Source: an uncultured Bacilli bacterium (GTDB lineage Bacteria; Bacillota_I; Bacilli_A; RF39; UBA660). From it: a DNA stretch of 64,000 nt. The stretch is from NCBI GenBank assembly GCA_947589105.1, contig CANQBL010000004.1, forward strand, positions 898 to 64,897. The letters run 5' to 3'. How positions within the stretch are numbered: the stretch's first letter is position 1; each line of letters starts with the position of its first letter. The position numbers and the translations under genes are program-made. The notes under the pieces were generated by a model. The model worked only from the letters and a program-made list of their open reading frames with translations, did not search any database and had not been told where the DNA came from. Shown here one piece after another: positions 1-64,000 of the stretch.

Positions 1-323
1 TGCATTGATAAATCTATAAGCGAATTATAAGGAGTGTAAAAATTCCAATAGGCACGAAAAGATTTATATATTGTTGTAATTAAAAACATAATAAAAATAT
101 AAATAGTAGAATTTATAGTAGCACTTTTTCTTTTCTCACTTAATAATACAATTAGTGAAGTGCTAAACATCCAAAATCCAAATGTTTCTGAACTCCAATA
201 AGAAAAAGCCCATAAATCATTATTAGGAAATTCACAAAAAAATACTACTGATAACCCTGCTATTATACTTAATAAAAATATCAATAAATATGATTTAATA
301 TTATCTTTAAATACAACATTCAT
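1..323 (-). CDS. Membrane protein, C-terminus beyond window edge
   Basis: Own translation of the minus strand: ATG at 323-321 after a GAAAGAAAGG RBS gives MNVVFKDNIKSYLLIFLLSIIAGLSVVFF..., which is hydrophobic. It is absent from the ORF track because it is open at the window edge. Confidence 0.45.
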   Translation of the reverse strand, partial: MNVVFKDNIKSYLLIFLLSIIAGLSVVFFCEFPNNDLWAFSYWSSETFGFWMFSTSLIVLLSEKRKSATINSTIYIFIMFLITTIYKSFRAYWNFYTPYNSLIDLSM

Positions 324-369
324 ATTTTGCCTTTCTTTCTACTACAAATTACTATTTGTTTCATTAAAC

Positions 370-394
370 ATTATATCACAAAGTTAGTAAGTTT
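370..394 (-). promoter_or_regulatory. Promoter box copy A (minus strand AAACTTACTAACTTTGTGATATAAT, extended -10 TGATATAAT)
   Basis: Exact 25-nt match to the boxes at 20987-21013 and 22652-22677. It points toward the leftward membrane-protein gene. Confidence 0.5.
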
Positions 395-489
395 GATATA
401 CCATTAAAAAACATCTCATAGATTGAGATGTTAAAGAAAGTGAGTTTTTGGGTACTGCTAATTTACTACTAATACTACTTTATAATTTA

Positions 490-1014
490 CTACTTATTAC
501 TAACAACATTATATATTGTTGCTAAATCTAAAATTATCCAAAGAATGACTTTTTTTATTTCGTCTTCTTTTATTATGTTATGAATACAATATTTTTTAAT
601 ATTATCAATACTTATAGGTAATTCCAATTTTCTATCGTTTCTATTTAAAACTTTTGCAATTAGATCATAAGCGACTTCGTCAGCTTCTTCTTCGATAACT
701 TGGTATCTATCTTTGATTTCTTTTTCATCATTACTAATAAAATAGTTATAATCAAAGAATTCTAAAACATCATCGGTAACACGATCCAATTTTTTAATTT
801 CCTCATAATCAAATTTTTCTAATTTGGTTAAATATTCATTTATCAGAATTTCATAAGTATTGTTTTGTTCAACTTCTGGAAGTTGATCTATACTGCTAAA
901 CATATTAAATAAATTATAATGGTATTCAATGTTCATAATCTTTTTGATTTCGGTATCAAAATTGTTTGAAATAGTTTTTACATTTTCACGAAGATTTGAA
1001 TCTTGTACTTTCAT
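490..1014 (-). CDS. Hypothetical acidic protein, divergent from the XRE regulator
   Basis: 174-aa ORF with a GGAAGC-type RBS and no recognisable motif. Its position is typical of a switch-region partner gene. Confidence 0.6.
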   Translation of the reverse strand: MKVQDSNLRENVKTISNNFDTEIKKIMNIEYHYNLFNMFSSIDQLPEVEQNNTYEILINEYLTKLEKFDYEEIKKLDRVTDDVLEFFDYNYFISNDEKEIKDRYQVIEEEADEVAYDLIAKVLNRNDRKLELPISIDNIKKYCIHNIIKEDEIKKVILWIILDLATIYNVVSNK

Positions 1015-1141
1015 ATATAGCTTCCTTTCTATTTTTGTAAAAACTCACTTTCTAGCACTTTCATTTTTCGCCATTTTTCACTTTAAGTTTATTCTACAAT
1101 AGAACTTAACTTACTACATAGTGGATATGGTTGGAATCCAT

Positions 1142-1169
1142 AAAACTTATTACAATAATAGTAAGTTTT
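1142..1169. promoter_or_regulatory. Palindromic operator candidate AAAACTTATTA-N6-TAGTAAGTTTT
   Basis: 11-bp inverted arms with one mismatch, ending 10 nt upstream of the XRE start. The half-site is shared with the AAAACTTACTAAC promoter boxes. Confidence 0.45.
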
Positions 1170-1179
1170 ATGAAAGGGT

Positions 1180-1443
1180 GTGATGACAATTCAAATCACA
1201 AGTAATGCTCGACGTATTTTAGCTAACAATATTGTTTACTTTCGATTACAGAATGGTTGGTCCCAAGAAGATTTTGCAGATAAACTTGGAACTACACCTA
1301 TATATGTATCCAATCTTGAAAATGCTAAAAGAAACACAAGAATTGATTATGTCGATCACATAGCCAACGTACTAGGTGTTGATATAATGCAACTATTCGT
1401 AAAACGTGATCCAGTAGAAAATAAACGAATTCCTAGACGATAG
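1180..1443 (+). CDS. XRE-family helix-turn-helix transcriptional regulator
   Basis: NIVYFRLQNGWSQEDFADKLGTTPIYVSNLENAKRN is a classic Cro/C1 HTH. The true start is GTG 1180 or ATG 1183. Confidence 0.85.
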   Translation: MMTIQITSNARRILANNIVYFRLQNGWSQEDFADKLGTTPIYVSNLENAKRNTRIDYVDHIANVLGVDIMQLFVKRDPVENKRIPRR

Positions 1444-1468
1444 AATACTCTCTGTATTCTTTTTTTTA
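1442..1468 (+). terminator. Rho-independent terminator
   Basis: AGAATAC-TCTCT-GTATTCT perfect 7-bp stem followed by T8. Confidence 0.7.
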
Positions 1469-1578
1469 TGTGCCAAATTTATTATAACATCATTTAATAT
1501 CATTTTGACAAGTATTTTGCGTGGATATGTGGCTATTTACATTTTTAATTGATGAGATAATTATTTCGAGGTGGAATA

Positions 1579-1887
1579 ATGGCTTTACGCGAATTTGAAG
1601 AATTGCAAGAGTTAGTATCATCAGTAGATAAAAAAGCTATGTATATAACTATTTGCAAAAACATTAAGAAGTTTCGTGTTGAAAGATATGAGGAATTTAA
1701 AAAGCAAAATTCCCATACTACTATTAACCCATATTCAACGGAAAATATATCTGCTTTATTAGATTATAATCATAATCATTATAAAAGATTTGAAAGTGAA
1801 TCTGATACAACAAAGCAAATACCACTTGATAAGTTATTGAAGTTATCAATTATATTAAACAAAAAAGTTGATGATTTCTTAAAATAA
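1579..1887 (+). CDS. Hypothetical protein, possible divergent HTH regulator
   Basis: 102-aa ORF with a GAGGTGG RBS. The ICKNIKKFRVER...IPLDKLLKLSIILNKKVDDFL layout resembles an XRE-type fold. Confidence 0.5.
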   Translation: MALREFEELQELVSSVDKKAMYITICKNIKKFRVERYEEFKKQNSHTTINPYSTENISALLDYNHNHYKRFESESDTTKQIPLDKLLKLSIILNKKVDDFLK

Positions 1888-2112
1888 TTTTTCTATACGA
1901 AACGAGAAAAGAGTACACTCTCTTTTTATTTTATTAAATTTTTAATAATAAAATTACTAATAAAAAATTAAGTACCCTTTTCAATAGACCATTATCCATT
2001 AAAGTATCTTTTTTAAAAATGCTAGTGTTTACAAGTGTTTAACAAGATTTAATCAGACATTTTAAGCGTTATTTTTAAGACATTTCTTCCTAATTGACTA
2101 TAAACAATGGCA

Positions 2113-2357
2113 TGATATAATATAGTAAAATACGAAATAAATGTATCCAATGGACGTTACCGATCGGTAGCGTTTTTTCGTATTTTTTCATTATTTTAAG
2201 TGTTTTTTTACTTGAAACGCTTGATTTTTGGGAATTTTTGGTATATTATAAACAGCAAAATTTAGTTATATGTTGTTTATAATGTTAAGGAAGTAGTACG
2301 TATCCTTTATGTTAAGGCAAATTACGACCTTAACGGACGACGACTACTTCCTTTTTT
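2113..2357 (+). promoter_or_regulatory. Extended -10 promoter (TGATATAAT 2113-2121) plus a structured leader with two terminator-like hairpins
   Basis: First hairpin at 2129-2184 (AATACGAAA/TTTCGTATT outer stem, ACGTTACC-GATC-GGTAGCGT inner stem) followed by a T-run. Second hairpin at 2289-2351 (GGAAGTAGT/ACTACTTCC) followed by T6, directly before the RBS of the 2370 ORF. Confidence 0.5.
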
Positions 2358-2369
2358 AGGGGGTATCGT

Positions 2370-2573
2370 ATGAGTCTATATCTTAACTTTATGAATTGGA
2401 TTGTAGTATTGTTGAGAAGAAAACAAACAATGGCTTTTTACCCCCAAAAAGCAAGTAAACAAAAAGAAAGCACTTATCTTGATGAAAGGACGTTATTCGC
2501 TCTAAACAATTTTATTGTTTGGAAAGGAATACGTCCTTTTCTATTGGATACTAGACTGGGGGAAGAATTATGA
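2370..2573 (+). CDS. Hypothetical small protein
   Basis: 67-aa ORF behind an AGGGGG RBS, with an ATGA overlap onto the next gene. Confidence 0.5.
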   Translation: MSLYLNFMNWIVVLLRRKQTMAFYPQKASKQKESTYLDERTLFALNNFIVWKGIRPFLLDTRLGEEL

Positions 2574-3025
2574 ACAATACTTTACTTGGAAAGGACGAGC
2601 TATCTTTATATGACTACGTCAAATTAAGAAACATTATACTAGATATTTTCAAATTGTTTAAATATCTAAAAAGGACTGATGACAAAATATCGATACCGAA
2701 AATTACTTGTGATTATCGTGTTAGATATGAACAGTTTATTCCTGTCAAAACATCAGTTGTTGAAAATTGTGTTTTAAAAAATTTGATGTTGGAAACTAGA
2801 CTTGAAAATAAACGACGTCAATTACTTTCAAAAGTAACACTAGCTTTAAGAAAGTTAAATGATTTAGAAATGCAAGTTTTTGATCTTACTTTCTACAAAT
2901 GTGTTAGTGAAGATGAAATTCTTGACGCGGTTAATTATGGTAAAGACAAAGTTCGTGAAATAAGAAAAAGTGCTTGTATTAAGTTTGTATCTGCTCTCGG
3001 TTTAGATTATATGTGCTTTAAATAG
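2570..3025 (+). CDS. ArpU / sigma-70 region-4-like transcriptional regulator
   Basis: C-terminal LNDLEMQVFDLTFYKCVSEDEILDAVNYGKDKVREIRKSACIKF resembles a sigma region-4 HTH. Its size and position resemble the Tn916 orf7 / ArpU family. Confidence 0.6.
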   Translation: MNNTLLGKDELSLYDYVKLRNIILDIFKLFKYLKRTDDKISIPKITCDYRVRYEQFIPVKTSVVENCVLKNLMLETRLENKRRQLLSKVTLALRKLNDLEMQVFDLTFYKCVSEDEILDAVNYGKDKVREIRKSACIKFVSALGLDYMCFK

Positions 3026-3090
3026 GTGTCGCAAGACATCTTTTTTAATGCACTAAAAGAAAGTGAGGTGTTAAAAGAAATTTAAAATAT

Positions 3091-3612
3091 TTGTACTATA
3101 AGAATTCAAGGGGGTTGGTTTTTATAGATAGAGTTAAACAGATCATAAAGTTATTTGAAGAAAGTTCCAGAGAAGATATTGGAATAGCTTTATTTGCTTA
3201 TGAACAATTTTTATGTAAAGGTTTAAAAGTAAATAATACAGATTTAGATCGACTAAAAAAAGTTTTTAATTACTACGATGAGAATTATAGCGATGAATAT
3301 CCTAGTCTTACAAATGAGGCATTACAAAATTGTCATAATTTAATTTGTAATTACTTTGGCGATTCGATAGAAAAAGACGGTTATCGATTTAATATTGGAC
3401 TAGGATCTAAATATCGTGATGTTACTTCTTTTAATGTTGAAGTATCTGACAATAATAATGGTCTTGTTGAAATGAATTATGTTTGTAAAGTCAACAATGA
3501 TCCGAATTATAAAAATGATAGTTTCAATACTATGTATAAAGCATGTGAAGAAGTAAAAAAACAAATAGATCAAAAAGACATTAAGAGTATGCTTGATACT
3601 TTTACACTATAA
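3091..3612 (+). CDS. Hypothetical protein (start uncertain; possibly ATA at 3124)
   Basis: The ORF is open from 3091. The only strong RBS (AAGGGGG, 3108-3114) is internal to the track ORF and is followed by an in-frame ATA at 3124. Confidence 0.6.
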   Translation: MYYKNSRGLVFIDRVKQIIKLFEESSREDIGIALFAYEQFLCKGLKVNNTDLDRLKKVFNYYDENYSDEYPSLTNEALQNCHNLICNYFGDSIEKDGYRFNIGLGSKYRDVTSFNVEVSDNNNGLVEMNYVCKVNNDPNYKNDSFNTMYKACEEVKKQIDQKDIKSMLDTFTL

Positions 3613-3630
3613 GGGGGTTGATTGTTATAA

Positions 3631-3870
3631 ATGGAATCTATACTTAATCAAATATTAAATTTAATAAATGACGCAACAAGTTATTTAAAAATGTTCGTGG
3701 CTGGTGCTACGGGCTTTTTTGTTTTAAAAGATTGTATTTTTTATATGGTAGCTTCAGAGGATCATCAAAAAGCTGCTTCACTTCGTAGAATTAAAACAAC
3801 TTTAATAGCTGGTGTTGCTGTATTTTTAGTAGTTCAATTTGTTAACTGGATACTAACTTACTTTAAATAA
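3631..3870 (+). CDS. Small two-TM membrane protein (possible pilin-like/Maff2-type T4SS component)
   Basis: 79 aa with two hydrophobic helices, located early in the transfer operon. Confidence 0.5.
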   Translation: MESILNQILNLINDATSYLKMFVAGATGFFVLKDCIFYMVASEDHQKAASLRRIKTTLIAGVAVFLVVQFVNWILTYFK

Positions 3871-3875
3871 TATTT

Positions 3876-4148
3876 ATGGATCAATACAAATTAGTTAAAG
3901 AAATTATAAAAACGTGCAAATATTTTAAAATAATGGAAGACGAAACTGATAATAATTTAGTTCAAAAAAAGATAATTGACGGTTTAGATGATATTATCTT
4001 TGTTGAAAATTTACTCAATATTTTTTATCAAAAAATGAGATTAAAAAGATTTCAACATACATTAGATAAAAGTCGTTTAAAAAGACTTTTAATTGAATTA
4101 GAAAAAATAAGATTAAATTTAGAATTTAAGGGGGTTTATAATGCTTAA
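3876..4148 (+). CDS. Hypothetical protein
   Basis: 90-aa ORF that overlaps the next gene start. Confidence 0.55.
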   Translation: MDQYKLVKEIIKTCKYFKIMEDETDNNLVQKKIIDGLDDIIFVENLLNIFYQKMRLKRFQHTLDKSRLKRLLIELEKIRLNLEFKGVYNA

Positions 4149-4473
4149 TGAAATTACTTTAATTGGGAGAGTTACTCATGATTTTATTTTTGAAGAAAAA
4201 AACGGAAAAAAGATTGCAAAGAATACATTAGCTATTTCTAGGTCATTTAAAAATAAAAACGGTATATATGAAACTGATTTTATTCCATTTACTTTATTTA
4301 ATCAAATGGCGGTAAGTTCTTCTGAATATGTTAAAAAAGGCGATCTTATAGGAATTAAGGGATCATTAAATTGTTATAAAAATAATCTTCAAATCAATGT
4401 AGAAAAAATATCTTTTTTGTCTAGTAATATCAAAAAAGAAGAAAAAAACGAAGAAATTGACAAAAAACTATAA
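4141..4473 (+). CDS. Single-stranded DNA-binding (OB-fold) protein
   Basis: MLNEITLIGRVTHDF...FIPFTLFNQMA...GDLIGIKGSL follows the SSB pattern, with an acidic K/E-rich tail. Confidence 0.7.
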   Translation: MLNEITLIGRVTHDFIFEEKNGKKIAKNTLAISRSFKNKNGIYETDFIPFTLFNQMAVSSSEYVKKGDLIGIKGSLNCYKNNLQINVEKISFLSSNIKKEEKNEEIDKKL

Positions 4474-4488
4474 AAATTTTCAATTTAG

Positions 4489-4520
4489 GCGCTGTATTTT
4501 TTATAAAAGCGCGTTATTAT
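4489..4520 (+). promoter_or_regulatory. GCGC-box promoter copy 1 (GCGCTG-N14-AGCGCGT-TATTAT)
   Basis: CTGTAT -35, 17-nt spacer, TATTAT -10. Two GCGC motifs lie exactly 20 bp apart. Copies 2 and 3 are at 24320 and 24878. Confidence 0.5.
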
Positions 4521-4548
4521 TCATTTAAAGAAGAAAGGACGTGCTTAT

Positions 4549-5175
4549 ATGTTAAAGAAATGTTTAAAAATTTTTACAATAATTTTATTGATCGGTTTTA
4601 TAGGTGTTTTTGTTAGAGGATATATTTATCAAGATAGTAAATCTAAAACGGAAGATAAATCTTTAATATCTGATACATCACAAAAACAAACAATAATTTA
4701 TGAAGAAAGTATTGATTCTATTTTAAAAAATGAAACTGATGATAAAAAAACAAGTAATGATACTATAACCGAAAACAATCAAGAACAATCTAGTTCACAA
4801 AAAAATAATAATCAAAATAAAAATAATAATGCTGCTACAAAAAAAGATAATAATTCTAATTCCAAAACTACTTCTAGTAATAATCAAAATACAACATCAC
4901 AATCAGTACCTACTCCAAGTGTTGTGGAAACACCAAGAGTAGAAACTCCGAAAAGTTGTACTCCTAAAAAGTTTGATATGAGTTTTGTAAGAGCTGACTT
5001 TTCTTCTCATGCTGAATGTGATAGTGTTGGAACAAAATATAAAAATGCTGGATATGGTTATTTTTGCGATTATTATCAAGATGATTGCGGGGATACCTAT
5101 TATATGCTGACGATATATGAACGAAATACGGGAAAAGAATTTGACTATCATACTATACAAATACCTAACGAATAG
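4549..5175 (+). CDS. Secreted/membrane-anchored protein with an N/S/T-rich linker and a Cys-rich C-terminal domain
   Basis: N-terminal TM/signal (IFTIILLIGFIGVFV), low-complexity NNNQNKNNN tract, C-terminal domain with 4 Cys. Confidence 0.6.
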   Translation: MLKKCLKIFTIILLIGFIGVFVRGYIYQDSKSKTEDKSLISDTSQKQTIIYEESIDSILKNETDDKKTSNDTITENNQEQSSSQKNNNQNKNNNAATKKDNNSNSKTTSSNNQNTTSQSVPTPSVVETPRVETPKSCTPKKFDMSFVRADFSSHAECDSVGTKYKNAGYGYFCDYYQDDCGDTYYMLTIYERNTGKEFDYHTIQIPNE

Positions 5176-5211
5176 GTATTTTTTTTGTGGCAATTTAAAG
5201 GGGGTATAAAA

Positions 5212-7938
5212 TTGAAAGGAAAATTAAAATATTTATTACTTTTATTAGCTATGGTTGCAATTAGTCCTATTTCAAAAGTACAAGCTGCAACTTATCAAGA
5301 ACAATTTAACGATAAGTATATGTGGATACCTAACACTTATGTTAGTAAGAAAGAATCTAACGGTCGAGTTCATTATCAACAATTAACAATGATTACTAGA
5401 AAAAGTGATAATCAATTTGTTTATTGTATTGAGCCCGGTACACCATTAGATCCAAACGAAACTTATACAGGCCAAGACTACGATCAATCTTATGTCTCAA
5501 ACATGACACAAGCTCAATGGCGTAGAATTCAATTACTAGCTTACTATGGATATGGTTATAGTGATAGTTCAGTAGATCATTCAGACTTAAAATGGTATAG
5601 TGTTACCCAAGTAATGATTTGGCAAACAGTACCACATGGTATGGATATTTACTTTACTGACACATTAAATGGAAATAAAATTACTCGTTATACATCAGAA
5701 ATGCAAGAAATGGAAAATTTACTTTCTCAACACTATACTACACCAGATTTTGGATCAACTAACTTTGATATGGTTGTTGGAAATACATTAAAATTAACTG
5801 ATAGTAATAATGTATTGTCAAAATATGCTGTATCAAGTAATGATTATATTACTGCTTCAAAAAGTGGAAATGAATTACACTTAACTGCAAAAAATGTTGG
5901 AAATACATCTCTTTCATTAACTAAAAAAGATGTTAAATATTCACACCCAACTATTGTATATGTTAAGCCCGGAACACAAGATTTGGTACAAGTTGGTAGT
6001 TATGATCCAATCGACACAGTTATAAATATTAACATAGTTGGTGGAAAAATTGCTATCAATAAAGTAGATAATGATACTGGTCTTTCTACTCCACAAGGCG
6101 AGGCAACTTTAAAAGGTGCTGTTTATGGGGTATATCAAGAAGACGGTACTTATGTAACTCAAATTGTAACTGATGAAAACGGATATGCACAAAGTGGTTA
6201 TCTTCCAAGTTTAGGTAGATTCTATTTACAAGAAATCACACCAAGTAAGGGATATGAATTAGATCATCAAAAATATTATTTTGATTTAAAAACTGAAAAT
6301 TTATATCCAACAATTCAAGTACAAGAAAAAGTTATTGAAAGAGAATATCGTATTACAAAAGTAGTAGCTTCTGATAAGACACAAATAATGACACCAGAGC
6401 CAAATGTTCAATTTGGTATTTATGATAGAAACAATCATCTTATTAAAACACTTACTACTGATGATGAGGGTAAAATTACTTTCACACTTCCTTATGGTAA
6501 ATATATTTTAAGACAACTTACTACAACTAGCGGTTTTGAAAAGATAAAAGACTATGAATTTGAAATAAAAGAATCTGGTCCAACTATCAATAAAGTATTT
6601 TCAAATGCTGAAATAACTGCAAGAATTAAAGTAGTAAAAGTAGATCAAGACGGTAATATCATCACAAGAGCTGGTATTAGATTTAAAATTAAAGATCTTT
6701 CTACTGGTAAATATGTTTGCCAAACAGTAGCTTATCCTAATCATACGACTTATTGTGAATTTGAAACAGATGAGAACGGTGTTTTAATTACACCATATCC
6801 TTTAAACTCTGGTAATTATCAACTTGAAGAAGTAGATCAAGTTATCGACGGTTATGTTTGGAATTCTACACCTTTAAAATTCTCTATCAATGAAAATTCT
6901 GATATTAAAAGTACAGAAGACTTTGACGCCATTCTTGAATTAAGATTTGCTAATCAAGAAGTTAAAGGTAGTATTGAAATTCAAAAGACTGGCGAAAAAG
7001 TTGTTATTGAAGACGGTAAGTTTACTTATGTTGAAGTACCACTTCCAAATGTTGTCTTTGGTTTATACGATGAATCTGGTAATTTAGTAGGAAAATATAC
7101 TACTGATGAAAACGGATATATCAAAATTGAAAATTTAAAACTTGGTAAATACGTTTTAAAAGAATTAGAAACTGTTGACGGTTTCGTACTTGATGAAAAG
7201 TCTTATGATATTGAATTAAAATATAAAGATCAATATACACCTATTGTTACAGAAACATTTACTTTAAAAAATTATCTTGAAAAAGGTAATTTAGAATTTT
7301 CTAAAAAAGATTTAACATCTGGAAAAGAAATACCAAATGTTAAGGTTGAAGTATATACTGAAAATGATGAGCTTATTTTTACTGGTGTAACTGATGAGAA
7401 CGGTAAAATTGTTATCGAAGATTTATTCGTTGGTAAATTTTATATTGTAGAAACGGAAGCTGCAACAGGTTATCGTTTAAGTGATGAAAAGGTATATTTT
7501 GAAATTTTAGAAAATGGCGAAATAGTAAAAGCCGAAATGACTAACGAAAAATTTAAAGGATCATTAGACTTCACAAAAGAAAGTTTTGCTGGCGACGCTC
7601 TACCAAATACTCTAATTGAAATTTATAATGCTGAAACTGACGAGTTAGTTTTCTCTGGAAGAACTGATGAGAACGGTAAAATTGTTATTGAAGAATTAGA
7701 ATATGGTAAGTATTACATCTTGGAAAAAGAGGCACCAGAGGGTTATCTATTAAACGAAGAAAAAATGTTCTTTGAAATTTTAGAAGACGGTCAAATCGTT
7801 AAAGCTGTGATGAAAGATGAAAAAATAGAAATGCCTAAAACATTCAATACTGATTTAATTAGTATGTTTGTTATTGGTGGTACTGCACTAGCTGGGGTTG
7901 GTTTATTACTATATGCTAAAAAAAGAAAAGAAAAATAA
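5212..7938 (+). CDS. Cell-wall-anchored adhesin: N-terminal thioester (TED/TQXA) domain plus ~8 Cna-B/SpaA-type repeats
   Basis: Signal peptide; VYCIE (Cys at 5425-5427) and VTQVMIW (Gln at 5608-5610) motifs. Repeated TDENG...L..GKY.L.E...GY modules. C-terminal MPKTF + TM + KKRKEK sorting signal. The likely start is TTG 5212, 7 nt after AAAGGGGG (the track starts at 5185). Confidence 0.85.
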   Translation: MKGKLKYLLLLLAMVAISPISKVQAATYQEQFNDKYMWIPNTYVSKKESNGRVHYQQLTMITRKSDNQFVYCIEPGTPLDPNETYTGQDYDQSYVSNMTQAQWRRIQLLAYYGYGYSDSSVDHSDLKWYSVTQVMIWQTVPHGMDIYFTDTLNGNKITRYTSEMQEMENLLSQHYTTPDFGSTNFDMVVGNTLKLTDSNNVLSKYAVSSNDYITASKSGNELHLTAKNVGNTSLSLTKKDVKYSHPTIVYVKPGTQDLVQVGSYDPIDTVININIVGGKIAINKVDNDTGLSTPQGEATLKGAVYGVYQEDGTYVTQIVTDENGYAQSGYLPSLGRFYLQEITPSKGYELDHQKYYFDLKTENLYPTIQVQEKVIEREYRITKVVASDKTQIMTPEPNVQFGIYDRNNHLIKTLTTDDEGKITFTLPYGKYILRQLTTTSGFEKIKDYEFEIKESGPTINKVFSNAEITARIKVVKVDQDGNIITRAGIRFKIKDLSTGKYVCQTVAYPNHTTYCEFETDENGVLITPYPLNSGNYQLEEVDQVIDGYVWNSTPLKFSINENSDIKSTEDFDAILELRFANQEVKGSIEIQKTGEKVVIEDGKFTYVEVPLPNVVFGLYDESGNLVGKYTTDENGYIKIENLKLGKYVLKELETVDGFVLDEKSYDIELKYKDQYTPIVTETFTLKNYLEKGNLEFSKKDLTSGKEIPNVKVEVYTENDELIFTGVTDENGKIVIEDLFVGKFYIVETEAATGYRLSDEKVYFEILENGEIVKAEMTNEKFKGSLDFTKESFAGDALPNTLIEIYNAETDELVFSGRTDENGKIVIEELEYGKYYILEKEAPEGYLLNEEKMFFEILEDGQIVKAVMKDEKIEMPKTFNTDLISMFVIGGTALAGVGLLLYAKKRKEK

Positions 7939-8536
7939 TTTTATAAAGATTATAGGGTTGATTTTGATATTGGGATCAGCCCTTTATTCTTTTTATTTTG
8001 TCTATGAAAAATATAAAGATAAACAAGTTACTGAACAAATAATTGATGAAATATTTAACAACGAAATTGATTCTAATAATGAAGAACAACAAGTCGAAGA
8101 AACACCTATTGAGGAAACACCCAAAAAACAAGCTGACATTGTTTTAACTAACAATTATCTTGGATATATTGAATTATCAAATTATGGAATAAAAAGACTA
8201 ATTACTACTGGAACGGATAAAGCTACTCTTGATAAAGGGTTAGTTGGTACATTAAAGACTTCTGCTAATCTTGATGATGAAGTTGGAAATGTTATTTTAG
8301 CCGGTCATAGTACAAGTAATGTATTTCAAAACTTACATTATACAAAGATTGGGGATCAAATTAAAATTGTTACACATCAAAAAACATATTTATATGTAAT
8401 TACTGAAAGGCATACTATTTCTGATAATGATATGTCATATTTTAAAAAAGTTACTAATAAAAAAATTTTAACTCTTGTTACTTGTAAAAGTAATAATAAA
8501 CAACGTCTTATTGTTGTTGCTGAATTAAGGGGGTAA
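7913..8536 (+). CDS. Sortase (transpeptidase) dedicated to the adjacent adhesin
   Basis: N-terminal TM, LAGHS catalytic His, TLVTC catalytic Cys, RLIVVAELR Arg. Confidence 0.85.
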   Translation: MLKKEKKNNFIKIIGLILILGSALYSFYFVYEKYKDKQVTEQIIDEIFNNEIDSNNEEQQVEETPIEETPKKQADIVLTNNYLGYIELSNYGIKRLITTGTDKATLDKGLVGTLKTSANLDDEVGNVILAGHSTSNVFQNLHYTKIGDQIKIVTHQKTYLYVITERHTISDNDMSYFKKVTNKKILTLVTCKSNNKQRLIVVAELRG

Positions 8537-8559
8537 TAAAAATAAAAAGGTATAATACA

Positions 8560-8772
8560 ATGTTTAAATTTTGCATTACAAAAAAATTAAAAAATGATAT
8601 AAAAAGAAGATCCAGAGAATTAGATATTTCTATGTCTGATTATGTTAGAACACTTATTAAAAAAGATCTTACAGAAAATAAGATCGTAAATAATACAATG
8701 GATCATGATAAAAACTTATATGATGTTAATAATTTTAATAAAAAACTATCTGGATATTATACGAGGTTATAA
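8560..8772 (+). CDS. Small ribbon-helix-helix-like protein
   Basis: KRRSRELDISMSDYVRTLIKKDL resembles a CopG/RHH DNA-binding motif. Confidence 0.45.
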   Translation: MFKFCITKKLKNDIKRRSRELDISMSDYVRTLIKKDLTENKIVNNTMDHDKNLYDVNNFNKKLSGYYTRL

Positions 8773-9380
8773 TGAGTAAAATTTATGAAATTGATAGGTC
8801 TTTATATAAAAAAATAGAAATGTATCCTACTAATGATAAATTTATTTTCACTACAAAAGGTAAACAATCTGTTATAGCTGTTGATAATTCAAACGGTCAA
8901 TTTTTTGTTGAAGACTTTTCTAATAAAACAAAAGCACTTATTTATCTTGTAAATGATAGTTTTTTACCTAACGATGTTGAAAAGGAATATAAAGAAAATA
9001 AAACAAAGTATAAAAATTATAAAAAAATTGTCTCCTCTCAAAATGATTATTTTATAGATCGTGATTTGTACGATCGAGATTTTTTAGACTTTGACAATAA
9101 TAAAAAATATAGGTTTGATATTGACATCGGATATGGTAGAAAAAGTTTTAAATCTACAATTAAAGACGCTTTATCTTTGGCAAGCAATTATGAAAGTGAT
9201 CTTGTTTTTAATGATAGGTTAATCTATTCCCCTCTTGGTTTTGAGTGGGAATATAATAAAAATTTAGTTAAAAGATATTTAGGAAAAAACTTTTTTGATA
9301 ATAATAAACATCTTCCTTATGTATTTAAAGATGATGATTGTATTGAGTGGTTGAATAAAAATAAAGAAATAAAAATTTAA
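8772..9380 (+). CDS. Hypothetical protein
   Basis: 202-aa ORF, start-stop coupled to the previous gene. Confidence 0.6.
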   Translation: MSKIYEIDRSLYKKIEMYPTNDKFIFTTKGKQSVIAVDNSNGQFFVEDFSNKTKALIYLVNDSFLPNDVEKEYKENKTKYKNYKKIVSSQNDYFIDRDLYDRDFLDFDNNKKYRFDIDIGYGRKSFKSTIKDALSLASNYESDLVFNDRLIYSPLGFEWEYNKNLVKRYLGKNFFDNNKHLPYVFKDDDCIEWLNKNKEIKI

Positions 9381-9392
9381 GGGGGTTATAAT

Positions 9393-10295
9393 TTGAATAT
9401 AGAATTAGACAAAGACTTAATTAGTCGATGTAATAATCAAAGTATGTTTAATCGTGGCGATCATATACAAGAAGACGCCAATCATGAATATACACAATTT
9501 TTAGAAAGATACAAAGATAGAGAGTTAAATAGTTCTCAACTTGAAATCTTAAATAAAAGAAAAGAACAGTTTAAAGAATTAGTAACATCTACTTATAATC
9601 ACTATTTAGAAACTAATACGAATTTTGTCCCTGTTACAGTTGCTGGTCCAGCGAATTATCCTAGCAATAAAATGAATAAAGTTATGGATCGTATGGATAA
9701 AATTATGAGTGAAACAAATGAGAAAATTCAAAAGTTTTATAAAAATACTGATGATATGTTAAAAAATGCTTATACCAAAGATGAAATTATAAGTAAATAT
9801 AGATCTGGATATAATGAGCCAATCAGTTCTGATGATCCTCTTGCAAAAGAAAAGTTAGAGGCAAAGTTAGAATATTTAAAAGAAAAACACAATTCATATA
9901 AAGAATTTAATAAGAGAGCTAGACAAAGTGGTACGGATCAGTTACCACCTTATGTATTAGCAAATTCTAATCAAAATATAAAGTCTGTTGAAGATCGTTT
10001 AAAAACTTTGGATAAAATGAGTAAGATTGAATCAGGCGGTTACTATTTTGATAATGGCGAAGTAAGATTTGATAAAGAGGATATGAGAGTTAAAATATTT
10101 TTTGATTCCATTCCAAATGAAGAAACAAGAAAAGAATTAAAAAGTCATGCTTTTAAATGGTCTCCTAAAAATCAAGCATGGCAAAGAAAACTTACTAACG
10201 ACGCAATTTATATGACTAAAAGAATGTTTAAAGATATTGGAAGTTTAGAAATAAGAAAAGTTGCTGATTATACAGATAAATCTATGACTATGTAA
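9393..10295 (+). CDS. DUF3560-domain conjugative-element protein
   Basis: ISSDDPLAKEKLE..., YVLANSNQNIKSVEDRL and RVKIFFDSIPNEETRKELKSHAFKWSPKNQAWQRKLT match the DUF3560 hallmarks. Confidence 0.75.
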   Translation: MNIELDKDLISRCNNQSMFNRGDHIQEDANHEYTQFLERYKDRELNSSQLEILNKRKEQFKELVTSTYNHYLETNTNFVPVTVAGPANYPSNKMNKVMDRMDKIMSETNEKIQKFYKNTDDMLKNAYTKDEIISKYRSGYNEPISSDDPLAKEKLEAKLEYLKEKHNSYKEFNKRARQSGTDQLPPYVLANSNQNIKSVEDRLKTLDKMSKIESGGYYFDNGEVRFDKEDMRVKIFFDSIPNEETRKELKSHAFKWSPKNQAWQRKLTNDAIYMTKRMFKDIGSLEIRKVADYTDKSMTM

Positions 10296-10304
10296 TATTA
10301 TTCT

Positions 10305-11744
10305 GTGATACAAATATTAGCGGTACAACACGAGGCGGCTGGTTGGATTTCTGACGCGATCCGTTCAATATTTTGGTTACTTGCAAAAGGTGTCTTAATA
10401 TTACTTGACGGAATGTGGTTAATAATAGATGATATTTGGCGTTTTAAATTTTTTGATAATCCTTATGTAAATAAAATTTATAGTGCTGCAATTATTGTCG
10501 CGTGTACTTGGTTAATACTAAAAGTCCTCATAGAAATTGTTATGAGATATTTTGTTAATCAAGATGACAATTCTTCCCCTACAAGAGTATTTAAAGGCAT
10601 TATCTTTGCTATTGTAATGATGTTTTTAATACCACCTGTTTTTAATTGGGGTTATGATTTATCTTCTAATATGACACAATATGTTATATCTGCGTCTTCA
10701 TCGGCTGAAACAAGTCCTACATCATTTGAAGCAAGTATGTCCTCGATGATCTTAACTGCTTTTGCTGATGATACCAAAATGGACGAATCTGATAAAAAAT
10801 ATTTTATTGAAAACTGGTTTACGGCCGATTATAATGCGGTTATGAATGACGGTCTTCTGGATAGTGGCGAATATAAATATAGTTTTAATACATTCTATAT
10901 CTTTCTGGTTGGTCTGGTCGTTGTCGTGTTGTTATTCTTTATTGGAATACAAGTTGCAAAACGTGTTATAGAATTAGCTCTGTATAAGTCCATAGCACCT
11001 TTTGTTTGCACATCTTTGATTTCTAATCGTTCCCGTACTTTCGAGGTATGGGCAAAAGGTGTTATGGGTACTTTTTTAGTAACTACGGTACAATATCTTT
11101 GTATAGGAATTTTATTTAATGTTTTTGGATCGGTAGTTAAAGGAACATCTTATACGATGTCGGTTATTTTAATTGTTATTGGGGCTTTACTATTTATCAT
11201 TTCTTCCCCTCAATTAGTATCTGCACTGCTTAATGCAAATACAGGTGCTATGTCTGGTGCTAGTGAATTACATAGTATGGTTGCACTAGGTACAAGTATG
11301 GTTGCTATGTCGAAATATGGTAAAACCGAAGATAACTCTACTAACAATAATACAAGTAGTGATAACTCTACTTCAAATAATGATACATCATCAAGTGGTG
11401 GTGGCGATCCTAATATGACATCAAATAATTCTTCTAATTTAGAATCGTCTAGTCAAAGTAATAGTTCAAGTGATAACAATAATAACAGTAGTAATACTGA
11501 TAATTCTTCTTCTGGATCAGATAATGGTTATTCGCCAGAAGATATATCTTCTAGTGATGTAAGTTTTGGTAATGATAGTTTTAGTACAACTAATACCACT
11601 TCACTAGCTGATAGAATAGAAACTTATAAAGATATGACAGACGGTAATTATTCTTTAAATAAGGACATTTCAAGTCCTATATACAAAACTAATGTAGATT
11701 GGGGGAATATAAATGTATCTGATACCAAAGAACATCAAAGTTAA
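10305..11744 (+). CDS. Polytopic membrane protein, VirB6/TrbL/TcpH-like T4SS channel component
   Basis: At least 6 predicted TM helices, a long S/N-rich C-terminal tail, and a position immediately upstream of the VirB3/VirB4 genes. Confidence 0.6.
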   Translation: MIQILAVQHEAAGWISDAIRSIFWLLAKGVLILLDGMWLIIDDIWRFKFFDNPYVNKIYSAAIIVACTWLILKVLIEIVMRYFVNQDDNSSPTRVFKGIIFAIVMMFLIPPVFNWGYDLSSNMTQYVISASSSAETSPTSFEASMSSMILTAFADDTKMDESDKKYFIENWFTADYNAVMNDGLLDSGEYKYSFNTFYIFLVGLVVVVLLFFIGIQVAKRVIELALYKSIAPFVCTSLISNRSRTFEVWAKGVMGTFLVTTVQYLCIGILFNVFGSVVKGTSYTMSVILIVIGALLFIISSPQLVSALLNANTGAMSGASELHSMVALGTSMVAMSKYGKTEDNSTNNNTSSDNSTSNNDTSSSGGGDPNMTSNNSSNLESSSQSNSSSDNNNNSSNTDNSSSGSDNGYSPEDISSSDVSFGNDSFSTTNTTSLADRIETYKDMTDGNYSLNKDISSPIYKTNVDWGNINVSDTKEHQS

Positions 11745-11991
11745 AAGAGAGATTTTTAGAGGTTATGGAATTAAAGAAGTTTTACTTTTAGGTCTTTCTT
11801 TACTTTTAGGTTTTATTTTAGCCAAATTTTTTGGAAAAGGTCTTATTAAGATATTTTTCTTTTGTTTCTTTCCAATACTAACATTTTTAATTACTTTGCC
11901 TATGCCTAGTGGAAATGGTAATATACTAGGTATTTTAATTAAAATGGTAAAATTCAGAACAAGCCAAAAAAAATATAAAAGATATAGTTGA
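11713..11991 (+). CDS. PrgI-family (VirB3-like) small membrane protein
   Basis: The MYLIPKNIKVKREIFRGYGIKEVLLLGLSLLLG pattern and size are typical of PrgI/Tn916-Orf17-type proteins preceding VirB4. Confidence 0.6.
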   Translation: MYLIPKNIKVKREIFRGYGIKEVLLLGLSLLLGFILAKFFGKGLIKIFFFCFFPILTFLITLPMPSGNGNILGILIKMVKFRTSQKKYKRYS

Positions 11992-12111
11992 CTTTATTCG
12001 ACATTTTTAGTAAAATTAAGAAGTCAAGAGGAATAGCAATGAAGTATCCTTTTGTCGAAGTAAAGATGTATCCAATCTTAATGCTATATAAAGATTGTTT
12101 TTTTATTTTAT

Positions 12112-12144
12112 GGATCGGTGTGTTGTATTACCGATCCTTTTTTT
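12112..12144 (+). terminator. Intrinsic terminator inside the transfer operon
   Basis: GGATCGGT-N10-ACCGATCC 8-bp stem followed by T7. Confidence 0.6.
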
Positions 12145-12169
12145 ATGAAATTTAAGGGGGTTAGATATT

Positions 12170-12442
12170 ATGAATAAAACAAATGATGAAGTTTATATTA
12201 CATTATTAAAAGCAAAAGAAAAAATTGCTGAATATACTAAAAATAAAGTCAAAAATAAAGATTGGCAACCTTATTACAATGGTATTGTAGAAAGTATTGA
12301 CGATATTATCGTCGATTATGCTATTACTACCAAAATGTCAGCCGAAGAAATTAAAGATTGTTTGTTAGAAGTTGGAGCTGATAACAAAGATAGTATTTAT
12401 TATGATACCTACAATTCAATAAAAATGGATTGGGGGTTATAA
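12170..12442 (+). CDS. Hypothetical protein
   Basis: 90-aa ORF behind an AAGGGGG RBS. Confidence 0.6.
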   Translation: MNKTNDEVYITLLKAKEKIAEYTKNKVKNKDWQPYYNGIVESIDDIIVDYAITTKMSAEEIKDCLLEVGADNKDSIYYDTYNSIKMDWGL

Positions 12443-12443
12443 T

Positions 12444-13796
12444 TTGAAAAATAAGAATAAAAAGGAAAAGACTAAAAAAGTTGATAAGTCCATTTTAGAA
12501 TGGTTACCTTTTAAAGAAGTTTGGAACGATCTATTATTTTTGGATAATGATAAAGTTGTAGGCATTATAAAAGTAAATAGTATCAATTTACAACTTTATT
12601 CAAATGATGAACAGACATCTAAAATATTTCAATTTAGAAAAGTATTATTAAGTTTAGAATATCCTTTTAAAATACTAGCACTAGATAAACCTGTTAGTCT
12701 TACGGATCATATAGAAAACTTATTATACTTATCAAAAAATACTGATGATGAGATTAAAAGACAACTTTTAGATCAAGACATTAGTTATGCTGAAATGATT
12801 ATGAATAAGAACATAGTAAATAATCGTGAATTTTATTTACTTATAGATGAAGATAAAGACAATGTTAAATTGTTGAAATCAAAATTAAATGATATTATCT
12901 CTCAACTTTCTAATATAGGTCTAGCTTCAGAACAAGCTAAAACTGATGATATTAAAGAACTATTATTTACTTTCTTAAACCCAAATGAATCACTAGAAAT
13001 TTTTAAACAAGATTCAAGTCTTAAATCATTAAAAGAAAAAATTGCACCTATTGCGATGAAGTTTAATGAAAAAGATATTTTAATGGGCGATTGTTATGCA
13101 ACTAGCATGATAATTGATACTTTCCCCTCTTATGCTAGGGGTAGCTGGTTAGGTATGTTATCTAACATCAAAAATACACGTATGATTATTTCTGTAACAC
13201 CTATGGATAATGTAGAGGTTGCTAAAACATTAAAAAAAGGTATGTCAGAAACTCGAAGTAAGTATATCAATACAAATGATAGGAACGATCAAATTGTTCT
13301 TAAAAATCAATTAGACGACTACGAGAAACTTACTAACAAAATGGATCGTGAAAATGAAAAAATGCTACTGATGTCAGTAGTGTTTTTTACTTATGCTGAA
13401 ACAAGAGAAGAACTACAAAAAAGAGTTAAAGAAATTAAATCTGCATTAAGTAGTTTAAATTTAAGAGGATCACAACTTGTTTTTGAACAAGAACAAGGTC
13501 TTAAAACATCACTTCCTACATTAGATATGCCTTTACAAAATTCTTTTGGTCTTCCTATGCCTACCACGACAGTAGCTGCTTCTTTCCCTTTCGTTTTTGA
13601 ATCTATACAAGATGACGGTAATTCTATTATTTTGGGCGATGACATCAACGGTGGTCTTACAATGTTTGATTTATGGAAAAGAACAAATAAAAGGACAAAC
13701 TCTAATATGTGTATTATAGGTAAAAGTGGTAGTGGTAAATCAACTCTCATAAAGAAGTTAATACGTGGTAACTTTGCTCGTGGGGGTGCTAGATAA
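12444..13796 (+). CDS. VirB4-type conjugation ATPase, N-terminal part including Walker A
   Basis: TcpF/Orf16-like N-domain. GKSGSGKST Walker A lies 20 codons before the stop. Confidence 0.8.
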   Translation: MKNKNKKEKTKKVDKSILEWLPFKEVWNDLLFLDNDKVVGIIKVNSINLQLYSNDEQTSKIFQFRKVLLSLEYPFKILALDKPVSLTDHIENLLYLSKNTDDEIKRQLLDQDISYAEMIMNKNIVNNREFYLLIDEDKDNVKLLKSKLNDIISQLSNIGLASEQAKTDDIKELLFTFLNPNESLEIFKQDSSLKSLKEKIAPIAMKFNEKDILMGDCYATSMIIDTFPSYARGSWLGMLSNIKNTRMIISVTPMDNVEVAKTLKKGMSETRSKYINTNDRNDQIVLKNQLDDYEKLTNKMDRENEKMLLMSVVFFTYAETREELQKRVKEIKSALSSLNLRGSQLVFEQEQGLKTSLPTLDMPLQNSFGLPMPTTTVAASFPFVFESIQDDGNSIILGDDINGGLTMFDLWKRTNKRTNSNMCIIGKSGSGKSTLIKKLIRGNFARGGAR

Positions 13797-14809
13797 TGAC
13801 AAGAATTTTAATCATTGATCCGGAACGTGAGTACAAAGACTTATGTTTATCTTTGGGTGGTAAATGGATCGACGCTGGTGGTGGATCTGGTTGTATTATC
13901 AACCCATTAGAAATTAAAGATTCAACATCTGATGAAGATAATAATACTGCGGTTGTTCGACATCTTCAAACTTTTAGAACATTTATTAAATACTATTTTA
14001 AAGATTTGACAGAACTAGAACTTACAAAGATTGAAGAACTTTTACTTTCTACTTATAAGAAAAAAGGTATTGATTTAGATACTGATATTAGCAAACTTAC
14101 ATCGAAAGATTATCCTATTATAAGTGATTTTCATAATGAAATTGTGGCCGAATTAGAACGTGTTAAAAATGATAAACGTGTTAATGATGACAATGTTAAG
14201 TCATTAGAAAAAATTGAGGCCATTGTTCGTCGTATGGCGACTGGTGTTGATAGTAAATTATGGAATAATCACAGTAATATAGATTTGAATTCTGATTTAA
14301 TTGTATTTGATATTCATAGTTTACTAGAAAGTGATGATACAATTTTAAGAACACAATTTTTTAATATCTTATCTTTATGTTGGCATATCATAAGTCAGAA
14401 TCGCGAGGATCAGAAAATTTTAATTGTAGATGAAGCTCATCTTTTAATTGATCCAGAGAATAAAGACGGTTTAGAGTTTTTGAAAAAAACAAGTAAAAGA
14501 ATAAGAAAATATAACGGTAGTCTTATCGTTTGTACTCAAAATATGATTGACTTTACTTCCCCAGAAGTTGTTAGATACGGTCAAGTAATTGTAGATAATT
14601 CTGATTATCAATTTGTTATGGCACAAGGTAGCGAAGAAATTATTTCATTACAAAAGGTCTTGCGATTAAGTGAAAATGAAAGAAGATTTTTGCAAACCGC
14701 TGGAAAAGGACAAGCTCTATTTGTCATATCGCACGATAAAAGAATTCCTATTTTTGTTCATCTTCGCCCAGAAGAAAAAGAACTTTTTGGTAAAGGTGGT
14801 GGCCGTTAA
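13796..14809 (+). CDS. VirB4-type conjugation ATPase, C-terminal part including Walker B
   Basis: RILIIDPEREY and ILIVDEAHLL (Walker B). The start ATG overlaps the upstream stop as TAATG. Confidence 0.8.
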   Translation: MTRILIIDPEREYKDLCLSLGGKWIDAGGGSGCIINPLEIKDSTSDEDNNTAVVRHLQTFRTFIKYYFKDLTELELTKIEELLLSTYKKKGIDLDTDISKLTSKDYPIISDFHNEIVAELERVKNDKRVNDDNVKSLEKIEAIVRRMATGVDSKLWNNHSNIDLNSDLIVFDIHSLLESDDTILRTQFFNILSLCWHIISQNREDQKILIVDEAHLLIDPENKDGLEFLKKTSKRIRKYNGSLIVCTQNMIDFTSPEVVRYGQVIVDNSDYQFVMAQGSEEIISLQKVLRLSENERRFLQTAGKGQALFVISHDKRIPIFVHLRPEEKELFGKGGGR

Positions 14810-14829
14810 TTAAAAATGCTATTGGCGGT

Positions 14830-15489
14830 ATGATGAAAGCAAAACTCTTAATTGCAATTCTTCCGTTCGCTGGCATAATACTTCTTATTTTGATAATACT
14901 TACAATTATTGCTTCACTATTTGGAAGTGATACAGCTTTTTATCAATCATATTTTGTTTTACCTTTTGATACAAATACTTATACAATTACATCACCTTAC
15001 GGGGAAAGAATAGATCCTATTAACAATGAAAAGTCTTTTCATTCCGGTATTGATGTTGTACCAACAAGTAGTAATATTGTTGCTATTGCTGACGGTACAG
15101 TTGTTGTTAGTGAAGTACAAGAATCAGGGGGCGAAAGTGTAATCATAGAACATAAACTTGGCGGTCAAGTTTATAGATCTGGTTATCATCACATGAAAGA
15201 AAATTCAAGAACGGTTAAAGTTGGCGATGTTGTTAAGCAAGGACAACAAATCGGAATTATGGGTGCTACTGGACGAGTTACTGGTCCACATTTACATTTT
15301 TCATTACAAAAATTTAATGCTAGTAGTCAAAAGTTTGAATACACCGATCCTAGTATTGTTATTAACAATAATATTAGTGCAAAGGAATACAACTTATATG
15401 ATTATGATAACAATAAGCCATTTGATAATGATAAATTACACCCAGAATTGAGAGATCCTTACTACACACCACCAACACTTAAACCTTAA
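14830..15489 (+). CDS. Membrane-anchored M23 family peptidoglycan metallopeptidase
   Basis: N-terminal TM; HSGIDV and GPHLHFS motifs (HxxxD, HxH). Confidence 0.85.
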   Translation: MMKAKLLIAILPFAGIILLILIILTIIASLFGSDTAFYQSYFVLPFDTNTYTITSPYGERIDPINNEKSFHSGIDVVPTSSNIVAIADGTVVVSEVQESGGESVIIEHKLGGQVYRSGYHHMKENSRTVKVGDVVKQGQQIGIMGATGRVTGPHLHFSLQKFNASSQKFEYTDPSIVINNNISAKEYNLYDYDNNKPFDNDKLHPELRDPYYTPPTLKP

Positions 15490-15800
15490 TTTTATAGGCC
15501 TTAATTTAGGCCGAAGATATATTTTATATAAACGACTTTCTAGGGCGAGTTTTTAGAAAAAATAATTTAAAAAAGTGTGTACGATTGTTACACACCCCTT
15601 TATTTATAAAGGTTTTAAAGTAAACGATTGTATAACATTTTAGATAAATGTAAACACTTGTGTTTTTTCTAAACCCTTATGAAATAAGGGAAAACTCGCC
15701 ACTGGCGAGTTGTTTGTAAACAGGATTTATCCTGCTTTAAAAGTGTTGCTAAAATATTAGTTAATTTTATTTTTTTATGGCCGAAGTTTTGGCCTAACAT
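15490..15800 (+). other. Candidate oriT region
   Basis: Non-coding stretch upstream of the RHH/MobC/relaxase genes. It holds hairpins at 15575-15595, 15674-15690, 15694-15710 and 15721-15734. An IncP-type TATCCTG/C motif lies at 15728-15735. GGCCGAAG repeats at 15509 and 15779 flank the region. Confidence 0.45.
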
Positions 15801-15828
15801 TTAATCATTAAAGAAAGGAATTTGTTTT

Positions 15829-15954
15829 ATGAAATTATTTTTAATTATATTGATTGTTAATATTATTTTGTTTTCATTGTTGTTTATTTATTGTGCTTGT
15901 AAAGTCGCAAGTAATGCTGATGAAATTATAGAAAAAATGAATAAAAGAAAATAG
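15829..15954 (+). CDS. Small hydrophobic peptide (41 aa), not in ORF track
   Basis: Own translation gives MKLFLIILIVNIILFSLLFIYCACKVASNADEIIEKMNKRK, preceded by an AAGAAAGGAA RBS. Confidence 0.3.
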   Translation: MKLFLIILIVNIILFSLLFIYCACKVASNADEIIEKMNKRK

Positions 15955-15977
15955 AAAGATTTAAGGGGGTTGTTATA

Positions 15978-16157
15978 ATGAATGATAAAAAAAGTGTCTA
16001 TCTAAAAGTTCAAGTAGATAATAAAACAGAAATAGCTTTTAGAAAAATTTTAGAAATTAAAGGTCTTACTATTCAAGGTGTATTAGAAGAAATGTTAAAA
16101 AATTATATCTTTGAAAACCTTGATTGTATTATAAATAATAATCATGGATCAAAATAA
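15978..16157 (+). CDS. Ribbon-helix-helix protein (59 aa), probable relaxosome accessory factor, not in ORF track
   Basis: Own translation gives MNDKKSVYLKVQVDNKTEIAFRKILEIKGLTIQGVLEEMLKNYIF... behind an AAGGGGG RBS. It overlaps the next gene start. Confidence 0.5.
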   Translation: MNDKKSVYLKVQVDNKTEIAFRKILEIKGLTIQGVLEEMLKNYIFENLDCIINNNHGSK

Positions 16158-16575
16158 AAATGCTAATATAATAGCTTTTAGATTAGATCCACACAAGAAA
16201 AAATTATTACAAGATCAAGCCGATAAAAACAATATGAAAATTAGTGAATATTGTAAAAATGTTTTGTTGGATAATTTAGATCAGACTATGTTACTTGATA
16301 GTCAAAAAAAATTAAGAGAGTTAATTATTGAAACAGTTAAAGACGCAAACGAAAAACAATTTTATAAAATTCTTACTATGATAAATAAAAATAATATTGG
16401 AATAGAAACTATAATTCTTCAAAATGATATGACTTATAAATATTTTGATATTCCTCAAACTAGGGCCGAATTAAATACCCATTTAGTTAATCACCCTATT
16501 ACAGAGGTAGCACGTGAACAGGTACTTAAAAATATTCGTGAATTAAGAAATAAGAAAGATGAATTAGATGAGTAA
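16144..16575 (+). CDS. MobC-like relaxosome accessory protein
   Basis: NIIAFRLDPHKKKLLQDQADKNNMKISEYCKNVLL is an RHH/MobC-type motif. The gene overlaps the relaxase start. Confidence 0.6.
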   Translation: MDQNKNANIIAFRLDPHKKKLLQDQADKNNMKISEYCKNVLLDNLDQTMLLDSQKKLRELIIETVKDANEKQFYKILTMINKNNIGIETIILQNDMTYKYFDIPQTRAELNTHLVNHPITEVAREQVLKNIRELRNKKDELDE

Positions 16576-17998
16576 AAGCAATATTATTGTAAGAGTTAGA
16601 TATAAAAAAGATGTTAATTTTCAAAAGCTAGTTAGTGGTTGGTGTAACTATGTTTCAAAAGACGGTGCTGACGGTAAGTCTTTAAGAGATTTGTCTTCTG
16701 TCAATGATCTTTACGAGAAAGAATTAGGAATATTTGACGACACACAAGAATTTGAAGAACATTATATTTGGTCTAAAAATGGCGATATAGATAAGAAAGA
16801 TATTATTAAAAATTTGCCAAATGATAAGGCCGGTAAAATGTGGAATTTAGTTATTTCCTTTCCCCCAGATTTTGCTGATGAATCTGGACTAAAAACAAAA
16901 CAAGATTATTATATGATGACAAAAGCTATTATTCCGAAATTCATTTTAGATAATGATTTAGATCTTACTAACACAATGTGGTATGCTTCTTTACATAAAG
17001 ATACTGATAACCCACATTTGCATATATCTATTTTTGAAAAAGAACAAACTCGTAAAAAAGATACATTAGAAAAAACATCTGTTAAATATTTAAAAAGTAA
17101 TATAGCTTCTTATTTAATTGATAATACTTCTTTTTATAAAGATCAAGATTATCTTTTATTAGGTTTAGATAACAAAATTAGAAAAAGTAATTTTACTAAA
17201 ATGAATAAAGAATTATTTTTTAGTGATCGTTTTAGAAAAAGTTTGAATAAAGATTTACTTAACTTATATAGTAAACTACCAAAACGTGGCCGTCTTCAAT
17301 ATAATTCTAAAAATTTAGACTATTGTAGAAAAGATATTGATAAGATTATAGAAAAAATTTTATATCATGATACCATTAAATATGATTTTGAGAAATATTA
17401 TCATTCGTTGGAATCAATAGAACGAGAACAAAAAAAGATGTATGGTAATTCAAATAATAATAAATATATAGAAAATAAAATGAAAAGACTATACTCTAAA
17501 ATTGGAAATGATATTTTATATAATTTTAAAGTTTATAATTCAAAAGATTTTTTAGTTAATCAAAAAGAATTTTTAGAAATAAATATTATGAATATGGACT
17601 TTGTTAGTAGAAATATAAAAAAGAAATCTACTATTATTAAACACGCAACAGAATTATATAGATTAGGAAAACTTGCTTCCCTTTCTGAAAGTGATATGAA
17701 AAAATTATTAAGTAAATGGTTAAAGAAATCTAATATAAGTTATGATGTTGATTTACTATATAGTGCTGTTTCTAATTCTCGTGAAGACATAAATGCTACT
17801 GACTTTTATAAAGCTCTTTCTCATCTTGGTTATACAAAAGAAAGATACGATCGTTATAAAAACAAATCATTTTATAAAAATTTAAGATTTAAACAATTTA
17901 TTAAAAAAGCAAATCATTATTTAATGATTGAAAATAAAAAAGAAGAAGAATTTTTACTTGAAATTTTAGAAAAAGAATTACAAGGTAAAGATTTATAA
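16568..17998 (+). CDS. Conjugative relaxase (MOBP/MOBQ-like His-triad)
   Basis: SLHKDTDNPHLHISIF resembles the HxDxDNxHxH motif III of RP4 TraI-type relaxases. Confidence 0.8.
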   Translation: MSKSNIIVRVRYKKDVNFQKLVSGWCNYVSKDGADGKSLRDLSSVNDLYEKELGIFDDTQEFEEHYIWSKNGDIDKKDIIKNLPNDKAGKMWNLVISFPPDFADESGLKTKQDYYMMTKAIIPKFILDNDLDLTNTMWYASLHKDTDNPHLHISIFEKEQTRKKDTLEKTSVKYLKSNIASYLIDNTSFYKDQDYLLLGLDNKIRKSNFTKMNKELFFSDRFRKSLNKDLLNLYSKLPKRGRLQYNSKNLDYCRKDIDKIIEKILYHDTIKYDFEKYYHSLESIEREQKKMYGNSNNNKYIENKMKRLYSKIGNDILYNFKVYNSKDFLVNQKEFLEINIMNMDFVSRNIKKKSTIIKHATELYRLGKLASLSESDMKKLLSKWLKKSNISYDVDLLYSAVSNSREDINATDFYKALSHLGYTKERYDRYKNKSFYKNLRFKQFIKKANHYLMIENKKEEEFLLEILEKELQGKDL

Positions 17999-18011
17999 GG
18001 GGGTTATAACT

Positions 18012-19871
18012 ATAAAGAAATTTTACTATTTTATAGTAGTTATTATTTCTTTATTGTTACTAATTTTTTTCATTCCGAATTTAGTTAATTGTATTCAGAA
18101 TAATTTTGAATTTAATTTTACTTTTAATATTTTGGAATTATCTAGTATGATACTAAAAGATAAAAGTATGATTGTAGGCATTTCTACTTTGGAATGTCTT
18201 TTTATTTTACTTTTAATATATTATAGATATAACTTTAAAATAAGAAATACCAACTCTAATAATGGTATTCCTAAACGTGTTAATAGTAATGAATTTGGTA
18301 GTAGTGATTTTGCTACTATGAAAGAAATTAGAGATACTTTTACTACTTGGCATTTTGGAAAAGAAAACAAATCAGGTGGTATGGTCGTAGCAATAGAAAA
18401 TAATAAATACTATGTTGATACAAGTTCTAATCATACTTTGATTGTTGGAAATACTGGATCAGGAAAAACGGTTTCTGTAATAGATCCTTTGATTTTCAAT
18501 TTAGCCGATAGTGGCGAATCGATGATTGTAAATGATGTTAAGGGGGAATTATTTAAAACCTCTTATGATTATTTAAAAAAGAAAAATTATGATGTTAAAA
18601 TTATCAATTTAAGAGATACATCTAATAGTGATTTTTGGAATCCATTATCTATTGCTTATCAGTATTATAAAGAGAAAAATTTTGAAAAAGAAATTGAAAC
18701 AGTAAACGATTTATCAAATGCTATATGTGATGATGTAACAAGTCGTGATAAATATTGGCAAGAATCGTCTTCATCAGTATTAAGTGCTTTATGTTTAGCT
18801 TTAATTGAAGACGCAAAAAGTGAAAGTCAAATACACTTTCATTCTATTTACAATTTACTTGTTGAACATGGTGCAAAAAAATATGGCGATCAGAATTCAT
18901 TAGATAAATATTTTTCAGATCGTCCATTTGGAAGTGTTGCAAAAAATTTATATTCTACTGGTAACTTTGCACGTGGCGAAACAAGAGCTACCATATTTTC
19001 TATTTTAGCGGCAAAATTAAGAGTTTTTGGAGATACTGGTGTAAGTTATATAACAAGTAAGACTTCATTCAATATAAGGGATATTGGTAAGAAAAAAACT
19101 GCGATCTTCTTAATTGTTCCAGATGAAAAGTTATCTCGTCATTTTATTGGTGGTTTATTTGTTAATCAAATTTATCAAGTTTTAGTTGAAGAAGCTCAAA
19201 AATATAAAGACGGATCACTTCCTATAAGAGTTAATTTTATATGTGAGGAATTATGTAATACCATAAAAATAAGTGAGTTATCAAAAAAGTTAACGGTTGC
19301 AAGATCTAGGAATATCAGATTCTATATGGTTATTCAAGATTTTAATCAATTACAAGAAACTTATAAAGAATCGGCTGGTACAATAAAAGCAAATTGTAGT
19401 AACTGGGTTTATTTACTTACGAATGATTATAATACTGCACGTGAGATTTCTAATCGACTAGGTCGTTATACCATAGCTACTACCAGAACATCATCATCTA
19501 ATCGATATGGAAAAGCTGATTTTAATTTGTCATCTGATACATCACTAACTGGTAGAGATTTAAAAACTACTGATGAGCTTATCAATTTCAAAGTTGGCGA
19601 GGCAATTATTTTAAGGGCTAGAATGTCGCCTATTAAAAGTGTTTTAAAACAAATAAAAGATTATCCTATAAAATATAAAGTAATTGATAATATAGAGATT
19701 AAACAAGAGGAATTTCATTCATTAGAATTGTTTGATTTAGACACTTTTAGAATAGAAAAAGAATTGTTTTCTAATCAAGAAGAAATAAAAGCTAAACCTA
19801 CTAAAAAAGCAAGTCCAACAAAGAGAAGAAAAAAAGATGTCGATCAACAATCAGACAATCAATCTATTTAA
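18012..19871 (+). CDS. Type IV coupling protein (VirD4/TraG family)
   Basis: GNTGSGKT Walker A, IFLIVPDE Walker B, two N-terminal TM helices. The start is set at ATA 18012, 8 nt after AAGGGGG. The track start, TTG 18054, would truncate TM1. Confidence 0.85.
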   Translation: MKKFYYFIVVIISLLLLIFFIPNLVNCIQNNFEFNFTFNILELSSMILKDKSMIVGISTLECLFILLLIYYRYNFKIRNTNSNNGIPKRVNSNEFGSSDFATMKEIRDTFTTWHFGKENKSGGMVVAIENNKYYVDTSSNHTLIVGNTGSGKTVSVIDPLIFNLADSGESMIVNDVKGELFKTSYDYLKKKNYDVKIINLRDTSNSDFWNPLSIAYQYYKEKNFEKEIETVNDLSNAICDDVTSRDKYWQESSSSVLSALCLALIEDAKSESQIHFHSIYNLLVEHGAKKYGDQNSLDKYFSDRPFGSVAKNLYSTGNFARGETRATIFSILAAKLRVFGDTGVSYITSKTSFNIRDIGKKKTAIFLIVPDEKLSRHFIGGLFVNQIYQVLVEEAQKYKDGSLPIRVNFICEELCNTIKISELSKKLTVARSRNIRFYMVIQDFNQLQETYKESAGTIKANCSNWVYLLTNDYNTAREISNRLGRYTIATTRTSSSNRYGKADFNLSSDTSLTGRDLKTTDELINFKVGEAIILRARMSPIKSVLKQIKDYPIKYKVIDNIEIKQEEFHSLELFDLDTFRIEKELFSNQEEIKAKPTKKASPTKRRKKDVDQQSDNQSI

Positions 19872-20973
19872 CTTTACTTATCCTTTTATCAAGTTGGATA
19901 ATAGTAATGTAAAAGTTGGTACTTTCTTTTCTGGAATTGGTAGTCCCGAAATGGCATTTAAAAGATTAAAAGATAATGGAATTATAAAGAATTATGAATC
20001 TGTATTTTTTTGTGAAGTAGATAAATTTGCTATACAAAGTTTTTGTGCTATTCATAACAAAACACCAAATGATAATGTTGGGGATATAACTAAAATAAAT
20101 GGTAAAGATTTACCTTATTGTGATATTTGGATCGGTGGTTTTCCTTGTCAAGATATAAGTATGGCTGGAATTCGTAGAGGTTTTGACTTTAATAGTAATA
20201 CAAGATCATCATTAGGTTGGAAGATGATCCAATTTCTACGTGAGATTGAAGATCCACCAAAGGTTGTAATTTTTGAAAATGTTGCTGCTATTACACAAAA
20301 AAAGTTTAGAAGAACATTAAACTTATTTAGAAAAGATTTAGAGGATCTTGGATATAGTTTGTATGAAAATGTTTTGTGTGCATTAGATTATGGTACACCC
20401 CAGAATCGAGAAAGATATTTTTTAGTAGCTGTCAAAGGTAAATATTTATATCAATTTCCACCTAAACAAAAATTAAAATTAAGGTTAAAAGATTTATTAG
20501 AAAAAGATATTGATCCTAATTTAATTTTATCTGAACAAGTACCTTTTGATTTAGAAAGTTTTGTAAAGAATAAAAGTTTCGATAAAAATAGTAAGTTAAT
20601 ATGTAAAAATTTAAAAGATAAAAGGAAAAAATATATTATAGATTTATATAGGTTTATAGACGGTAAGAATCATTGTGGACGTGATACATCTAGTAAATAT
20701 AATCAAACTGCTAGATTATGGTCTATGAATGGATATTGTCCTACCTTAACCGCTAACTCTACCGAAGATACAAGCAAAATGATTATTTATAAAAATAATT
20801 GTTTTTTTGTAAAAAAAATTAGTCCACTTGAAAGTTGGCGTTTTATGGGTTTTTCAGATGAAGATTTTTACAAAGCAAAAAATAGTGGTATTTCTAATCG
20901 ACAATTATTTAAACAAGCTGGTAATAGTATTGCAACAAATGTCATTTATTACATTCTTAAAAATCTATTTTAA
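19837..20973 (+). CDS. DNA (cytosine-5)-methyltransferase
   Basis: Motifs FFSGIGSPEMAF (I), GGFPCQDIS (IV), FENV (VI), QNRERYFLV (VIII), GNSI (X). Confidence 0.9.
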   Translation: MSINNQTINLFNFTYPFIKLDNSNVKVGTFFSGIGSPEMAFKRLKDNGIIKNYESVFFCEVDKFAIQSFCAIHNKTPNDNVGDITKINGKDLPYCDIWIGGFPCQDISMAGIRRGFDFNSNTRSSLGWKMIQFLREIEDPPKVVIFENVAAITQKKFRRTLNLFRKDLEDLGYSLYENVLCALDYGTPQNRERYFLVAVKGKYLYQFPPKQKLKLRLKDLLEKDIDPNLILSEQVPFDLESFVKNKSFDKNSKLICKNLKDKRKKYIIDLYRFIDGKNHCGRDTSSKYNQTARLWSMNGYCPTLTANSTEDTSKMIIYKNNCFFVKKISPLESWRFMGFSDEDFYKAKNSGISNRQLFKQAGNSIATNVIYYILKNLF

Positions 20974-20986
20974 AGTTAAATTATTT

Positions 20987-21013
20987 AAAACTTACTAACT
21001 TTATGATATAATG
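20987..21013 (+). promoter_or_regulatory. Promoter box copy B (AAAACTTACTAACTTTATGATATAATG)
   Basis: Near-identical to the boxes at 370-394 (minus strand) and 22652-22677. It has an extended -10 and lies 36 nt upstream of the nuclease gene. Confidence 0.5.
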
Positions 21014-21048
21014 TTCTTGGGGTAATAAAACACTTGTGGTAGTATGAA

Positions 21049-21567
21049 ATGAAAAATAAATATTTAGTTACTATTGACGAGCCCAGAATACAAGAAACTT
21101 GCGACGCTTATTTCAAGTGGAAAGACTTAAATACCTATGTTAAAAGTTTAGTTTCTAGGGGAATCAATATGCCTGACGCAATTAGCGAACCTATGGGCTG
21201 TTATTGTTTAGATCTTTTATGGAATAAAAGTTCTGGTGGGGACGCACAATCAAAAGACGGAAAGAAAATTGAGTTCAAGGCTACAAGTAATTATGAATAT
21301 GATTTAAGTAGTTTTGGACCAGAATGTGAATTTGATGATTTAGTTTTTTTAAGATTTAATCTTGAAACAAATATGTTATATGTATATGATACAGGTGTTA
21401 ATTCTGATGAGTTTAAACAAATTAGAATTTCACAATCTGGTACAGTAGCAGATTATCAAAAAGTAGGAAAAAGACCTCATCTTAGTATCATTAAGTCAAT
21501 TATTGAAGTAAAACATTTAGAGCCAACAGTTGTTTTCAATATTCGTAGAGGTCAAATCGAACAATAG
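21049..21567 (+). CDS. Small type II restriction endonuclease candidate (PD-ExK)
   Basis: 172 aa, sandwiched between two C5-methyltransferases. GGDAQSKDGKKIEFKAT fits a D...ExK catalytic motif. Confidence 0.55.
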   Translation: MKNKYLVTIDEPRIQETCDAYFKWKDLNTYVKSLVSRGINMPDAISEPMGCYCLDLLWNKSSGGDAQSKDGKKIEFKATSNYEYDLSSFGPECEFDDLVFLRFNLETNMLYVYDTGVNSDEFKQIRISQSGTVADYQKVGKRPHLSIIKSIIEVKHLEPTVVFNIRRGQIEQ

Positions 21568-21648
21568 GATATGAAAGGAAAGAGTGTTTATTACTCTTTA
21601 AAAAGTATCCTATTATTGCGGCACGCCGCAGCGAAAGGAAGTGTTATC

Positions 21649-22614
21649 ATGTATAAAATATGTAGTTTATTTGCTGGTGTTGGTGGTATAGATTTGGGGT
21701 TTATAAATACAAAGAAATGTGAAATTGTTTATGCAAATGAGTTTGATAAATATGCTGTTGAAACATACGAATTAAATTTTAAAAACAAAGTTGATTGTAG
21801 AGATATACACGAAGTTAAAGTTGAAGAAATACCAGATTTTGATATTATGGTTGGTGGCTTTCCTTGTACCTCTTTCTCTGTTGCTGGTTATCGTAAAGGT
21901 TTTAATGATGATCGTACAGGCGATTTATTCTTTGAAATGGAAAAAATATTTAAAGTTAAAAAGCCACGTGTTATTTTTTTAGAGAATGTTAAAAATTTAG
22001 TTGGACATGATAAAGGTAAAACCTTTATGACAGTAATTGATCGATTAGAAAAAGCTGGTTATAAGAATAAAATTAGTTATCAAGTTTTAAATGCTTGTGA
22101 ATATGGTAATATTCCACAGAATCGAGAAAGAATATATATTGTTGCTTTTAGAGATAAAAAAGATTACGACAAATTTCGTATGCCTATGCCTATAACTTTA
22201 ACTACAAGTATTAAAAAAATATTTGATTTTAAAAACAAAGTTGATGAAAAATATTATTATACTTCTGGAAAATATAAAGGCGATATTTATGATTTATTAA
22301 AAGAAAGTATGGACGATGACAATACAGTTTATCAATGGCGTAGAAAATATGTCAGAAAGAATCAAAGCAATCTTGTTCCTACTCTTACTGCTAATATGGG
22401 CGAAGGCGGACATAATGTTCCACTTATAAAAACTGAATATGGAATACGTAAACTTATGCCTATTGAATGTTTTTATGCTCAAGGTTTTCCAAAAAATTAT
22501 AAATTACCTAAAAATATGAGCGACGCTAGACTTTATAAACAAGCTGGTAATAGTGTTGTTGTACCAGTTATTGAAAGAATTGCAATTAACATTGTAAATG
22601 CACTTGATAACTAG
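21649..22614 (+). CDS. DNA (cytosine-5)-methyltransferase
   Basis: Motifs LFAGVGGIDLGF (I), GGFPCTSFSVAG (IV, Thr in place of the usual Gln), LENV, QNRERIYIV, GNSVVVPV. ATG 21649 follows an AAAGGAAG RBS; the track start at 21571 is unlikely. Confidence 0.9.
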   Translation: MYKICSLFAGVGGIDLGFINTKKCEIVYANEFDKYAVETYELNFKNKVDCRDIHEVKVEEIPDFDIMVGGFPCTSFSVAGYRKGFNDDRTGDLFFEMEKIFKVKKPRVIFLENVKNLVGHDKGKTFMTVIDRLEKAGYKNKISYQVLNACEYGNIPQNRERIYIVAFRDKKDYDKFRMPMPITLTTSIKKIFDFKNKVDEKYYYTSGKYKGDIYDLLKESMDDDNTVYQWRRKYVRKNQSNLVPTLTANMGEGGHNVPLIKTEYGIRKLMPIECFYAQGFPKNYKLPKNMSDARLYKQAGNSVVVPVIERIAINIVNALDN

Positions 22615-22651
22615 GTATGTTTTATCTTATAAGTTTTGTTTAATTATATAT

Positions 22652-22677
22652 AAAACTTACTAACTTTGTGATATAAT
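22652..22677 (+). promoter_or_regulatory. Promoter box copy C (AAAACTTACTAACTTTGTGATATAAT)
   Basis: Third copy of the box, upstream of the 22781 ORF. Confidence 0.5.
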
Positions 22678-22780
22678 TAACTTAATTAGAAACATTGTAA
22701 TTCCGCCATTGACTTTTATATTGCTTTAATGTAATATAAACTCTACCTCGTTCAAAGATGTATATTTAGGAGCTGTAAAT

Positions 22781-23299
22781 ATGAAGTTAGAAAATTATAA
22801 AGAATTGAAAGCTACTGTTTGCGAGATGAATAAAACAAATGATGAAATTGCTTTAATTGAATGGAATCATGATGACGGTCCAAAATTTAAAAATGTTCAG
22901 GAAATGAAAGAATTTTACGATCGCTTAAAAAATAATGAGTTAGATTATTTATTTTCAGATGATCCTAATAATGTTCCAGATACAAAAGATCTTATAATTG
23001 AAAGTTTTGAGTACACATTAGAAGATTTATTTTTTTATATTTACACCTTTCAAAATACATCTACTAATAAGTATGTTACTTATATGAGTATTAAAAATTT
23101 AAAAGAAAATGAAACACTACATAATTTATGTGGTAATGCTGCAACTGATATTGAAACTGCTCATACTTACTTTGAAAGTTTAAAAGTATCTATTACATCA
23201 AATACTATTGATGATATTTTACAAAATTTACTTGTTAGTGCTAAAAATACATTAAAAAAATTAAAAGAAAAATTAAATAAATTGACTAGCGAAAGCTAG
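22781..23299 (+). CDS. Hypothetical protein (ICE cargo)
   Basis: 172-aa ORF with an AGGAG RBS and no recognisable motif. Confidence 0.6.
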   Translation: MKLENYKELKATVCEMNKTNDEIALIEWNHDDGPKFKNVQEMKEFYDRLKNNELDYLFSDDPNNVPDTKDLIIESFEYTLEDLFFYIYTFQNTSTNKYVTYMSIKNLKENETLHNLCGNAATDIETAHTYFESLKVSITSNTIDDILQNLLVSAKNTLKKLKEKLNKLTSES

Positions 23300-23307
23300 T
23301 TTTTTTT
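23285..23307 (+). terminator. Rho-independent terminator
   Basis: ACTAGC-GAAA-GCTAGT stem followed by T7. It overlaps the stop codon. Confidence 0.7.
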
Positions 23308-23332
23308 ATGTCTTAATAAAGGGGGTTATATT

Positions 23333-24313
23333 ATAGATATAAATAAACTATTAAATGATTTTAAAAATTATTCTAAAAATAATGAATTTGATAAAATTAA
23401 AGACCTAACATATAACTTTGAAAAGTATATATTAGATGATTGTAAAAATGATGTTGAATTTAAAAATTTAATTGATGATCTAACTTTATATAGTGATTAT
23501 ACTTTGATAAATACTTTGTTAGTTAAAATTCAATATCCTAACTTTTTGTCTTTGGGTACAAAAAAGTCATTTAATGATAAAGGTTATAACTTAATTGACG
23601 GTGCTATCCCGATAAAAATACTATCGCCTATAAATGATGAATTTGTATCTATAAAAAAAGATAATAAAGAACAAATAAAAAATACAAATGATTTAACAAA
23701 AGAAGAATTAGAAAGATATAAAAATAAAGATTCAGATATTACCTTTCATCATAAAGAGTTTAAAGGTTTAAATACTACTACTTTATATGATGTCAAAGAT
23801 ACTGATATGAATAAAATAGATTATGATCGTGGGCCATTACCGGCTCTTTTTTATTCTTCTTATGATGAGATATATGATAGTTTTGTAAAAGCACTATACT
23901 CTGACGGTTATAAAGTTAAATACGAAGTAATGGACGATAAATTTCGTTTAGATAAAGACAATAAAATTATTAGTTTAAAAAAAGGGCTTAATAAACAAAT
24001 ACATTTACTTTCTATACTAGATGTTTATACTGATGATATTTCTTCTAATCAAATGGAAAAGGATCTACTTAATATGGTTATATGTAGAAGAATTGGAATT
24101 GATAAAGAAGATATTTCATTTAATGAATTTACTGATTGGTACAAAAAACAAGATATGTCTAATGTAGATCACCTTTTAAAACTAATTGTGAATAAAGGTC
24201 GTAAATTTGCTAATAATTTTAATAAATTTTATGATATGGAAATATCAAAGAATGAAACTCTTTATCCAGATGAAAATATGGGCTTGTATGATGATGTCTC
24301 TCTATTTTTATAA
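23333..24313 (+). CDS. ArdC-N-like ssDNA-binding/antirestriction-type protein (probable ATA start)
   Basis: LYSDYTLINTLLVKIQYPNF...GYNLIDGAIPIKILSPI resembles the ArdC-N YSxxNxxLIxxQxP...G.x.I.IL.P pattern. The ORF is open from 23318 with no ATG/GTG/TTG before 23504. ATA 23333 lies 7 nt after AAGGGGG. Confidence 0.5.
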   Translation: MDINKLLNDFKNYSKNNEFDKIKDLTYNFEKYILDDCKNDVEFKNLIDDLTLYSDYTLINTLLVKIQYPNFLSLGTKKSFNDKGYNLIDGAIPIKILSPINDEFVSIKKDNKEQIKNTNDLTKEELERYKNKDSDITFHHKEFKGLNTTTLYDVKDTDMNKIDYDRGPLPALFYSSYDEIYDSFVKALYSDGYKVKYEVMDDKFRLDKDNKIISLKKGLNKQIHLLSILDVYTDDISSNQMEKDLLNMVICRRIGIDKEDISFNEFTDWYKKQDMSNVDHLLKLIVNKGRKFANNFNKFYDMEISKNETLYPDENMGLYDDVSLFL

Positions 24314-24319
24314 TTTTTA

Positions 24320-24351
24320 GCGCTGACAACTTTTTTCAAGCGCGTTATAAT
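24320..24351 (+). promoter_or_regulatory. GCGC-box promoter copy 2 (cTGACA-17-TATAAT)
   Basis: AGCGCTGACAACTTTTTTCAAGCGCGTTATAAT is a near-consensus sigma-A promoter, with GCGC motifs 20 bp apart. Confidence 0.55.
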
Positions 24352-24374
24352 TCGTTTGTAAGGTGGTGCTATAA

Positions 24375-24656
24375 ATGGAAAATAATGCTTATGAGATTGG
24401 ATATAGTCGTCAAAAAACAAAAAAGTTATCTTACTTTTATTCTGATTTGTTATCTGAGCTTTTACTATTAAGATACGAATTTGGTTTTAAAGATGTATCT
24501 AAAAAAGATGTTTTAAGTGAATTGCCTAGTTTAAGAGAATTTACTAATAAAGAAGTTGAAAAGATCTACAATAATGCTATTGAGTTATTAAAAATTAAAA
24601 GTAATATTATTACCATAAATGATAATCCATTTAGTTTTAAAAAAGTTTCTGATTAA
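24375..24656 (+). CDS. Hypothetical protein
   Basis: 93-aa ORF with an AAGGTGG RBS. Confidence 0.6.
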   Translation: MENNAYEIGYSRQKTKKLSYFYSDLLSELLLLRYEFGFKDVSKKDVLSELPSLREFTNKEVEKIYNNAIELLKIKSNIITINDNPFSFKKVSD

Positions 24657-24660
24657 AGTT

Positions 24661-24705
24661 AAGAATAGATAAATATTTTGTTTGTCTATTCTTTTCTTTT
24701 TTTTA
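24661..24705 (+). terminator. Rho-independent terminator
   Basis: AAGAATAGA...TCTATTCTT 9-bp stem followed by a T-rich run. Confidence 0.65.
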
Positions 24706-24746
24706 TGGCATAAAATTTAAAAAAGAGATTTAAGGGGGTTGAAAAA

Positions 24747-24893
24747 ATGAAAAAGATAACTTATAAAATTATAAACGAATTTAATACTAATGAAAATAAT
24801 ACGAAAGAAGATTTAAAGTTGATTTTTAATAAGAAACTTTTAAAAGTAATACTTTCCAAAGAAAAAAATATATATGGGCGCTGTAATTCTTAA
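24747..24893 (+). CDS. Small ORF (48 aa), not in ORF track
   Basis: An AAGGGGG RBS lies 8 nt before the ATG; the ORF begins MKKITYKIINEFNTNENNTKEDLK.... Its 3' end contains GCGC-box promoter copy 3. Confidence 0.3.
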   Translation: MKKITYKIINEFNTNENNTKEDLKLIFNKKLLKVILSKEKNIYGRCNS

Positions 24894-24909
24894 TAAAGCG
24901 CGTTATAAT
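24878..24909 (+). promoter_or_regulatory. GCGC-box promoter copy 3, upstream of the serine recombinase
   Basis: GCGCTGTAATTCTTAATAAAGCGCGTTATAAT has the same architecture and 20-bp GCGC spacing as copies 1 and 2. Confidence 0.5.
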
Positions 24910-24962
24910 TTAATTATGTTATCAATAAGTTTCGTTAAATCAGTAAAGGAGCTAGATTTAAT

Positions 24963-27050
24963 ATGAAGAAAATTATTGAAACAGTAGATATTATTATAAG
25001 GAGAGTGGTACTTTATTTAAGATTATCAAAAGAAGATCTTGATAAACCTACAAAAGAAGCTATAAGCGAAAGTATTAAGAATCAAGAGCTCATGCTTCGT
25101 GATGAAGTTGCCAAACACCCTGATTGGGAAATTGTAGGCGTTTATTGTGATGAAGATTTTTCTGGTGCTGGAACTTATCGCCCTGACTTTGAAAAAATGA
25201 TAAAAGCATGTGAAAATGGCGATGTAGATATTGTATTATGTAAAAGTCAATCAAGGTTTTCAAGAGATATGGAAGTTGTAGAAAAATATCTTCATAACAA
25301 ATTTGTTGAATGGGGTGTTCGTTTTGTTAGTTTAGTTGATAATGCTGATACTGCAAATAAAGGAAATAAAAAAGCTAGACAAATAAATGCCCTAGTTAAT
25401 GAATGGTTTTTGGAAGATTTATCAGACAACATCAAAGCAACATTTCGTACAAAATGGCAAAATGGCGAATGTACTGCGTCTTTTGCAAAATATGGGTTAA
25501 TGAAAGATCCAAAGAATAAGAATCATTTACTTATCGATCCTGTTGCTAGTGAAGTTTTAAAACAAATTGGTAATATGGTACTAGCTGGATATGGGCAAGA
25601 CAAAATTGCCTCTCAATTAGAAAATAAAAAAATACCTAGTCCGTATGAATATAAAGCTATGAATGGTTGTAAATTAAAACTTCCTATATCGAAAAAGGAA
25701 GATAAGACTTCAATTTTAAAAGCTGGTAGTTATATTGTTAGAATTTCTTTATACAATCAATATAAACAAATATTAAGAAATATTAAGTCTCTTTTTGTAT
25801 TTGGTACTGATGAATTAAAAAAGTATGATTCAAAGTTTCATATTAGAGTTAGATCCATAAGTGAAGATTTAAAACTTTACTATACTACACAATATTTTTA
25901 TGACATAGATAATTTTGACTTAAATAATCTTGACTTACAAAATAATGAAATATGGAAACCTTTAAAAGTAAATGATACAATTCCCGATGATATTTGTTAT
26001 CTAGCAAGTAATAATGAAGAATTAGACAGATTGATCGAAACAGGTTTTGAATTAGAAGTTACTCTTGATGAAAATCGTTCACATAACATTTATAAACTAT
26101 TTACTAGATCTATTGCTAGTGATACTGATACACCTTTTTCATTTGAATATGAAATTAGAAAAAAATACAAATGGAGCGGTCGAGTTGTTTATAATATGTT
26201 ACGTGATGAAGTCTATAACGGAACTTTAATACAAGGAAAAACTAGAAGAATAAGCTATAAGAATCACAAATGTATCAAAGCGAAAAAAGAACATTGGGTA
26301 GAAAGTGAAAGTGCTCTTGAAAAAATATTTGATGATGAAACTTGGCTTGCTATTCAACAAAAGTTAAATGAAAATGGTCGTTCAGGATCAGACGGTGTAA
26401 AACATATATTTTGTGGTAAAGTCTATTGTGATGTTTGCGGAAGTATCTTACATAAAAATTCAAGTAAAAATTCAAAACAAGAAAAAACAGAATATTTAAT
26501 ATGTAAAGATAAACAAAATCATTGGGCAAATTGTGATAACAATAAATCAATCAAATTAGAAGATTTGAAAAAATATGTTTTAGAATCAATAAATTCCCTT
26601 TTAGATGAGTATTACGATGAAAACACTTTAAAAGAATTACATAAAGAAATTGTTGACAAAGATTTATTTAAAGATCAAACCGATAGTCTTAATAAAGAAA
26701 AAACTGATATTCAGTCTCTCATAAAAAAGAAAAAAACAATATTTCAACAATTATATGATGATAAAGCGACAGGGATAATTGATGAAAGTGATTTCACTTC
26801 ATTAAGATTAAAGTATAAAGAAGATGTAGATAAACTTAACGAAAGATTATCTACAATAAATGATGAATTAAAACTTATCGAAATAAAACAAAAGAAATTA
26901 AAAGATAAGGATCATTTATTTTCAAATTATCGTCATATAGAAGAATTAACACCAGAGTTACTTGATGAATTTGTAGATCAAATTAAAGTTGGAAAATTAG
27001 AGAATGGATCTCAAAGAGATATTAGAATTGTTTGGAATTTTCAAACTTAA
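24963..27050 (+). CDS. Large serine recombinase (ICE integrase/excisionase)
   Basis: [11 protein letters not shown] resolvase catalytic-Ser motif, recombinase domain, CDVCGS...C..C zinc ribbon, long C-terminal coiled coil. Confidence 0.9.
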
Positions 27051-28243
27051 AAATATATTGTGTGGATAAGGTAATCGGAGCAACTGGGCCTACGGGACCT
27101 ACTGGTCCACAAGGTGTTCCTGGTATAGGAGTTACGATAAAAGGTGCATATGATTCTTTAGATGATTTAGAAAATGTTTATCCAGTTGGAAATCCTGATG
27201 ATGCTTATGTTATAGGTGACGATTTATATATATGGTCTGATAATGAAGATTCTTGGATAGATATTGGAACAATAAGAGGTCCAAAAGGAGAAACTGGATT
27301 ACAAGGCATTCAAGGGCCTCAAGGCCCTCAAGGAGTTCCCGGACCACAAGGGCCTCAAGGAGTACCTGGTGATCAAGGTATTCAAGGACCTGTTGGACCT
27401 CAAGGTCCAAAAGGGGAAACTGGTTCAATTGGCGCAACAGGTCCAGCTGGAACTAGTGTTACTATATTGGGTTCTTACGATGATATTGGAGAATTGGAAA
27501 AAGACCATCAAAAAGGCAACCCAGGAGATTCTTATTTAGTTGGTAATGATTTATATGTTTGGTCTAATGAAGATAGCACGTGGAAAAATGTTGGAACAAT
27601 AAGGGGACCTCAAGGTGTTGCTGGGCCTCAGGGACCAGAAGGACCTCAAGGAGTTCCTGGACCTGTTGGGCCTCAAGGAGAGCGAGGCATTCAAGGACCA
27701 GTTGGACCTCAAGGAGTACCAGGTCCACAAGGACCTCAAGGAATTCCTGGTCCACAAGGGGAATATGATCTTAAAGCAGTTTATATAACAACCTATAATA
27801 ACAACATTCCAACAGGTTATACAATAGCATCAAACAACAGATTACCACTTTCAGCAAAAACATATGATAATGGTAATTTATGCTCTTTAGATTCTACAGA
27901 AAATACCATAACCTTTAACCAAGAAGGTGTATATAAAATAGATTTTGTAGTAAATACGTACCACTCAAATACAAATAGTTTAGCAACTATGGCAGCTGTT
28001 GGGTTTAAAAAAATAAATGAGCCAATAGTGTATGCTGGAGGAAGTTTATGGTATGGACAAAGTGTTTCTTCTCCTATTGTTGGTCAAGGTTTATTTGTAA
28101 TAGGAAAAGCTGGAGAAAAAATGGAATTTGTGAATTTGTCAAAAACTAATTTAACACTAAATACCCCTTTGATAGATGATATATTATCAGATTCATATTT
28201 AGTTAATCCTTTAATAACAATTACTATTTTATATTTAGGTTAA
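27032..28243 (+). CDS. Collagen-like (GXY repeat) BclA-type surface/exosporium protein; 5' end uncertain
   Basis: Three GXY tracts ([10 protein letters not shown]... and similar) are separated by two homologous ~49-aa modules, followed by a ~160-aa C-terminal globular domain. The gene is locally GC-rich. No RBS precedes the possible starts (TTG 27032, GTG 27062). Confidence 0.85.
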
Positions 28244-28293
28244 TAAATTAATTAAGAATATGTTTCATATAAATTATTGAAAGGAATTAAAAT

Positions 28294-29388
28294 ATGAAAA
28301 AAAATAAAGTATGTGTTTATGCAATAAGTAAAAATGAGGAAAAATTTGCTAAACGTTGGTATGAATCAATGAAAGAAGCAGATGAAGTATACGTTTTAGA
28401 TACAGGCTCTACTGATAATACCGTTAATATTTTAAAAAATCTTGGAGCTAAAGTAACCATAAAAGAAATCAATCCCTGGCGTTTTGATGTTGCTAGAAAT
28501 GAGTCTTTATCTTTAGTACCAAAAGATTGTGACATTTGTGTATGTACGGATTTAGATGAAATATTTAATAAAGGGTGGCGAAAAAAATTAGAATCGTTAT
28601 GGAAAAATGGAGTTAATCATATAAGATACAATTATAATTGGAGTCACGATGAAAACGGAAAACCACTAATTAATTTTTATATAGAAAAAATACATTCTAG
28701 AAACGATTTCAAATGGATTCATCCGGTTCATGAAGTTCTAGAATTTAGTGGAGAAAAGCAAATATGGGAAACTACAAATGAAATAACATTAGATCATTTT
28801 CCTGATGATACTAAATCAAGAAGTAGTTACTTACCTCTTTTAGAATTATCTGTAAAAGAAAAACCAAATAACGATAGAAACATGCATTACTTAGGAAGAG
28901 AATACATGTTTTATGGCAGGTGGAATGAAGCTATTGATACATTAATAAAACATCTTTCTTTAAAAAGTGCTACTTGGAAAGATGAAAGATGTGCCTCTAT
29001 GAGGTTCATATCAAGATGTTATAAAAATCTTAAAAGATATGATGAGGCAAAAATGTGGCTTGATAAAGCTATAAACGAAGCTCCTTATTTAAGAGATCCA
29101 TATATGGAAAGAGCGATTCTTGAATATGAATTAAATAATTATAAGGAAGTTAAAAAATACTGTCTTAAAGCTTTAGAAATTAAAAGCCACGCAAAAACCT
29201 ATATAAATGAACCTTTTAGTTGGAATTACACAGTATACGACCTTCTATCAATAAGTTGCTTTTATTTAGATGAACTTAATGAAGCTATTACGTGGTGTAA
29301 TAAAGCCATAGAAATGGAACCTAATAACGAAAGATTATTAAACAATAAGAAAATAATTGAGCAAAAAAGAAAATCTGTTAATAAATAG
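28294..29388 (+). CDS. Family-2 glycosyltransferase fused to TPR repeats
   Basis: VCVYAISKNEEKF...VLDTGSTDNT...CTDLDE (GT-A/DxD), with C-terminal TPR-like HYLGREYMFYGRWNEAI repeats. Confidence 0.75.
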   Translation: MKKNKVCVYAISKNEEKFAKRWYESMKEADEVYVLDTGSTDNTVNILKNLGAKVTIKEINPWRFDVARNESLSLVPKDCDICVCTDLDEIFNKGWRKKLESLWKNGVNHIRYNYNWSHDENGKPLINFYIEKIHSRNDFKWIHPVHEVLEFSGEKQIWETTNEITLDHFPDDTKSRSSYLPLLELSVKEKPNNDRNMHYLGREYMFYGRWNEAIDTLIKHLSLKSATWKDERCASMRFISRCYKNLKRYDEAKMWLDKAINEAPYLRDPYMERAILEYELNNYKEVKKYCLKALEIKSHAKTYINEPFSWNYTVYDLLSISCFYLDELNEAITWCNKAIEMEPNNERLLNNKKIIEQKRKSVNK

Positions 29389-29402
29389 ATTTTCTTTTTT
29401 TA

Positions 29403-30449
29403 TTATAAATACCATAACTTTTTATCATTTTTTCTTACTTCTTTAATTATTCCTCCGCCTAAACACAAATCATCTTTATAAAAAGCACAAACTTGTCCAG
29501 GAGTTACCGATTTTATCCCCTGGGGATAACTAACCAATAAATCTCCATTTTCTAAGTACTTTAAACTTACCATTTCTTCCTTTTGTCTATACCTAAATTT
29601 AGCTGTACAACTAGTAATTTTATTTTCATATAACCAATTAACTTCTTTTAATATACACGAATCTGATATTAAATACTCATTACTATCACCCGTTGCAATA
29701 TATAAAATATTCTTAAATAAATCCTTTCCAACAACAAACATTCTATCAGTTGTTCCACCAATATTTAATCCTCTTCTTTGTCCTATAGTATAATTAAATA
29801 AACCATTATGTTCCCCTATTTTTTTATTATTAGAAATATCAATAATATCTCCTTTTATACCTTTAATATTATTTATAATGAAATTTTTAAAAGCATTATT
29901 TATAAAACAAACATCTGTAGAATCCTTTAAAGAAGCATTATCCATATTATTTTCTAAAGCTATTTTTCTTACTTCACTTTTATCTATACCATCTAATGGA
30001 AACAAAATATTATTAAGTTCTTCCTTTGTAATTTCACACAAAAAATAAGTTTGATCTTTATTTACATCCGCACTTTTATATAAATTACCATTTTCTTTTT
30101 TAGCATAATGTCCCGTAGCCATAAAATCACAATTAAATTTAATCATTTGATCATAAAGAAATTTTAACTTAACGAGTTTATTACATGTCACACAAGGATT
30201 AGGCGTTATACCTTTTTTATAATCATTAATAAATTTATCAATTATCTTTTCTTTAAATTCTTTTCTATAATCTATAATATGATGTTCTATTTCTAACTTC
30301 TTACAAGCTTTAATAGCATTACTACAATCAAAATCATTAGTAAATTTAAAAGTTATACCAATTACTTCATATCCTTGATTTTTAAGTATTATAGCTGCTA
30401 CTGAAGAGTCTACCCCACCAGATATACCAACTACTACTTTTTTGCTCAT
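29403..30449 (-). CDS. mnmA: tRNA-specific 2-thiouridylase MnmA
   Basis: VVVGISGGVDSSVAA PP-loop, catalytic Cys motifs, full-length 348 aa. Confidence 0.9.
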   Translation of the reverse strand: MSKKVVVGISGGVDSSVAAIILKNQGYEVIGITFKFTNDFDCSNAIKACKKLEIEHHIIDYRKEFKEKIIDKFINDYKKGITPNPCVTCNKLVKLKFLYDQMIKFNCDFMATGHYAKKENGNLYKSADVNKDQTYFLCEITKEELNNILFPLDGIDKSEVRKIALENNMDNASLKDSTDVCFINNAFKNFIINNIKGIKGDIIDISNNKKIGEHNGLFNYTIGQRRGLNIGGTTDRMFVVGKDLFKNILYIATGDSNEYLISDSCILKEVNWLYENKITSCTAKFRYRQKEEMVSLKYLENGDLLVSYPQGIKSVTPGQVCAFYKDDLCLGGGIIKEVRKNDKKLWYL

Positions 30450-30563
30450 TTTACCACCTACCTTATCTTTTATACAATTTTATTCATGTTTTTATACTTA
30501 AAATTAACTTCAATTTATATATAAATTATACTATCTTTTTATAAAAAAAGATATATCATCAAA

Positions 30564-31256
30564 CTATACATACTTTAAATATTTAACAATATAATTATCT
30601 TTTTTAGTACTTTTAATTATTCCTATGAACTTATATTTTCCATATTTTCTTATGCTAAAAACATCATTTTCTTTAAGAATATAAGAGTTTTTATTTACCA
30701 CTTCGTAATTAACAATTATTTCTTTATTTTTTATCTTTTCTAAAGCTTTACCTCTAGATGAATTAATGATAGAAGAAACAACGTTATCTATTCTAATACT
30801 AGATATTATAATTTCATGTTCTTCATACTTTCTTTGATAATCTCTTAACGTGTTTAAATTTACTTCTTCTAAGCTAATTTCACTTTTACCAATAATTCTT
30901 AAATTATTTTTTATATAAACTGATAATTCGTCCATAACAAATATATAAAAATTATTATTATATAAAACTATATCTCCAAAATATGATGAATCTATATTTA
31001 AAGCAAATAAGCTTCCTAATATATCTTGATGTCTTATACTTTCAATGGTATTGATTTTAAAAAGTTTAATTTTTGGTATTTTCTTTGTATATAAAATAAC
31101 TTTTTCACTATCTGGATAAGGATAATATATGTTATATTCATTCTTTTTTAATCTTGAAGTCACTAACTTTAACTCTCTTTTATCTAAAAAAGAAGTGTCC
31201 TTTCCAGATTTTATTTTTTCTATTTTATTATTAATTTTATAAATATCAGATTTCAT
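30564..31256 (-). CDS. S4-domain RNA-binding protein (YlmH-like)
   Basis: Size and C-terminal S4-like segment (RIDNVVSSIINSSRGKALEKIKNKEIIVN). ATG 31256 is the better-spaced start. Confidence 0.55.
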   Translation of the reverse strand: MKSDIYKINNKIEKIKSGKDTSFLDKRELKLVTSRLKKNEYNIYYPYPDSEKVILYTKKIPKIKLFKINTIESIRHQDILGSLFALNIDSSYFGDIVLYNNNFYIFVMDELSVYIKNNLRIIGKSEISLEEVNLNTLRDYQRKYEEHEIIISSIRIDNVVSSIINSSRGKALEKIKNKEIIVNYEVVNKNSYILKENDVFSIRKYGKYKFIGIIKSTKKDNYIVKYLKYV

Positions 31257-31295
31257 AAACATCCACCGATATAATTATATCAAAAAACTCGCTTA

Positions 31296-32087
31296 TTAAA
31301 AGCAAGCTTTTCGTCTTTTTATAAAATCTAATATTACTAAAACAATATCTACAAATACTGGTATTACAAATATAAAATATAATATATATAAAATGTATTT
31401 AATCCTAGAATCAACTTTTTTTATTTCATTTATAATAAGCTTTGTTTCTTTATTTTTATTTCCATAAATTACATTTATAATTAAAAAAATTATTGTAACT
31501 ATTAATGGTGTAGAACTACTATTTTCTTCTTCGTTACTATTAATTACCAATTTCTTAGTTGTTTTAATATCATATTTAACAATTTCATTAACTGGCTCTA
31601 TTAAAATAGTTTCAGAAATAGTTTCTCTAGAAATTTCAGAGCCTCCCTCATCAACTATCTTTTTAACAACTACCTGTTTTTCACCATTTTTACCAGATTG
31701 CAACACTTTTTTATTACCAATCGTATTATTTCCTTCGATTTTTGTATCATAATAGATGGTTTCCTTAATAGTTTCTTTTTTTTCGTATCTGCAAGTCCCA
31801 TCTGATGCATTCGCATTAGCATTATAATTTATTGCTCCATTATCCATACACCCATAAACTTGTCTTACGGTTGTTGTTTTAGCTGTAGTACTTCCTCTAG
31901 AATTTGAAGAATATCCTCCGCCACAAGTACAACTTGGACTATAAGTACCATCACGACATACCCAACGCCCATTGCTACAATAAGATTGTCCTCCATGATG
32001 AGAACAACAACCTCTTCCAGCCGATACTGAAGATACTCCTACAAATAAACTAAAAACTACTAATAAAAATATTACTACTTTTTTCAT
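31296..32087 (-). CDS. Secreted Cys-rich protein with a G5 domain and C-terminal TM segments
   Basis: Signal peptide; GRGCCSHHGGQSYCSNGRWVCRDG Cys cluster; G5-like VLQSGKNGEKQVVVKKIVDEGG... Confidence 0.6.
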   Translation of the reverse strand: MKKVVIFLLVVFSLFVGVSSVSAGRGCCSHHGGQSYCSNGRWVCRDGTYSPSCTCGGGYSSNSRGSTTAKTTTVRQVYGCMDNGAINYNANANASDGTCRYEKKETIKETIYYDTKIEGNNTIGNKKVLQSGKNGEKQVVVKKIVDEGGSEISRETISETILIEPVNEIVKYDIKTTKKLVINSNEEENSSSTPLIVTIIFLIINVIYGNKNKETKLIINEIKKVDSRIKYILYILYFIFVIPVFVDIVLVILDFIKRRKACF

Positions 32088-32237
32088 TACACTTTTTTCT
32101 CCCTTAATACAAAAAAGCTAGAACAAACATAAAGTCTGTACTAGCCCTTTAATTAATTTAATTATAACATATAAACGACAAATTTTATCATAAACCAAAT
32201 TAATTTATTAAAGAATTAAAATATTTTATAAACATAA

Positions 32238-33224
32238 TTACGCATTATTTATTAATATAGTTATTAATTCTGAAAAACTAATACCTTCATTTTGCATTAA
32301 TTTAGGAAACATACTAATAGAAGTAAAGCCAGGAATTGTATTTATTTCATTAACATATATTTCATTATTTAATTCATCATAGAAAAAATCTATTCTAGCA
32401 TAACCTTTACAATCTAATCCTGTAAATATTTTTGATGCGTATTCCTTAATTTTATTAACCACCTCTATAGGCAAATCATCAGGTATCGTAGTATAAGTTT
32501 TTTCATTAGCATATTTAGCATCATAATCATAAAACTCATTTGCAGAATTTATTTCTCCAGGTGATGAAATTATTATTTTCCCTTTGCTTTGTAAAACCGC
32601 AATTTCTAATTCCCTTGATTTAATAAATTTTTCAATTAATACTTTATTATCATATTTCTTTGCTTCTTTTATTCCCTTTATTAGTTCTTTTTTAGTACTC
32701 GCCTTACTTATTCCAATTGATGAACCTCCATTAGAAGGCTTAATTATTAAAGGAAAATCAATCTCTCTAAGAATGTTTTCGACCTTATAATCTTCTTTTA
32801 TCATTAGGTATGGAACTTGCGGAATATTTAAACTTTTAAATAACTGCTTGGACATTACTTTATCCATTCCAATACTACTTGCTAAAGTATTACATCCAAC
32901 ATATTTTATATTGAATAAATCTAACATTCCTTGAAGTTTTCCGTCTTCTCCATTGGTACCATGAGTAATCGGAAAAACAACATCAAAGTTTTTAATATAG
33001 CTTACTATATTGTCTATTTCTAATACATTAGCATCTAACCAGTCATGAAAATCTAAATATGATAAATCATCATTAAACTTATACCACTTATTATCATAAG
33101 AAATACCTACTATTTCATATTTAAAATTTTTTTTATCAATATTTTGAATAATACTTTTAGCAGACTTACAAGATATATAATGTTCACTTGAATTTCCACC
33201 AAATAAAATCAATACTTTTTTCAA
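32238..33224 (-). CDS. ddl: D-alanine--D-alanine ligase
   Basis: LILFGGNSSEHYIS, ATP-grasp motifs, EINTIPGFT. Confidence 0.9.
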   Translation of the reverse strand: MKKVLILFGGNSSEHYISCKSAKSIIQNIDKKNFKYEIVGISYDNKWYKFNDDLSYLDFHDWLDANVLEIDNIVSYIKNFDVVFPITHGTNGEDGKLQGMLDLFNIKYVGCNTLASSIGMDKVMSKQLFKSLNIPQVPYLMIKEDYKVENILREIDFPLIIKPSNGGSSIGISKASTKKELIKGIKEAKKYDNKVLIEKFIKSRELEIAVLQSKGKIIISSPGEINSANEFYDYDAKYANEKTYTTIPDDLPIEVVNKIKEYASKIFTGLDCKGYARIDFFYDELNNEIYVNEINTIPGFTSISMFPKLMQNEGISFSELITILINNA

Positions 33225-33580
33225 AAAAACACCTCATTAAAATATATTTTAATGAAATATTTATTATGTATTATATTGGTCCAACTTCAAGTTTAAAAGC
33301 TAAATAAAGTTTAATTAAAAAGTTTTTAAAGATTTAATTTATATTAACTATAAGTTAATATAATATAAAAACCCACAATTTTTGTGAGTTTATTTTTTTA
33401 TGGGCAATAAGAATATGAGTTTTGCACCAATTCATCGCGTTTTGACCTTTAAGTTATTCCTCTAATTTTTAATTCAATTTCTAAATTAAAAATCTTTTTT
33501 TTATATTTCTAATAACTCTTCCAAATTGTTTTGTAGTTAATGAAAACATTTCTTTAACATCTTTTCTTTCTATCCATTCA

Positions 33581-34102
33581 TCATTCATAAAAATTTTCCT
33601 TATTCTTTTTTCCTTCAGAAAGTAGTAATCTTTCAAATAAAGAAGTTTCTAATTGTCTTTTTAATTCTCGTACACTCCAGTTAGAATTTAAACATTCTTT
33701 TTAGTAAAAGTTTCGTTCATCAACATTCTCAATACTTAATAATTCACAATAATGAGACCAACTCAATTTTCCAGACACTGTCTGGAATTTTGGATAAGTT
33801 ATATAAAGTTTACGCATGTTAAATAAATTGCTGACAGAAAACCCTGATCCCAAAATTTTTCTTAATTCCTTAGAAAGTTCTTTCATAATTTGTTTCCCAT
33901 ATTCTGCTTTAATATTACCATTCTGTTCATTTTCAACAATAATTCTTCCAACATTCCAATATGCATATAACATAGTATTATTTACTTCATAAGCTACTTT
34001 TTTTCTACTACTCAAAATAACATCTTTAATTTCTTGAATCATTTCAGCATTATTTTTTTCTAACATTTTAATCCTCCTTTCACGATTGATCAGATTTACC
34101 AA
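33581..34102 (-). pseudogene. DUF1016/YhcG-family nuclease remnant (in-frame stop, C-terminal nuclease domain missing)
   Basis: The N-terminal DUF1016 sequence (SWSHYCELLSIENVDERNFY) is interrupted by an in-frame TAA at 33701-33703. It then continues KECLNSNWSVRELKRQLETSLFERLLLS and ends at 33581. Confidence 0.7.
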
Positions 34103-34420
34103 TTCAAATATAGTTCATCTAATAAATATTTTAACATAAATTACGCACTATTTTAATCTCTTATCTGCAATAAAGTAAATTTTTCTCTATTAAATCTTGC
34201 TCCTTTTTTATTAGGAATTATTTGTAATAAATCATTGCCTTTATTTAAACTTTCTAAATTAATAGAATTAACATTTAAATTATTTTGATTTATTTTCTAA
34301 AATTTCTATGGACACATTCATTATTTATTCTCACCTCCTTTGCAAAAGAAAAAGTCCATAATATCAAGTATTACGAACTTTTACTTATCTTTCGCACAAA
34401 GGTGTGCGTAAAATTCACTA

Positions 34421-34497
34421 TGGGGCGGAGTGTGGGAATCGAACCCACGCATGCTGGTGCCACAAACCAGTGTGTTAACCACTTCACCAACTCCGCC
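34421..34497 (-). tRNA. tRNA-His (anticodon GTG) with G-1 and encoded CCA
   Basis: Manual cloverleaf: 8-bp acceptor GGCGGAGT/ACTCCGCC, anticodon loop TTGTGGC, T-arm GTGGG-TTCGATT-CCCAC, 3' CCA. Confidence 0.9.
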
Positions 34498-34611
34498 ATA
34501 TAATGTATGGCATTTAATAAATGCTAGTAGTATTTTAACAAACATATAAAAGAAAATCAATATATATTTCTTAAAATTATAAAAATAAAATTAATTAATA
34601 ACTAACTTATT

Positions 34612-35808
34612 TTATTCATCTTCTTCATTAAGTAAAGCGGCACTTTTTATAGTATTACTACCATATTTCTTATTAATCTCATCCATTGCCTTTTGAACTT
34701 TATCCCTCTTAGTAGTTTTTCCTATTTCTTCAAATAAGGATATTTGTTCATAAGTTTTATCTGTAAAATCAGTTACCCTTAACCCAACTAACCTTATTGG
34801 TTCACCTTTCCACATATCTTTTAATAACTCACATGCATTATCATATATATCCTCATCTGAAGATATGGGATTAATCAACTTTTTTTGATGAGCATAACTA
34901 AAAAACTCATTATTTTTAAGTTGAACAGAAATAACCGTAGCATATTTTTTTTCGTTTCTAAGCCTTATGCCTACCATACTAGATAGTCTATGCAATACTT
35001 TTTTTAAATCAACCAAATCATATACATCTTCAGGCAATGTAGTTGAATGCCCTATTCCTTTGTTTTTAGGTATAGGTTTTTCAACCGCTGAATTATCAAT
35101 ACCGTTAGCATAATCATGCATTAACTTCCCCATTGATTTAAAATTTTTAATTAACATGTTCACATCACAATGGGCTAAATCATAAATCGTATCAATACCT
35201 ATTTCATGTAGTTTTTTACTTGAACTTTTTCCAACCATAAATAAATCATCAACGGATAAAGGCCACATCTTAGTTTCTATTTCATTATTAAAAAGAGTGT
35301 GCACCTTATCAGGTTTTTCAAAATCACTAGCCATTTTTGCACAAAGTTTAGAATTTGCAACACCAACGTTAACAGTAAATCCAAGAGAATCTTTTATTTC
35401 GTCTTTTATTTTATGGGCTAACAAAACCATGTTTCCAAACATTTTTTCCATTCCTGTCATATCCAAAAAACATTCATCTATGGAATAACGTTCAACTACC
35501 GGACTATATTTACATAATATTTTATAAAAGGCATTAGAATAATCATTATATTTTTGCCTATCAGAGTTTACTATATATAAATTATCTACCTTACGTCTAG
35601 CTAAATAAATAGGGTCTCCAGTTACTATTCCTGCTTTCTTTGCAGGATAACTTTTAGCTAGAACAATCCCTCTTCTTTTTTTTTCATCTCCACCAACTAC
35701 AGAAGGTATCGTTCTTATATCTATCTTACTTCCTTTTTTTAGTAACTCTAATGCTGACCATGATAAAAAGGCATTGTTTACATCAATATGAAAAATAATT
35801 CTTTCCAT
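34612..35808 (-). CDS. dinB: Y-family DNA polymerase IV
   Basis: IFHIDVNNAFLSW and SIDECFLDMTG motifs. ATG 35808 follows a GAGGTG RBS. Confidence 0.85.
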   Translation of the reverse strand: MERIIFHIDVNNAFLSWSALELLKKGSKIDIRTIPSVVGGDEKKRRGIVLAKSYPAKKAGIVTGDPIYLARRKVDNLYIVNSDRQKYNDYSNAFYKILCKYSPVVERYSIDECFLDMTGMEKMFGNMVLLAHKIKDEIKDSLGFTVNVGVANSKLCAKMASDFEKPDKVHTLFNNEIETKMWPLSVDDLFMVGKSSSKKLHEIGIDTIYDLAHCDVNMLIKNFKSMGKLMHDYANGIDNSAVEKPIPKNKGIGHSTTLPEDVYDLVDLKKVLHRLSSMVGIRLRNEKKYATVISVQLKNNEFFSYAHQKKLINPISSDEDIYDNACELLKDMWKGEPIRLVGLRVTDFTDKTYEQISLFEEIGKTTKRDKVQKAMDEINKKYGSNTIKSAALLNEEDE

Positions 35809-35902
35809 AATAATCACCTCTTTTTAATACATATTCATACTATCATACATACATTTGTTTGTAAATTATTTTCTATGATTTAATTAAAAAACCCTTACGG
35901 GT

Positions 35903-36616
35903 TTATTTTTTTAAAGATAAAAATAAAATTATCATTAACAAAATTAACAATAAAATTAAAATAGTAATTAAAATAGAGTTATTTTGTTTTAACTTCTTAG
36001 TTTGTACCCTAACCTTCGTATTTTTTACACTTTCTCTTATTATTTTAAGAACGCTTTCATCACATATATTATTTAAAAGCCGCATGGTTTCCGTTGTAGG
36101 ATTTCCTGGTTCTTTTTCCCTAATTTCCTTATCCGCAAGAATAAACTCAGGGCTCATTATCATAATGTTTTTATCATTATTAAAATTAGTTAATCTTATA
36201 ACGCTACTCTTAGCTACGTTCGAAATTACTTTTGTTTTTAGCCTTACTTCCATTGTATCCTTATTTATACCATACGTTTTTATTGAAAATTTATTATCAA
36301 TAAGAGAATAAGGAAAAAAACCAACGGTTGTATTTTCATACTTTATTTTAAAACCATAATCTTCTTTTGAGTAACTTTTAGAATCAGAAACCACATCAAA
36401 TAAATATTCCTTAGATAATTTTTTTATTTTTTTTCGAATAAGTGCAATCTTCTTTTCTTTAACTAATATGTAAAAATCAGTATGTTGTTCAAAAGATTCT
36501 TTATTTGATATAATATATGGAACAATACTTCCAGACACTAAAATAGAACTAGCTATTTCTTCATCTTGTATTAACGTAATAATAATATCTATTATATCAT
36601 TATAATTACTATTCAT
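35903..36616 (-). CDS. Hypothetical protein with a C-terminal membrane anchor
   Basis: ATG 36616 follows a GGAAGG RBS. C-terminal ILITILILLLILLMIILFL helix. Confidence 0.5.
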   Translation of the reverse strand: MNSNYNDIIDIIITLIQDEEIASSILVSGSIVPYIISNKESFEQHTDFYILVKEKKIALIRKKIKKLSKEYLFDVVSDSKSYSKEDYGFKIKYENTTVGFFPYSLIDNKFSIKTYGINKDTMEVRLKTKVISNVAKSSVIRLTNFNNDKNIMIMSPEFILADKEIREKEPGNPTTETMRLLNNICDESVLKIIRESVKNTKVRVQTKKLKQNNSILITILILLLILLMIILFLSLKK

Positions 36617-36669
36617 ATTAATCCTTCCGTTCTTAAGTATATTTATATCTTTATTATATAATAATCTTT

Positions 36670-36903
36670 TTAAATTGCAATTAAAATTAAAAAAAGAAAC
36701 AAGCAAATAAACGTTATCATGTAATGAAAAATACTTTTAAACTTAATTTCTAATGTATATTCTATTATGCTAGGAATAAAAATAGCACTAATAAGAAGAA
36801 TGGAAAATAATAATTTTAAACTTAAAGTATCAAAATAAAGACTAAACGAATAAAAAAGAATAATAAATTGAATTAAAATATTAAAAATTACATATATTTT
36901 CAT
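36670..36903 (-). CDS. Small hydrophobic membrane protein
   Basis: 77 aa, three hydrophobic segments. Confidence 0.4.
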   Translation of the reverse strand: MKIYVIFNILIQFIILFYSFSLYFDTLSLKLLFSILLISAIFIPSIIEYTLEIKFKSIFHYMITFICLFLFLILIAI

Positions 36904-36956
36904 ATTAATATTATATGAAACATATAAATTATTTTTATATACAAAAATACAAGTTC

Positions 36957-37808
36957 TTAGCGAATCATATTCTTTAAATTTAAACCTGCATTATATACAT
37001 CTTTTTTACTAATATCATTATCTTTATCACTAACTTTTTTTACTGCTTCTTTTAATGAGCAATTATTTAATTTCATTTCTTCAACTATTTTAGCCTCTAA
37101 ACTAATAATTTTATTTTTGTCTGTTTTTACAACATCATTATTTATTAAAATTACATACTCACCCTTTTCGGCATCTATATTTGATACCATTTTTTCATAT
37201 ACTTCTTCTATTTTTCCATAAATTGAGTTTTCATGAAGTTTTGTTAATTCATTGCATAAGCATACCACACACCCTGGCATTTCTTGTTTTAGTTCCATAA
37301 GTAATTTTAAAATACGTTTTGGAGACTCGTATATAACCTTTGTTTTGACATCAGAATGCTTTATTTTATTAAAAAGCTCTTTTTTATCCTTATTTATTGT
37401 AGGAACAAAACCATAAAAAGAAAATGAAGACGTATCTAATCCACTTATTGAAAGAGCTGTTATAACCGCACTACAACCTGGAATTCCAATTACGTTAATT
37501 CCTTCTTCTTTAGCCTTTTTAACTAAAATATAACCAGGATCCGATATACAAGGAGTTCCTGCATCAGAAACTAAAGATATGTTTTTTCCCGATTTTAATT
37601 CTTTTATTATTTCTTCAGTTCTTTTACTTTCATTAAATTTATGATATGAAATCATTTTTGTTTTAATATCAAAATAATTTAGTAATTTAATCGTTTGTCT
37701 TGTGTCCTCTACTAATATAATATCACTTTGTTTAAGTGTTTCTACCGCACGAGAAGAAAAATCCCCTAAATTTCCAATTGGTGTTGCAACAACATATAAA
37801 TTTCCCAT
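36957..37808 (-). CDS. rsmI: 16S rRNA (cytidine1402-2'-O)-methyltransferase RsmI
   Basis: GNLYVVATPIGNLGDFSSRAVETLKQSDIILVEDTR tetrapyrrole-methylase-fold signature. Confidence 0.85.
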   Translation of the reverse strand: MGNLYVVATPIGNLGDFSSRAVETLKQSDIILVEDTRQTIKLLNYFDIKTKMISYHKFNESKRTEEIIKELKSGKNISLVSDAGTPCISDPGYILVKKAKEEGINVIGIPGCSAVITALSISGLDTSSFSFYGFVPTINKDKKELFNKIKHSDVKTKVIYESPKRILKLLMELKQEMPGCVVCLCNELTKLHENSIYGKIEEVYEKMVSNIDAEKGEYVILINNDVVKTDKNKIISLEAKIVEEMKLNNCSLKEAVKKVSDKDNDISKKDVYNAGLNLKNMIR

Positions 37809-37861
37809 AATAACACGTCCTTTAAAATTATTATATCATTTAAAAAGGCCTTATTAAAGAC

Positions 37862-39076
37862 CTAGAAATTAAACATTAACCACTCCGGTTTAACAATTAA
37901 TAAAATACCAATTATAAACATTATTATACCACTAGCAAGATGCGAGTATTTAGCATATTTTGTTGAAATACCTGTTAGTTGCATAGTTTTAAATACTATA
38001 GTAAAAATAATTAAATCATCTAGCATAAAGAAAAATATATAAGTTATTATATAAAACCAGTATTCAAATAAACTTAGATTATTCATTTTTAAAAGTTTGG
38101 CAAAAATAACTGGAAAATCTGCCGAACAAGCAAGTTCTATTAAATTAGCTGATATAGCTAGCAACAAAATACCAATTATTGCTATAATAAGTGTCCTTTT
38201 CTTTAGAAGTTTCTTTACTTTTAAAAAATATTTATTTTCTTTTTTAGTATGTTCTACATTATAAAGTTCTTCTTTATTAAGAGAGTTAGCAAAACTATTT
38301 AAATTAATGGCACCACCAATTATCGCAGCAACAGCAATTATAGTTCTAACTATTGCAACCCAACTTATCATCTTGTCAAAAGAAAGCCATGATACCATAA
38401 AAGCCATATATATAAAGGAAGAAGTAACTAAAAATATAAGACCTAAAGTCCACAACCTCTTTTTATCTTTCACACCAATTAAAGTACTTATAAAAAATAA
38501 TAATATCCACATTGCGCATGGATTAAAACCATCTATTACTCCCAATAAAACTGATATAGAAGGAAGAGAAAATCTTTTCAAATCAAGCATACCAACAATT
38601 GGTAATTTAATTTTATAACTTCCTTTTTGTAATAATCTATCCTCTTTTTGAATTGAATTTTCAGTTTCTTTAACTACACCAATTTTAATTCCTACTTTAT
38701 CTAAAAAATCTTCTTTGGATGCCATTTTTATATGATATCTATAAGTTTCATCAGTTACACTACTTGCATAACCAAAAATAGCAGTATTATCAATAACTAC
38801 AAAAGGAACACCACGTACATTTATATCTAAAAGAGTTGCAACTTCTTTCATCAAAGCCTTATTTTCTTCATTTTCCCAAACTTCATATTTATATATTTTT
38901 AAATCATATTTATCTTTGATATTATTTAAGTATTTAAATGCTTCTTTACAGTGAGGACAAGTTTTTCCATAAAACATATACACATTAACACTCTTAGCGC
39001 TTGCATTCATATTAAATGTTAAAAAAGCTAATACTGATAGTAAAATGCAAAATATTATTTTCTTAATTAATTTCAT
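37862..39076 (-). CDS. Thioredoxin-fold (CPHC) domain fused to a polytopic membrane domain; thiol-disulfide oxidoreductase candidate
   Basis: Signal peptide, YGKTCPHCKEA CxxC motif, then a multi-TM region with a GFNPCAMW motif. Confidence 0.65.
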   Translation of the reverse strand: MKLIKKIIFCILLSVLAFLTFNMNASAKSVNVYMFYGKTCPHCKEAFKYLNNIKDKYDLKIYKYEVWENEENKALMKEVATLLDINVRGVPFVVIDNTAIFGYASSVTDETYRYHIKMASKEDFLDKVGIKIGVVKETENSIQKEDRLLQKGSYKIKLPIVGMLDLKRFSLPSISVLLGVIDGFNPCAMWILLFFISTLIGVKDKKRLWTLGLIFLVTSSFIYMAFMVSWLSFDKMISWVAIVRTIIAVAAIIGGAINLNSFANSLNKEELYNVEHTKKENKYFLKVKKLLKKRTLIIAIIGILLLAISANLIELACSADFPVIFAKLLKMNNLSLFEYWFYIITYIFFFMLDDLIIFTIVFKTMQLTGISTKYAKYSHLASGIIMFIIGILLIVKPEWLMFNF

Positions 39077-39176
39077 ATCATATTTCCTTTATAAATTCTA
39101 ATAACTTTTCTTTCTTTTTTTCTTTAATTAAATTTCAAAAGATTTATACAAAAAAACGTCTTAAAGACGTTTTTTT

Positions 39177-39488
39177 CTAGTCTGATAATTCACTAACTGG
39201 AATAATATAAGTTACTTCTCCATTTGGTTTAATTATTTTAATAGTAGCTTTTTTAGATTCAATAACTTTAACATCTTGACTTTTTTTAGCATTAGCTTGA
39301 ATCTTATTTGGATTTTGGAAAGTTAGTACTTGCAAAGGAGTTCTACTAGTTAGAACACCTACTGCACATAGTGACATTACTAAAACAACTGATAAGCAAG
39401 CCCCTATCTTAAACCATGAATCTTTAATAAGTTCTTTACTAGCTAATTTTGGTCTTCCTACTTTATTATTTTCTTCTTTCTTAGCCAT
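39177..39488 (-). CDS. Membrane-anchored hypothetical protein
   Basis: 103 aa with a single TM (IGACLSVVLVMSLCAVGVL). Confidence 0.5.
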   Translation of the reverse strand: MAKKEENNKVGRPKLASKELIKDSWFKIGACLSVVLVMSLCAVGVLTSRTPLQVLTFQNPNKIQANAKKSQDVKVIESKKATIKIIKPNGEVTYIIPVSELSD

Positions 39489-39673
39489 AACGTCAACTCC
39501 TTACTTTTCTATTCTAATATAATAATACCATAAAACTCTAAAAATCGAACTTTTTTTATAATACTTTACATTTTTATTTACTACATTATAGTTATGTTAT
39601 AAAATCCATAGTATTATTCATAATTTTTTATTTTATATTTTAAAAATAAAAGAAGAATTACATTTAAGTAATC

Positions 39674-41779
39674 CTACCTTATTACAACTAGATTATTATC
39701 TTTAATATCAATTGTTAAATTATCACCTGTTATTATACTTCCATCTATTAACTTCTTAGCTAGTAATGTTTCTAAATTTTTAGATAAGAATCTTTTAAGA
39801 GGTCTTGCCCCATAATTATGATCATAACCATTTTCTACAATCCATTCTTTTGCCTTACTACTTAATATTATAGAAATTTTATTTCCTAATAATTTATTAT
39901 TTAAATCACTTACTAGTTTATCTAATATTTCATAAATAACATCTTTAGATAACGAATTAAAAATTATTATCTCATCAACACGATTTAAAAATTCTGGTCT
40001 AAAATAAGTTTTTAATTCACTATTTATAATTTGTTCATCTACTTTTCCATCTAAAACATATTCACTTCCAACGTTAGAAGTCATTATTATAATAGTATTT
40101 TTAAAATCTACGGTACGTCCATGACCATCAGTTATTCTTCCATCATCTAATATTTGAAGTAATATATTTAAAACATCTTTATGAGCTTTTTCTATTTCAT
40201 CAAATAAAACTATACTATACGGGTTTCTTCTAACGGCTTCCGTTAATTGACCACCTTCATCATACCCTACATAACCTGGAGGCGCCCCAATAAGTCTTGC
40301 AACCGAATGACTTTCCATATACTCACTCATATCAATTCTAACCATATGTTTTTCATCATCAAAAAGTTCATAAGCAAGTGTTCTTGCTACCTCTGTTTTA
40401 CCTACTCCTGTTGGACCTAAGAAAATAAATGAACCTATTGGTCTTGCTTCATCTTTTATACCAGACCTTGATCTTATGATTGCTTCACTAACAAGCTTCA
40501 AAGCTTCATCTTGACCTTTTACCCTTTTTTTCATGTTTTGTTCAAGATTAAGAATCTTTTCTTTTTCACCTTGAGCTAATTTTGTTATTGGAATATTAGT
40601 CCATCTTGCAATAACTCCCGCAATAGATTCTTCATTTACCCTATCAGATAATATTTTGTTTTCATTTGCTTGTTTTAAATTATCAAGAGTCTTCTCTAAT
40701 TCTGGAATAGTACCATGCCTTAATACAGCCGCACTTTCCAAATCATAATTATTTTCAGCCATTTCTAATTTAAATCTAGCATCTTCTAATTCCTTTTTAG
40801 TTTTTTTAATATCAGATTGAATAGCTTTTTCTTTTTCCCAAGCATTTCTAAGAGTCAATTCTTCTTCTTTCATTTCTTTTATTTTACTATCTAATTCTTT
40901 AACCCTTTGTTTACTTATATCATCTTTATCTTTTTTTATAGCTTCTCTTTCTATTTGAAGTTTCATAATCCTTCTAGTTAATGAATCTATGTTTTCTGGT
41001 ACAGAATCCATTTGAACACGAATGGTAGCACAAGCTTCATCAATCAAATCAATTGCCTTATCTGGTAAAAATCTATCGGTTATATAACGGTTCGAAAGGG
41101 TTGCTGCTGCTACTAATGCTGCATCTGAAATTGATACACCATGATGTACCTCAAATCTAGGCTTTAACCCTCTAAGTATAGTTATAGTATCAGATACGGT
41201 AGGTTCTTTTACCATTACTTTTTGAAATCTACGTTCTAAAGCTCCATCATCTTCAATATATTTACGATATTCATTTAAAGTTGTGGCGCCAATACAATGA
41301 ATTTCTCCTCTTGCAAGCATTGGTTTAAGCATGTTACCAGCATCCATAGCTCCCTCTAATTTTCCCGCTCCTACTATCATATGAATCTCGTCAATAAACA
41401 TAATAATGTTTCCTTCAGATTTTTTAACCTCATTTAAAACGTTTTTAAGTCTTTCTTCAAACTCTCCCCTATATTTAGCACCTGCAATTAAAGATGCCAT
41501 ATCAAGTTCCCAAATAGTTTTATCTTTTAAAGAGCTTGGTACATCACCTTTTACAATACGAGAAGCAAGGCCTTCAATAATAGCGGTTTTTCCTACTCCT
41601 GGTTCTCCAATTAATACCGGATTATTTTTAGTTTTACGAGATAATATACGAGTTATAGAACGTATTTCTTCATCCCTTCCAATTACAGGATCTACTTTAC
41701 CATCCTTAACGTACTGAGTAATATCTCTACCATATTTTTCCAAAACATTTTCTTCTTTTTCTTCATTCATATTAAACAT
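39674..41779 (-). CDS. clpB: ClpB disaggregase lacking the N-terminal domain
   Basis: Two AAA+ modules ([19 protein letters not shown]) and a long middle coiled coil. The protein begins ~15 aa before [21 protein letters not shown], so the ~145-aa N-domain is absent. Confidence 0.9.
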
Positions 41780-41844
41780 ATATACCACCCCTTAGTAATA
41801 TTATGCACATCTTTTTTTGCACTATGAGAATTATAAAACAAAAA

Positions 41845-41871
41845 TTAGCACTTGTCAATATAGAGTGCTAA
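41845..41871. promoter_or_regulatory. CIRCE operator (HrcA site) overlapping the clpB promoter
   Basis: TTAGCACTT-N9-GAGTGCTAA. On the minus strand, TTGACA (41858-41853), a 17-nt spacer and TATAAT (41835-30) overlap the element. Confidence 0.8.
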
Positions 41872-41906
41872 TTTAGTAACATTTTATCTTTTTTTATAAA
41901 TGTTAA

Positions 41907-42932
41907 TTATTTTTGTCTTTTTAATAAATAATCAGCAAACTTGATAAATAATTCCTTATTTTTAACATCCATTTTCTTTATTTTATTTATACCATTAATA
42001 GTGTACTTTTCAGCTAGTTCTTCTGCAATTTTTCTAGCCCCTAATCTATCAAAAAGATTGGCTATTATGTTACTTTCTTCTTCGGTAACATTAGGATTAC
42101 CATAATATTTTTTTATTGTCTTTAAGTCATTATCAGTTGCATGGTCAATAGCATATTTATAAATAATCGTTTGCTTTCCTTCTTTTATATCATTTAAGGT
42201 TTTACCCATTTCATTTGAGTTAGAATATAAACCTAATAAATCATCTTTAATTTGAAAAGCTATTCCTAAATTTGTACCCACTTCTATTAGTTTTTGCTTA
42301 TCATCATAATTAGCTCCAGCTGAAGCTGCTCCAATTAATATAGGGCCTATTATCGTATACCAAGCAGTTTTATTAACGTATATATCGTATATTATTTTTT
42401 CGTCCATTTTTTTATGGTATTCAACAGACTTAAAAGGAAGTTCTACGTCTATAATTTCTCCATTTACGGTATTATAAAGTGTTTTAGAATAAACTCTTAT
42501 TATTTCATCCTTTAAGTCATTACTAATGCTAGAGTTATTAATTATTCTATATGATATAAAAAAACCTAAATCGCCTATACATATTGCTTTAGATATTCCA
42601 ATATGTCCGCTATACTTTGCATTTATTGTTTCCATGCCTCGTCTTTTATCTGCCTCATCAATAATGTCATCATGAATTAATATGGCAGTTTGAAATATTT
42701 CTATAGCAGCAGCAATATCAATGTAAAAATCATCATCTTTGCCAAATAATAATTGTCCTAATTTAATTAAAAATCCACGTACTCTTTTTCCTCCTTGAGA
42801 TAATCTTTTTAACTCTTCTAAAGAATTTTTTAAAAACTCATTATCTTGATATTTTAATATTTCTTTATCTAAAATTTCATTTATTTTATCTTCTATTTTT
42901 TTTCTTGTTTCATTAAATAAAGCATCATTCAT
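41907..42932 (-). CDS. Polyprenyl diphosphate synthase (trans-IPPS)
   Basis: ILIHDDIIDEADKRRG (FARM) and FQIKDDLLG (SARM). Confidence 0.85.
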   Translation of the reverse strand: MNDALFNETRKKIEDKINEILDKEILKYQDNEFLKNSLEELKRLSQGGKRVRGFLIKLGQLLFGKDDDFYIDIAAAIEIFQTAILIHDDIIDEADKRRGMETINAKYSGHIGISKAICIGDLGFFISYRIINNSSISNDLKDEIIRVYSKTLYNTVNGEIIDVELPFKSVEYHKKMDEKIIYDIYVNKTAWYTIIGPILIGAASAGANYDDKQKLIEVGTNLGIAFQIKDDLLGLYSNSNEMGKTLNDIKEGKQTIIYKYAIDHATDNDLKTIKKYYGNPNVTEEESNIIANLFDRLGARKIAEELAEKYTINGINKIKKMDVKNKELFIKFADYLLKRQK

Positions 42933-43111
42933 ATAAACATCTCCAAACTCAATACATAAATTATACCACTTATATAAATTCTAGTAAAATAAAAGATAAT
43001 TGGTTTTTAGTTAAGTTACAGTTGTTATGAACCTCGTTTAATAAAAAGGCTTTATTTTCTTTTTTGACATTATATGATATAATTTTTATAGAATAATAAG
43101 GCAGTGATAAA

Positions 43112-43969
43112 ATGAGTGAAAACAAAGTAAAAAATTATGATCAAAATGAGAATAAAACAGAGTTTTTATTTGAAAGTGACGCAGAAAAAGTTGTTTTAAA
43201 AGAAGCGTCTAAACCTAAAAAAATAAAAATATATAAAAAAATATTTATTAACACTATATTTATCTGCTTTTTTATAACAATAATGACACTAGTTTTAAAT
43301 AATTATCAAAAAAAACAAATTAAAAATATTACAGCTTCGCTAGGAAAAATAAACGCTTCAAATAAAATAGATGAGAAATTAAATTCTTTTAGTAATGATT
43401 TAAATTTAGTAAATAATAACTTACAAGATAAATATTCTATTATAGTAAATAAGGCAAACCCAATAAGCGAAGAAATTTTAAATAGTTACGTATTAACTAA
43501 TGTGGAAAACAACATATATAATGGTATAAAAATAGAGCAAGAAACTTATAAAAATTATCTAAAATTAAAAGAAAATTTACTTGAAAGAGGTTATTACATA
43601 AACATTATAGAAGGGTTTAAAACATTTAATGAATCAAAAATTATATATAATAATTATAAGAGAAAAAACGGAATTAACTACGCAGAAAAATACATTGCTA
43701 AACCTGGAACCTCTGAACACAACACCGGTTTAGCATTTGATTTTATAATATCTAATAATAAAAATTCATACGAAACAAATTATAAAAGTGAAGAATATTT
43801 TTATCTAGAAAACATTGCTTATCTTTATGGCTTTATAATTAGATATCCAAAAGATAAAGAAAAAGTTACTGGATATAACTATATACCTTATCATTTAAGG
43901 TACGTTGGTGTTAATCTTGCTAAATATTTAAAGAAAAACAATTTAACATTAGAAGAATATTATAAGTAA
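43112..43969 (+). CDS. VanY-like D-alanyl-D-alanine carboxypeptidase (peptidase M15B)
   Basis: N-terminal TM; GTSEHNTGLAFDF motif. Confidence 0.8.
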   Translation: MSENKVKNYDQNENKTEFLFESDAEKVVLKEASKPKKIKIYKKIFINTIFICFFITIMTLVLNNYQKKQIKNITASLGKINASNKIDEKLNSFSNDLNLVNNNLQDKYSIIVNKANPISEEILNSYVLTNVENNIYNGIKIEQETYKNYLKLKENLLERGYYINIIEGFKTFNESKIIYNNYKRKNGINYAEKYIAKPGTSEHNTGLAFDFIISNNKNSYETNYKSEEYFYLENIAYLYGFIIRYPKDKEKVTGYNYIPYHLRYVGVNLAKYLKKNNLTLEEYYK

Positions 43970-44023
43970 ATATTAAAGTAAAAAAGAATGTATAAAATAA
44001 ATTTCATACATTCTTTTAATATT

Positions 44024-44416
44024 TTATAATTCATCCATATTCCATCTTACTGGTAATAGCTCATCTACTGTTTTAACTTCTCCATTTCTTAATAATACCT
44101 TTGTTTTTAGATTATCATTATTAAGTTGTCTTATAAATTCTAGACATCTACCGCAAGAAACAACCACATCATTTTCACTAGAAGAAACAATTTTAACAAT
44201 ATGGGTTTCCCCCGCTTTTAACATATCTGCGATAGCACTATGTTCCGCACAAAATCCTATACCGCATTTTGCATTTATAGATATACCAGTATAAACATTA
44301 CCAGCTTCAGTTAATAACGCGCAAGCAACATGACCACATCTAACGTATTCACTAACTACAATATCTCCCGCTAATTGTTTTGCAACCTTTTTTAATACAT
44401 CAAATTCCTTATCCAC
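44024..44416 (-). CDS. cdd: Cytidine/deoxycytidylate deaminase family protein
   Basis: CAEHSAI (zinc/Glu motif) and CGRCLEF. Confidence 0.7.
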   Translation of the reverse strand: MDKEFDVLKKVAKQLAGDIVVSEYVRCGHVACALLTEAGNVYTGISINAKCGIGFCAEHSAIADMLKAGETHIVKIVSSSENDVVVSCGRCLEFIRQLNNDNLKTKVLLRNGEVKTVDELLPVRWNMDEL

Positions 44417-44493
44417 ATTATCACCCTTTTATTCTAATGCAATTATAACATGACTATTTAATTTATTTAAGTTTTTTTCTTAAAAATTGTAAA

Positions 44494-44997
44494 CTAACAT
44501 AACTTTTCTAATAAAGTTTCGAATATTTCCAAATGTCTTTTTTCATCTAATATTATTCTCGAAAGCATTTCTTTTATGTACTTATCATCTATTAATTCTT
44601 TGTGATGTTCATAGTTTTTTATTGCGATTTTCTCAGATTTAATATCAGTTTTAAGCATATCTCTCATTTCATTATCATAATTCACATTACTAGAAGTCCA
44701 CATAACACAGTCTCCTCTTGAAGATTCACAAGTTTTATACACCGGTTTTTTACCTAATAAATTAATTGTTTTACCCAACATTTCCAGGTGTTTCATTTCT
44801 ACAAATGAAATTTCTTCTATAACTTTAGAAAATTCTTCGTTAGAATTAAAAGTATCAAAATGTTGATATGAATAAAGTAATGTAGCTGTCGTTTCACTAA
44901 CTTCTCCAGCATAATCCTGACTAAGCAAATCTGCATAATATGGATTTTTTTCCTCAACTCTTACTATTGGATAAGGAATATCTAATTTAACTTTCAT
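44494..44997 (-). CDS. Ferritin-like/Mn-catalase family protein (CotJC-like)
   Basis: GEVSETTATLLYSYQHF, EEISFVEMKHLEMLG and DEKRHLEIF di-metal motifs. Confidence 0.6.
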   Translation of the reverse strand: MKVKLDIPYPIVRVEEKNPYYADLLSQDYAGEVSETTATLLYSYQHFDTFNSNEEFSKVIEEISFVEMKHLEMLGKTINLLGKKPVYKTCESSRGDCVMWTSSNVNYDNEMRDMLKTDIKSEKIAIKNYEHHKELIDDKYIKEMLSRIILDEKRHLEIFETLLEKLC

Positions 44998-45101
44998 TTT
45001 ATCACCAATTAATTATATTCATAAGGCTATTATAAAATAACATATTATTAAGTGGCAAAAAATTAATATGCACAAACTTCTTATTTTTTTAATAGTATAT
45101 A

Positions 45102-45131
45102 TTGAAAATTTATTTAAGTTTATGTTATAAT
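45102..45131 (+). promoter_or_regulatory. Promoter for tRNA-Trp
   Basis: TTGAAA, 18-nt spacer, TGTTATAAT (extended -10); it ends 15 nt before the tRNA. Confidence 0.5.
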
Positions 45132-45146
45132 TTACTTGTTCCTTTT

Positions 45147-45220
45147 AGGGGATTAGTTAAATGGTATAATAATGGTCTCCAAAACCACTGTTGGGAGTTC
45201 GATTCTCTCATCCCCTGCCA
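45147..45220 (+). tRNA. tRNA-Trp (anticodon CCA) with encoded CCA
   Basis: Manual cloverleaf: acceptor AGGGGAT/ATCCCCT, anticodon loop CTCCAAA, T-arm GGGAG-TTCGATT-CTCTC. Confidence 0.9.
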
Positions 45221-45257
45221 TAACAACTGTTCGCTTTATAGCGATTTATAATATATT

Positions 45258-45283
45258 ATCTAGTCATTTACTAGATTTTTTTA
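45258..45283 (+). terminator. Terminator after tRNA-Trp
   Basis: ATCTAGT-CATTT-ACTAGAT stem followed by a T-run. Confidence 0.6.
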
Positions 45284-45491
45284 TTTAATGTAAAATTTAT
45301 TTTTCTATATAAATTTTACTTTATTATAATAATTTTATCTCTTGAATTTTAAAAGAGTACCCCAAAAGAATCAATGTTAGTTAAAGCATGTGGCTGCAAC
45401 ACCCTTACCTTATATTTAGTGATTTTTTATTATGTAAAATTAGGTTATATATTTCTGTGATGTATTTGTGCCTATACAATTCGAAATAATT

Positions 45492-45515
45492 AAAAAAACG
45501 AACCTAAAAGGTTCG
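45492..45515 (-). terminator. Intrinsic terminator (minus strand) after the glmS stub
   Basis: The minus strand reads CGAACC-TTTTA-GGTTCG followed by T7. Confidence 0.6.
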
Positions 45516-45615
45516 AATCAATTCAACTCCTAGAGAGTTTAAAAAACTTTGTGTAAAATTACCAATCCATGGTAATAAAGATATTTGAGAGTGATTATAT
45601 TAAGTTCATTATAAA

Positions 45616-45678
45616 TCATATCCCAATTAGGATATCTAGTAGTCCATTTTTCTCTACATAACCTATTATTGCACACAT
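45616..45678 (-). pseudogene. glmS: glmS 5' remnant (20 codons)
   Basis: MCAIIGYVEKNGLLDILIGI* behind a GGGGG RBS. Compare the GlmS N-terminus MCGIVGYIG...ILL.GL. No GlmS body follows in any frame. Confidence 0.6.
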
Positions 45679-45689
45679 AAACCCCCATT

Positions 45690-45826
45690 ACTGTGTAATT
45701 TTTGGATTTAATATATACCTTTATTTTGCATTTTAAATATATATCTAACGATTATCCCCTCCGCAGTGGCACCCGCCGAATTTTCGATAACTACTAACCT
45801 CTTCAACTATAAAAGTTCTGGCGCTC
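45690..45826 (-). ncRNA. glmS ribozyme/riboswitch
   Basis: The minus strand reads AGCGCCAGAACU...GAAGAGGUUAGUAGUUAUCGAAAAUUCGGCGGGUGCCACUGCGGAGGGG. This matches, from memory, the hallmark cleavage-site segment and core of Rfam RF00234. It sits immediately 5' of the glmS-like start. Confidence 0.7.
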
Positions 45827-46137
45827 GTCATATAAACTTTAATCTAACCTTCCAAAAGTTAAATATAACTATATTTAGTATATAGAAAAATATAGAAAAA
45901 ATAAAAAATTGTCATTATCTATTTCAAATTTATTATCATTTTATTAAAAAAATTGACAATTTATATTGTGTTAATTTAATAATATCTAAAAATAATAGTA
46001 AACTACCAAATCCAAATAAGATTTATCTTATATGAAATACGACGTAAGTTAAAATTTATTTATTGCAATAAAATTTAAGGATGATTGCAAATAAGAAAGA
46101 CTATTGATATAATATGATTAGAGAGGAGAAATAAAAA

Positions 46138-46512
46138 ATGTATGAAGTAGGAATGTTATGTAAACACTTTAAAGGAAAAGATTTATATGAAAAAAATATA
46201 TATAGAATTATAAAGTTGGGATTGTCAGGTAATGAAATAGATGAAGAGAAAATAACTTATTCAGGTGACAATGAACTTAAGAGTGCTTCTAATTTAGTTA
46301 TTTATGCTAATATATTTCAAGATAATAAATTATTTGCAAGAGAATACGAAGATATATCTAGTGAATTATCGGATGAAAAAAAACAAATTTATAATCAAAC
46401 ATACAAAGTTCAACCATTAACTCCAAATGAAATAGAATTAATTAATAATGAAGATTTTATTTTAAAAAAGAAAAAAATAGTAAAAGAAAAAATCTTAAAA
46501 AAAACATTATAG
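46138..46512 (+). CDS. DUF1653-like protein
   Basis: CKHFKGKDLYEKNIYRII...LVIYANIFQDNKLFAREYEDI resembles the Y(R/K)H(Y/F)KG...VVY...LWVRP pattern. Confidence 0.5.
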   Translation: MYEVGMLCKHFKGKDLYEKNIYRIIKLGLSGNEIDEEKITYSGDNELKSASNLVIYANIFQDNKLFAREYEDISSELSDEKKQIYNQTYKVQPLTPNEIELINNEDFILKKKKIVKEKILKKTL

Positions 46513-46708
46513 AGTATGAAAATAATTTTGTGTAAAGATAAATTCTTTCTATGGTAATATAGAAATATATAACTAAGAAAGGATTTTTTGTATGAAAGAA
46601 AATAAAAATAATGAAATTGTTAAATATTTACAATTTCATTATATCATACACAATATTTATCAGAGATTATTACATCATTTTATATCACAAATTACATAAA
46701 AATATGAA

Positions 46709-47398
46709 TTAGATATTAAAAAAATTATCTATTGCTATTACACCATCGTAATAATTATTCATAATCTCAATGCATAATTTCATTTTTTCTTTATCGATAA
46801 TTTTATTTTGCTTATAATCTTTTATTATATTAGCAAATAATTGATCGTAATAAAATGTAATTGAGCCGTATTTTGACTGGATAAGAATATCTACTAAATC
46901 ATTAATTTTAGTTTTAATATCTTCTTCCAAATTTGATAATAAATAATCATTTATATTTACTTTTTCTCCATCTATTTCAAACTCATTACTAAGTATAGAA
47001 GATAGTTTTTTTTGTAATGGAAGCTGTTCATTTTTTATATCATTGATTAAGTAATTTTTATATTGCAAAGTTTTTTCAACAGTATATTTTGACATTTCTT
47101 TTTGTTTACTATCTATATTTTTTAAAATCAAATCTCCACATACAAAATCTTTTTCTTCTGTTTTATTAAATTCTATAATTTTATCAGTTTCAATATCAAT
47201 TAAAACCCAATATTCAGCTTTAATTTGCTCATCTTTGCTCCAAGCATTATCTTTTTCGTCAGTTATCATTACCCCAACATATAATTTACCATTTTCTACT
47301 CTTAGCATTGGATATAATGGTATATAATTTCCTAATCCCCTTTTTATTTTTTCTTGATTAGTAATATTTAAATACTTATCTAAATTTAAATTATTCAT
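46709..47398 (-). CDS. Hypothetical protein co-transcribed with an ECF sigma factor (possible anti-sigma/partner)
   Basis: ATG 47398 overlaps the sigma stop (ATGAATAA). No TM and no known motif. Confidence 0.6.
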   Translation of the reverse strand: MNNLNLDKYLNITNQEKIKRGLGNYIPLYPMLRVENGKLYVGVMITDEKDNAWSKDEQIKAEYWVLIDIETDKIIEFNKTEEKDFVCGDLILKNIDSKQKEMSKYTVEKTLQYKNYLINDIKNEQLPLQKKLSSILSNEFEIDGEKVNINDYLLSNLEEDIKTKINDLVDILIQSKYGSITFYYDQLFANIIKDYKQNKIIDKEKMKLCIEIMNNYYDGVIAIDNFFNI

Positions 47399-47873
47399 AA
47401 TATCTCTCCTTAATTTTATTTCTAGCACTATATAAATAATACTTTATGTTTGATTGTGTAGAATTTAATTTCTCACTAATCTCTTTTATTGAAAGGTCAT
47501 TACAATAATACATTTTAAATGATAGTTCCTCTTTTTGAGTTAATCCTATATTACCTAAATTATTTACTATTTCTTTATATATAATTTTATCTAGCACATT
47601 TGTTTCATATTTAACCTGATACTCTTCATTAAGATTGATATTATTTTTTTCTTTAATATATTCTTTTGCTTTGGTGCACCATAAATTATAAGCAATTTTC
47701 CATATTAAATTTTCAATTTTTTCAACCTTAATATTTTTATTTAAGTACTCAAATATAGAAAGAAAAACGCTATTTGTTAAATCTTCGGCATCTTCTTTGT
47801 TATTTGTTTTATTTAATGCCCAATTATATATTTTATAGTAATATTTATCATATATTTCATCCATTTTATTCAC
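47391..47873 (-). CDS. ECF-type RNA polymerase sigma-70 family factor
   Basis: Region 2-like DAEDLTNSVFLSIFEY and region 4 LTQKEELSFKMYYCNDLSIKEISEKLNSTQSNIKYYLYSARNKI. Confidence 0.75.
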   Translation of the reverse strand: MNKMDEIYDKYYYKIYNWALNKTNNKEDAEDLTNSVFLSIFEYLNKNIKVEKIENLIWKIAYNLWCTKAKEYIKEKNNINLNEEYQVKYETNVLDKIIYKEIVNNLGNIGLTQKEELSFKMYYCNDLSIKEISEKLNSTQSNIKYYLYSARNKIKERYYE

Positions 47874-47919
47874 CTTTCACTATTATAGTGTTTTTTTATT
47901 AAGATTGGTTAGTAAAAAT

Positions 47920-48747
47920 TTAATTAAATATTACTTTCCCATCCAAGTTACAAATATAGCAATTAGGAAATAATGTTTTTATTTTTCTTAAAATTTTATT
48001 ATCCTTTTCATATTTTCTTCCAACTAATATACCTTCAATAAAGCAAGCTGGTAACAAAAAAACAATTGCACTTTCCCTATCAGTAAAAAAGGCATCTTTT
48101 TCTTTCCTGTCCTTTAAAAATCTTTCATAAAACCATTCATTAATAAAGGGTTTAACATCTTCATCACTTATAGTAGTATTTAAAATATCTCCTTTTAATA
48201 ATTCCTTAACATAATAATTATTTCCATTAAATATAATTCCTATTTGGACATTTTCCTGTTGATAACTAGGCATAAATCTAGCTTCTTTAGTTTGTTCCAT
48301 AGTCCAAATAAAATAATCATTTCTAGTTACAATACTCATAATATCAGACATTTTGCTATATGGAATCACAGAAGTGTCTTTCAAACCCTCACCTTTAAAC
48401 ATAATAGTTGCACCACTATAAAAGTCTATATAATCCTTTAACAAATAATCTTTCTGTAAATTCCAAACTCCTACCGTATAAGGATATTTAGAGTTTCTTC
48501 CATTAACAACTAAATCACACATTAGCCCTACTTTAGCTATTTTTTCTAATCCTTCGATATTCTTATAAGTTCCATGAAGTAACGTACCTTTTTTTAATCG
48601 TACTAAATCTCCCACTTTGTAATCATTACTTTCTATCTTATAATTATTTATAGAATTATAAAATCTATCTATTTGTTTTAATAATAATTTTCTTGCGTTA
48701 TTTTTTATATTTTTATTTACTAATTTAACGTATTGTTCTTTATCCAT
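47920..48747 (-). CDS. Hypothetical protein
   Basis: ATG 48747 lies 1 nt after the upstream stop, behind a GAGGAG RBS. No recognisable motif. Confidence 0.6.
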   Translation of the reverse strand: MDKEQYVKLVNKNIKNNARKLLLKQIDRFYNSINNYKIESNDYKVGDLVRLKKGTLLHGTYKNIEGLEKIAKVGLMCDLVVNGRNSKYPYTVGVWNLQKDYLLKDYIDFYSGATIMFKGEGLKDTSVIPYSKMSDIMSIVTRNDYFIWTMEQTKEARFMPSYQQENVQIGIIFNGNNYYVKELLKGDILNTTISDEDVKPFINEWFYERFLKDRKEKDAFFTDRESAIVFLLPACFIEGILVGRKYEKDNKILRKIKTLFPNCYICNLDGKVIFN

Positions 48748-48748
48748 A

Positions 48749-49378
48749 TTACTCCTCATAGTTAACCTTTATATTTTCTATATTGATTAATTCTTTATTT
48801 TCAAATTTAAATAATTCAGGTGCAAAAAACGCATCTTCAAAAATAATTTTATTATTAAAAGTTAATTTTAAAATAGATTTACTTAATTTTGTTTCACACC
48901 AAGTCATAAAAAGAAACAACATAGCTGTTCCATGAGATATTATAGCTATTTTTTTACCCTTATATTGATCTATAATACAACTTAAAGCATATAACATCCT
49001 TTTTGCTACTTCTTTTCTTGACTCCCCGTTTGGCAATTTATAATTTTCATCTTTAAACTGCTTATCTTCAAAGTTTAAAGGCAATTCATCCCATGAACGA
49101 ATTCCAGATTTTCTTTCTCCAAAATCATCCATAACAATTAACTTTTTATTATTTTTATCAGCTATATATTTTGCAGTTGCCATTGCCCTTACATAATTAC
49201 TTGATATTACTACATCTACATCTTCTAATTCTTTAATTTTGCTTAATATTCTAGCTCTTCTTTCCCCTTCTAAGGATAAAATTTGTTTTTCATTTTGTAT
49301 TTGTAAATTATCTTTACTATTACAAAAATTTAGTTTCATAGGTTCTGAGTGTCTTAACATATAAATCGTTGTCTTCAT
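48749..49378 (-). CDS. Histidine phosphatase (phosphoglycerate mutase) family protein
   Basis: IYMLRHSEP (RHG-type motif) and ISHGT near the C-terminus. Confidence 0.75.
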   Translation of the reverse strand: MKTTIYMLRHSEPMKLNFCNSKDNLQIQNEKQILSLEGERRARILSKIKELEDVDVVISSNYVRAMATAKYIADKNNKKLIVMDDFGERKSGIRSWDELPLNFEDKQFKDENYKLPNGESRKEVAKRMLYALSCIIDQYKGKKIAIISHGTAMLFLFMTWCETKLSKSILKLTFNNKIIFEDAFFAPELFKFENKELINIENIKVNYEE

Positions 49379-49411
49379 ACTTTTCTCCTTATTAACAAAA
49401 ATATAATAATG

Positions 49412-51286
49412 TTACTTTTTCAAATTATTAAACAAATTAACGCCTAATTCATTTTCTAATTGTTCAATTATTTCTGGTCTAGTATCAAGTCGCTTACCAA
49501 CAATATTTCCTAAAAATTTTAACATATTAGCTTTTTTGGTTTCTAAATCCTGTAAATCCACATTATTACCATATTTTCCTTGCTTACATAATTTATATAT
49601 ATTATTCATTTCAATTGCAAATTCAGTAAATTTACCAGACGATATATTATTAAATTTTTCTTCGAAACTTAAGTCATTATTTAAATATTGACTAGCTAAT
49701 TTATCTTCTCCCACCAAAATTTTACATATTCTCATAAAAGTTTTTATTGGAAACATATAGTCCTCTTCTTCGGATAATCTTATTTTAGTAATATCTTCGG
49801 CATACATTTGCGTAGTTGCTTCATCAATACCCTGGTACTCATTTGTTTCATGGCCAAAAAATAGTTGTTTTTTATTTTTAAACTGGCTCAATCCATGGGA
49901 AATTTCATGCATAATTTGACAAACAATTATATTAGCATTGTTAGGATCTTTAAGAAAGTTTTCATCAATATATATTTCGTTACCATTAGCAACTCGCCAA
50001 TTAACTAAGTTAGAACTATGTATCTCTAATAATGGTGCACTATAAACTTTTGTATCCTTTTGCATATTGCTTTCCAAATTTATAACATTAGTTACATTCC
50101 TAAAATATTCCCAAGCTTTTCTCTTTAAATTTTTAACAAGTTCATTATAATTCGGTAAAGAATTCCTACTATTTAATAATTGATTATATTCTGCTTTATA
50201 ATCACGCTCATTAACTTGTTGTAACTGTTTATTTTTATTAGCTTGAATATTAGAATTATATTCATTAATTTCCTTTAAAACATCAAAATTAAAACAAATA
50301 TTATTTGGATCAAAATTATTTTTAATAAGATTATTCTTTATTGTTTTATACACTTCTTGTTTGAAAGTTTTATCAACTTGTGGTATGGCCTTAACCAAAT
50401 GTCCTAATTTTCTTATGTATTCTTTTAAACCATTAATTAATTCGATTTCTGTTTCACCTGATTTAATTTGCGAATTAAAATATTCGCTTAAATAAATATT
50501 TTTACCATTTTCATTTATAGTAAATAAAGGATGTGTTCTTATCCAATTTAATACGCTAATTTCAATTGAATCATACATAATTTTCGACATTAAATTTGTA
50601 TAACTATTTTTTTCTTTTTTTATTTCGTTTGCATAACCTATCCATCCATTTATATTACCGCAAAAAAGATGCGGTTCATTACATTTTTTTATAAGCTCGG
50701 GATGTTCAGTTTCTATTTCTTTAAGTATTGATAGCACATTATCCATATCTTCTGTTGATGAATAAATAACTAAACCATCTTTTTGAGTATTTCCAATAAT
50801 TGTTCCATCACTTACTTTAAAATAGTATGTTATATTTAATTTTTCAAATTTTTCTTTTAACAATATTATAAAATTTGGTATTACAGATGGATCTACACTT
50901 ATATAGAATCTATGACTTATATCACCTTTCTCATACATTTTATTATTTGATAAGTGCCAAGACTGATAAGTTTGCCAACCTAATTGAGTTGAAAATATGG
51001 GGTTAGCCTGAAACCCATCTTCATTAATAAAAGGAGTGTATGTTCCTTTCTGAATGGATGATTTTACTATCTTTTCAGCTAAATCACTTACACTATCGTG
51101 TACACTATTTCCTTTATTTGGGTCATTTTTTAGAAAATTATAAAAAACTTTATATGGCTCTTTAAAAGCTGACCTAATATTATAGTTTTTAGACATATTA
51201 ATAAAATTATTTACAACTCTTGCTACATAATCTTCCGTTAAAGGAACACTGGCCTTTTCATATATGTTTCTACTGTTAACCACCAT
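49412..51286 (-). CDS. Large two-domain protein with a C-terminal HExxH metallopeptidase-like motif
   Basis: IVCQIMHEISHGL. The N-terminal half (HRFYISV...KDGLVIYS) loosely resembles HopA1/LanKC-lyase-type folds. Confidence 0.6.
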   Translation of the reverse strand: MVVNSRNIYEKASVPLTEDYVARVVNNFINMSKNYNIRSAFKEPYKVFYNFLKNDPNKGNSVHDSVSDLAEKIVKSSIQKGTYTPFINEDGFQANPIFSTQLGWQTYQSWHLSNNKMYEKGDISHRFYISVDPSVIPNFIILLKEKFEKLNITYYFKVSDGTIIGNTQKDGLVIYSSTEDMDNVLSILKEIETEHPELIKKCNEPHLFCGNINGWIGYANEIKKEKNSYTNLMSKIMYDSIEISVLNWIRTHPLFTINENGKNIYLSEYFNSQIKSGETEIELINGLKEYIRKLGHLVKAIPQVDKTFKQEVYKTIKNNLIKNNFDPNNICFNFDVLKEINEYNSNIQANKNKQLQQVNERDYKAEYNQLLNSRNSLPNYNELVKNLKRKAWEYFRNVTNVINLESNMQKDTKVYSAPLLEIHSSNLVNWRVANGNEIYIDENFLKDPNNANIIVCQIMHEISHGLSQFKNKKQLFFGHETNEYQGIDEATTQMYAEDITKIRLSEEEDYMFPIKTFMRICKILVGEDKLASQYLNNDLSFEEKFNNISSGKFTEFAIEMNNIYKLCKQGKYGNNVDLQDLETKKANMLKFLGNIVGKRLDTRPEIIEQLENELGVNLFNNLKK

Positions 51287-51531
51287 AAAAATACCTTCTT
51301 TTAATATAATCTTATCATAAATAGCAATTATTATTTATATAAAGTAGTTCTTTAAAACTAAAGTTTACATTAAAATATTCATTTTTTTATAAATGCAATT
51401 ATATTATAATTCCTAAAACAACTTTTATTATTATGTCGAATTTGGTATAATATAGTTGTTTAAAGGGCTAGTATAGACTTTAATAGTTTATGCTGGTTTT
51501 TTCTTATTTTTTTACAGGAGGTAATTAAAGT

Positions 51532-52392
51532 ATGAAGAAACAAAAGGCACCAAAATTATCTTTTTTGATTTTCTTAATTCTTTTATTTTTATTTGTAATA
51601 CCATTAATAATTAATTATTCATTTAAATTAAAGACAAAAATTAACTTTTTTATTATAGAATGGAATGCAGGAGATGCATTAACATTCTATGGAAGTATTA
51701 TTGGTTCCATAATAAGTATATTAGGTGTTTTTTTATCAATTAAATATGCTCAACAAAATTATTTACAAGATACCTTAAATAAAGTGCTACCTTATTTATC
51801 CTTAGAAATTTTAGAAAAAAAACTAATCGATCCATTTTCAGAATCTATATATTCAAAGATTTATAATACTGCAAAATCAGAGTCAGTAAAAAAGCAAGAA
51901 TATAAAGAAATAAAGCTTAAAAAAATGTACTTTATAATTAAAGATGGAATTATAACTGTAAAAGTTGGATTAAATAAAGAACAAATGAAATTAGCTGAAA
52001 GGGGCGGAAATGTATGGATTCCCGGTGAAAAAGGAGAAAAAATACTCACAAATATTCCAACGTTTAATGTGCCTATAAAAATAGAAAATGTGGGAAATGG
52101 AGCTGCCATAAGCATTAGAATAGGATTTAACAAAAAAAATATTACAACAAATGAGAAAAAATATGTAAAACCATTAAATTTAAAAATAGGAGATTCAATA
52201 TACTTGAATTTCTTCTGTACAGATATTAAAAAAAATGATTTGGGGGAATATATTTTAGAATTTATGTATGAGGATATTTATAAAAACAAATATATTCAAT
52301 CATATAATATTTCTATAGAGAAAAACAGCGATGATACTGACAGAAATCAATTTGTTATAGAAATAGAATCAAATCAAAAAAGAATCAATTAA
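51532..52392 (+). CDS. Membrane protein with two N-terminal TM helices and a soluble C-terminal domain
   Basis: 286-aa ORF with an AGGAGG RBS. Confidence 0.55.
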   Translation: MKKQKAPKLSFLIFLILLFLFVIPLIINYSFKLKTKINFFIIEWNAGDALTFYGSIIGSIISILGVFLSIKYAQQNYLQDTLNKVLPYLSLEILEKKLIDPFSESIYSKIYNTAKSESVKKQEYKEIKLKKMYFIIKDGIITVKVGLNKEQMKLAERGGNVWIPGEKGEKILTNIPTFNVPIKIENVGNGAAISIRIGFNKKNITTNEKKYVKPLNLKIGDSIYLNFFCTDIKKNDLGEYILEFMYEDIYKNKYIQSYNISIEKNSDDTDRNQFVIEIESNQKRIN

Positions 52393-52516
52393 TATAACAA
52401 GAATATTTTCAAGAAAATCAAAAGATATTATTAAGAAGATCTTCTGTTTTAAAATTATATTATAAAACAACTAGATAAAATAAATACCCAGTTATCTTAT
52501 TTTAATTATATTACAA

Positions 52517-53734
52517 TCATCCCTTTAATGGTTTAAATACATTACTTATTATCTTTATGAACCAGTCGTTACATAAGTATAGATTAATTACGTAAAACGT
52601 GCTAAAAATTATTAAAAATATAACGCCATCGTTTTTTAGTTCTTTTATTAGTTTTTTCGTTATAATGGTAAACAATATTAATTCCATTAGTAAAAATAAT
52701 ACTACTTGTAATCTTAAAATAGTAAAACTAAATTGTCTTATGTATAAAAACATTCTATAGTATGAATTAAATATTAAAAGAACGGAAAAACAAACTAAGG
52801 ATAAAATAAGTATTTTAACGGTTCTATCTTTATAAACATCCTTTGTTTTATACATTAAATAAGCTATTACAAAATAATTAATTAACGTTACAAATAAAAG
52901 CTGGAAAAAGCCTTCTCTTGCGTAACTTGAATAAATATAACCCTTAGGTATTTTTAAGAAATTGCCACATAATTTTGATATCTCTGAAATTAGAAATAAC
53001 AAAAATACAAAATTAATAACTGATAATACCGTAATTACTATAGTTTTATCAACTATCTTATATTTTTCTTCGTTCATTTTTATATTCTTAGCCTTAATGC
53101 TGTTAATAGATATACTAAAAAGAACAATAAATGATACGATTAAAAGAATTATACTACTTATATCTATGTCATATATAAATATTATCTTACTTAAAAAAGC
53201 ATCAAAATAATCATCCGCACTTACAAGTAAAAGAAGTATAACACTAGATACAACAATTCCTATTATTAATCCTAAAATAACGTTTATTATTTTATTATTT
53301 TTTTCTTTAGTAATATTAGGTTTTAATAGTTTTATATTTTTAAATAAATTATTTGGAAATAATTTAAATAATAAAGGAAAGTTATTAAGTGATATCTTAT
53401 AATTTTTATTTACTAATAAAAAGAAGAATGTAAAAATAAGAATTGGAAGCAAAAATACGTTTATTATTTTATTAGATATATCTATTTTTATTATTACATC
53501 ACTTATTAATGTTAAAATTATTGGAATTAGCATAAAATATGCTTTTTTATTTATTTGTTTATTATATTGTAGGATTACCGTAATACTAATAAGAAGTAAT
53601 CCAAAAGGAATAATAATATTTTTTAAATACCAATCGATGTTAAGGTTATGAAATATTACTATTAATATTGCTGCTAATAAACATATTAACGTATTCTTTT
53701 TATCTATTTTAAAATTATCTATCATCATTATCAC
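52517..53734 (-). CDS. Polytopic membrane protein (DUF4153/DUF4173-like)
   Basis: About 10 hydrophobic helices. It overlaps the upstream HTH gene stop. Confidence 0.6.
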   Translation of the reverse strand: MIMMIDNFKIDKKNTLICLLAAILIVIFHNLNIDWYLKNIIIPFGLLLISITVILQYNKQINKKAYFMLIPIILTLISDVIIKIDISNKIINVFLLPILIFTFFFLLVNKNYKISLNNFPLLFKLFPNNLFKNIKLLKPNITKEKNNKIINVILGLIIGIVVSSVILLLLVSADDYFDAFLSKIIFIYDIDISSIILLIVSFIVLFSISINSIKAKNIKMNEEKYKIVDKTIVITVLSVINFVFLLFLISEISKLCGNFLKIPKGYIYSSYAREGFFQLLFVTLINYFVIAYLMYKTKDVYKDRTVKILILSLVCFSVLLIFNSYYRMFLYIRQFSFTILRLQVVLFLLMELILFTIITKKLIKELKNDGVIFLIIFSTFYVINLYLCNDWFIKIISNVFKPLKG

Positions 53735-53930
53735 TCCTATATTCTAATATATCACTAGGCTGACAATCTAGTGCTTTACATATTACTTCTAAAGTTGAGA
53801 ATCTAATTGCTTTTGCTTTGTTAGTTTTTAAAATCGATAAATTAGTTGGAGTTATCCCGGTTTTTTCACTTAATTCGTTTAAAGATATTTTTCTTTTTGC
53901 CATTATAACGTCTAAATTAACTATTATCAT
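53715..53930 (-). CDS. XRE-family (YozG-type) HTH transcriptional regulator
   Basis: KRKISLNELSEKTGITPTNLSILKTNKAKAIRFSTLEVICKALDCQPSDILEY. Confidence 0.8.
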   Translation of the reverse strand: MIIVNLDVIMAKRKISLNELSEKTGITPTNLSILKTNKAKAIRFSTLEVICKALDCQPSDILEYRSDNDDR

Positions 53931-53937
53931 AATTCAC

Positions 53938-54399
53938 CTACACCGTATAATCTACTTCGTTTTTATAATTAATCGCAGCTTTTATAACTTGTGCTAAAAC
54001 ATAAAAACTTAAGGATATTAAAAAGCATAATAAACTAACGGCAAAAGAAAGAAGCGTTGGGATAAAAAAGGATTTTATTATAACTATTAAAAACAATATC
54101 ATAAACATAACGGCCATTACTTTAAGAGAGGATTCTATTTCTTTTCTAAATGGACTTTTTTTATACACGATGTTAAATAGTCTAATTAGGATTACCACAA
54201 CCCCTAAACATATGATATAACAGGTAAAAAATGCTATTTTATATAACAATGGATGATTTTTAAATAAATCAAAGCTTGGATCTTTAAACATATCATACAA
54301 AGTTGGTATAAAAGGTAAACAAATTACTCCTGCTATTAATATAATTATTAATATAATTGATATTATTTTTGATATAAAACTTTTTTTCAAATTCATCAC
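53938..54399 (-). CDS. DUF2975-like membrane protein
   Basis: 4-TM protein directly upstream of a YozG-type HTH, which is the usual DUF2975 arrangement. Confidence 0.55.
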   Translation of the reverse strand: MMNLKKSFISKIISIILIIILIAGVICLPFIPTLYDMFKDPSFDLFKNHPLLYKIAFFTCYIICLGVVVILIRLFNIVYKKSPFRKEIESSLKVMAVMFMILFLIVIIKSFFIPTLLSFAVSLLCFLISLSFYVLAQVIKAAINYKNEVDYTV

Positions 54400-54546
54400 C
54401 TCAATAAAATAATATGATATATTTTATTAAAAGTCAATATATTTTTATCGATTATCATAAAATTATATTTGATTAACGATATATTCTTGATAATATTGAC
54501 TATTAAATTATAATCATTATAATATATGACTACTTAGGAGTGAATT

Positions 54547-55350
54547 ATGGATAGAGTTCTACGATTAACTAAAGATCAGTTTAATAAACTTATATACGAA
54601 GGCAAAGTAATAGGAACCCCATCTAGTACAAGTATTGTTTATGAACTAAAAAACGGATTAATATTAAAAGACTTAAAAGATGAATCAATAAAAGAATACG
54701 TATCTGAAGAAAATATGAATTATTCAGAAGAACAACTTCTAAAATTTTCAAATATAGATAGTAAATTATATTATTTTATAAAAGGGGTAATTTATGTTGA
54801 TAATGAATTAGAAGCTGGAATAATGAAAAAATGTAACGGTCATTTATTAACTATGATTGACCCACTTAGTATAAATATTAATCTTTTTACTAAAGCAATT
54901 GATAGATTTAATAAGGCTACAATAGACATAAGTAAAAAGCATATAAAAGGGTTTGATATGAAGTATAACTTTATGTACGATGGATATAATTTTGGAGCAA
55001 TTGATACTAATGAGTATGACTTTAGTAATTTAAGAGAAGATGAAATATATAAGTCAAATATTGGTTATTTTAACAGTGAAATAGCAGAATTTTTAGTAGA
55101 TTTTTACTTTAAGAAGTTCGTAAATCAAACTAAGGAATTAAATGATATGTATAATTCTTTAATTGGTTTAGAGTTAATAAACGTAAATGAATTTATCATC
55201 TTATTAAGAAAAAAGCTTTCTGAATATTGTGATAAAAAAATAGTATATCTACAAGATGCTAAAATGATAGCAGAAGAGAATGAAAACTTAATATATCCAT
55301 TATGTCCTATTTATAAATTAAATAAAAATAGTAAAAAACAATCATTTTAA
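54547..55350 (+). CDS. Hypothetical protein
   Basis: 267-aa ORF with a TAGGAG RBS. Confidence 0.55.
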   Translation: MDRVLRLTKDQFNKLIYEGKVIGTPSSTSIVYELKNGLILKDLKDESIKEYVSEENMNYSEEQLLKFSNIDSKLYYFIKGVIYVDNELEAGIMKKCNGHLLTMIDPLSININLFTKAIDRFNKATIDISKKHIKGFDMKYNFMYDGYNFGAIDTNEYDFSNLREDEIYKSNIGYFNSEIAEFLVDFYFKKFVNQTKELNDMYNSLIGLELINVNEFIILLRKKLSEYCDKKIVYLQDAKMIAEENENLIYPLCPIYKLNKNSKKQSF

Positions 55351-55403
55351 AAAAGAAGAAAAATTGATAACCTCAATAATTCTTCTTTTTTATATATGAT
55401 ATA

Positions 55404-58400
55404 TTACTCAACGCTTTTTAATGATTCAATCATATCTATTTTCTTTAAAGTATAATGAGTTACTCTGTTTACTATTAAAGTAAACAAAATGATTAATAAA
55501 CTAGTTATTGCAAAGCTATATAACCTTATGTTGCGAATAAACCTTACCATTTCAATTTCTATGGTATCAACGATAACGTTGGTTAAGAATATTCCAAAGA
55601 TTAATCCTAAACATATACCAATTAACGTAAGAATTACCGTTTCTTTGGTAATATATTTATCTACTTCTTTATCCGTAAATCCTAATACCTTAAGGGTTGC
55701 TATTTCTCTTTTTCTTTCACTTATGTTTATGTAAGATAAGTTATATAAAATAACTAGTGATAACGATCCTGATAGAACAATTAATATTAAAACTACGCTA
55801 TTTAATGACTTAAGCATATCATTAATATTATTTATGGTTGAGTTAACTGACATAATACTCATTACGTTCGTATTTTTAAGTAGCTCTTTTGAGAATTTAT
55901 TTTCTTCTTTTATATCATCTAAGCTAACGTATACTATGTTAGTATTATAAGGACCAATCTTTTTTTCATACGTGTTTTTATTCATAAAAACGTAGTTACC
56001 AACGTAATTTTCAGATATTTTAGAAATAACAAATTCATACTTATTATTATCTTGTGATATTAACGTAATTTTATCGTTTACTTTTTTATTGGTTAACTCT
56101 GATAATTTATCAGTTATAATTACTTTATTATCTTCTAAATTAAGTGGTTCTTTGGTTTTTAGATTCTTTAAGTTAACAACTTTCTTTAAATCTTTTTCGT
56201 TTTCAGGAACAAACAAATTAACACTATAACCATCTATGCTCATTGATACATCCATTTTAGTATTAAGTTTTGATATGATGTGATTACTATTAAACATGTT
56301 ATTAATTTCATCTTCTTTTAAATCATTTGCTAAGTATATCATTTCATCAAAATTAAATATTTCACCAAATTGTTTGCCTGGAATTCCAGTAATAGAATCA
56401 CGAATACCAAAGCCCGCTAACATAAGAGAAGTGCATCCTAAAATACCACCTACGGTCATTAACACACGTTTTTTATACCTAAATAAATTTCTTATTGTTA
56501 TCTTATTTGAAAACTTTATTTTATTCCAAATGAATGGTATTTTTTCTAATATTACCCTCTTACCATTAGAAGGAGCCTTTGGTCTCATTAAATCTGATGG
56601 TTTTTCCTTAACTACTTTTCTTATTGTAACAAGGGTTGTACCACATATACAAATAATGGCTATTAATATTCCTACCACCGTATTTAAAGGATTAAAATCA
56701 TAGCTAAACACAGGAACATCAAACAATATTTTATAAATGTTCCAAATAAATAATGGAAGAATAAAAAATCCTAATAAAGAACCTAAAATGCCACCCAATA
56801 AGGTTGCAATTCCAGAGTATAGTAAGTATTTTTTTCTTATGTGCTTATTACTAAAACCTAGTGATTTTAAAGTGCCAATTATCATTCTATCGTCTTCTAC
56901 CATTCTAGACATAGAAATTAAACTTATTAATATTGCAACAACAAAAAATATGGTTGGAAATATCTTAGATAAATTAGAAACACTTTTTCCATCATCAATG
57001 TAACTTGAGTAGTTGCTATCATCTAACCTTTTATATACGTACCAAACTGATTTTGGAATTTCATCTAGTTTTTTCTTAGCTTTTATAATTTCTAAATCAA
57101 ATATTTTTTTACTATTATAGTATTCTTCTACTTTCGAGTTATATAAATTTAAGTTGCTGTTATAACTTCTTAGATTATTGTTATACGTACTTAATCCATT
57201 TTGATACTCGTTATAATAAGTATTATACAAACTATTATTTTTATTATATTCATCTAAAGAAGAATCGTATAAACTAACGTTTTTATTATATTCTTCTTCG
57301 GCATTAATAACGTCATTTATTTTACCTAAAGATTCCGTTACTTTATCTTGGTTTTCCTTATAAAGTTTAAGAAATGTTATTATCCTATCATAATTTGGTA
57401 ACTCTTTTGGAATAAGCATAATTAAAACATCAACATACTTTGGATCTTTTATTATATTATAAGCTAGCTTTTTTAGTTCTTGTTCATCCATTTTATTTAA
57501 CTTATCTACTATCACATCATAATTTGGTAATTCTTTTGGAATCATATCTATTATGGCTTTTTTATCTAAGTTATTTAACATGTTAATTATATTTTTTACG
57601 TCTTCATAATTAATGTTATAATCTTTTAATTCCTCGTTAATAACGTTTTTAGCTTCTTCTATTTTAGCTGAGGCATCACTTAACTCTAACTTATACCCAT
57701 CTAACGTTTTTTTAGCTTGATCTAATTTTTCTTTGTTTAAATTTAACTCTTGTAAAGATGATAATAAATAATTATTAGCATCATCTAATTTTGCTTTAGC
57801 ATCATTGATGGTTATTTTAGCATCATCTAACTCTTTTTTATAAGTGTTAAATTTTTCGTTGGCTTCAGTTTCATTTTTTACTATTTCATCATTTATTTGG
57901 TTATAAATCTCGTCATATCTTCTTTTTTCACTATTTTTCTTTATTCTTTCTATGTTCTTTAATGCGGCATCAACTAATTTATTATATTCTTTTGAATTAG
58001 TAACTTCTTTTTTAGCATTATCTAAACTTATGTATATTTCAGTATAATAACTAATGTTAAAATTATCTTCTAACACGTACGTATAATAATCTATGCTACC
58101 AGAGCCAATATTTGTATTTCCTCGTTTTAAAGAAGAAGTACCCCTACTTATATACAAAGGGCTTTTAACCGTCCCAACGATTGTTAAACTAGTTTTCTTA
58201 AAAGTTTTATCCCCATCTAATAAGTTTATTTTATCCCCTATTTTCATGTTTTCTTTTTTAAGAAAACTCTCTTCTACAACTATTTCACCAGCTTTCTTTG
58301 GCATTCTACCTTTTTTTACTTCAATTTTATTTATATCATTTGTAATACTAATTACTTTTGATACAACCTCATCTTTATTAGTTTTTACTAAAACATCTTT

Positions 58401-58673
58401 AGAATAAGAGCCATATACTTTATTTATACCTCTTATTTTTTTTATGTCTTCAATATCATTTTTTGTTAAGCCTAACGTTGATACTACTTTTATATCATAT
58501 AGGTTTTTTTTATCGTAATAACTATCTAGTGACTTCATCATATCAGGTGCAGCCATCTTTATTCCAACAAAAACCCCAACTCCTAATAAACTCATAATAA
58601 CAAGTGATATAAATCTTTTAAAAGAATGTTTTATTTCCCTTACACTCGTAGTATTTATTCTATTCTTTTTCAT
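55404..58673 (-). CDS. ABC transporter permease with two FtsX-type modules and a long coiled-coil extracytoplasmic insert
   Basis: N- and C-terminal 4-TM FtsX-like blocks and a central K/E/N-rich helical region. ATG 58673 follows the ATPase stop. Confidence 0.8.
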   Translation of the reverse strand: MKKNRINTTSVREIKHSFKRFISLVIMSLLGVGVFVGIKMAAPDMMKSLDSYYDKKNLYDIKVVSTLGLTKNDIEDIKKIRGINKVYGSYSKDVLVKTNKDEVVSKVISITNDINKIEVKKGRMPKKAGEIVVEESFLKKENMKIGDKINLLDGDKTFKKTSLTIVGTVKSPLYISRGTSSLKRGNTNIGSGSIDYYTYVLEDNFNISYYTEIYISLDNAKKEVTNSKEYNKLVDAALKNIERIKKNSEKRRYDEIYNQINDEIVKNETEANEKFNTYKKELDDAKITINDAKAKLDDANNYLLSSLQELNLNKEKLDQAKKTLDGYKLELSDASAKIEEAKNVINEELKDYNINYEDVKNIINMLNNLDKKAIIDMIPKELPNYDVIVDKLNKMDEQELKKLAYNIIKDPKYVDVLIMLIPKELPNYDRIITFLKLYKENQDKVTESLGKINDVINAEEEYNKNVSLYDSSLDEYNKNNSLYNTYYNEYQNGLSTYNNNLRSYNSNLNLYNSKVEEYYNSKKIFDLEIIKAKKKLDEIPKSVWYVYKRLDDSNYSSYIDDGKSVSNLSKIFPTIFFVVAILISLISMSRMVEDDRMIIGTLKSLGFSNKHIRKKYLLYSGIATLLGGILGSLLGFFILPLFIWNIYKILFDVPVFSYDFNPLNTVVGILIAIICICGTTLVTIRKVVKEKPSDLMRPKAPSNGKRVILEKIPFIWNKIKFSNKITIRNLFRYKKRVLMTVGGILGCTSLMLAGFGIRDSITGIPGKQFGEIFNFDEMIYLANDLKEDEINNMFNSNHIISKLNTKMDVSMSIDGYSVNLFVPENEKDLKKVVNLKNLKTKEPLNLEDNKVIITDKLSELTNKKVNDKITLISQDNNKYEFVISKISENYVGNYVFMNKNTYEKKIGPYNTNIVYVSLDDIKEENKFSKELLKNTNVMSIMSVNSTINNINDMLKSLNSVVLILIVLSGSLSLVILYNLSYINISERKREIATLKVLGFTDKEVDKYITKETVILTLIGICLGLIFGIFLTNVIVDTIEIEMVRFIRNIRLYSFAITSLLIILFTLIVNRVTHYTLKKIDMIESLKSVE

Positions 58674-58675
58674 GA

Positions 58676-59377
58676 TTACCACTCTATTTCATCTATTGAT
58701 TTTGGATTTTTATTAATAATGATTTCTTCAGCTTTTCCATTTTTAAATTTTATAATTTTATCAGCCATTGGCGCTATTGCAGCGTTATGAGTTATTATTA
58801 TTACGGTCATTTTTTCTTTTCTTGCGGTTTGTTCAAGTAATTTTAAAATCTGCTTACCAGTTTTATAATCTAAAGCCCCCGTTGGTTCATCACATAAAAG
58901 TAACTTAGGGTTTTTAGCAAGTGCCCTTGCTATTGCAACACGTTGTTGTTCACCACCTGATAACTGGGATGGGAAATTATCCATCCTTTTTTGTAATCCT
59001 ACTTTACTTAAAATTGTTTTAGGGTCTAAATGGTCCTTACATAATTGAACTGCAAGTTCTACATTTTCTAATGCTGTTAAATTTTGCACTAAATTATAAA
59101 ATTGAAACACAAAGCCTATATCATTTCTTCGATACATTATAAGATTTTTATTTGTATAATTAGTTATTTCTTTTTTATCTACTATAACCTTACCACTGGT
59201 TAATGAATCCATACCACCTAATATGTTAAGGCAAGTTGTTTTTCCTGCACCTGATGGTCCTAAAATAACAACAAGCTCTCCTTTTTCTATTTCAAATGAA
59301 GCCTTGTTTAAAGCTTTTATTTCGACTTCACCCATTTTATATATTTTATCTACGTTTTTAAATTCAATATATGCCAT
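58676..59377 (-). CDS. ABC transporter ATP-binding protein (MacB/LolD-type)
   Basis: GPSGAGKTT Walker [16 protein letters not shown] signature, LLLCDEPT Walker B. Confidence 0.9.
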
Positions 59378-59468
59378 ATAAACACCCTCTTTAGTGATAT
59401 ATTATATAATAAAAATTTAAAAAAAGAACATTTTTTTTATTTCCATAAAAAAAACAGATAAACAACTT

Positions 59469-59936
59469 TTATCTGTTTAATAAATATATACCTAAATTTA
59501 AGTATCCCGCAAAAATAACCCATAGTAAATATGGTATTTGAAGTAAGGCTGCTTTTTTATCAATTTTATAAAATTCTATTATCATCCATATAATAGATAT
59601 TAAAAGTAAAAGTAACCATATAAATGCAAATAAATATGCTTCGAATCCGAAAAATATAAGACTCCAAATTGAATTAATTACAAGCTGAATAGCATATATC
59701 ACAAGAGCTTTATTCTTATTTGGATTATTTTTAGTTGTTATAATATAACATGATATGCTCATAAGTAAGTATAATATACTCCATACAATAGGAAACAAAA
59801 AACCAGGAACGTTTATAGGTTTTTCTAGTTCTTTAAACGCATCCATGTTATTCATCGTAAATAAGCTAAAAAAACTTCCTACTATAAATGTGATTAATAT
59901 AATGATTATTAATCTTTTCCAATTTATTTTTTTCAT
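59469..59936 (-). CDS. tspO: TspO/MBR family tryptophan-rich sensory protein
   Basis: Five TM helices with FPIVWSILYLLM, NSIWSLIFFG and PYLLWVIFAGYLN. Confidence 0.8.
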   Translation of the reverse strand: MKKINWKRLIIIILITFIVGSFFSLFTMNNMDAFKELEKPINVPGFLFPIVWSILYLLMSISCYIITTKNNPNKNKALVIYAIQLVINSIWSLIFFGFEAYLFAFIWLLLLLISIIWMIIEFYKIDKKAALLQIPYLLWVIFAGYLNLGIYLLNR

Positions 59937-59978
59937 TTCATCACCAGTTATATTATATTTATATATTCTAAATTTATA

Positions 59979-60671
59979 CTAATCATAGTAATTTTTAATA
60001 AATTTATTAGCAATTTTTTCAGAGGTTAAAATTGCCTCATCTTCATATAGATTATATTGTCTAAGCGCGTTATTATAAGCAAAATTAGAAACTACTTTAA
60101 CACCTACATAAGCAATTTTGTTTTGAAACGCAAATTGTCCAACCACACCACTTTCGACATCAACTGCTCCGGCATTATATTCTCTTCTTATACTATTTGC
60201 AAGAGAATTATTACAAACAAACATATCGCCAGATGCAATCAAATCATTACTATAATTAACACCACAAATTTGGCATGATCTTTGCATGCATTCCCTTAAA
60301 TCTTTATTGGTAGAATATATGCCTTTTGGAATATTTGGAATAACACCTGGGGAATAACCATTAGGCGAAAAATCAACATCAAATTGAATGGCACTACTAA
60401 ATACTATAGCAGAAAAGATATCATTGCTATCAGATATACTTCCAGCAGTTCCTATTTGAGCGATAACCTTAACATCATAGTTATCACACAAATACCTTAG
60501 AGTATTAGTAACATTTACCTTTCCATAACCTGTTGTTGCAATTAAAAATTGATGTTCATTATAATTACAACTATAAAGATTAATACCATCAAGAGCATTT
60601 TTTTTAGTATACTCAAACTTATTTACCAGATTACTTATGTATTTATCTTCTGGTGCAACAATTAACAGCAT
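59979..60671 (-). CDS. Nucleoside phosphorylase/MTA-SAH nucleosidase family (PNP_UDP_1) protein
   Basis: QIGTAGSIS and GAVDVESGVVGQFA motifs. Confidence 0.7.
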   Translation of the reverse strand: MLLIVAPEDKYISNLVNKFEYTKKNALDGINLYSCNYNEHQFLIATTGYGKVNVTNTLRYLCDNYDVKVIAQIGTAGSISDSNDIFSAIVFSSAIQFDVDFSPNGYSPGVIPNIPKGIYSTNKDLRECMQRSCQICGVNYSNDLIASGDMFVCNNSLANSIRREYNAGAVDVESGVVGQFAFQNKIAYVGVKVVSNFAYNNALRQYNLYEDEAILTSEKIANKFIKNYYD

Positions 60672-60750
60672 AACATTACCTCCATACTAATGTATATTTG
60701 TTTTAATTTAAATTTATTTACATAAAATTATTTTAAGAAAGGATGATTTT

Positions 60751-61386
60751 ATGGCTTATAAAGTGGCAATAGATGCCGCGGGAGGAGGAACAAATAGCGG
60801 AGCAACAGGTAATGATTTGGTTGAAAAAGATTTTTCTCTTTTAGTTTCTAAATATATTGGTGATAGATTAAGTTCGCTTGGTATTGAAAATTTTTTAATA
60901 AGAGACACGGATGAAACTTTATCTGATGAACAAAGAGTTAATATTATAAAAAATAAATACGGAACTGGCAATAACATAATAGTTATTTCAAATAGATTAA
61001 ATCCTGGATCTGGTAATGGAACAGAAATAATATATCCTCTAAGAAGTAATAGTAAGCTTGCATCTAGTATTGCTAGTAACATAGAATCTGTTGGAGGAAA
61101 CGTAACAAAATATTATCAATTAAGAAATAGTAACAATACAGCATTAGATGACGATTATTTAATAAGAAATACTAAAAATAATCAAACAATAGTAATTGAT
61201 TATGGCTATGTTAATAACGCTAGTGATGCTAATTTTCTAAAAGATAACTATGAAGCTTTAGCTGAGGCTGTTGTAAAATCTATTGCAGATTATGCTGGTG
61301 TTACATATATACCAGAAAGTTTACAAGGATATTATATAGTCCAAAAGGGGGATAAAATTTTTATGGGGAATAATAAACAAAAATAA
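60751..61386 (+). CDS. Amidase_3-like (N-acetylmuramoyl-L-alanine amidase fold) protein, probably non-catalytic, with a truncated LysM start
   Basis: IDAAGGGTNSGATG replaces the usual D.GHGG.D.GA, and ISNRLN replaces SIHxNA. The C-terminus YYIVQKGDKIF resembles the first residues of a LysM motif and then stops. Confidence 0.6.
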   Translation: MAYKVAIDAAGGGTNSGATGNDLVEKDFSLLVSKYIGDRLSSLGIENFLIRDTDETLSDEQRVNIIKNKYGTGNNIIVISNRLNPGSGNGTEIIYPLRSNSKLASSIASNIESVGGNVTKYYQLRNSNNTALDDDYLIRNTKNNQTIVIDYGYVNNASDANFLKDNYEALAEAVVKSIADYAGVTYIPESLQGYYIVQKGDKIFMGNNKQK

Positions 61387-61437
61387 AAAATTGGATTAAT
61401 TAGATAAAGATATGATATAATCTTTGTAGGAGGTTTT

Positions 61438-62055
61438 ATGCAAATAATTTTTGGAACAACTAATCAAAGGAAAACGGAGGATTTACAAAATATTATCAAT
61501 GAGATGAATTTAGACTTAGAAGTATTAAGCATGGCAGATATAGGTTGGGATAGAGGAGAAATAGAAGAAAATGGTTCTACTATTGAAGAAAATTCATTAA
61601 TTAAAGCAAAAGCTATTTTATTTTTTTGCAAAGATCACGGCATCGAATATCCAATTATAACAGATGATGCGGGTTTATTTGTAGATACTCTAAATGGAGA
61701 ACCAGGTATCTACACAGCAAGATATGCTGATGACGAACTTTCAATGAATCCCGATTTGCCAAAACATCAATGTGTTATAAAACTATTAAATAAATTAAAT
61801 GGGAAAAAGAATAGAAATGCTACTTATAAATGTTGTGTAACTATTATGATGCCTGATGGTAAGTATCATCAAGAAATTGGAGAAAGCAAAGGAACTATTG
61901 CAGAAAAAATAATTGGGGAATTAAAGAAACCATACTTTTATTCAGTATTTATTTTAGAAGGTACTAAAGTTGCTTTTAACTCTTTAAATAGAAAAGAATT
62001 AAATAATACATATAGATACAATGCATTAAGAAAATCTTTAAAGAAAATTAAATAA
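61438..62055 (+). CDS. rdgB: Non-canonical purine NTP pyrophosphatase (RdgB/HAM1 family)
   Basis: IIFGTTNQRKTEDL, EENGSTIEENSLIKA, ITDDAGL. Confidence 0.8.
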   Translation: MQIIFGTTNQRKTEDLQNIINEMNLDLEVLSMADIGWDRGEIEENGSTIEENSLIKAKAILFFCKDHGIEYPIITDDAGLFVDTLNGEPGIYTARYADDELSMNPDLPKHQCVIKLLNKLNGKKNRNATYKCCVTIMMPDGKYHQEIGESKGTIAEKIIGELKKPYFYSVFILEGTKVAFNSLNRKELNNTYRYNALRKSLKKIK

Positions 62056-62264
62056 AAAATTAATTACATCCTAAGAATTAAAATAAAATATTAAAAAATA
62101 GGATGTTTTTTTATGCTTTAATTTATTAACATTATTTATTATTTTTTTATATTATCCTACAAACAAGATAAGCAAAACATTCTATAATAATGGCTTAACT
62201 TTTTCAAATGCAAAATTACGAAGTTTAATATTATATGTTATAATACAAATTGAGGTGCAAAACA

Positions 62265-63449
62265 ATGAATAAGAAAGAGTTAATAAATAGAATTAATGAA
62301 GTTACTCAGTTTTTAGTAAATGGCGTAGTTAAAAAAAATAATTACGTATTTAATGGGCATCCTTGTTTTTATTTGCTTCATTCTAAACAAGAGTTTGAAA
62401 ATAAGTTAAAAGAGAGTGTTATTGATAAAGAAGAATATAGTAAATTTGATTTATACTATTACTTAAGCTATATGTTCAAATATATGTTACACCCTTATGA
62501 TTGTCATACCAGAGCAATGTTTATTGATAAAAAAGTCTTACCTTTAAAAGTTAGAATTATTAATGACATACCATACATTGTAGATTGTAATCAAAACTTA
62601 AATCAATTTAAGGGAAATGAAATAAAAAAAATAAATGGAGTTAATATAAATATAATTATTTCAGAATTAGAAAAAATTATATGTTACTCTTCTAAAGCTC
62701 ATTTAAAATCCATATTAGAAGAATATTTAATTAATGCTAATATACTTCAATCGTTGCCATCTTTATCAATAACAGATTCGATTGTTTTTAACTCTGGTAA
62801 TAATGAAATAAGATTTGATTTGAATAATTTGGATACATATAAGGACAAATCAAAAAAGGAAAATTATAATTTGAGTATTGTTGATGACATAGCAATAATT
62901 ACTTATAGTTCGTGTAAAGATGAAAATAAAATGAAAGACCTTGTGCACAAATTAGAAAATATAAGTGATATAAATAAATATATTGTTGATTTACGTGGAA
63001 ATGGCGGTGGTGACTCATCAATTAATAGTCATTTGGTTAAATTTTTAAATGGTAAAAAAGTTGTTACACTTTGTGATGAAAGAGTTTTTTCAAGTGCTCG
63101 TATGTGCTTAATTGATTTAAAAAATATAGGTTCTAAAATTATTGGAACAGCTCCAGGAACATCAATTAATTGCTTTGGAAATTGTGTAATGGAAAAAGAA
63201 ATTCATGATATGAATTTAGTGGTATACGGCAGTGCAACATACTGGTATTATGACGAAAATTTAGAATGTCATGGTATATATAAAAAAGACTTTGTTAAAG
63301 CATTAGAAAAGTATCCAAATCTTTTAAAATCTGTTTTTATACAAGTTGATAAAAATATAGAGTTAACACGAGAAGATTATTTAAATCAAAATGATTCAGT
63401 TATAAATTATGCTGTTGATGAATTAAAAGAAAAAAGAAAAATAATATAA
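62265..63449 (+). CDS. S41-family peptidase-like protein
   Basis: IVDLRGNGGGDS and FSSARM motifs. ATG 62265 follows a GAGGTG RBS. Confidence 0.65.
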   Translation: MNKKELINRINEVTQFLVNGVVKKNNYVFNGHPCFYLLHSKQEFENKLKESVIDKEEYSKFDLYYYLSYMFKYMLHPYDCHTRAMFIDKKVLPLKVRIINDIPYIVDCNQNLNQFKGNEIKKINGVNINIIISELEKIICYSSKAHLKSILEEYLINANILQSLPSLSITDSIVFNSGNNEIRFDLNNLDTYKDKSKKENYNLSIVDDIAIITYSSCKDENKMKDLVHKLENISDINKYIVDLRGNGGGDSSINSHLVKFLNGKKVVTLCDERVFSSARMCLIDLKNIGSKIIGTAPGTSINCFGNCVMEKEIHDMNLVVYGSATYWYYDENLECHGIYKKDFVKALEKYPNLLKSVFIQVDKNIELTREDYLNQNDSVINYAVDELKEKRKII

Positions 63450-63648
63450 TTAATGTTTTTTAGTTAATAATTGAATTAAATCATCATATTTAATAAAAAA
63501 AATTAAATACGATGATTTTTATATGTACAAAATAAAATCTAAATAATAAAATAGAATTTTTCTAATTATTAGAGTATTATAAACATATAAATTAATATTA
63601 CTAAACCAAACATCAAAGCCATAGAATTTATTGGAGGTATAAAACTCT

Positions 63649-63825
63649 ATGGTTAAATACAAGGTTAATTTAAAATTTAAAGAAAATGGTAAATCTTTAA
63701 ACGAGATAATAACTAATGTATTAAAAATCGAATTAGAAAAACAATATACGACTTGCAATATTTTAAATAAGAAGTCACCATTAAAAGTCACTTTTTATTC
63801 CCAAAATAAAAGGAGTATGAATTAA
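63649..63825 (+). CDS. Small ORF (58 aa) preceding the second serine recombinase, not in ORF track
   Basis: Own translation gives MVKYKVNLKFKENGKSLNEIITNVLKIELEKQY... behind a GGAGGT RBS. Confidence 0.4.
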   Translation: MVKYKVNLKFKENGKSLNEIITNVLKIELEKQYTTCNILNKKSPLKVTFYSQNKRSMN

Positions 63826-63830
63826 GTCTT

Positions 63831-64000
63831 ATGAATAGTAATTTTAATGTAGGACTATATATAAGATTATCAAGAGATGATGGAAATATTGAATCTGATA
63901 GTATTGTAAGTCAAAGAGCTTTACTTAATCAGTATGTAAAAGAAAACAATTATAATGTTATAGATGAGTATGTTGATGATGGTTTTACTGGGACTAATTT
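63831..64000 (+). CDS. Large serine recombinase, N-terminal fragment (continues beyond the window)
   Basis: MNSNFNVGLYIRLSRDDGNIESDSIVSQRALL...DDGFTGTN is a resolvase-domain catalytic-Ser motif. Confidence 0.8.
   Translation, partial: MNSNFNVGLYIRLSRDDGNIESDSIVSQRALLNQYVKENNYNVIDEYVDDGFTGTN

Follow-up and report, generated by a model that had tools for sequence, protein, structure and literature searches.

In the 64,000-nt stretch of DNA from an uncultured Bacilli bacterium analysed here (the window), an integrative conjugative element (ICE) has very probably integrated into, and thereby disrupted, a BclA-type collagen-like gene at a site made of Gly-Pro-Thr (GPT) codons. The element occupies positions 1–27084, continues beyond the left edge of the window and is at least 27–27.7 kb long; on its right lies the 3′ part of the collagen gene (27085–28243), without promoter, RBS, ATG and some 33–40 N-terminal codons. 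Features are on the forward strand unless stated otherwise.

A preliminary description of this DNA, made from its letters, had placed the stop codon of a serine recombinase at 27050 and a collagen-like ORF in another frame across it, and direct reading of the sequence agrees with both placements. The recombinase gene (24963–27050) ends with TAA at 27048–27050, and the second frame, which overlaps its 3′ end, is open from TTG 27032 to 28243 (403 codons). The first GXY triplet (GGA GCA ACT) was likewise confirmed at 27077–27085, and the DNA between the 27050 stop and this triplet (aaaatatattgtgtggataaggtaatc) contains, as had been stated, neither an ATG nor a Shine-Dalgarno-like purine run. Alternative start codons in the collagen frame are TTG 27032 and GTG 27062, both in frame and neither preceded by an RBS. 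The layout is not a product of chance: in the majority of 80 related loci, too, collagen repeats follow about 30 nt after a recombinase stop. In all likelihood, the ICE sits in the first GPT repeats of a predicted spore-surface collagen-like gene, the start of which has been cut off.

Comparison with its orthologues shows that the window's collagen gene is truncated. Four of these (in G015 and P0003–P0005) start 33–40 codons earlier, each with an ATG, and possess a Cys-rich N-terminal domain of 33–40 residues that is missing from the window gene; the G015 orthologue was read as DNA, in which its own RBS was seen, while P0003–P0005 were compared at the protein level. Examination of ICE-free relatives, which the preliminary description had proposed as a check, favoured its model. 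In G015, in which no recombinase of this family was found, the syntenic locus is uninterrupted and runs pgm, membrane protein, collagen gene 1, collagen gene 2, GT2-TPR, mnmA; collagen gene 2 begins with an RBS, an ATG and 33 N-terminal codons (MSSNNYEGNIVNNAICEIKKQKHCCYRFLSGIE) followed by GPT repeats, and the GT2-TPR protein is 81% identical to that of the window. A second ICE-free allele is present in a unitig of the public run X7, in which 108 nt ending ...CCCFRYINGS run directly into the window's gene with ~98.5% identity. In neither allele does the collagen gene start at the same place with a promoter of its own, the observation that had been named as contradicting an insertion. The start and the 33–40 codons of the orthologues and of the ICE-free allele are thus absent from the window gene, as is characteristic of an interrupted host gene. 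The collagen gene next to it is itself split, on C9 of the same genome, by a second element of this family (5.5 kb); joining of the flanks restores the ORF there as far as the contig end.

The boundary between element and host is the AC dinucleotide at 27083–27084, the crossover position, which in complete relatives forms the midpoint of the attP dyad. To its left, the element-derived arm of attR (P arm, TTGTGTGGATAAGGTAATCGGAGCA, 27058–27082) is conserved in sister ICEs, and complete relatives carry an imperfect inverted copy of it (P′ arm) at the opposite end. To its right, the host-derived arm (B′ arm, 27085–27105) reads TGGGCCTACGGGACCTACTGG, that is, GPT codons; the consensus over 32 AC-core junctions is WGGNCCWACWGGNSC. 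Elements in the opposite orientation have GT at the crossover position instead of AC, and insert orientation tracks this difference. Assembly unitigs of other samples end or diverge at AC 27083–27084 or no more than ~20 nt away, those of runs X7, X8 and X12 stopping exactly at 27084, and in X5, X10, X13 and the MAG G041 the recombinase end (at least 97.7% identical) is joined to four other collagen-type flanks.

The recombinase belongs to what is apparently a large and so far undescribed family that uses GPT-repeat DNA as its landing site; our literature search turned up no description of elements that target collagen or bclA genes. Among the 80 related recombinase loci collected, the right junction lies in collagen-repeat (GXY-coding) DNA in at least 55 of the 68 that are informative. 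Both arms were found in 15 complete elements of 2.9–10 kb, and in-silico excision of these small elements at the central AC/GT produced an in-frame collagen ORF in 13. A sister ICE in G042, 27.3 kb long and 81% identical, has both ends on one contig, and its excision in silico restores an ORF of ~183 aa; that of G043 sits in a non-collagen Gly-rich gene. The same ICE was found in at least five different collagen genes, and its mobility between collagen genes is evident from this distribution.

That the element is a full conjugative element, as the preliminary description had it, was borne out by Pfam matches upstream of the recombinase. We class it as an ICE because these ORFs encode a surface adhesin of 917 aa with thioester and SpaA domains and a sortase (together 5185–8536; Pfam TED, SpaA, Sortase), a T4SS core with a TrbL/VirB6-like protein and a VirB4/TraC-type ATPase (10305–14809; TrbL_4, TraC_F_IV, P-loop_TraG, AAA_10), a MobL-type relaxase (16568–17998; MobL) and a VirD4-type coupling protein (18054–19871; T4SS-DNA_transf, TraG-D_C). 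A T4SS ATPase, coupling protein, relaxase and integrase, which together define an ICE, are therefore all matched within one integrated element; the ATPase matches are TraC/VirB4-like and TraG-like pieces, and a C5 methylase is also encoded upstream (Pfam). Its competence for transfer is not certain, since the VirB4-type ATPase lies in two adjacent ORFs (12444–13796 and 13796–14809). The recombinase itself (695 aa) has the composition of a large serine recombinase: an N-terminal resolvase catalytic domain with the serine motif, a recombinase domain and a zinc ribbon (Pfam Resolvase, PF00239; Recombinase, PF07508; Zn_ribbon_recom, PF13408), along with DUF4368 (PF14287). The motif YLRLS of its catalytic region is invariant across three family members, and its gene is preceded by a sigma-A-like box common to other ICE genes.

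Homology with the sister ICEs of G042 and G043 begins at about window position 383, and a leftward gene (323–3) is driven by an ICE-specific promoter box, which is inverted at 367–411. A search of the whole genome for the left att site with the reverse complement of the P arm, by regular expression and fuzzy matching with up to 7 mismatches, returned attR itself only. For the 5′ gene fragment, tblastn with the N-termini of the paralogue and the G015 orthologue, together with a 30-nt search based on the X7 allele, returned only the C9 fragment, which was rejected as the missing 5′ part: it belongs to the neighbouring gene, as its final 30 nt do not match those of the X7 allele. Nor is the left part of the ICE present in the MAG G041, the recombinase of which is 100% identical. 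A walk off the left end of contig C4 with the source runs showed that positions 1–236 form a 236-nt repeat with a depth of 40–60× versus ~8× for the ICE; a different, GC-rich serine recombinase begins in this repeat, and the 8× unitig ends at C4:207. Because the left junction and the 5′ fragment are both absent and C4 ends in a high-depth repeat, the left end of the ICE may have been deleted or rearranged, which would leave the ICE locked in.

Immediately upstream of the recombinase gene, a conserved protein of 48 aa (MKKITYKIINEFNTNENNTKEDLKLIFNKKLLKVILSKEKNIYGRCNS) is encoded at 24747–24893 behind a strong RBS. A homologue precedes the recombinase gene in 75 of the 80 testable loci, at a spacing that varies between a 37-nt overlap and a 109-nt gap, and is retained even in 2.9-kb minimal elements. 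The protein gave no Pfam or PHROG match above noise, and from its position we infer that it is a candidate recombination directionality factor (RDF) or regulator. The regions preceding the 48-aa gene and the recombinase gene revealed no consistent mother-cell promoter: CATAnnnT occurs upstream of the former in only 6 of 18 distinct regions, which is too weak a signal, and many of these regions have a terminator-like hairpin instead.

The identification of the target as a BclA-type spore-surface protein is supported by structural modelling and by its genomic context. The collagen ORF matches Pfam Collagen (PF01391) and continues into a C1q/TNF-like C-terminal domain, the arrangement typical of BclA-like proteins, and the AlphaFold model of this domain has a pLDDT above 90, with 9h38 (F-BclA), 3tyj, 2z5w and 1wck (BclA) as top Foldseek matches (TMt 0.74–0.82); a profile match of the protein to 1wck was also obtained. 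Its GPT-rich collagen region and C-terminal trimer domain resemble those of BclA from B. anthracis, F-BclA from the endospore appendage tip of B. thuringiensis and BclA3 of the BclA3-SgtA pair of C. difficile, as do the Cys-containing N-terminal domain of the orthologues and the adjacent GT-A plus TPR glycosyltransferase. It differs from these proteins in that the C-terminal domains are only 16–18% identical in sequence, a 49-aa globular module breaks the collagen region twice, and its location on the spore is a prediction. The pairing of collagen and glycosyltransferase genes that had been pointed out is indeed present: the collagen ORF is followed at 28294–29388 by a protein of 364 aa with Pfam Glycos_transf_2 and TPR matches, built like SgtA, which has 358 aa with a GT-A domain and four TPR (PMC7157674). 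The spore-surface reading of the preliminary description is further in keeping with the host's sporulation genes (Spo0A_C, 139 bits; SASP, 76 bits; SpoIVA, 366 bits; spore_sigmaK, 298.7 bits), with the presence of SpoIVA in 46 of 50 hosts of the recombinase family, and with a sigma-K-type −10 box, CATAnnnTA, before 28 of 39 collagen gene starts (72%), that of the G015 orthologue included, versus 57 of 1294 controls (4%). A conserved −35 'AC' was not seen in the collagen gene promoters, in which the −10 box alone is conserved. On these promoter data, the collagen targets appear to be late mother-cell genes. In several relatives, spoIVA is itself split by serine-recombinase elements, which would have to leave the gene if these hosts sporulate.

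In the mechanism that we propose, the element's own large serine recombinase, encoded at its right end, would have made the insertion by site-specific recombination between a dyad-symmetric attP (..GGTAATCGGAGCA-AC-..) and a GGNCCNAC-NGGNCC site. The attB would consist of Gly-Pro-Thr codons, GGN CCN AC|N GGN CC, which form a near-palindrome around AC. Insertion would part the promoter, RBS, ATG and ~33–40 N-terminal codons, left behind in the left flank, from 27085–28243, so that expression of the gene would be impossible as long as the ICE stays inserted. The left junction is predicted to consist of AC followed by a P′ arm resembling TGSTCCGATKACMTTATCCACA, and the 5′ fragment to carry, in the frame of 27085, an RBS-ATG and ~35 codons with ...CCCFRYINGS(GPT)n at their end. 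If the recombinase excised the ICE precisely, a step that probably requires the 48-aa protein, the gene would be rebuilt and a circular ICE freed for transfer, with ...AATGGTTCA-(GGNCCNAC)-TGGGCCTACGGG as the restored attB and GGTAATCGGAGCA-AC-P′ arm as attP. By analogy with skin and SPbeta, the timing that we favour for this excision is the sporulating mother cell, in addition to excision for conjugation, a possibility to which we give somewhat less than even weight. The broader proposal, in which a whole family from 2.9-kb cassettes to ICEs of at least 27 kb has specialised on the GPT-codon dyad and rebuilds spore-surface genes by mother-cell excision with a 48–58-aa partner, is put forward more tentatively.

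Two other accounts of the junction itself are far less credible. The collagen ORF might be complete as it stands, starting at GTG 27062 or TTG 27032 and transcribed by read-through from the recombinase gene, with the ICE merely abutting it; the frame is open from 27032 and offers these two codons, but this account is very improbable, since neither has an RBS, it is the att arm of the element itself that encodes the residues before GATGPT, an arm also conserved in sister ICEs with unrelated flanks, and the conserved Cys-rich N-terminal domain of all orthologues is missing here and present in the ICE-free allele. Both codons were rejected as the true start because they lie inside that arm. A misjoining of recombinase and collagen gene through a short GPT repeat during metagenome assembly is conceivable in that collagen repeats do break assemblies (10 of the 80 related contigs stop at the recombinase-collagen junction) and C4 runs out, on its left, in a repeat that was not resolved. 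Nonetheless, an independent Logan assembly of run X1 covers 26500–27900 in one 11.7-kb contig with no differences, X2–X4, which are runs of the same sample, hold 95–100% of the junction's sampled 31-mer words, and the junction shows the exact att anatomy of the family, so that we regard an artefact as scarcely believable.

A more serious contender accepts the insertion and differs from our proposal on the timing and purpose of excision only. On this view, GPT-repeat DNA is dyad-symmetric, conserved and present in several dispensable genes per genome in every clade host, and is used by the ICE and its small relatives simply as a safe harbour, the interrupted gene being off, paralogues covering for it and low-frequency excision serving transfer with no link to sporulation; we place the chance of this only slightly below even. 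Most genomes of the genus give 2–7 tblastn matches to the collagen query and an intact paralogue lies on contig C2 of the same genome, and a repeat found in several genes per genome would make a good landing site with or without a role in sporulation. The occurrence of the same ICE in several collagen genes points the same way, as do the insertion of family members in both orientations and in first, internal or last repeats, the failure to identify a sporulation promoter on the element and the fact that contigs assembled from the source sample show the integrated form alone. On the other hand, minimal elements of 2.9–4 kb, devoid of transfer genes, have retained the small ORF together with an intact recombinase, the interrupted genes are in frame on both sides in the 13 of 15 cases described above, and the targets appear to be expressed late in the mother cell. 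In addition, the serine-recombinase elements that the cited studies describe in sporulation genes (SPbeta, gin, skin, vfbin) excise during sporulation (PMC4191935, PMC5595907), and relatives carry a split spoIVA although this gene is essential for sporulation.

Excision during sporulation, should it occur here, would have close precedents. In skin (SpoIVCA), which splits sigK of B. subtilis, and in skinCd of C. difficile (CD1231 with the RDF CD1234), a small directionality factor controls excision (PMC5025042). These elements resemble ours in having a large serine recombinase near one end and, on our proposal, in splitting a mother-cell gene that precise excision would rebuild; however, skin is a defective prophage at a unique site in a regulatory gene, whereas here a conjugative element uses a repeat-encoded site available in many genes and interrupts a predicted structural spore-surface gene. 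Excision of SPbeta (SprA/SprB) from spsM of B. subtilis allows the element to spread and, in the mother cell, reconstitutes the gene; its RDF is expressed from a separate mother-cell promoter (PMC4191935, PMC5499854). It is an active mobile element in a gene of spore-surface maturation, a setting like the one proposed here, but is a phage with a unique attB, in contrast to the present ICE, for the candidate partner protein of which a sporulation promoter was not identified. The gin element (GirC and GirX) in gerE of Bacillus cereus ATCC 10987 is likewise not a phage; it spans 28.6 kb and pairs a serine recombinase with a small accessory factor (PMC5595907). It has three recombinases and no conjugation genes, while the element described here has a full T4SS/relaxase set, a single recombinase and a repeat target. 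In clostridia, large serine recombinases also move Tn5397 (TndX) and Tn4451/Tn4453 (TnpX), elements that are conjugative or mobilisable and insert at short GA-centred sites in loose context; collagen-repeat coding DNA is not known to be among their targets.

Gene-intervening elements excised at sporulation, a group that includes skin, SPbeta, vfbin, vrin and gin, have been described at a handful of unique sites (sigK, spsM, spoVFB, spoVR, gerE, yabG). What sets the present family apart is a landing site that consists of DNA encoding a protein repeat, a codon-made near-palindrome found in many genes and in every clade host, and a range of elements with minimal cassettes at one extreme and a full ICE at the other. 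Were excision linked to sporulation, the ICE would to our knowledge be the first conjugative element under mother-cell, and thus developmental, control, and the set of spore fibres would depend on which elements excise, providing a way to vary spore-surface fibres, which serve adherence and host entry in other species. These enzymes could also reshuffle N- and C-terminal protein modules, given that copies of the site recur inside single genes as well as across different ones. The recombinases form a ready-made set of large serine integrases; their attB is simple and predictable and AC or GT sets their polarity, which makes them of interest for genome engineering. The hosts, a further point of difference, are uncultured gut Bacilli in which core sporulation genes are kept in genomes of ~1.1 Mb; that of the window is an uncultured spore-former of the rabbit gut.

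The ICE upstream of the collagen-like gene ends within the codons of that gene. As the preliminary description had it, the recombinase ORF runs from 24963 to 27050 (TAA at 27048-27050), a second, collagen frame is already open at TTG 27032 and includes GTG 27062 and, at 27077, the first GXY triplet, and the window sequence contains neither an ATG nor an RBS-like sequence between the recombinase stop and that triplet. Pfam domains (Resolvase, Recombinase, Zn_ribbon_recom, DUF4368) identify the first ORF as a large serine recombinase, and the presence of a full conjugative element was borne out by Pfam matches upstream to a thioester/SpaA adhesin, a sortase, a TrbL-like protein, VirB4/TraG-type ATPase pieces, a MobL relaxase, a coupling protein and C5 methylases. 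The VirB4/TraC-type ATPase is encoded by two abutting ORFs of 450 and 337 aa (12444-14809), through either a frameshift or a genuine split, and the transfer competence of the ICE is uncertain. At its right end, the element-derived P arm TTGTGTGGATAAGGTAATCGGAGCA (27058-27082) is followed by the crossover dinucleotide AC (27083-27084) and then by the host side, TGGGCCTACGGGACC. Unitigs assembled from three other sequencing runs end precisely at 27084. Ahead of GPT, the window ORF reads VDKVIGA, residues that are coded by the element end, and the same 25 nt precedes unrelated flanks in other genomes.

Comparison with relatives indicates that the ICE truncates the window collagen gene. The genome of G015, a congener of the host, lacks a recombinase of this kind, and its syntenic locus (pgm, membrane protein, collagen gene 1, collagen gene 2, GT2-TPR and mnmA) has no insert, providing the ICE-free comparison that had been proposed. 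Collagen gene 2 of G015 is 78-92% identical to the window ORF over two aligned pieces and starts with aaaggggtgaaaaaATG, encoding MSSNNYEGNIVNNAICEIKKQKHCCYRFLSGIE ahead of the collagen repeats; three more orthologues (74-87% identity, 421-426 aa) likewise have this N-terminal domain, which is 33-40 residues long and contains Cys. In addition, a 646-nt unitig from run X7 contains 108 nt, ending TGCTGTTGTTTTAGATACATTAATGGTTCA (CCCFRYINGS), that lead straight into the window's gene, from which it differs at 8 positions in 520 nt and by two additional GPT units. This unitig represents an element-free allele from a very close strain.

The choice of site appears to be a property of the recombinase family. 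A search with an alignment of three recombinases retrieved 80 related loci in MAGs of gut 'uncultured Bacilli' with rabbit, mouse, chicken or human as the source; 68 of the loci had readable right junctions (10 contigs ended at the junction and 2 loci had no stop codon). GXY-coding DNA lay to the right of the junction in at least 55 of these 68, the PTGALD motif of an ABC ATPase, containing the same CCAACNGG, in 4, and other kinds of target in about 8. The host-arm consensus is AC-WGGNCCWACWGGNSC, and the resulting dyad, GGNCCA-AC-TGGNCC, makes the GPT repeat a natural serine-recombinase site. Elements oriented opposite to the gene have GT in place of AC, as predicted by the polarity rule known for serine recombinases; this agreement serves as an internal check on the position of crossover. 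For 15 complete elements of 2.9-10 kb, an inverted copy of the P arm was identified at the far end, and cutting in silico at the central dinucleotide and joining the flanks gave an in-frame collagen ORF in 13. Recombinase-mediated integration at the GPT dyad is well supported. A recombinase subgroup with the P arm AAACAA(T/A)GCACCA (L082, L088, L090 and L105, probably also L077, L086 and L092) uses an ABC-transporter ATPase gene, at PT(G/S)ALD codons with the same CCAACNGG core as the GPT repeats.

A 27.3-kb sister ICE in G042 (recombinase 81% identical, core GT) has both ends on one contig, and its excision in silico restored MTGGNKMFNHCENSLLEHPRGPRCSNCFVQGPTGA/TGPSGLPGPS.... A 31.8-kb sister ICE in G043 (L117 and L040, contig C2) lies near the 3′ end (...GNSSGTGAGG/VGGVRPCFYID) of a Gly-rich gene that exceeds 500 aa and is not a collagen gene, and represents an off-type insertion at a Gly-rich coding site. 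The recombinase end of the window ICE itself was found, 97.7-100% identical, joined to four other collagen-type sequences in runs X5, X10 and X13 and MAG G041, one of them coding GPTGPNGPE; recent insertions of the same ICE therefore involve at least five collagen genes. Literature searches turned up no account of an element within a collagen or bclA gene.

The interrupted gene likely encodes a spore-surface protein of the BclA type. An AlphaFold model of the collagen ORF product, built on 32 homologues, has pLDDT >90 for residues 239-391, and its best PDB matches were the F-BclA tip fibrillum (9h38) and BclA (3tyj, 2z5w, 1wck), with TMt 0.74-0.82, while EDA, C1q and TNF ranked lower; a sequence profile also matched 1wck. 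The pairing of collagen-like and glycosyltransferase genes held on annotation, the Pfam collagen-repeat ORF being followed by a GT2 + TPR ORF (28294-29388) with the size and GT-A plus TPR build of SgtA, the BclA3 glycosyltransferase. In a survey covering the collagen genes of L003-L015, L041-L112 and contigs C2 and C9 of the host genome, CATAnnnTA, the sigma-K -10 consensus of B. subtilis, stood 8-12 nt ahead of the RBS at 28 of 39 collagen gene starts versus 57 of 1294 control ORFs (4.4%). No conserved -35 was seen in the same upstream regions, the -10 box alone being kept. Farther upstream, AACAAACATAATAAG is common to three genes of the locus. A 49-aa module, kept in orthologues, breaks up the collagen region at two places (27131-27277 and 27458-27604); it is modelled as a small beta/alpha unit with pLDDT 89-96 (model residues 25-70 and 134-179).

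The host genome (1.03 Mb, 26% G+C, 30 contigs; the window is C4:898-64897) comes from a rabbit-gut metagenome, and its unassembled left ICE junction is the main gap in the case for a gene split by the ICE: neither the P′ arm nor a matching 5′ gene fragment was found anywhere in the assembly. Similarity to the sister ICEs begins at about 383, and a promoter box common to two internal ICE genes lies inverted at 367-411, where it drives a leftward membrane-protein gene, implying that the ICE extends beyond the left edge of the window. The GC-rich contig end at C4:1-236 (L122; the stretch from 897 to 662 nt before the window start) has a depth of 40-60x versus ~8x for the ICE, and another serine recombinase begins there on the minus strand (MRKNEKITALYERLSRDD...). 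The source of this stretch is either a widespread element beside or within the ICE or a chimeric join via a shared 30-mer.

The same genome has a second case outside the window, at C9:1-5800 (L123), where a collagen 5′ fragment with RBS and ATG lies beside membrane-protein and pgm genes like those flanking the G015 locus. Next comes a 5.5-kb element encoding an ABC-F ATPase, a radical-SAM enzyme, a 58-aa ORF and a 685-aa serine recombinase (45% identical to that of the ICE), and then GPTGPTGATPTLTIGEVTTGEPDT and the contig end. The element's attL (GGACCAAC/CTGTCGATTTTAT) and attR (AACAATCGAGCAAC/AGGTCC) join in frame. Since this element splits the neighbouring gene and the ICE the window gene, neither of the two tandem collagen genes at the locus is uninterrupted. 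The C9 fragment has an N-terminal domain like that of collagen gene 2 of G015 (L013), and excision would join it to a collagen gene 1-type C-terminal part, a mix that hints at module exchange at GPT repeats.

Excision of the window ICE in the mother cell, for which skin, SPbeta and gin offer precedent (PMC4191935, PMC5595907, PMC5025042), is a reading that we hold only tentatively. By gene content, the host would sporulate (Spo0A_C 139 bits, SASP 76 bits, SpoIVA 366 bits, spore_sigmaK 298.7 bits). Of the genomes of the genus that were searched, 19 of 19 had SpoIVA, as did 46 of the 50 genomes hosting the recombinase family, in agreement with the published prediction that the orders RF39, RFN20 and ML615J-28 include both sporulating and non-sporulating species (PMC10868615). 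The class of the target gene and the still intact gene halves favor such excision, although a multi-copy repeat is a good harbour in any case, a search of the element for a sporulation promoter found none, and source-sample contigs show the integrated form only.

The case for mother-cell excision also draws on split spoIVA genes and on minimal, non-transmissible elements that retain the two-gene module. In G008 (L124, C5:21000-38000), spoIVA is split near residue 120-129 by a 13.7-kb insert with a 530-aa serine recombinase directly 5′ of the 3′ piece. The split recurs at the same position in G053 (C23) and G078 (C6), with both halves on one contig; the halves are on separate contigs in G058, G062 and G073, and the 3′ half alone was found in G001. 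If the hosts form spores, a recurrent intervening element of this kind would need to excise. In the collagen-associated family, the recombinase gene is immediately preceded at 75 of the 80 loci, the 2.9-kb elements included, by a conserved gene for a 48-58-aa protein; a search for a family match to the protein found none, and its position makes it a likely candidate directionality factor. Downstream of its presumed promoter and ahead of its RBS, the small ORF has a conserved terminator-like hairpin (AGAACTA...TAGTTCTTTTTT) in L066, L067, L068, L071, L072, L075 and C9, which could be an attenuator controlling both the small ORF and the recombinase.

Follow-up and report, generated by a model that had tools for sequence, protein, structure and literature searches.

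The DNA analysed here, a 64,000-nucleotide stretch of an uncultured Bacilli bacterium with an overall GC content of ~25% (the window), carries on its minus strand a glmS ribozyme that is followed only by a 20-codon open reading frame (ORF) and an intrinsic terminator. The glmS RNA reportedly cleaves itself in a GlcN6P-dependent manner and is then degraded by RNase J1. A first-pass annotation, made from the sequence alone, had left two options: the displaced 5' end of glmS, left by a rearrangement or a mobile element, or a self-contained GlcN6P-responsive short transcript. The analyses described below indicate that the element is very probably an inactive, displaced 5' relic of glmS.

Organization of the locus

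The features of the locus are collected in Table 1. The presence of a glmS ribozyme on the minus strand was borne out by a covariance model search, in which the match to RF00234 extended over the full model (1-167, E 2.6e-12) and scored above the gathering threshold, with the cleavage site between A 45825 and G+1 at 45824. A 7-bp terminator stem (45515-45499) followed by seven T residues and, beyond it, tRNA-Trp on the opposite strand were likewise found as described; the terminator scan gave two sites in the region, versus 0.1 expected from shuffled sequences.

Table 1. Coordinates of the features discussed in the text, numbered from the first letter of the window.
Feature	Coordinates	Strand	Evidence
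Promoter/leader remnant of glmS	45837..45898	-	nhmmer, alignment with the profile of 13 functional relatives starts at 45898
glmS ribozyme (RF00234), degenerate copy	45701..45836	-	Rfam, 63.6 bits versus gathering score 37
C28A in the active-site strand of P2.1 (GACGAGG to GAAGAGG)	45802..45802	-	
3' strand of P2, altered	45763..45770	-	Alignment, cmscan 'v' mark, private change list
P4/P4.1 region, damaged	45719..45735	-	Alignment, cmscan, private change list
GlmS N-terminal stub, 20 codons and TGA	45616..45678	-	Sequence, tblastn, clade HMM, nhmmer
Spacer between stub and terminator	45516..45615	-	No homology to GlmS body or C-terminus
Intrinsic terminator, CGAACC-TTTT-AGGTTCG then T7	45492..45515	-	Terminator scan
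tRNA-Trp(CCA), convergent with the relic	45147..45220	+	ARAGORN, Rfam
p124, weakly DUF1653-like gene, divergent from the relic	46138..46512	+	Pfam DUF1653 below cut-off

An nhmmer profile built from 13 functional relatives and covering the promoter to codon ~110 aligned with the window from about 45898 to 45624 (~275 nt, E 5.6e-38), where the similarity stopped. The homologous piece thus consists of a promoter remnant, a leader hairpin, the ribozyme, a Shine-Dalgarno sequence and ~18 codons. All the elements of the unit originally delimited at 45492-45826 are present, but its start has to be moved, as homology to glmS begins upstream of it, at about 45898. In the promoter remnant a -10-like TATACT is found at the position where the relatives carry TGTATAAT, and in the alignment the -10 of the window is the weaker one. 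The leader hairpin pairs ACTTT (45859-45855) with AAAGT (45840-45836) around a GGAAGG loop and was predicted by single-sequence folds in the window and in 13/13 relatives. The spacer matches none of the fetched loci except contigs of the same species.

Six contigs of this species were retrieved from ENA and Logan assemblies by means of the neighbouring 124-aa protein (p124). Two of them, L001 (ENA ERZ27249228) and L002 (Logan ERR10663683), span p124, the relic, the junction and the tRNA with 0-1 mismatch, and L003, L004 and L006 each contain parts of the relic, L006 coming from a separate study (SRR29273034). Because two independent contigs run across it, the junction is real sequence and not a misassembly, one of the possibilities that the annotation had named as fatal to its proposal. 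The strains are near-identical: over some 1-1.5 kb, flanks counted, they differ at 0-3 positions. This similarity reflects recent common ancestry and not constraint, and with a single carrier species and such similar strains the population data show neither selection nor its absence.

The sole polymorphism of the relic among the species contigs, T/C at 45851 (plus strand), turns the loop of the leader hairpin from GGAAGG into GGGAGG in L002 and L006. In a contig of a slightly diverged strain (L005, ERZ27249068, about 2x coverage) agreement with the window begins at 45939 and continues to the right, and the first 39 nt of this contig, which stand opposite 45900-45938, are unrelated to the window; these may come from a strain that does not carry the relic segment or may be a contig-end artefact.

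Functional relatives of the ribozyme

Public metagenome contigs were scanned with a short-P1 pattern, AGCGCCAGAACT-N3-8-AGTTGANGAGG-N5-9-TTATCGAA, in which the odd position of the window copy was left free. This search yielded 85 loci, none of them of the GAAGAGG type, and since the window's own GAAGAGG copy was missing from the matches, the window species must be absent from the collection scanned. The ribozyme pattern gave no match in viral contigs, and a viral origin was discarded on this ground.

The eleven closest loci (L090, L049, L107, L092, L094, L099, L081, L082, L040, L074 and L104) all have a short P1 and belong to organisms of 23-28% GC, and eight of them have the UAGUAG P2 (the exceptions are L081, L082 and L104). 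Ten of these eleven ribozymes precede GlmS ORFs of 580-604 aa, while in L099 the ORF reaches the contig end after 243 codons. When nine relatives were scanned with Rfam, their scores (67.8-83.6 bits) were all above that of the window copy.

The 50 nt upstream of the cleavage site were surveyed for hairpins in thirteen relatives, namely the eleven closest loci without L107 together with L046, L042 and L111. A leader hairpin of 7-10 bp ending 1-3 nt before the cleavage site is predicted in all thirteen, the window hairpin occupying 45859-45836. The stems differ in sequence, and most loops are Shine-Dalgarno-like, GAAAGG(A/T)G or a near variant. RNAalifold predicted no pairs in this hairpin, as MAFFT could not register the variable-length stems. 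The leader hairpin could be a 5' stabiliser that is removed by self-cleavage.

Decay of the ribozyme copy

Several hallmarks of the ribozyme are retained in the window. The AGCGCC sequence is kept at 45825-45820, as is its P2.2 partner GGCG, within UUCGGCGGGUG (the UCGGCGG segment). The copy nevertheless departs strongly from the functional ones, since it carries 12 private changes at the 75 ribozyme columns in which 13 functional relatives never vary, versus 0-2 in twelve of the relatives and 6 in the most distant one.

The P3-P4/P4.1 peripheral domain, which boosts the activity of the glmS ribozyme and is not strictly required for it, is not intact in the window copy. Relative to the 13 relatives, ~10 nt are deleted in P4/P4.1 (gap at ~45722), the inner P4 stem is absent according to cmscan, and in addition to the deletion the segment 45719..45735 carries four substitutions at invariant columns. 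Two P3 pairs are also non-canonical. In P2 the 5' strand UAGUAG is unchanged and the 3' strand reads CCACUG versus CUACUA in the relatives, which leaves an A.C mismatch, caused by T-to-C at 45768, and a single G.U wobble. Nor is the copy the leader of a complete glucosamine-6-phosphate synthase gene, the homologous sequence downstream of it amounting to about 18 codons and no more.

The window copy also shows an A-to-G change in the CGGAUG segment, which is a common natural variant (row A64G), with a natural frequency of 0.22 and a near-consensus kobs of 0.041 s-1 (PMC7125110 source data).

A substitution in the active-site strand of P2.1

A further change, in the core, concerns GACGAGG, a sequence found in 85/85 of the metagenomic ribozymes even though the search had left this base free, and which reads GAAGAGG in the window. 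The same base is present at 45802 in all five species contigs that cover this position. To place it within the ribozyme we used the numbering of Andreasson et al. 2020 (PMC7125110), who mapped every single and every double mutant of the core glmS ribozyme and in whose scheme P1 closes with the 8-25 pair and C28 forms P2.1 with G45. Given that closing pair, the C of GACGAGG is C28, so that of the invariant P2.1 nucleotides (C28-G29-A30 with U43-C44-G45) it is C28 that has become A in the window. The pairing partner UCG (of AUCGAA) is unchanged, which means that C28A is not compensated, and rescue was not seen within the 27.28-45 base triple (PMC7125110).

In the source data of that study the construct index equals the ribozyme numbering plus 6, so that C28A is the row C34A (...GTTGAAGAGG...). 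Its natural mutation frequency is 0, and its kobs is 3.7e-6 s-1 at 10 mM GlcN6P, close to the floor of 1e-6, whereas consensus-like variants cleave at 0.04-0.06 s-1 (PMC7125110). In a consensus-like construct C28A thus costs about four orders of magnitude in cleavage rate. GlcN6P-dependent self-cleavage of the window RNA should accordingly be abolished by this substitution, a prediction drawn from in vitro data on a 66-nt Thermoanaerobacter-type core construct (PMC7125110).

The GlmS stub and the missing gene body

The stub runs from ATG 45678-45676 to TGA 45618-45616 and encodes MCAIIGYVEKNGLLDILIGI followed by the stop. Its resemblance to the N-terminus of GlmS, as first noticed in the annotation, was upheld by a clade-specific GlmS HMM, which ranked it as the top match among 4315 six-frame peptides (E 0.15, HMM positions 1-18), and by tblastn, where it shared 61% identity over 18 residues with the GlmS proteins of L049 and L094. 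In the first 54 nt of the coding start 3/17 invariant columns are changed, versus 0-2 in the relatives. Two conserved GlmS glycines are gone from the stub, the one after the catalytic Cys being replaced by Ala (45671) and the one of GY.G by Glu (45653). Translation signals have also deteriorated: the run of G residues taken for a ribosome binding site does exist (GGGGG, 45686-45682), but it is a degraded version of the AGGAGG found in the relatives and lies only 3 nt from the ATG, versus 7-8 nt in the relatives. Because the stop codon falls two codons beyond the end of the glmS homology, what looked like a 20-codon ORF is a by-product of the junction.

The statement that no GlmS-like sequence follows the stub in any frame also held. 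Beyond the stub no GlmS body was detected in the 64 kb with ten clade GlmS proteins by tblastn or with the clade HMM in six frames, and with E. coli GlmS as the query the best tblastn E value against the window was 0.69. Two profiles of the terminal 183 nt of glmS, one built from 9 genes and the other from 50, found no match by nhmmer to a glmS 3' end in the spacer or terminator.

Two candidate remnants of the gene body were considered and rejected. A peptide in the spacer, YNELNIITLKYLYYHGLV (45613-45560), was taken for the start of a SIS domain on the basis of a tblastn E value of about 0.2 in a 1.2-kb database, but the HMM search was negative and the similarity is attributed to chance. The spacer and terminator were also read as a decayed glmS 3' end ('VE' before the hairpin), for which nhmmer was negative.

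Genomic context at the tRNA-Trp gene

In a scan of representative genomes the adjacent Mn-catalase-like protein was found in 19 related species with 65-86% identity; these are metagenome-assembled genomes that carry the labels uncultured Bacilli, Mollicutes or Clostridium sp., and a scaffold-level assembly, that of Clostridium sp. CAG:594. Where contigs are long enough, the order ClpB-polyprenyl synthase-VanY-(deaminase)-Mn-catalase-like-tRNA-Trp is kept. Within 10 kb of this neighbourhood none of the 19 species has a GlmS gene, nor a glmS ribozyme at the Rfam threshold or by nhmmer with the window sequence. In the stricter blastn searches DNA homology to the 19 relatives ends at 45221, the 3' end of tRNA-Trp, and restarts at 46708; very permissive blastn of the intergenic segment returned AT-rich noise only.

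The same tRNA is a site of insertion in the relatives. L007 has a tyrosine integrase (PF00589, E 2.4e-28) next to tRNA-Trp and, at a distance of 7.8 kb, 45 nt that repeat the 3' end of the tRNA perfectly; similar tRNA 3'-end repeats are present in L016, L010 and L018. In this clade the 3' end of tRNA-Trp is a hot spot at which mobile islands integrate. In the window itself we found no integrase, no att-like tRNA-Trp repeat and no other long repeats. For reference, the positions concerned are 45147-45221 in the window, 1157-1201, 7811-8845 and 9026-9100 in L007, and, for the other relatives, 2822-2866 (L016), 5408-5454 (L010) and 6023-6064 (L018).

On the other side of the relic, p124 reaches only 19.8 bits with Pfam DUF1653. 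Its homologs (60-70% identity; L031-L035) occupy a conserved ComEC...IstB-like...RNB neighbourhood with no glmS nearby, and no p124 homolog was found in the syntenic loci L007-L025, so that p124 and about 60 nt of sequence upstream of it seem to have been relocated or duplicated. Given the breakpoints at the tRNA and the different context of p124 elsewhere, the relic is one of several patches in a mosaic beside the integration hot spot. Synteny of p124 had also been tried and was given up, its homologs lying in an unrelated context that does not include glmS. p124 adjoins the relic only in the window species.

Origin of the element and alternative explanations

The best-supported account of these observations is that a ~275-nt piece from the 5' end of glmS was detached from the remainder of the gene and ended up in variable, island-prone DNA directly 3' of tRNA-Trp. 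Drift in the absence of selection then very probably brought C28A, the P4.1 deletion, the mismatches in P2 and P3, the weak Shine-Dalgarno sequence and the changes at conserved GlmS residues. The first of the two original options is favoured in this way: the piece is homologous to full-length glmS loci of low-GC relatives, and it stands in DNA that has no counterpart in the 19 syntenic relatives and that starts at the tRNA-Trp 3' end. Some features sit less easily with a dead relic, namely an Rfam score that is still well above threshold, the retention of AGCGCC and of its P2.2 partner GGCG, and a plausible -10 element which, together with the strong terminator, may still allow a short RNA to be transcribed. 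We infer displacement to this site rather than deletion of a resident glmS. The latter, in which the body of the gene would have been lost by an internal or 3' deletion that left the leader and the original terminator in place, would agree with the retained promoter region and with the terminator that follows. Contig L074, moreover, carries homologs of the window's ABC transporter genes, with an ATPase 82% identical to the product of window gene 58676-59377, and about 7 kb downstream of them, in the same orientation, comes an intact ribozyme-glmS, which is a weak hint of an ancestral glmS-transporter linkage; in the window the relic lies about 9.6 kb downstream of the transporter. In-place deletion is nevertheless less likely than displacement because none of the 19 species that share the tRNA-Trp/Mn-catalase neighbourhood has glmS within 10 kb; in the spacer, furthermore, neither the 3' end of glmS, although highly conserved, nor the SIS domains have left a trace, and the tRNA-Trp 3' end that delimits the segment is typical of island junctions. 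Taken together, we regard an in situ remnant as unlikely.

The second option, a functional GlcN6P-responsive transcript acting as a decoy, a regulatory small RNA or the carrier of a ribozyme-controlled 20-residue micropeptide, draws on the compact and complete-looking layout of the unit (promoter-like sequence, above-threshold ribozyme, ORF and strong terminator) and on its identity or near-identity across several samples. The latter is what recent common ancestry of the strains would give, and the former has to be set against a substitution whose natural frequency is 0 and which brings cleavage down to the detection floor (PMC7125110), the excess of private changes together with the P4.1 deletion, the poorly placed Shine-Dalgarno sequence, and the absence of any such stand-alone unit from the 19 syntenic relatives and the 85 metagenome loci; such a function is therefore highly improbable. 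The chance is slimmer still that the relic has been co-opted, its short terminated RNA (about 45860-45492) serving as a non-cleaving structured small RNA or encoding a 20-residue peptide, a case that would represent a ribozyme fossil recycled as a new regulator. Least credible, to the point of being negligible, is an assembly chimera in which ribozyme and stub of a normal glmS locus were fused by the assembler to unrelated sequence. Joins of that appearance do occur in low-coverage contigs (L062, L045, L061 and L053), where a ribozyme and partial glmS run abruptly into unrelated DNA, but L001 and L002 cross both sides of the relic, which three further contigs cover in part, and the many private changes are not what a chimera made from a real glmS would carry, since its leader would be clean.

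As for those four contigs, the break occurs after 11 codons in L062, which then runs on as a 208-aa ORF, at 342-343 nt from the ribozyme start in L045 and L061, where a hairpin and a T-run come next, and after 952 nt in L053; they may be chimeras or genuine truncations.

Relation to known systems

A displaced relic of this type is ordinary, and three sets of known elements can be compared with it. Like the RF00234 ribozymes in the 5' UTR of Firmicutes glmS genes, the window copy matches the full model, has AGCGCC, P1, P2, P2.2 and P2a, and lies directly upstream of a GlmS-type start (MC.I.GY); unlike them it has no glmS body, carries C28A, has lost the inner P4 and has mismatches in P2 and P3, and its Rfam score is below those of the nine close relatives scanned.

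Closer to it are the AT-rich glmS leaders with minimal P1 that occur in uncultured gut and rumen bacteria of low GC content (compared here through L090, L049, L094, L092, L099, L081, L082, L040, L074 and L104), with which it shares a -10 box, a hairpin with a GAAAGG-type loop, a P1 of 4-5 bp, an AT-rich P4 and, as in most of them, a UAGUAG/CUACUA-type P2, with a core identity of about 80-88%. In all of these leaders, in contrast to the window copy, the core reads GACGAGG, P4.1 is intact and the Shine-Dalgarno sequence is AGGAGG, and all except L099 precede a GlmS ORF of 580-604 aa. Finally, the relic resembles the pseudogene relics of tRNA-linked islands in lying in lineage-specific DNA that begins at a tRNA 3' end, and relatives have at the same site an integrase as well as directly repeated copies of the tRNA 3' end, whereas the window has neither integrase nor att-like repeat.

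The locus provides an example of a ribozyme or riboswitch match that exceeds the Rfam threshold and yet can be a dead fragment, and it suggests that 'orphan' cis-regulators should be compared with functional relatives and with mutational data before a new role is proposed for them. As by-products, the search delivered a group of AT-rich and very compact glmS ribozymes of uncultured gut and rumen bacteria with low GC content, which have in common a leader hairpin with a Shine-Dalgarno-like loop, ending at the cleavage site, as well as evidence for tRNA-Trp as an island integration hot spot in this clade.

Other features of the window

Between the repeat and the tRNA, L007 contains HopA1-like, histidine-phosphatase and p279 genes, and genes of these three types are also located near the tRNA in the window (47920-51286). 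The HopA1-like gene of the window (49412-51286) encodes a 624-aa protein with a HopA1 effector-family domain (Pfam 29.1 bits versus a cut-off of 22.7), which is unusual in a Firmicute-like organism of the gut; the protein is encoded in the variable zone and has homologs in the tRNA-Trp islands of the relatives. Further away, at ~28000-30500, genes change from plus to minus orientation where the cumulative GC skew reaches its maximum (about 29.4 kb), which fits a replication terminus in the window, about 16 kb from the relic.
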